Shown here: in pieces, positions 1 to 11,899 of the stretch | How the letters are laid out: each line of letters starts with the position of its first letter | Numbering within the stretch: the stretch's first letter is position 1 | Assembly: GCA_029858305.1 (NCBI GenBank) | Contig: JAOUFI010000071.1 | Span: 1 to 11,899 of the forward strand | Reading direction: 5' to 3' | DNA length: 11,899 nt | Source of the DNA: Candidatus Thorarchaeota archaeon | GTDB lineage: Archaea; Asgardarchaeota; Thorarchaeia; Thorarchaeales; Thorarchaeaceae | The notes under the pieces: model-generated | Seen by the model: the letters and a program-made list of their open reading frames with translations, nothing else | What the model was told of the DNA's origin: nothing | Databases searched by the model: none | Position numbers and translations under genes: made by a program

Positions 1-1
1 C

Positions 2-1069
2 CCTCATCAGATGCATTTTCACCCAACCAATCTTGGTAGGCCAGGGAATGTTCACACGACAATGCAACAGCTCGATGCAATCAAGAGTGTCAAACCATCA
101 GGTAAGAAGAAGGAAGTCGTTCATCTGACACATATGGCATTTGATTGTCTTGGAGTAGTTGAAGAGGGAATGGCAAATTGGAAGGATGTTGCGTCTGGCG
201 GATTGATATTTGCAGATTACTATAACAAGAACAAACACTTCACAACTGATCTAGGACAAATCACCTTTGGACAATCAATGACAATGACCGGAGACGGACC
301 GTTTCAGCACTCCCTCTACCTGTTGACTGGCGGAAAAGCAAAATGGTCAAACATCCCAGTTGATGTTGAACTTCCTGGCGGAGCAGGTATTGTACCCTTC
401 ACTTTTGAACCAAAGAGCCCCGCAAACGCGGTTCAGTGGGTCGGATCGCTTGAGTTTGCACTCAGCATAAAGGACCTTTGGAGAATGTTCTTGAGCACAG
501 ACCACCCGAATGGTGGGCCATTTCTGAAATATCCATTATTGATATCGTGGTTGATGAGTAAAAAACAGAGAGATAACTGGTTGGAGATGGTTCACAAGTT
601 TGCCATTGAACGTTCAACCATTGCCAACATAGAAAGAGAGTATTCACTCAACGATATTGCTATTACAACACGAGCGGCACCTGCAAAAATACTCGGTATG
701 GAAAAGACGAAAGGGCATCTTGGTGTTGGTGCTGATGCAGATGTTGCTGTATATGGATTCAATCCTGAAAAAACAGATTTGGCAAAGAATCCCGACTTGA
801 TTCTCAAACACTTCGCCCAGGCGCAGTTCACCTTTAAAGGTGGAGTACAGGTTTCGAAGAATGGGGTTGTTGCCAAGCAGATACACTCAAGAGTGCATAC
901 AACACACCCTAAGCTCAATGAAGCTCTAAGTACAAGAATTGATAGAGAACTTGAAGAAATGATGAGTAAATGGTTCTCGCATTCCTTCAGTAACTATCCT
1001 GTTCCAGCAAGGTACCGAGAGCATCTTGAGATTCCAAGAGTGATCGATTCAACATCAGTACAGGCTTAG
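2..1069 (+). CDS. fwdA: Formylmethanofuran dehydrogenase subunit A (amidohydrolase), 5'-truncated by the window edge
   Basis: Frame is open from base 2 (P-H-Q-M-H-F-H...). FwdA motifs: PHxxHxHxxNLGxPGN, HLTH, DLGQITFG, TMTGDGP, LSTDHPNGGPF, TRAAPAKILG..KGHLGVGADADVAVY. The ATG at 11 is internal. Confidence 0.95.
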   Translation, partial: PHQMHFHPTNLGRPGNVHTTMQQLDAIKSVKPSGKKKEVVHLTHMAFDCLGVVEEGMANWKDVASGGLIFADYYNKNKHFTTDLGQITFGQSMTMTGDGPFQHSLYLLTGGKAKWSNIPVDVELPGGAGIVPFTFEPKSPANAVQWVGSLEFALSIKDLWRMFLSTDHPNGGPFLKYPLLISWLMSKKQRDNWLEMVHKFAIERSTIANIEREYSLNDIAITTRAAPAKILGMEKTKGHLGVGADADVAVYGFNPEKTDLAKNPDLILKHFAQAQFTFKGGVQVSKNGVVAKQIHSRVHTTHPKLNEALSTRIDRELEEMMSKWFSHSFSNYPVPARYREHLEIPRVIDSTSVQA

Positions 1070-1084
1070 CGTGGATAGTCAATA

Positions 1085-1816
1085 ATGTCATTGTTGGGAA
1101 CTTTCACTGGAAGCCGCTCCATAACTTTCACAGCAATCTTTGCGGCTATGATTGCAATCCTAGACTCGATACCAATGATACCAGGATTCTATGGAGGTGT
1201 TTGGGATTCATGGGGTTTCATGCTAAGCCCAATTGTTGGCATATTATTGGGACCTGTTCTTGGAGTAGTTTCAGTCGGGTTAGGAGGTCTCGTCGGGCAT
1301 CTTGTATATTTCAGAGATCCAATTGAATTGTTATTCATGCTGGGAGCACCTGTTGGAGCCGGGGCTGCAGGACTTGTTTTCCAAGAGAGATGGAAGGCTG
1401 CTTGTGTAATATACTCAGCGATGATAATTGGTTATTTCTTGACACCTGTTACATGGTCATTGTCTCTGTTGGGTGTGTGGGACGTTTTGACTGGATTTGC
1501 ACTCATATTTATGATAACTATTGTGACAAGCCTCAACAAAGTCGGAACTAGAATTCTATCTTCTACAAATCTAAAAATGATTTTAGCCACGGTGATAGGT
1601 CTCGAATCGGATATATTAGCAAGAATATTCATCCTTATTCCAGGGCAGATGTATTGGTTCTATTATGCAATGCCTTTGGAAATACTTCAGGGTCTCTGGT
1701 TGGTAGCTGGAGTTATCACACCTATCAAAGTCATGCTAGCAGCGGTTGCAACGATAGCAATTGGTAAGTCACTACTGGACATCTTTCCACAACAATCAAC
1801 AGAATTCGGAAATTAG
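1085..1816 (+). CDS. Integral membrane protein, ECF transporter S-component-like
   Basis: 243 aa with about 6-7 hydrophobic segments. N-terminal AxxxA helix (TAIFAAMIA) and the PIVGILLGPxxGxxxxxxGGxxG pattern typical of S components. Starts 15 bp after the fwdA stop. Confidence 0.7.
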   Translation: MSLLGTFTGSRSITFTAIFAAMIAILDSIPMIPGFYGGVWDSWGFMLSPIVGILLGPVLGVVSVGLGGLVGHLVYFRDPIELLFMLGAPVGAGAAGLVFQERWKAACVIYSAMIIGYFLTPVTWSLSLLGVWDVLTGFALIFMITIVTSLNKVGTRILSSTNLKMILATVIGLESDILARIFILIPGQMYWFYYAMPLEILQGLWLVAGVITPIKVMLAAVATIAIGKSLLDIFPQQSTEFGN

Positions 1817-1837
1817 TTGGTATGCATTATGCTTTAT

Positions 1838-1874
1838 AAAAAATAAGTGAAAGAGAGGCTTATTGCCTCCCTCT
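1838..1874 (-). terminator. Hairpin plus U-tract terminator of the Gfo/Idh/MocA gene
   Basis: Minus strand reads AGAGGGAGGC-AATAA-GCCTCTCTTT (10 bp stem, 2 G:U pairs) then CACTTATTTTTT, starting 8 nt after the stop, in a convergent intergenic gap. Confidence 0.6.
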
Positions 1875-1882
1875 AGTAGATA

Positions 1883-2941
1883 CTACATAGGATCTGAAAC
1901 GATCTTGTTAGCCCACTTCTGTGCAGCTACAGCAGCTTCAAAGCCATATTCAGGTTTCTCATTACCCAGACAAGCCTGAACAAAATGAGCAATCATCTGC
2001 TTATGGCCCCATACTTCTGGACCTGGTCCAGGTACCTGCCAATTCTGGTCATCACCGTTCTTGCCAAATAGGGTCACATCAAAGACTTCTCGATTCTTAC
2101 TGGGAATCCAATCAACAAGAATGGTCTTGCCATTGTTTCCAAAGATCTCGAATCGACTCAAATCTAGACCTTTTGCAACAGATGAACCAAGCATCATTGT
2201 TCCAACTACACCGTTTCCGAATTTCACTATTCCCACAGTCTGGTATCCTTTGAAATCTTTGATTCCTTCTATTGGACTATAGTTTGGAGTCCACTTAGCA
2301 TTCGTGATGGGACTGCCAAAGAACCACTGAAGCATATCAAGGCTCCAGACGGATAATGTGTAGTCGGGATAGCCACCTGCTTTTTCAATATCCCAAGCCC
2401 AACCACTTAATGGCCACTGATCTGCAAGATCTTCACCAGCAATAAACTCTCTAAATGTGATTGCCATTGGTTTTCCTATCGCTCCAGAATCAACAAGTTC
2501 CTTTGCTTTCAAATAGCCAGGACAGTGCCTGAAGTTTAGGATAGGCATTAGGACCACACCCTTCTTCTTGGCTATTGCTCCAAGCTCTTCAGCATCTTTG
2601 AGCTTTGGTGCTATTGGCATTTCCAAGTAAACATGCTTTCCAGCCTCAAGTGCTTGTTTGCCCAGAGGATAGTGGAATGGTGTAGGTACTGCAACGCACA
2701 CAGCATCGACTTCAGGATCTTTGCAAACATCACCCCAATCATAGTAGATTTTGAGATCGAAGTTGTCTTTGGTCGCCATTTTTTCCTTTAGTTTCAGAGC
2801 ATACGCTTCGCTTTCCCTACCCTTCCTGGCCAGAAGACCATAGAGTTGAGAGTTGGGAACCTTACGGAAAGATGGAACGTGAGCTGCGCCGCCAACAAAT
2901 CCTACTCCAGCACAGACCGTCTTCAAAACTTTTTTAGTCAT
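1883..2941 (-). CDS. Gfo/Idh/MocA family NAD(P)-dependent oxidoreductase with atypical active site
   Basis: GVGFVG Rossmann motif, DAVxVAVPTPFH, ALEAGKHVYLE(M)P, NFR, GAIGKP, WxWDxxKAGG. GAGGCGAGG RBS-like sequence upstream. Confidence 0.92.
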   Translation of the reverse strand: MTKKVLKTVCAGVGFVGGAAHVPSFRKVPNSQLYGLLARKGRESEAYALKLKEKMATKDNFDLKIYYDWGDVCKDPEVDAVCVAVPTPFHYPLGKQALEAGKHVYLEMPIAPKLKDAEELGAIAKKKGVVLMPILNFRHCPGYLKAKELVDSGAIGKPMAITFREFIAGEDLADQWPLSGWAWDIEKAGGYPDYTLSVWSLDMLQWFFGSPITNAKWTPNYSPIEGIKDFKGYQTVGIVKFGNGVVGTMMLGSSVAKGLDLSRFEIFGNNGKTILVDWIPSKNREVFDVTLFGKNGDDQNWQVPGPGPEVWGHKQMIAHFVQACLGNEKPEYGFEAAVAAQKWANKIVSDPM

Positions 2942-3104
2942 TTTGTTCCTCGCCTCTATTAATTTCCATGTTCAGCAGAATGATGTGCCTGAAGTATGAC
3001 TTAAAGACACATAGCTCTGGTGAATTCTATCCTTTTTTCTTAACAACATTTGCCTTAAAAGCACTAGGATGAATTTTGAATGTCATTTAGCTTCAGGTTT
3101 CGAT

Positions 3105-3141
3105 TTGAAACAAACAATCAATGGAAATGTGTATTTTCCAT
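3105..3141 (-). terminator. Possible terminator of the DUF166-DUF3786 unit
   Basis: Inverted repeat ATGGAAA (3121-3127) / TTTCCAT (3135-3141) 4 nt past the stop, followed on the minus strand by T-rich TGATTGTTTGTTTC. Confidence 0.35.
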
Positions 3142-3145
3142 CCTA

Positions 3146-3790
3146 TTAGATAGCCTTCATAACTCTCGAGGCAAGGAACCAGCTGATATCTCCTAATTGT
3201 TCGTGAGGTAGATAGAATATTGAGTTTCTGTCATAGAGAAGTCTTACACTTGCAGAAAACTCCTCATCTGCATCTTCGAAAACAAGTAGAATTTTAATCA
3301 TTGGCAGAAACGAAATTTCAAAGCCGGCATCGCCACGATCAACTTTCTGGGCGCCAAGTCGTTCAAGTGCGCCAAAGAGATTTTCCTTCTTCTCCGTATA
3401 CACAGAAGTAAGACTACCTAATTTCTCCTCGCTGAATGAGTATCTGCATGCCCATGACCCCCTTAGCGTATTGAACTTGACCCATTCGTGTGCAATACCT
3501 TTGTCGAGTGCTCTGCTATAGTAGTAGAGATGCGGTATGATTTGACTGGTGTTCGATTTCTTACCTGTTAGAGTATCTTGAGTTTCGCCAGTTTCGAGGT
3601 TGACTTGCAGTCCCAAGATGGTAACATACTTGTCACCAACACCAAATCGATTTCGGAGTGTGCGGATGTCATTGCCAAAGTTCTCCCAACTCCACATTGC
3701 TGAGCTAGTGTCGAATTGCTCTACATGGAATCTTGCTGCGAGTTCTCGAGAGATACTTGACCAGTACTCAAAAATGTCATCGGGCATCAT
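3146..3790 (-). CDS. DUF3786 family protein
   Basis: Motifs WVKFxxLxG, GDAGFEISFLP.I.I.LVFEDADEEFSASVRLLYD, L..E. Start reassigned from 3853 to ATG 3790 (or 3787), which removes the overlap with the upstream gene. Confidence 0.8.
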   Translation of the reverse strand: MMPDDIFEYWSSISRELAARFHVEQFDTSSAMWSWENFGNDIRTLRNRFGVGDKYVTILGLQVNLETGETQDTLTGKKSNTSQIIPHLYYYSRALDKGIAHEWVKFNTLRGSWACRYSFSEEKLGSLTSVYTEKKENLFGALERLGAQKVDRGDAGFEISFLPMIKILLVFEDADEEFSASVRLLYDRNSIFYLPHEQLGDISWFLASRVMKAI

Positions 3791-3821
3791 ACATCTCTCT
3801 GACGAGATACATTGCTGCCTT

Positions 3822-4604
3822 TCAATTTTTCTCAACGATTGAACGACAGTCATCGATGCCTACTGCTTCACATACAGCATATCTCGCATTGTAACCAGCA
3901 ACATGAAGAAGAGCGTCTCCCACTTCTCTGTCTTTTGCCATTGATGCAGTGCATGGATAGGAATGGTGTGCTTTTGCTATAGTGTCAAATAGCTCATCAG
4001 TGTTCTTGATAGACTTACCACGCACCTTTTGACTGACATACCATGAACATCCGCAGGGTGCAGAACGTAAAGGACCAATCTCTGAGATGATATCATCCTT
4101 CATGTCTGCATAGTGGATAGGACGTCCTATCCGATACTTTTTCATGAATTCGTCGATGAGCGCTCCAGAGCCTGGTTCCAATGTACAGAAGGGTTTGGGG
4201 AATGCAGATTCAATGCCCATGTTGTCTAAGGTTTCCTTCACTTGTGCTCTCAAACCAGGCGGAACCCAAGTCGGATCTTCTATGGGAACAATAACAGCCT
4301 TTGCACTTGTGGATTCTATCAAAAGGTCAACAGAGGCTAAAAGATCATGATGTATTGCGACAATAAGAAGGAGGTCACATTCAGTGAGATTCAGACCATC
4401 GATGTAGTTCTTTGGTTCTTCAATCATTGTAGGAGAAGGCGGGTCTACAGGATAGATGCCAACGATGTCACCAACGTGTGATCCATATGCAGATCTACAT
4501 TCAGAACATGTCGGTTCGCAACCTTCGCAGAATGTTTTGAAGTTGATGAGATTACCAATGACTCGCTCGGCAAATACGTCCCCATAGACTGTTCCGATTC
4601 TCAA
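3822..4604 (-). CDS. DUF166 family protein with a Cys-rich insert
   Basis: ERxIxNL, IHHDL, PKPFCTL, LRSAPCGxSWYV, HHSYPCTASMxxD, LHxAG. Likely TTG start at 4604 because the GTG at 4613 lies inside an AGGTGAT RBS. Confidence 0.8.
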   Translation of the reverse strand: MRIGTVYGDVFAERVIGNLINFKTFCEGCEPTCSECRSAYGSHVGDIVGIYPVDPPSPTMIEEPKNYIDGLNLTECDLLLIVAIHHDLLASVDLLIESTSAKAVIVPIEDPTWVPPGLRAQVKETLDNMGIESAFPKPFCTLEPGSGALIDEFMKKYRIGRPIHYADMKDDIISEIGPLRSAPCGCSWYVSQKVRGKSIKNTDELFDTIAKAHHSYPCTASMAKDREVGDALLHVAGYNARYAVCEAVGIDDCRSIVEKN

Positions 4605-4758
4605 AAATATCACCTATAGAATATTGTGAGGTTTCTGTTAGGCTAAAAAAGGATGATGATTGCGGCTCAGTGTACAAATTTGCGACATCAGAAACATAAT
4701 ATGCCGCACCTATCATGCTGATTCTCTCAGGAAGATCAAATTCAGGAGACCTAATGAT

Positions 4759-5154
4759 ATGGCATTGGGAGATTTCCTATTCCCTCAAGTGGAGCTTCAA
4801 TTAGTTATTGTCAGATCGTTCAAAACTGATATTGAGTCAGCAAGAGGTATACCCTCAGAGAAGTATTCTACCGAAACAGCATCAGTACGTCTTAACAATA
4901 ACGACATGCGAAGGTTGAGCCTAAAGGAGGGAAGTGCTATCAGTTTGAAGTCTGATAGCGGAACAGTAATTGTTAGAGCTGAAATCGATGATAAAGTTCC
5001 TGAAGGAAGTGCAGTCATGCCACACGGTCCATGGGCACTTGCTCTAGTTGCAGTTCCAGCCAATAATTCACCGCCTGCATTTAGTGGAATTGCAATCATT
5101 GCTACACGAAGTAAAGAAGATATCACTTCTCTCGAGACTTTGTTTGGTCCTTGA
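4759..5154 (+). CDS. fwdD: FwdD-like protein (molybdopterin dinucleotide-binding fold), degenerate
   Basis: 131 aa from ATG 4759 with AGGAG at 4744-4748. Pattern LNxxDMxRLxLxEGxxIxLxSxxGxVxVxA...PEGxxxMPxGPWA...PxFxG matches FwdD. Confidence 0.82.
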   Translation: MALGDFLFPQVELQLVIVRSFKTDIESARGIPSEKYSTETASVRLNNNDMRRLSLKEGSAISLKSDSGTVIVRAEIDDKVPEGSAVMPHGPWALALVAVPANNSPPAFSGIAIIATRSKEDITSLETLFGP

Positions 5155-6472
5155 GTTTCCCGATGATCTTATCGACACGGCCTCGTTCAAGTTGAAGGTT
5201 GAGATGGGGATCCTCATCAAGCATAGTTCTGAGATTCTTTGCGACTGCCATTGCTCTGGCACGGTCACCATCAATAGATTTCCAAGCACTGTGTTCTCTA
5301 ACCTTTCCAGGTTTAATCTCTTCAGCCTTAAGTATAATATTCCTCTCAAAGAATCCACTGGGCGGATGCTCTTTTCCAACTACCTCATCAAAGAACAACA
5401 TTCGGCCACGTTCCCATTCACGGGCTTCTTCGAGTTTTTCGACATTATATCCCTCTCGCTCTACTTCGAGAACATCATACGGACAAGAATTGGCACAAGC
5501 ACCACAGTAGACACAATGGTCAAGTACAGCAATCTTATCCGATTTTCCTGTTGGATATATTGCCTTTACTGCGCATATATTGAAGCAATTGTGGCAACCA
5601 ATAGGATCACACTTATCGAGTTTTATAATATTAACAGCTCCAGAGAAAGGCTTTGAAACCTCAATTGCATCATAGGGACACACCTCGCCGCAGAGTCCGC
5701 ATTTAACACAAGCAAGATCGTTTTGTTTGAGCTTTCCTGTAATCTTTGGCTCTTTGATAATCCGGGCGCTTGCTTCTGTACATTTGACTTCTATGGCTTC
5801 GTCCGGACATATCTTCTCGCAGAGCTTGCAGTAGTCACATTCCTTTTCATTTAGTCTGATTGCTGTTGCAGGCTTGAATTCGGGAGGCTCTGCAGAATCC
5901 GACCAGTATATCCTAATTACTTCAGGACAAAGCAATTCGCAGAGACCGCAGTATGAACATTTGTCTTCATCCACCTTAATGCTGCCCTCTGCATGGACCT
6001 CTTTCATATAGGTGACTAGGTCTTTCTTTTTCTCAACGTCCACCTGAACCTCAAGAGCGCCAGTCGGACACACTTTAGCACAAAGAAGGCAAGGAGCACA
6101 TTTATCGTAATCAATCTCATGCGTTCCTGATACACGGTTGAAATGATTTACAGCCCCATCGCCTTCATACTTAGTAGTGAAAGCCCTGAAAATACAAGCT
6201 GAATCACATAGTCCACAAAAGGTGCAAATTTCAGGATCAATATTGATGAGTGGAGCTCCTTCAATTCTACCTGCAGCAGCTTCAGGAACAGGTCCAATCG
6301 TTATGGCATCCCAAGGACAGTAAAGACAAAGACTGCAACCGACACATTTGTCAATTGAGTAATCAAGGACTTTAGTAAGAAGGGAAGTTTTCCAAACAAA
6401 TTTGAGGGTACCATCGATAAGTTCCATCGTGATGGTTGGTTTTTCCCCAACTGTGATTCCTGTCTTACTCAT
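5123..6472 (-). CDS. fwdF: Polyferredoxin with 8 [4Fe-4S] motifs, FwdF/FmdF-like
   Basis: Eight ferredoxin motifs (CVGCSLC, CTFCGLC, CAPCLLC, CSYCGLC, CDYCKLC, CVKCGLC, CDPIGCHNC, CVYCGAC), a KPFxG linker and fwd gene context. ATGA overlap with the hdrA stop and a GGAGG RBS. Confidence 0.85.
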   Translation of the reverse strand: MSKTGITVGEKPTITMELIDGTLKFVWKTSLLTKVLDYSIDKCVGCSLCLYCPWDAITIGPVPEAAAGRIEGAPLINIDPEICTFCGLCDSACIFRAFTTKYEGDGAVNHFNRVSGTHEIDYDKCAPCLLCAKVCPTGALEVQVDVEKKKDLVTYMKEVHAEGSIKVDEDKCSYCGLCELLCPEVIRIYWSDSAEPPEFKPATAIRLNEKECDYCKLCEKICPDEAIEVKCTEASARIIKEPKITGKLKQNDLACVKCGLCGEVCPYDAIEVSKPFSGAVNIIKLDKCDPIGCHNCFNICAVKAIYPTGKSDKIAVLDHCVYCGACANSCPYDVLEVEREGYNVEKLEEAREWERGRMLFFDEVVGKEHPPSGFFERNIILKAEEIKPGKVREHSAWKSIDGDRARAMAVAKNLRTMLDEDPHLNLQLERGRVDKIIGKLKDQTKSREK

Positions 6473-8910
6473 TTGGATCCTCCCTTCTTCTTTGGTGACA
6501 TCTTTGCCTTGCTTTGAGTTTTCACACTCGTCTCGCTTCCAAGTGGACCAAGAGATATTATGTTACTAGTGAACTCAGTTACCTGTTTTGCATATTGACC
6601 GGCTTCAGATGCGGATACGCTGCCGAAATATAGACGCCTCCCATCAAAACCAGCCGCCTCTAATACTGTCCTTAGATTATCTGTTCTTTCCTGCGCATGT
6701 AGTGCTCCTGAACGATAATGACAGTCTTGAACATGACAACCAATTACTGCAACTCCATCAGCACCTTCTTCGAATGCAGTCAGTAAAATATCAGTATCAA
6801 GACGACCAGTGCAAGGCACTTGAATGGGTACTATATTTGAAGGATAGGTTAAGCGTGTCATTCCAGCCCTATCCGCTGCGGAATATGCGCACCATCTACA
6901 CAAATATCCGACAATTAATGGTTTGGAGCCACTGAACCGAACTGCACTCCTTGTGGCTGCCAATAACTGTTCGGTGGTTAAGCTGGGTAGATTAAGAGCA
7001 GCAGTAGGACAAGCTGCAACACATGCGCCGCAACCTCGACATGCGGCTTGGTTAATAGTAGGTTTATCTCCATTGTTAGAACGTATTGCATTTGGAGAAC
7101 AGACCTGTTGGCACTGAAGACAGTTGATGCATAGGTCGTGGTCAATTGTTGGGACAGTCAGATCTGTCAGAATCGTACTACTTGTTAGAAGAGTTTTCAC
7201 CTTTGAAGCTGCCAATCCTGCATGTGCAACCGTATCAGAGATATCTTTTGGAGCCTGCGATACTCCTGCAAGAAAAATCCCTTTAGAGGCAGTACCACTC
7301 AAGTTTAGTTTAGGGTGTTGTTCTAGGAAGAATCCATTCTCATCCAACGGTATTTTTAGCAATTTTGAAAGATGTTGGTTGCTCGGTGCTGGGTCCATAC
7401 CTACCATCAAGACAACAAGATCAACATCCAGGTATAGCATTCTCTTAAGAAGGGTGTCTTCTGCTCTTACAAAGGTCTTACCTTTTACTGAATCATGAAC
7501 TACCTCACCCACAGCGCCTCTCACAAAATGGATACCATACTCATCAGCAGCTCGAACACTCAGTTCTTCATGGCCCTTACCAACTGTTCGAAGATCGGTG
7601 TAGAAGACATAGGTTTCACAATCCGGATGAAGCTCTTTTACTTGGATAGATTGCTTTACAGCCTCTGCGCAGCATGCCCTACTGCAATATGGGCGATTGA
7701 ATCGCATTGTCCGACTTCCAACACAGTTAATGAACACTACACTACGTGGAGCGCTGCCATCAGAGGGTCTTATGAGCCTACCACCTGTAGGACCTGAAGG
7801 ATTGATCAGCCGTTCAAGTTCGAGGGATGTGATGACATCAGGATTTTCACCATATCCAAGTTCTTCCACAATTGAAGGGTCGAATGGACGAAATCCCGTG
7901 GCGACTATGATTGCGCCTACCTCGATGGTTTCGGTTTTAGTGCAATCATCGTACCGAATTGCTTTTGCCTCACATACTCCACTGCATGACTGACAACCAA
8001 CACAATTATCCATGTCGATATGTGGAGCTATTGGCACAGCGTCAAGTGAGTGTCTTACGATTGCCTTTCTCTTACCTAAACCATGGTTATATTCATCTAC
8101 AACTTCAACAGGACAAACTTCAACACACCTATTGCAGCCAGTACACAGCTCTGTGGACACGTATCTTGGGTGCTGCGTCAGTTTCACAGAATATCTTCCT
8201 GTGCTGCCCTTGATTTCTTCAATATCAGTGAGTGTCATCAATCGGATGTTCGAATGATCAGCTGCTCTCGCCATCATCGGACCCAAGATGCAGATGCTAC
8301 AATCGAAGGTTGGAAAGAGCTTATCCCATCTTGCCATATGACCCCCCAGAAACGCTTCTTTCTCAACAAGCACTGTTTCAATTCCTTGGTCAGCTAGCTC
8401 AAGAGCTGCAGTTACACCTGCCACACCTCCTCCGATTACCATAGCTCTTTGAACTACAGGCATCTCAAAAGTCCTGATTGGATTTGAAAGTCCAACTTCT
8501 GCTAAGCCGATGTCAATTATAGTGGCTGCTTTTGAGGTCGCTGCCTCACGGTCGTCACTATGTACCCAACTGCATTGTTCACGAATATTTGCCACGTGAA
8601 GATGTCCAGGATCAATCCCTGCCGCACGGACAGCATCATTGAAGAGCTCTTTATGGAGAAGTGGTGTACAACCAGCAATGACGACTTTCTCGGCTCCACT
8701 CTTCTTGATTGCCAAGGTCAGCTCTTGAACACCATGATCAGAGCATAAGTGGTCGTTGACTTCAACTACTGCCACTCCCCGTGACTCCACTCGCTCTTTG
8801 AGATCTTCGATATCTATTGGCCCAGCAATATTCGAGCCACACTTACAGAGGAAAACAGCAACTCTATTCTTCTCGTTTTTGTCTGAGTTGGATTGTGAGT
8901 TGCGCTTCAA
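6469..8910 (-). CDS. hdrA: Heterodisulfide reductase subunit A fused to a C-terminal MvhD domain
   Basis: CxCGxNI..CS..AGCTP..NIREQCSWVH, VIGGGVAG, DKxFPTxDCSICI, inserted 2x[4Fe-4S], LELERL, CVGSR..YCSRxCC, PKDI, C-terminal 2x[4Fe-4S], then MvhD motifs CRWCAYxAAD, PCTGR, GCHxxDCHY. Start uncertain: TTG 8910 (AGGAG 13 nt upstream) preferred, ATG 9006 is an alternative. Confidence 0.95.
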   Translation of the reverse strand: MKRNSQSNSDKNEKNRVAVFLCKCGSNIAGPIDIEDLKERVESRGVAVVEVNDHLCSDHGVQELTLAIKKSGAEKVVIAGCTPLLHKELFNDAVRAAGIDPGHLHVANIREQCSWVHSDDREAATSKAATIIDIGLAEVGLSNPIRTFEMPVVQRAMVIGGGVAGVTAALELADQGIETVLVEKEAFLGGHMARWDKLFPTFDCSICILGPMMARAADHSNIRLMTLTDIEEIKGSTGRYSVKLTQHPRYVSTELCTGCNRCVEVCPVEVVDEYNHGLGKRKAIVRHSLDAVPIAPHIDMDNCVGCQSCSGVCEAKAIRYDDCTKTETIEVGAIIVATGFRPFDPSIVEELGYGENPDVITSLELERLINPSGPTGGRLIRPSDGSAPRSVVFINCVGSRTMRFNRPYCSRACCAEAVKQSIQVKELHPDCETYVFYTDLRTVGKGHEELSVRAADEYGIHFVRGAVGEVVHDSVKGKTFVRAEDTLLKRMLYLDVDLVVLMVGMDPAPSNQHLSKLLKIPLDENGFFLEQHPKLNLSGTASKGIFLAGVSQAPKDISDTVAHAGLAASKVKTLLTSSTILTDLTVPTIDHDLCINCLQCQQVCSPNAIRSNNGDKPTINQAACRGCGACVAACPTAALNLPSLTTEQLLAATRSAVRFSGSKPLIVGYLCRWCAYSAADRAGMTRLTYPSNIVPIQVPCTGRLDTDILLTAFEEGADGVAVIGCHVQDCHYRSGALHAQERTDNLRTVLEAAGFDGRRLYFGSVSASEAGQYAKQVTEFTSNIISLGPLGSETSVKTQSKAKMSPKKKGGSK

Positions 8911-9085
8911 GGGATTCGTGTAGCTCCTATGTGTATTGTGATTATTCTCGTGTTGCCAAATATTCAATAATCCTATCTTAAATAACTCCTTGAAAGTCCA
9001 TACCATAACGGATAATTGTTGTGGAGTGTGCACAGAAAGAATCTGAACAACGATATAGAGGAAGAAATCACGGAGTTCCTTAACA
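8911..9085. promoter_or_regulatory. Divergent promoter region between hdrA-fwdF and fwdG-fwdB-cooC
   Basis: Head-to-head genes with an AT-rich gap. TATA-like CTTAAATAA (TTATTTAAG on the minus strand) at about 8977-8985. Confidence 0.45.
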
Positions 9086-9544
9086 TTGAAACTTAATCCC
9101 ATGGAACTGTACAATCTACTACCGAAAACGAACTGCAGGCAATGCGCCCCTAAAACATGTATGGCCTTTGCTACCAAGCTTGCTCTTGGGGATGTGAACG
9201 CTGATGATTGCCCTCCATTATTGGAACCAGGGTTCGAGAAAAACCTGAAAACAATAAGAGAGCTAACAGCACCTCTTCTGTCGACTGCTGAAACAGGCGT
9301 GAAACTAGATGAGGAAAAATGCACAGGATGCGGTAACTGTGTAGTTGCATGTCCAGTGGATGTAGCGGTTGAACCACCAACAGGCATAGGGAAAGCTGCG
9401 AGAGGAGATGTTACAGTCTTTAGAATTGATAATGGAGTGGCGAAGATTATCAATTTAGAGAAATGTAGACGCTTTCCACCCGACCGCTTGAACTGTAGAG
9501 TGTGTGAGCAGTACTGCTGCACAGATGCAATTGAGATATGGTAG
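9086..9544 (+). CDS. fwdG: FwdG-like ferredoxin with an N-terminal RnfB/AcsC-type FeS domain
   Basis: N-terminal LPxTNCxxCxxxTCMAFA...CP domain, then CTGCGNCVVACP and C-x9-CRVCEQYC..DAI. Directly upstream of fwdB. TTG start with GGAG at 9072-9075. Confidence 0.8.
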   Translation: MKLNPMELYNLLPKTNCRQCAPKTCMAFATKLALGDVNADDCPPLLEPGFEKNLKTIRELTAPLLSTAETGVKLDEEKCTGCGNCVVACPVDVAVEPPTGIGKAARGDVTVFRIDNGVAKIINLEKCRRFPPDRLNCRVCEQYCCTDAIEIW

Positions 9545-9553
9545 GTGTAGCGC

Positions 9554-10843
9554 ATGGATGATATCGTATGTAATAGATGCTCTTTGCTCTGTGATGATGT
9601 GCTTGCACAGATTAGGGATATGGAAACTAAGTCTTTGGGTCTCTGTCGACTCGGTCATACTCATCTTGAGAGAGTAGCACATTTTTCAAAGATTGACGCC
9701 ATATCCAGAAAGAATGGTGTGGAGAATGGTCTGAACCTCGACGAAGCTTTAACGATGGCAGCAGAAACACTCATCTCAGCTAAACATCCTCTACTCTATG
9801 GATGGTCTCGGTGTACAAATGAAACGATTAGTGAGGGACTCTCCCTAGCTAAAACATTGAAGGCGGTCTTTGACTCAAGTGCAAGTATGGGTCTTAGTCA
9901 GTCTATGAGTCATAATATCCATAATATGAAACTAGAGACTGATCTTGAAGCGGTTCAAAATAATGGTGAATTCATCATTTACTGGGGTAGCAATCCGGTC
10001 GAAAGCAGTCATAGACATGCGAGCCGATTCACAGTTTTTCCTCGAGGCGAGAACGTGCCACAAGGTGTTGAGAGTAGGATTACTGGTGTCGTTGACGTAA
10101 GAGAAACTGAAACAATGAAAATGGGAAATCATCGCATTATCATTCCTCAAGGTGGAGATAGCGAGCTAGCAAGAGCTCTGATTGATGACCTCACGGGAAA
10201 AACACCCCTTAAGACACCCATTCTGGGCCTACCAGCTGCAACATTGGTGGGCATATCCCAAGCCCTGAGAAAGTCAGATTTCACCGTCATTTTCTATGGA
10301 AGTGGCATAATCAATTCAGGCAAGACCGCGGAGAACCTTTCTCTTCTCGCTGAGCTCATCCAAACACTGCGAGATTTAGGAAAGAATGCATACGCAATGC
10401 CCATGTGGCATGAACCAAGTGATATGAGCGTGATAAAATCATCAAAAAAACTAACATCCACTCATCTAGCCATTGACTTCTCGTCGGGAAAACCCACTCA
10501 GTTGAGTGCTAAAACCACCTTTCAGAGATTGACAGCAAAAGAATTTGATGTGGTGCTAGTTGTAGGAACTGATGCCTTTGCAGTACTACCAGGTCAAGCA
10601 GCAAGAGGTCTGACTAGTTCAAACATTATCTACATCGGTTCAGGAGGGAGTCTTATGGACCAATGGGCTCAGCTTTCACTGAGAGTCGCTGACGATATCA
10701 TGTCAGCATCGGGATCTATGACCAGGATTGACATGAAAGATATTCAGCTCAAATCTTGGAGCGGATCTAAAATGGCATCCCAAAACGTATTTGATGTAAT
10801 TACACGACTTCATCGATTGATAGAGGCAAGACTCAAGGATTGA
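9554..10843 (+). CDS. fwdB: FwdB-like protein lacking the W/Mo-ligating residues
   Basis: CxxCxxLCDD..CRLG cluster motif, PLLYGWS, IIYWGxNP...RHxSRF..FPRG, VVDVRxTxT, DFSSGxP. Length of 429 aa is typical for FwdB. AGGTG RBS at 9543-9547. Confidence 0.92.
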   Translation: MDDIVCNRCSLLCDDVLAQIRDMETKSLGLCRLGHTHLERVAHFSKIDAISRKNGVENGLNLDEALTMAAETLISAKHPLLYGWSRCTNETISEGLSLAKTLKAVFDSSASMGLSQSMSHNIHNMKLETDLEAVQNNGEFIIYWGSNPVESSHRHASRFTVFPRGENVPQGVESRITGVVDVRETETMKMGNHRIIIPQGGDSELARALIDDLTGKTPLKTPILGLPAATLVGISQALRKSDFTVIFYGSGIINSGKTAENLSLLAELIQTLRDLGKNAYAMPMWHEPSDMSVIKSSKKLTSTHLAIDFSSGKPTQLSAKTTFQRLTAKEFDVVLVVGTDAFAVLPGQAARGLTSSNIIYIGSGGSLMDQWAQLSLRVADDIMSASGSMTRIDMKDIQLKSWSGSKMASQNVFDVITRLHRLIEARLKD

Positions 10844-10865
10844 CAATTCAGGTGATTGGTGATAG

Positions 10866-11663
10866 ATGAAGATTGCAGTTGCTGGAAAAGGTGGCGTCGG
10901 CAAGACGACAGTTGCTGGAACATTAGCGAGATTATTAGGACGAGATGGGCTCAAGATACTTGCAGTTGATGCCGATCCAAGCTATACGTTGTGGACAGCT
11001 CTAGGAATCCCAGCAGATATTGCAAAGAAGATAGTACCACTTACACAGAATGAGACCCTCGTGAAAGAAAGATTGAAGATCGAGGGAGCAGAATCCTACA
11101 GTGGATTCTTCAAGTTAAATCCGCGCGTTGATGATTTGTCTTCTAAGTTCGCAGTCCAAGGTCCGGATAACGTGAGTCTTCTAGTTGCAGGGACTGTCGA
11201 TACAGGAGGATCTGGTTGTATGTGTCCTTCAGCAACTCTTCTCAAGAGCCTTATGCGTCATCTTGTACTCGGAACTGACGAGGCTTTTGTAATGGATATG
11301 GATGCTGGAATAGAGAACTTAGGTCGTGGCACAACACGTGGAATTGATGCCTTATTGGTTGTCACAGAACCTGGTCGTAGATCCCTTGAAATTTTGACAA
11401 AGATACGAACACTAGCAGGGGATATTGACGTTGGGCGTATTTTTGCTGTGGGAAATAAAGTAACTAGTTCAGCGGATGCTCAGATGATAAAAGAATGGGT
11501 TGAAAGAGAAGGTCTTTCACTTCTAGGGAGCATTCCCCTAGATGATGTGATAAAAGAAGCAGACAGAAGAGGTGTTGCTCCACTTGATCTTGACTCCAAC
11601 TCTACTGGCATGCGTGCTATTGCAGAGATTAAAGAGCGATTGGTTAAACAAATCAATCGCTAA
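10866..11663 (+). CDS. cooC: CooC/AcsF-type MinD-family ATPase (nickel insertion chaperone family)
   Basis: GKGGVGKTT deviant Walker A, VDADP, LNPxVDD, GSGCMCP metal-binding CxC, DMxAGIExLGRGT, NKV. AGGTGAT RBS at 10850-10856. Confidence 0.88.
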   Translation: MKIAVAGKGGVGKTTVAGTLARLLGRDGLKILAVDADPSYTLWTALGIPADIAKKIVPLTQNETLVKERLKIEGAESYSGFFKLNPRVDDLSSKFAVQGPDNVSLLVAGTVDTGGSGCMCPSATLLKSLMRHLVLGTDEAFVMDMDAGIENLGRGTTRGIDALLVVTEPGRRSLEILTKIRTLAGDIDVGRIFAVGNKVTSSADAQMIKEWVEREGLSLLGSIPLDDVIKEADRRGVAPLDLDSNSTGMRAIAEIKERLVKQINR

Positions 11664-11847
11664 CCATTATTTTGATATTATTTCACTTTGAAATATTAAA
11701 AGAGATATGATTAAGTTTCTTAACCAATGCAGCACTATTCAGTTAACGATTGAAAACGGTTATTTTTTGAGTGGAGTTTGACTGGTTCACAACCTTATTT
11801 AGGTGCAATGTTAAGCGGAAAATAATACGTTCAGGAACTGTGCAACC

Positions 11848-11899
11848 ATGAAGAAGAAAGCGTACTTCAAGGCGGATGAAGCCAAGACAGGGCTTGGCG
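11848..11899 (+). CDS. Start of an unidentified CDS running off the window (MKKKAYFKADEAKTGLG...)
   Basis: ATG after an AT-rich intergenic region with a TATA-like CCTTATTTAG and AGGA upstream. Frame is open to the edge, but only 17 codons are visible. Confidence 0.4.
   Translation, partial: MKKKAYFKADEAKTGLG

Follow-up and report, generated by a model that had tools for sequence, protein, structure and literature searches.

Gene content and genomic setting

The analyzed DNA, termed the window in the following, spans 11,899 nucleotides and represents a whole contig of a Thorarchaeial (Asgard) MAG. Its genes occupy both strands and form at least four transcription units, and the following features were assigned (G*, B* and D* denote the FwdG-, FwdB- and FwdD-like proteins):

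2..1069, + strand: 3′ part of fwdA (C-terminal 355 aa), cut by the contig start; TIGR03121, 364 bits, model positions 228-552
1085-1816: membrane protein, gene unrelated to the module
1883-2941: GFO oxidoreductase, gene unrelated to the module
3146..3853, − strand: DUF3786 protein, a CODH/ACS-neighbourhood gene; PF12654, 82.7 bits
3822..4613, − strand: DUF166 protein; PF02593, 162 bits
4759..5154, + strand: fwdD* (131 aa, no Cys); Pfam Molydop_binding, 48.8 bits; NCBIfam FwdD, 53.7 bits against a cut-off of 175
5123..6472, − strand: FwdF-like polyferredoxin (449 aa); NF042909, 212 bits against a cut-off of 375
6469..~8910, − strand: hdrA::mvhD fusion of the HdrA2 type; NF040770, 887 bits over the full length, below the cut-off of 1100; FlpD, 144 bits
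8911..9085, no strand: divergent intergenic region between hdrA::mvhD and fwdG*, sequence read
9086..9544, + strand: fwdG* (152 aa, 13 Cys); N-terminal PF04060 CFeSP/RnfB-type [4Fe-4S] domain, C-terminal FwdG-like 2×[4Fe-4S] domain
9554..10843, + strand: fwdB* (429 aa), MopB/FwdB fold; TIGR03129, 260.5 bits against a cut-off of 327.8
10866..11663, + strand: cooC-like P-loop ATPase with GKGGVGKT and C118-x-C120 motifs
11848..11899, + strand: first 17 codons of cdhA, continuing on contig C108 (reverse strand)

All genes named in the initial annotation of this DNA (FwdA, the FwdB-, FwdD-, FwdF- and FwdG-like proteins and HdrA-MvhD) are present, and profile models run over the window agree with its statement that hdrBC, mvhAG, fdhAB and fwdC are missing there. 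No hdrBC is found in the cluster, and 40 CCG-domain matches (~20 ORFs) lie elsewhere in the genome. The start of hdrA::mvhD is uncertain, with a TTG at position 8910 being the likeliest; the 1028-aa hdrA ORF reaching position 9555 is over-extended. Since fwdG* lies antisense within this over-extended ORF, it is hidden in ORF lists. It ends 9 nt before fwdB*, and hdrA::mvhD-polyferredoxin faces fwdG*-fwdB*-cooC. The layout further includes a convergent fwdD* and the DUF166 and DUF3786 genes, with overlaps of 32 nt between fwdD* and the convergent polyferredoxin gene and of 32 nt between DUF3786 and DUF166. The polyferredoxin contains eight four-Cys motifs, its C-terminal extension of ~95 aa is Cys-free, and its top PDB match is 5t5i_F (145 bits). 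With its N-terminal domain, G* matches the [4Fe-4S] domain found in CFeSP large subunits, and it is 76-96% identical across the Thor loci. DUF3786, DUF166 and the cooC-like gene are CODH/ACS accessory genes; DUF3786 is present at 16/19 and DUF166 (tblastn) at 11/19 of the relatives' loci, and CODH/ACS-dependent autotrophy of M. maripaludis is reported to need DUF166 and a second CooC (bioRxiv 10.1101/2024.03.05.583561).

Both ends of the window overlap other contigs. The last 153 nt of C116, which ends in fwdA (positions 2-274), are 98.7% identical to the first 153 nt of the window, and the window end overlaps C108 (reverse strand) by 160 nt with 99.4% identity; the latter continues as cdhA-B-C-D-E-cooC2. 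The window hence forms the middle of a ~32 kb Wood-Ljungdahl gene island, along which a canonical fwd operon, the Fwd-like/HdrA module and cdhABCDE follow each other. The identical gene order is found on single contigs in the relatives L059 (same genus) and L051.

The canonical operon, fwdC-mch-ftr-fwdD-fwdB-fwdA, starts on C116 with fwdA as its last gene. One of two proposals in the initial annotation had anticipated a canonical fwdBD, possibly just upstream of fwdA, and inspection of the flank located it there together with fwdC, ftr and mch. The FwdB encoded on C116 reaches 518 bits with TIGR03129 and has its Cys-His-Arg intact. The FwdA fragment aligns with residues 225-567 of solved FwdA chains and retains the HxH and TDHPN motifs. 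Since canonical fwdD-fwdB lie directly upstream of fwdA, FwdA belongs to an ordinary FwdABCD and not to a complex of A, B*, D*, F and G, into which it had initially been grouped; it adjoins the module without being a member. A search of the genome's contigs yielded a single copy each of fwdA and fwdC. Neither fwdF nor fwdG is part of the canonical operon, and tblastn located no copies of them in the genome other than the module's polyferredoxin and G* genes.

The FwdB- and FwdD-like subunits

No Pfam match was obtained for B*. The protein lacks the active-site Cys, His and Arg of FwdB, of which the cysteine ligates W/Mo, in line with its earlier description as degenerate. Cys118, His119 and Arg288 of M. 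wolfeii FwdB (5t5i_B) correspond to G113, L114 and W285 in B*, whereas the four [4Fe-4S] cysteines (C6, C9, C13 and C31) are retained. None of 20 Thor orthologues keeps any of the three residues, while the visible cluster cysteines are kept in 20/20 (with one row truncated at the edge of its locus). Among close relatives the first lost site is occupied by G/A/S, the second by nine different residues and the third by W/F/Y/A/S. The AF2 model of B* (pLDDT 82) gave TMq values of 0.85-0.86 to FwdB chains, 0.67-0.69 to FhcB and 0.66-0.70 to the MopB domain of NuoG/Nqo3, and FhcB showed no sequence match to B* at E<=0.001; B* is closer to FwdB than to FhcB.

This comparison bears on the other initial proposal, a formyl-methanofuran/formate hydrolase resembling Fhc, in which FwdA would act on a cofactor-less B* scaffold. 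Catalytic residues are absent from B*, as reported for FhcB (PMC10100899), and among Atlas feature clusters those of Planctomycetota FwdB-like proteins come nearest, which serves as a lead only. However, the only fwdA and fwdC found in the genome belong to an operon with intact FwdB and FwdD, and in every lineage examined (19 relatives, a second Asgard family, G112, G141 and metagenome loci) the module comes without a fwdA, fwdC or ftr. A hydrolase would also have no need of a 12-cluster wire or of HdrA. By the annotation's own reasoning, the adjoining canonical fwdBD weakens this proposal, and we regard it as highly improbable.

D* is a diverged FwdD paralogue that has kept its fold. It carries a conserved N-terminal MALGDFLFP motif that is absent from the canonical FwdD of the same genome. 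Its initial description as degenerate is apt insofar as D* is diverged and fast-evolving, but there was no catalytic residue to lose. A B*-D* pairing was predicted with an ipSAE of 0.95 versus 0.29 for the best control, at a mark reached by 58/80 solved complexes and 2/110 mismatched pairs, although this pass may show likeness only, given that the structure of FwdB with FwdD has been solved. The prediction runs agree in at least 97% of their contacts, with a partner pLDDT of at least 88.

The dN/dS values of B* (0.151, 0.136) and D* (0.114, 0.075) exceed those of G*, HdrA, the polyferredoxin and cooC (0.024-0.047; G* alone 0.024-0.026). Both proteins thus evolve 3-5x faster than their neighbours, yet under purifying selection. 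Being the fastest-evolving proteins of the island, with the active site lost, they might be decaying relics without function in an otherwise working hdrA-polyferredoxin operon. This explanation is disfavoured and scarcely credible, given that the frames are intact in 42/87 genomes, dN/dS (0.08-0.15) is far below 1, 50 columns are invariant across Thor and the second family, and the four cluster cysteines are always retained.

The complex had initially been called metallopterin-free. While B* may have lost its pterin, this term is too strong, as 30 of 76 positions invariant in canonical FwdB remain, including WGxxP, D181, FxGxG and R391/D393 and among them nucleotide-binding glycine motifs. In addition, the former cofactor cleft contains invariant residues that are B*'s own (E150, S151, H153, E173, S174, N192 and H193). 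In view of these sequence features, B* may still bind a cofactor or another ligand, and the retention of D*, a pterin-capping domain predicted to cap B*, points in that direction. B*D* could accordingly hold a pterin or other cofactor with no ligand from the protein, in the manner of arsenite oxidase (AioA holds its cofactor without an amino-acid ligand; PMC10100899), and catalyze a different redox reaction, e.g. as the site of the high-potential acceptor, a part played elsewhere by HdrBC, which is missing from this module. Relatives from the same Arg-less clade retain the Cys, with an adjacent H, Q, R or K. Against this stand the free variation of the three former active-site positions among close relatives, the deletion of a segment with seven canonical-invariant residues in 65% of Thor B* and the elevated dN/dS of B*D*, so that we consider such an activity rather improbable.

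Inheritance with cdhA and possible function

The synteny check proposed initially showed that the module arrangement is kept among relatives. G*-B* faces hdrA::mvhD in 19/19 relatives, the polyferredoxin gene is next in 18/19, D* comes after it in 17/19 and cooC follows B* in 18/19, with all misses at contig ends. In 87 genomes of the class, B* and the polyferredoxin occur together in 39, are both missing from 40 and are discordant in 8, all of which are <=87% complete. Module and cdhA co-occur in 43 of these genomes, 38 have neither, 4 only the module and 2 only cdhA; cdhA is hence present in 43/47 module genomes and absent from 38/40 without it, in counts over related and therefore non-independent genomes. 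A related module is located beside cdh at 3/4 loci of the second Asgard family, in G112 and G141, and at 2/7 metagenome loci, the other five being short. The Fwd-like genes F, G*, B* and D* together with hdrA::mvhD constitute a separate, old and conserved module, which is co-inherited with CODH/ACS and not with canonical Fwd. This shared inheritance may simply stem from the position of module and cdh genes in one island, from which they would be lost or moved jointly.

The module might nevertheless serve as the electron-input adaptor of canonical FwdABCD, with HdrA feeding F, G* and a B*D* that docks onto or alternates with the active FwdBD. All module parts best match solved Hdr-Fwd supercomplex chains, the canonical operon has no F or G gene of its own, and it lies on the module's contig in 2/19 relatives (G042 and G007) and on the adjoining contig here. 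Yet 21/87 class genomes carry canonical FwdB without B* or the polyferredoxin, so canonical Fwd does not need the module; moreover, the module tracks cdhA, and other lineages have it by cdh with canonical fwdB elsewhere. We therefore judge such an adaptor unlikely. Of the corresponding initial proposal, the view of B*D* as inactive paralogues with a scaffold or relay role on an HdrA wire is supported by the loss of residues, the conservation and dN/dS, whereas the tie to canonical Fwd is opposed by the cdhA pattern.

As a separate observation, the homology of every part to Fwd parts and the lack of tblastn matches to further F and G genes in the genome also fit a link to canonical Fwd.

The explanation we favour, with moderate confidence, is a Fwd-derived Fe-S wire on HdrA that ends in B* as relay or scaffold and serves CODH/ACS, with FwdA in a separate FwdABCD. 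By homology, the HdrA flavin would split electron pairs, and the low-potential electron would pass through the polyferredoxin (eight clusters) and G* (three clusters) to the single [4Fe-4S] cluster of B*. As Cys, His and Arg are gone, CO2 reduction by B* is no longer possible; B*, capped by D*, would then act as terminal Fe-S relay and docking scaffold, and the module most likely only moves electrons. Since it adjoins the cdh genes and is inherited with them, CODH/ACS is its most likely partner, and electrons might flow either way between the two, for CO2/CO or corrinoid-protein upkeep. Further links to CODH/ACS are the CFeSP-type domain match of G* and the reported need for DUF166 and a second CooC in M. 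maripaludis. A catalytic Fwd-like subunit without its active site is conserved here in an HdrA/iron-sulfur gene set between the genes for CO2-reducing Fwd and acetyl-CoA synthase.

Comparison with known systems

The best solved matches for HdrA, MvhD, FwdF, FwdG, FwdB and FwdD are the methanogen Hdr-Fwd/Fmd supercomplexes (PDB 7BKB, 9SW6, 9SFI; described in PMC13580544 and PMC13518236), and the module is a paralogue of their electron-input arm. Both have the eight-cluster FwdF polyferredoxin, and the same wire logic is expected. Unlike in the supercomplexes, the terminal subunit lacks Cys, His and Arg, FwdA and FwdC lie outside the module, the cluster has no HdrBC, hydrogenase or Fdh, MvhD is fused to HdrA, G* carries an extra CFeSP-type Fe-S domain, and CODH/ACS adjoins.

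The module had been considered undescribed, which holds only in part, given a related cluster published in 2025: the "Fwd-Hdr" cluster of strain YNP3N, a cultured member of the Methanonezhaarchaeia, where a second FwdBD with FwdF and FwdG is reported beside Hdr genes, FwdABCD being encoded separately alongside (Kohtz et al., Sci Adv 2025, PMC12700198). Unlike the module, that cluster is described with HdrABC, and its authors propose formate oxidation by FwdBD (PMC12700198), which is not open to Thor B* because its Cys is lost. Nezhaarchaeales FwdB-like proteins, recovered through their relationship to P0128 from the Arg-less group, are Arg-less like B*, but they retain the Cys (pattern C-R-A) and may not be YNP3N's own.

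For Methanosarcina acetivorans, an hdrA(::mvhD)-polyferredoxin operon and an fwdG2B2D2 cluster are reported (PMC2838876). As there, the window's full-length HdrA2-type match has an adjoining polyferredoxin gene, and fwdG2B2D2 is likewise a G-B-D set without A or C; the two sets are described as unlinked in Methanosarcina, unlike in the module. No Methanosarcina sequence was among the FwdB-like relatives recovered in the Arg-less group search.

FhcB (PDB 6S6Y), with a fold like that of B*, is described as a FwdB-derived scaffold subunit without Mo/W cofactor (PMC10100899). Fhc, however, combines A and C with an Ftr-like D subunit and lacks an electron wire, whereas B* has a [4Fe-4S] motif and an HdrA wire. 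No more than an analogy may be drawn to the C-terminal MopB domain of NuoG/Nqo3, a formate-dehydrogenase-type fold reported to have lost its pterin while being kept in an Fe-S electron path (PMC10100899), although that domain, unlike B*, derives from cytoplasmic Fdh and forms part of a larger fused subunit.

Gene content of the window and its continuation on neighbouring contigs

The window comprises the entire contig C82 of a metagenome-assembled genome (MAG) of 3.04 Mb with 88.9% completeness, and its genes were mapped from an ORF listing combined with Pfam and NCBIfam scans. The names of near-identical and related public proteins assign it to the Asgard lineage Thorarchaeota. Paralogues resembling FwdB, FwdD and FwdG are designated B*, D* and G* hereafter, and these together with the polyferredoxin and hdrA::mvhD are referred to as the module.

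Table. Genes of the window
2–1069, plus strand: fwdA, 3′ part
1085–1816, plus strand: membrane protein of 243 aa, 16 nt after fwdA
1883–2941, minus strand: GFO/IDH/MocA oxidoreductase, between the fwd operon and the DUF3786 gene
3146–3853, minus strand: DUF3786 protein
3822–4613, minus strand: DUF166 protein
4759–5154, plus strand: FwdD-like protein (D*)
5123–6472, minus strand: FwdF-like polyferredoxin
6469 to about 8910, minus strand: hdrA::mvhD
9086–9544, plus strand: FwdG-like protein (G*)
9554–10843, plus strand: FwdB-like protein (B*)
10866–11663, plus strand: cooC-like ATPase
11848–11899, plus strand: cdhA, first 17 codons

The genes named in the initial annotation were confirmed. Two further contigs of the same genome adjoin the window. 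Contig C116 terminates in fwdC-mch-ftr-fwdD-fwdB-fwdA, the last with its N-terminal part, and its final 153 nt match the first 153 nt of the window at 98.7% (2 mismatches); the two pieces of fwdA cover model positions 2–274 (C116) and 228–552 (window). At the other side, window positions 11740–11899 (160 nt) overlap contig C108 at its end, with 99.4% identity (1 mismatch); C108 carries cdhA-B-C-D-E and a second cooC. Both junctions are found on single contigs in relatives, namely from fwdDBA through B* in the same-genus genome L059 and as cooC-cdhABCDE-cooC2 in the locus L051. A larger gene island thus extends on both sides of the window, and the assembly probably broke at the two window ends because of strain variation, inside fwdA on one side and where cdhA begins on the other.

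The FwdB encoded on C116 is canonical, as it scores 518 bits on TIGR03129, contains the SVCHGP and PMRGHYN motifs and matches PF00384 with 37 bits. The canonical fwdBD pair that had been predicted just upstream of fwdA is hence present. Since this FwdB is canonical, the FwdA of the window is part of an ordinary FwdABCD and lies outside the module, and the proposal that FwdA joins B* and D* in one complex does not hold.

Several neighbouring genes deserve mention. The membrane protein at 1085–1816 weakly matches the S component of folate-family ECF transporters (23 bits, cut-off 60) and may serve the uptake of a pterin or cofactor; L059 likewise has this gene after fwdA, and in the locus L043 it is situated at the corresponding contig end. 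Of 19 relatives' loci, 7 contain the GFO/IDH/MocA oxidoreductase. The neighbour of DUF3786 in L051, on the opposite strand, is a mer gene (TIGR03555, 446 bits); a search of the window's own genome for a close mer returned only LLM-family matches of 27–29% identity, and mcrA was not found in this 88.9% complete MAG. The cooC-like ATPase possesses the P-loop GKGGVGKT and a C118-x-C120 motif, matches Pfam CbiA (68.5 bits) and not the dedicated CooC model, and is followed by cdhA 184 nt downstream. A preprint (bioRxiv 10.1101/2024.03.05.583561) reports that M. maripaludis needs DUF166 and a second CooC for autotrophy that depends on CODH/ACS.

Active site, fold and partners of the FwdB-like paralogue

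B* retains the four-Cys [4Fe-4S] motif, with C6, C9, C13 and C31 aligning to that of FwdB from M. wolfeii (5t5i_B), and these cysteines (CxxCxxxC...C) are invariant among its orthologues. When compared to the same chain, Cys118 is replaced by G113, His119 by L114 and Arg288 by W285. In this numbering, which was read from the alignment, Cys118 is the W/Mo ligand (Cys or Sec at this site) and His119 and Arg288 are the catalytic residues. None of the three is kept in any of the 20 orthologues from Thorarchaeia, where the first position is occupied by G, A or S, the second by any of nine different residues and the third by W, F, Y, A or S. B* scores 260.5 bits on TIGR03129, below the curated cut-off of 327.8, and a scan with PF00384 gave no match. 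Among 76 canonical-invariant columns, defined by at least 90% conservation in ten FwdBs with the Cys-His-Arg triad, B* of Thorarchaeia keeps 30, including the Cys motif, WGxxP, D181, FxGxG and R391/D393; a segment holding seven of the 76 is deleted in 65% of these proteins. The AF2 model (pLDDT 82) has the fold of MopB domains I–III and resembles the FwdB chains 8rja_B, 5t5m_B and 7bkb_H with TMq values of 0.85–0.86, compared to 0.67–0.69 for FhcB and 0.66–0.70 for NuoG. Judged from the sequences, B* and D* are inactive in the canonical sense, and a pterin may still be bound. The interpretation put forward in the initial annotation is supported in part: inactive B* and D* are joined to an HdrA wire and have a canonical fwdDBA as neighbour, with FwdA removed from the module.

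Residues 149–194 of B* (window 9998–10135) show the lowest model confidence (pLDDT 48–64) and carry residues that are invariant in B* and non-canonical (E150, S151, H153, E173, S174, N192, H193), which makes this stretch a candidate for a new binding surface or ligand site.

D* retains the Molydop_binding fold (48.8 bits) and possesses a conserved N-terminal motif that is peculiar to it. Complex prediction for B* and D* gave an ipSAE of 0.95 versus 0.29 for the best control; 58 of 80 solved complexes attain that mark, compared to 2 of 110 mismatched pairs. At least 97% of the contacts agreed between runs and the pLDDT of the partner was at least 88. As FwdB and FwdD are already a solved pair, this score demonstrates likeness rather than proof of the complex. 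Fusions of FwdD and FwdB of 570–640 aa with an N-terminal Molydop_binding domain occur among distant relatives of B* (the proteins P0134, P0145, P0160, P0175, P0195 and others), a hint that D and B act as a single unit in this family.

Selection was assessed in two genome pairs with unsaturated dS, three of the five pairs being saturated and excluded; the DUF3786 value of the pair formed by the window and L043 was discarded as a coordinate artefact. The dN/dS values were 0.151 and 0.136 for B*, 0.114 and 0.075 for D*, and 0.024–0.047 for G*, HdrA, the polyferredoxin and cooC. B* and D* are therefore under purifying selection, with a constraint 3–5 times looser than that on their neighbours, which fits a loss of catalysis with retention of a structural or relay role. 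A search of sequencing runs with window positions 4600–11899 listed no RNA data set containing them.

The polyferredoxin contains eight four-Cys motifs and, among solved chains, matches FwdF best (5t5i_F, 145 bits). Its residues 355–449 (window 5123–5407) form a charged, Cys-free C-terminal extension of about 95 aa beyond the FwdF core; no match to it was found in solved FwdF chains, and it could constitute a docking arm. G* possesses 13 Cys residues; its N-terminal PF04060 domain matches the [4Fe-4S] domain of CFeSP large subunits and RnfB, and its C-terminal half matches FwdG. A tblastn search of the genome retrieved no other FwdF-like or FwdG-like gene. The G* gene is easily missed, as it lies antisense within an over-extended hdrA ORF of 1028 aa (6469–9555), of which the HdrA2 model covers only residues 231–1008. 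This ORF exceeds the true hdrA by about 215 codons (window 8911–9555, minus strand), and the likeliest start of hdrA::mvhD is the TTG at 8910. Residues 1–645 match solved HdrA chains and 648–775 match MvhD, and the protein scores 887 bits on NF040770 over model positions 1–777 (cut-off 1100).

HdrBC and an electron donor (MvhAG or FdhAB), which belong to the Hdr-Fwd/Fmd supercomplex, were sought in the window and none was found. The remaining genome contains 40 CCG-domain matches (about 20 ORFs), 8 MvhD domains and 3 NiFe hydrogenase loci. A search of the MAG, at its 88.9% completeness, did not reveal FrhB/FdhB. Contigs C9, C44, C185, C117, C55 and others of this genome are rich in Hdr genes. 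Four of the 8 MvhD domains lie inside HdrA-sized ORFs, and among these fusions only that of the window has no CCG-domain match on its own contig.

Conservation of the module and its co-occurrence with CODH/ACS

Synteny was analysed in loci from 19 relatives, in which all misses fall at contig ends. G*-B* faces hdrA::mvhD in 19/19 genomes, followed by the polyferredoxin in 18/19, D* in 17/19 and cooC in 18/19. A scan of genome contigs with B* as a single protein recovered one locus only, and the other loci came from a genome search. Of 87 genomes of the class, 42 carry a B* orthologue, 44 the polyferredoxin, 45 cdhA and 66 canonical FwdB. The first two are both present in 39 genomes and both missing in 40, and the 8 discordant genomes are all at most 87% complete. 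The module and cdhA occur together in 43 genomes and are both absent in 38, while 4 have the module only and 2 cdhA only. Canonical FwdB without the module is found in 21 genomes, and cdhA is missing from 20 of these as well. In the genus of the window, six species have neither cdhA nor the module; canonical FwdB is retained by four of the six. From these counts, the module tracks CODH/ACS and not Fwd, in a data set in which the genes are physically linked and the related genomes are not independent.

The same layout is present in a second Asgard family, where 18/19 genomes match and B* is 34–38% identical. At the positions of Cys118, His119 and Arg288, its B* shows E-Y-V/I in 5/5 sequences, Glu replacing Cys in each, and cdh adjoins the module in 3/4 loci. 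This B* (loci L063–L066) retains 44/76 canonical-invariant positions, with Cys-His now a conserved Glu-Tyr; its state is less decayed than that of its counterpart in Thorarchaeia, and perhaps constrained.

Further afield, genome G112 carries G-B-hdrA-polyferredoxin, cooC and cdhABC on one strand with a B of C-H-A type, and G141 shows a similar arrangement with a C-H-I type. Five such genomes each also encode a canonical FwdB (505–640 bits), their paralogues scoring 525, 422, 345, 299 and 288 bits compared to 260 for the window. Metagenome contigs, retrieved with the single protein P0132 as query, contain a C-Q-A type B that shares an operon with the polyferredoxin and hdrA; 2/7 loci have G and cdhABC(D) nearby, the remaining five being short.

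A FastTree phylogeny of 105 rows was built from the best-ranked 75 of 110 representatives (370–480 aa, from 150) and 30 locus-derived rows. Sequences from Thorarchaeia and the second family come together in a single clade (SH-like support 98). A larger Arg-less group (43 rows, support 94) encloses this clade, and the canonical C-H-R sequences fall outside that group. Only 7/110 representatives keep C-H-R, in a list that is biased because the query was B*. Named members of the Arg-less group belong to Thermoprotei, Geothermarchaeota, Nezhaarchaeales, Methanomethylicota and Bathyarchaeota. The proteins P0289 and P0297 and their relatives from Nezhaarchaeales and Nitrososphaerota display C-R-A, with an Arg beside the Cys and Ala at the usual Arg site; the catalytic Arg may have been relocated in them.

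A proposed electron wire to CODH/ACS and its relation to known systems

We favour, with moderate confidence, the explanation that the module is an Fe-S wire derived from Fwd that serves CODH/ACS. Electrons would run from HdrA through the polyferredoxin and G* to the cluster of B*, the served partner would be CODH/ACS, and B* and D* would act as relay and scaffold, the electron flow and the partner being what we infer. A wider proposal appears rather doubtful to us at present: that non-methanogenic Wood-Ljungdahl archaea (Asgard, Thermoproteota) possess a third electron-bifurcating CO2-fixing supercomplex, in which HdrA::MvhD is hard-wired through a recycled Fwd arm (polyferredoxin, G*, B*D*) to CODH/ACS instead of Fwd. 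In Thorarchaeia, the former CO2-reducing subunit would now be a pure Fe-S docking piece, and the CFeSP-like domain of G* could pass low-potential electrons to CdhA or the corrinoid protein, re-reducing Co(II).

The source of the very low-potential electrons for the Wood-Ljungdahl pathway in Asgard archaea is an open point for models of metabolism and eukaryogenesis, to which an HdrA wire tied to CODH/ACS, if true, would provide a concrete solution that can be tested. Such a wire would moreover show clearly how an ancient catalytic subunit of the MopB family became a pseudo-enzyme serving in an electron path, comparable to complex I and Fhc. Public records label such genes 'formylmethanofuran dehydrogenase subunit B', so that tallies of CO2-reducing Fwd for Asgard genomes come out too high. 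The relevant text of PMC10100899 lists FhcB and Nqo3 as MopB lineages without cofactor and counts 83 Asgard FwdB homologues, with no mention there of a dead paralogue among them. Among the papers retrieved by a literature search, supplements aside, none describes a Thorarchaeota FwdB paralogue that lacks the Cys.

Related gene sets have been reported. For a cultured Methanonezhaarchaeon, Kohtz et al. 2025 (PMC12700198) report that a second FwdBD lies with FwdF and FwdG next to HdrABC, and they propose formate oxidation feeding Hdr, a proposal on which the C-R-A arrangement bears. As homologues from Nezhaarchaeales are C-R-A, the idea may stand there, whereas the proteins of Thorarchaeia lack the Cys and, on this reading of their sequences, it cannot hold for their B*D*. 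An fwdG2B2D2 gene set and, separately, an hdrA-polyferredoxin operon are named for Methanosarcina by Rohlin and Gunsalus 2010 (PMC2838876); among 94 homologues of the protein P0128, no match was named as Methanosarcina fwdB2.

For the Methanosarcina-type HdrA2::MvhD, the comparison gave a fused MvhD, an adjacent polyferredoxin gene and an NF040770 score under the cut-off. An Fhc-like function, the other option of the initial annotation, is at odds with the gene arrangement: FhcB works with FhcA, FhcC and the Ftr-type FhcD and without an electron wire, whereas B* belongs to a G*-B*-cooC unit facing hdrA-polyferredoxin, and A, C and ftr are encoded here apart from B*, in the canonical operon, whose own B is intact. 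With the Hdr-Fwd/Fmd supercomplex the module shares HdrA with MvhD, an FwdF-type polyferredoxin and FwdG; in that supercomplex, however, an active FwdABCD ends the wire, whereas the B* of the module is without an active site and neither fwdA nor fwdC belongs to the module.

Follow-up and report, generated by a model that had tools for sequence, protein, structure and literature searches.

A conserved FwdB paralogue without metal-ligand and catalytic residues in an Hdr-linked gene set of Asgard archaea

The FwdB/FmdB subunits (5T5I_B, 8RJA_B, 7BKB_H, 9SFI_Q, 9SW6_J) are the reference systems for the protein described here, FwdB2, which has the same length, three-domain fold and four-cysteine motif and is likewise paired with a separate FwdD-type cap subunit (FwdD2). 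A non-catalytic role is described for the bacterial FhcB (PDB 6S6Y), part of a formyltransferase/hydrolase complex. According to the accessible part of Hemmann 2019 (PMC6926001), FhcB has Ser62 in place of Cys118 and is devoid of His119, Arg288, an N-terminal [4Fe-4S] domain and FwdD. FwdB2 shares the loss of the ligand and of the catalytic His and Arg but keeps the cluster cysteines and FwdD2, and its partners are Hdr-type Fe-S proteins rather than the Ftr and hydrolase of the fhcBADC operon. A preliminary description of this DNA, which had set FwdB2 apart from FhcB on the ground that FhcB has also lost the cluster, was correct on this point.

Cys-less "Molybdop" proteins of the MopB family occur in type II hdrA-mvhD-fdhB clusters of ANME-2/3, Methanolobus, Methanomethylovorans and Methanosarcina; the available portion of PMC12054007 (2025) proposes that they are non-catalytic and structural. 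The absence of the ligand cysteine and the clustering with hdrA/mvhD are common to Molybdop and FwdB2. By that partial description, however, Molybdop lies near FdhG/FhcB and is paired with FdhB (F420) and HdrBC in methane metabolisers, whereas FwdB2 is nested among FwdB-like sequences, has a polyferredoxin, an RnfB-like protein and FwdD2 as partners, and adjoins CODH/ACS in a non-methanogen. The excerpted text of Wells 2023 describes NuoG as a MopB-fold protein that has lost its pterin cofactor but remains part of an Fe-S assembly for electron transfer. Foldseek matches FwdB2 to this subunit of respiratory complex I, NuoG/Nqo3 (7awt_G, TMq 0.68), but NuoG belongs to a membrane complex, is a large fusion with additional clusters at its N terminus, and is distant (about 24 bits). 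Finally, the Fdh-Hdr-Fmd supercomplex of Methanospirillum hungatei (PDB 7BKB/7BKC), in which HdrA, polyferredoxin and FmdB/FmdD occur together, recalls the FwdB2 gene set. Its FmdB is catalytically intact and it includes HdrBC and FdhAB, whereas the FwdB2 end would be inert and the set is without HdrBC/Fdh. The polyferredoxin of this supercomplex reportedly bridges HdrA to FmdB. Full-text literature searches returned no description of the Asgard FwdB2 set, nor is it described in the accessible portions of PMC11291895, bioRxiv 10.1101/2020.10.19.343400, PMC9635834 and PMC9012536.

The window, that is, the whole stretch of 11,899 nt from a Candidatus Thorarchaeota archaeon that was analysed, contains the following features:

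2..1069, + strand: 3' part of the canonical fwdA, continuing contig C116 (153-nt overlap, 151 identical)
3146-3853, - strand: DUF3786 (domain match)
3822-4613, - strand: DUF166 (domain match)
4759..5154, + strand: FwdD2, a divergent FwdD, cap domain IV of the molybdopterin fold (profiles, AF2 fold)
5123..6472, - strand: FwdF-like polyferredoxin, 449 aa (33 Cys, about eight [4Fe-4S] motifs)
6469..8916, - strand: HdrA fused to MvhD, 815 aa, TTG start (FlpD, Fer4 and FAD domains)
8917..9100, no strand: divergent intergenic region of 184 nt from the hdrA start to the rnfB-like start, as deduced from the corrected gene starts
9101..9544, + strand: RnfB-like Fe-S protein, 147 aa (N-terminal PF04060 FeS domain and two-cluster ferredoxin domain)
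9554..10843, + strand: FwdB2, the FwdB paralogue (profile, phmmer, alignment, AF2 model)
10866..11663, + strand: CooC-like P-loop ATPase (CbiA/MinD family), beginning 22 nt after FwdB2
11848..11899, + strand: 5' end of cdhA (CODH/ACS alpha), running on into contig C108 (160-nt overlap, 159 identical)

The FwdB2 reading frame encodes a full-length FwdB homologue of 429 aa in a stop-free translation, and aligns end to end with Methanothermobacter wolfeii FwdB (5t5i_B; E 9.7e-40, phmmer against PDB chains). In contrast to FwdB/FmdB, it lacks all the residues discussed for the active site. The segment DSSASMGLSQS pairs with DNTASVCHGPS (Cys118-His119), so that Cys-His of the W/Mo ligand site becomes Gly113-Leu114, read directly in the DNA as GGT CTT at 9890-9895. 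There is no TGA at this position and hence no hidden selenocysteine. PMWHEPSD, within PMWHEPSDMS, pairs with PMRGHYNV, and Arg-Gly-His (Arg288) is replaced by Trp285-His286-Glu287 (TGG of Trp285 at 10406-10408); CRLGHTHL pairs with CRIGHSKF, with His for the cluster-to-pterin Lys; and in IYIGSGGS, opposite IAIEPHRT, the acidic loop residue is gone. Cys6, Cys9, Cys13 and Cys31 align with the four N-terminal [4Fe-4S] cysteines. The replacement of the FwdB consensus at these four motifs, and the retention of a full-length frame with its cluster cysteines, had both been claimed beforehand and are borne out by the DNA and the alignment. Against the FwdB/FmdB equivalog NCBIfam TIGR03129 the protein scores 260.5 bits, under the curated cut-off of 327.8, and automatic annotation names proteins of this type "formylmethanofuran dehydrogenase subunit B" (JGI names).

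A full-length FwdB fold is predicted with a pLDDT of 91.7 (AF2). The model has a TM of 0.85-0.90 and an rmsd of 2.7-3.6 Å to 8rja_B, 5t5m_B, 7bkb_H, 5t5i and 5t61, and a TM of only 0.65-0.66 to FhcB. Similarly, a profile of the FwdB2 clade scores 348 bits against the active FwdB 5t5i_B and 26 bits over 50 residues against the cofactor-less FhcB. FwdD2, for its part, finds no canonical FwdD by BLASTP at E <= 100, and the relation is visible only by profile and fold comparison: PF01568 gives 48 bits, hhalign gives 98.2% to the genome's own FwdD, PDB profile matches include 2ki8_A and 5t5i_D, and the model (AF2 pLDDT 86.8) has a TM of 0.83-0.84 to 8rja_D and 5t5i_D.

The residue losses are common to 120 database relatives. 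In the resulting clade alignment (n=121, 44-94% identity; compared with 15 canonical FwdB sequences) the metal-ligand column is G in 118, A in 2 and I in 1, and never Cys. The His119 column contains L 40, P 26, V 15, M 11, S 10, A 9 and others; the Arg column F 51, W 25, Y 22, A 18, S 3, G 1 and C 1, that is, an aromatic residue (F, W or Y) in 98 members and Arg in 0/121 against 15/15 canonical sequences; the Lys column H 109, Y 6, Q 4 and R 2. The acidic loop residue is G in all 121. The same columns in canonical FwdB are C 15, H 15, R 15, K 12/R 2/M 1 and acidic D 12. Variability of the pocket columns within the clade is as expected for a site no longer in use. In contrast, the four Fe-S cysteines are present in 117, 118, 120 and 121 of the 121 members, the exceptions being N-terminal gaps and one Phe.

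In an IQ-TREE phylogeny FwdB2 is nested among FwdB-like sequences, and the Cys-less clade is well supported (family f1, 100; its sister family f14, 100; the two together, 96). For dN/dS, the same two unsaturated genome pairs were used for all genes. FwdB2 gives 0.151 and 0.137, and the canonical FwdB of the same genomes 0.048 and 0.032; FwdB2 is under purifying selection, yet evolves 3-4 times faster than canonical FwdB. With values of 0.120 and 0.076, FwdD2 is the other fast-evolving gene of the conserved set, ahead of HdrA (0.049, 0.045), the polyferredoxin (0.029, 0.044), the RnfB-like gene (0.024, 0.027) and the CooC-like gene (0.050, 0.045). The checks that the preliminary description had proposed for a maintained subunit, a conserved Cys-less clade and purifying selection, came out in its favour. 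It had also named two ways in which it might fail. Close relatives lack CH/RGH as well, which disposes of recent decay or assembly error, and within the window's family the ligand column was searched for a substitute (Cys, Sec, Ser or Asp) with a negative outcome.

The 15 canonical sequences agree to at least 90% at 64 positions. The FwdB2 clade keeps 26 of these, including R175, D181, R183, D202, G249, G251, D340, R391 and D393, which probably lie in the dinucleotide-binding motifs of the MopB fold. The kept positions, the kept FwdD2 cap and the 348- versus 26-bit scores fit a protein that has retained pterin binding; a plain relay has no obvious need for the kept positions, the cap or an FwdB-like profile score.

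The preliminary description considered neither the gene context nor published precedents. A fixed set of FwdD2, polyferredoxin, HdrA-MvhD, RnfB-like protein, FwdB2 and CooC-like protein recurs in 21/21 related loci of two Asgard families (16 from f1 and 5 from f14). The polyferredoxin and the CooC-like gene are each found in all 21, and FwdD2 in 20, the remaining locus being truncated by a contig end. Intact FwdB2 frames of 393-430 aa occur in 21/21, and HdrA-MvhD measures 795-828 aa. The newly recognised RnfB-like three-cluster protein, whose stop lies 9 nt upstream of the FwdB2 start, has 146-147 aa in 21/21 and 12 invariant cysteines in the alignment. In 20/21 loci cdhA follows on the same strand; ftr, fwdA and fwdC are absent from the conserved set of all 21. 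In family f1 the set is often accompanied by DUF3786 (14 of 16) and DUF166 (8 of 16); neither occurs in the five f14 loci. The polyferredoxin scores 212.5 bits against NF042909 (FwdF), below the cut-off of 375. The listed HdrA reading frame of 1028 aa (to 9555) is over-extended: ~213 codons at its start run across the RnfB-like gene on the opposite strand, and the HdrA2 model covers residues 231-1008 of the long frame. An HdrA with an unassigned N-terminal domain, or an "HdrA in two pieces" in relatives, was rejected for the same stretch, which is the antisense of the RnfB-like gene. A sigma-70 promoter and terminator scan, a model not applicable to archaea, returned 4 promoter-like sites against 6.1 expected and 0 terminators.

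Two contig overlaps place the window between fwdC-mch-ftr-fwdD-fwdB-fwdA and cdhABCDE. The FwdA of the window, considered as a paralogue, was rejected as such, the overlap with C116 identifying it as the 3' part of the genome's only fwdA. The canonical FwdB, ~9.5 kb upstream of FwdB2 on the adjoining contig C116, has CH and RGH intact and scores 517.7-518 bits against TIGR03129; with fwdC, mch, ftr, fwdD and fwdA next door, CO2 reduction is covered by another gene. FwdB2 itself is in no operon with fwdA or fwdC. The canonical operon on C116 is without fwdF or fwdG, so that canonical fwd has no such genes nearby other than those of the Hdr set, which encode the polyferredoxin and the small Fe-S protein. 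Profile searches detected no HdrBC, hydrogenase or FdhB in the window, and the electron donor and high-potential acceptor of HdrA are therefore not encoded in the set. Neither McrA nor an FrhB/FdhB domain (including FrhB/FdhB_C) was found in the genome (88.9% complete); the host is a non-methanogen.

Elsewhere among the Asgard families, the FwdB-like gene found in a comparable Hdr-linked setting retains Cys-His. It adjoins an RnfB-like signal in 7/11 loci (L054-L058, L060, L061), four of which (L056, L057, L058, L061) also carry HdrA and polyferredoxin; the neighbourhoods of L062 and L063 contain HdrA, polyferredoxin and Cdh but no RnfB-like signal. An Hdr-linked FwdBD-type module is accordingly widespread, and the loss is lineage-specific.

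FwdB2 lies in a chain of Fe-S proteins between the HdrA flavoprotein and the acetyl-CoA synthase genes, and is therefore probably a relay or docking element and not a CO2 reductase. Judging from its residues, it would have lost CO2/formate redox. Our preferred reading, to which we give a probability of roughly 0.6, is that FwdB2 is a maintained, inert FwdB paralogue serving as relay and/or docking scaffold of an Hdr-linked Wood-Ljungdahl module. By analogy, such a putative role recalls those of NuoG, FhcB and the Cys-less Molybdop of ANME Hdr clusters. FwdB2 and FwdD2 would form a degenerate FwdBD-type module, whose single cluster may terminate, or form a node in, an Fe-S wire from the HdrA flavin through the polyferredoxin and the RnfB-like protein to FwdB2. 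The module could thereby couple an Hdr-type module to the CO2-reducing enzymes, FwdABCD and/or CODH/ACS. Counting against this reading are the lack of a donor and a high-potential acceptor for HdrA in the set, the gap of 184 nt between cooC and cdhA, across which co-transcription with CODH/ACS would have to run, and the features that fit pterin binding.

A more specific and more speculative proposal, which we consider possible but improbable, is that FwdB2/FwdD2 is a plug passing low-potential electrons of HdrA straight to CODH/ACS and/or FwdABCD, with no free ferredoxin, in an Asgard-specific Wood-Ljungdahl supercomplex. The route would lead from the HdrA flavin module via the 8-cluster polyferredoxin and the 3-cluster RnfB-like protein, and a former CO2-reductase subunit would have been recycled as a docking and relay element.

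It is also conceivable, if doubtful, that FwdB2/FwdD2 still holds a pterin, either as W/Mo-bisPGD or free of metal, with no ligand from the protein, and carries out or mediates another redox step fed by the Hdr/polyferredoxin wire. Arsenite oxidase AioA has no amino-acid ligand (Wells 2023, as excerpted), and a FwdD-type cap is called critical for cofactor coordination in the accessible part of Hemmann 2019 (PMC6926001). The 26 of 64 canonical positions kept, and invariant, in the clade, the FwdD2 cap, kept in 20/21 loci and under purifying selection, and the clade profile's preference for 5t5i_B over FhcB all favour this view. So does the sister family f14, where an invariant Glu-Tyr (5/5) occupies the Cys-His position and offers a carboxylate that could ligate metal. 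However, the pocket columns vary freely in the FwdB2 clade, with no new conserved active-site residues; the Arg column is mostly aromatic, the acidic loop residue is always Gly, the cluster-to-pterin Lys is replaced, and FwdB2 and FwdD2 evolve fastest within the set.

A pure scaffold in the manner of FhcB, for example a second dead arm of FwdABCD with a structural cluster that carries no electrons, seems unlikely. FhcB and the Molybdop clade provide precedents (PMC6926001 and PMC12054007, each as far as accessible), the canonical fwd operon is close by, and constraint on FwdB2 is relaxed. Against this, the four cysteines are nearly always kept, whereas FhcB, in the accessible text of PMC6926001, dropped the cluster domain on becoming a scaffold; moreover, FwdB2 lies directly behind a 12-Cys Fe-S gene with a dN/dS of about 0.025, and the conserved set is without ftr, fwdA and fwdC. 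An assembly or maturation factor, such as a cofactor- or cluster-holding platform acting with the CooC-like ATPase on CODH/ACS or FwdB, is very unlikely. Its attraction lies in the adjacency of FwdB2 and the CooC-like gene on one strand in 21/21 loci. CooC-type genes are nevertheless ordinary members of cdh gene clusters, and a second CooC-like gene closes the cdh cluster (cdhABCDE plus second CooC in L036); FwdB2 shows no resemblance to known chaperones, and its linkage to Hdr, polyferredoxin and FwdD2 would be left unexplained. A decaying pseudogene, or assembly or sequencing errors, for which only the missing residues themselves could speak, is refuted by the intact frames in 21/21 loci, the 120 relatives in the same state, the dN/dS of 0.14-0.15 and the confident AF2 model.

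Since FwdB2 is annotated as FwdB, metabolic reconstructions of Thorarchaeota-type Asgard archaea may count a non-working CO2 reductase. Of greater weight, FwdB2 points to a conserved Hdr/polyferredoxin/Fe-S set flanked by both CO2-reducing enzymes of the archaeal Wood-Ljungdahl pathway. A hard-wired, bifurcation-fed route, if true, would be a concrete and testable answer to the bioenergetic question of how non-methanogenic archaea supply these very low-potential steps. Canonical sequences with CH and RGH, forms that retain CH but not the Arg, and forms with Gly or Glu in place of the ligand make up a series, in comparable Hdr-linked settings, that represents a natural experiment in which a molybdo/tungsto-enzyme turns into a non-catalytic Fe-S subunit.

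The open frame at 9554-10843 (+) encodes FwdB2, a 429-aa paralogue of FwdB that aligns over its whole length with the Methanothermobacter wolfeii FwdB (5t5i_B, E 9.7e-40; phmmer, all PDB chains). The next matches are four more FwdB/FmdB chains: 8rja_B, 9sw6_J, 9sfi_Q and 7bkb_H. The NCBIfam FwdB model matches end to end at 260.5 bits, under its cut-off of 327.8 bits, and Pfam at default thresholds gives no match. An AlphaFold2 model built from 74 sequences (pLDDT 91.7, pTM 0.91) superposes on active FwdB/FmdB with TM values of 0.85-0.90; the fit is poorer to FhcB (6s6y, 0.65-0.66) and to NuoG (7awt_G, 0.68). The phmmer alignment pairs the following motifs:

DSSASMGLSQS in FwdB2 with DNTASVCHGPS (Cys118-His119) in 5t5i_B
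PMWHEPSD in FwdB2 with PMRGHYNV in 5t5i_B
CRLGHTHL in FwdB2 with CRIGHSKF in 5t5i_B
IYIGSGGS in FwdB2 with IAIEPHRT in 5t5i_B

The codons GGT CTT at 9890-9895 and TGG at 10406-10408 were read in the DNA exactly as the preliminary description gave them, and no TGA occurs at the ligand site in the DNA read there.

A word-indexed search yielded 257 relatives. The best 120 share 44-100% identity and come from MAGs named Thorarchaeota, Promethearchaeota, Sifarchaeia or Odinarchaeota; the relatives listed carry the JGI label "formylmethanofuran dehydrogenase subunit B". Among these 120 and the window's own sequence (n=121), the ligand column holds G 118, A 2 and I 1, and the column after it is variable (L 40, P 26, V 15, M 11, S 10, A 9, I 5, T 4, others). 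The Arg column holds F 51, W 25, Y 22, A 18, S 3, G 1 and C 1, the Lys column H 109, Y 6, Q 4 and R 2, and the acidic loop column G in 121/121. In 15 canonical FwdB the same columns hold C 15, H 15, R 15, K 12/R 2/M 1 and D 12/N 1/T 1/E 1. The four Fe-S cysteines are kept in 117/121, 118/121, 120/121 and 121/121 clade members. Alignment, DNA and clade counts thus bear out the reported loss of the W/Mo ligand and catalytic residues with retention of the cluster cysteines.

FwdB2 belongs to a set of six genes, which in the window includes the following:

4759-5154 (+): FwdD2, a divergent FwdD, placed in the set order by tblastn
5123-6472 (-): polyferredoxin with 33 Cys and about eight clusters (six CxxCxxCxxxC motifs and two variants)
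6469-8916 (-): HdrA proper, ~815 aa, TTG start, C-terminal MvhD/FlpD domain
9101-9544 (+): strongly conserved RnfB-like Fe-S protein, 147 aa, with a PF04060 FeS domain and a two-cluster ferredoxin domain
9554-10843 (+): FwdB2

RnfB and the N-terminus of CdhE also contain the PF04060 domain; the RnfB-like protein has 12 cysteines invariant across 21 sequences, and its gene ends 9 nt upstream of FwdB2. A 1028-aa minus-strand "HdrA" frame (6469-9555) was rejected as over-extended by ~213 codons: its first ~213 residues resemble antisense translation, with the real plus-strand gene 9101-9544 lying opposite. Used as a tblastn query, the long frame gave spurious 'HdrA N-terminal' matches in relatives.

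When the window proteins were compared by tblastn with 16 loci of f1 (the window's own Asgard family) and 5 of a second Asgard family, f14, the same order recurred in 21/21: FwdD2 (+), polyferredoxin (-), HdrA (-), RnfB-like (+), FwdB2 (+), CooC-like (+). The one locus without FwdD2 is cut by a contig end. A same-strand cdhA follows the set in 16/16 f1 and 4/5 f14 loci, and L036 carries a complete cdhA-B-C-D-E and CooC series (NCBIfam). DUF3786 (14/16 loci) and DUF166 (8/16) accompany the set in f1 only, not in f14. In the window these two genes (3146-4613, -) overlap by 32 nt, and the DUF166 protein shows weak similarity to the DfsP selenoprotein family. Extra DNA of 1-2 kb lies within the otherwise fixed set in some relatives: at 7010-9022 in L042, between HdrA and polyferredoxin in L048, L050 and L052, and in L052 also between HdrA and the RnfB-like gene. 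Among 400 genomes of the phylum searched, FwdB2 matches above 300 bits occur in 40, all from f1 (86 genomes, the window's included), and matches of 244-276 bits in 18/19 f14 genomes; every remaining match scores 193 bits or lower. No Hdr set lies within 9 kb of the plain fwdD-fwdB-fwdA of three single-FwdB relatives (G313, G315 and G311).

FwdB2 could instead be a pterin-containing protein with an altered function, an unlikely reading that is kept because of its retained positions, its FwdD2 partner, its profile scores and the AioA precedent. The 15 canonical FwdB share 64 positions with conservation of at least 90%, and the FwdB2 clade retains 26 of them, including R175, D181, R183, D202, F247, G249, G251, D340, P346, R391 and D393, which probably fall within the dinucleotide-binding motifs of the MopB fold. 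Against active FwdB the clade profile reaches 348 bits, whereas its match to FhcB covers 50 residues and reaches only 26 bits. Moreover, a dedicated FwdD2 is retained; the available text of Hemmann 2019 (PMC6926001) describes the fourth (FwdD) domain as critical to cap and coordinate the tungstopterin and as missing from Fhc. In AioA, according to the available text of Wells 2023 (PMC10100899), the cofactor is held without an amino-acid ligand. However, the pocket columns of FwdB2 are variable, an aromatic residue occupies the Arg position, the loop Asp has become an invariant Gly, and both FwdB2 and FwdD2 evolve fast.

Selection was estimated as dN/dS by the Nei-Gojobori method on pairs with dS <1.5, which retained 2/231 FwdB2 pairs; the other genes were compared in the same two genome pairs. 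The values are 0.151 and 0.137 for FwdB2, 0.048 and 0.032 for canonical FwdB of the same genomes, 0.120 and 0.076 for FwdD2, 0.049 and 0.045 for HdrA, 0.029 and 0.044 for polyferredoxin, 0.024 and 0.027 for the RnfB-like protein and 0.050 and 0.045 for the CooC-like protein. FwdB2 is therefore kept by purifying selection, although its active paralogue is constrained three to four times more strongly; these figures come from only two pairs. The stronger argument for maintenance is the intact frames across 44-76% identity: the 21 related loci have all six set genes intact, and FwdB2 spans 393-430 aa. The clade-wide state, the intact frames and the dN/dS values rule out decay or a sequencing or assembly error as the cause of the changes. 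The earlier interpretation holds: as judged from sequence, FwdB2 is probably (about 0.85) a maintained subunit incapable of CO2/formate redox.

Among 11 loci from other Asgard families, nine have a comparable setting around a FwdB-like gene. An RnfB-like antisense signal adjoins it in L054, L055, L056, L057, L058, L060 and L061, with HdrA and polyferredoxin additionally in L056, L057, L058 and L061. That signal is missing from L062 and L063, where HdrA, polyferredoxin and Cdh are close by; several of the other loci likewise have Cdh genes in the vicinity, and L059 and L065 lack all of these features. The Cys-His pair and Arg-Gly-His are canonical in L059, L062 and L063. Cys-His is kept with the Arg replaced by Ala, Ile or Ser in L054, L055, L057, L058, L061 and L065; L056 combines Cys-His with AEN, and L060 has lost the Cys. 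This Arg-replaced form (CH/xGH) is an undescribed type, seen too in representatives named Baldrarchaeia and Thermoprotei. In f14 (L048-L052), Glu-Tyr stands at the Cys-His position in 5/5, and this carboxylate at the ligand site could reflect something other than simple loss. The f14 proteins also have Ser at the loop Asp and, in 4/5, a Cys two residues past the former Arg-Gly-His.

In an unrooted IQ-TREE "quick" tree of 65 rows, whose starred supports need caution, f1 (100*) and f14 (100*) are sisters (96*), joined by a Cys-less Bathyarchaeota sequence (96*). This group branches from within the CH/xGH forms, with the canonical proteins in a separate clade (98*). The Cys-less form is thus a conserved clade, with no Cys at the ligand column in the 121 sequences. 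Against a 50%-identity library, the query protein gave 567 matches at E <=0.001. Among the best 150 of these, 121 rows have at least 370 aa, the most distant being less certainly aligned: four Fe-S Cys occur in 117/121, a ligand-column Cys in 39/121, both catalytic motifs together in 12/121, and four Fe-S Cys without the ligand Cys in 80/121. FwdB-like proteins with the cluster cysteines but no ligand Cys are evidently common, and few studies have dealt with them. Most of these 80 representatives (within P0122-P0269) are unnamed metagenome proteins from several separate lineages.

The window is the whole of contig C82 in a 3.04-Mb MAG of 205 contigs (88.9% complete). Its start (1-153) overlaps the end of C116 (153 nt, 151 identical) and its end (11740-11899) the reverse complement of the C108 end (160 nt, 159 identical). 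The three contigs therefore form one region of ~32 kb containing fwdC-mch-ftr-fwdD-fwdB-fwdA, the Hdr set and cdhABCDE-cooC, and, with one or two mismatches in each overlap, the assembly appears to have been interrupted by strain variation. The genes on C116 are fwdC, mch, ftr, fwdD, the canonical fwdB (518 bits, with the motifs DNTTSVCHGPT and PMRGHYNVSG) and a 5' fragment of fwdA. Since the overlap joins the two parts, the FwdA fragment at 2-1069 is the remainder of the genome's only fwdA and not a paralogue. On C108 lie cdhABCDE and a second CooC-like gene; the cdhA start codon falls inside the window at 11848. Right behind fwdA, 1085-1816 (+) encodes a 243-aa protein with a weak similarity (23 bits, below cut-off) to the S components of folate-family ECF transporters, and L075, from another family, has a homologue close to fwd and mch genes.

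Because fwdF- and fwdG-type genes are absent from the canonical operon on C116, the Hdr-side Fe-S proteins would be the obvious electron input for FwdABCD, CODH/ACS or both. FwdB2 and FwdD2 would form a pair like that of FwdB and FwdD, and the FwdB2 cluster would take electrons from, or hand them to, the RnfB-like protein, then the polyferredoxin, then HdrA-MvhD; CO2 reduction would not be carried out by FwdB2. FwdB2/FwdD2 may serve as a docking element. Taken as a whole, this model of a relay or scaffold in an Hdr wire seems moderately probable. The set encodes neither the electron donor nor the second acceptor for this HdrA; about 20 CCG-domain genes and [NiFe]-hydrogenase large subunits (three to four) lie elsewhere in the genome. 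Neither an FrhB/FdhB domain nor McrA was found in this 88.9% complete genome.

FhcB is the textbook dead FwdB; according to the available text of PMC6926001 it is without the cluster domain and FwdD, and its partners are Ftr and the hydrolase. The text of Wells 2023 (PMC10100899) counts FhcB, Nqo3 and ActB as cofactor-less MopB lineages, notes that the Cys is missing from some sequences filed under FwdB, and assigns 83 of 548 FwdB homologues to Asgard MAGs; it contains no description of the Asgard FwdB2 set. Nor was one found in the main texts of the literature searched. The closest precedent comes from ANME-2/3 and some Methanosarcinales: the available text of PMC12054007 (2025) places a Molybdop clade without the Cys in their hdrABC-mvhD-fdhB clusters and models it as non-catalytic, with a structural role. 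The idea of a Cys-less non-catalytic MopB subunit is common to both. However, FwdB2 differs in its FwdB-like ancestry, its partners (polyferredoxin, RnfB-like protein and FwdD2, with no FdhB or HdrBC), its CODH/ACS and fwd neighbourhood and its Asgard host. FwdB2 thus appears to be a non-catalytic MopB subunit of an Fe-S/Hdr assembly, and its set carries a testable and fairly interesting bioenergetic implication.
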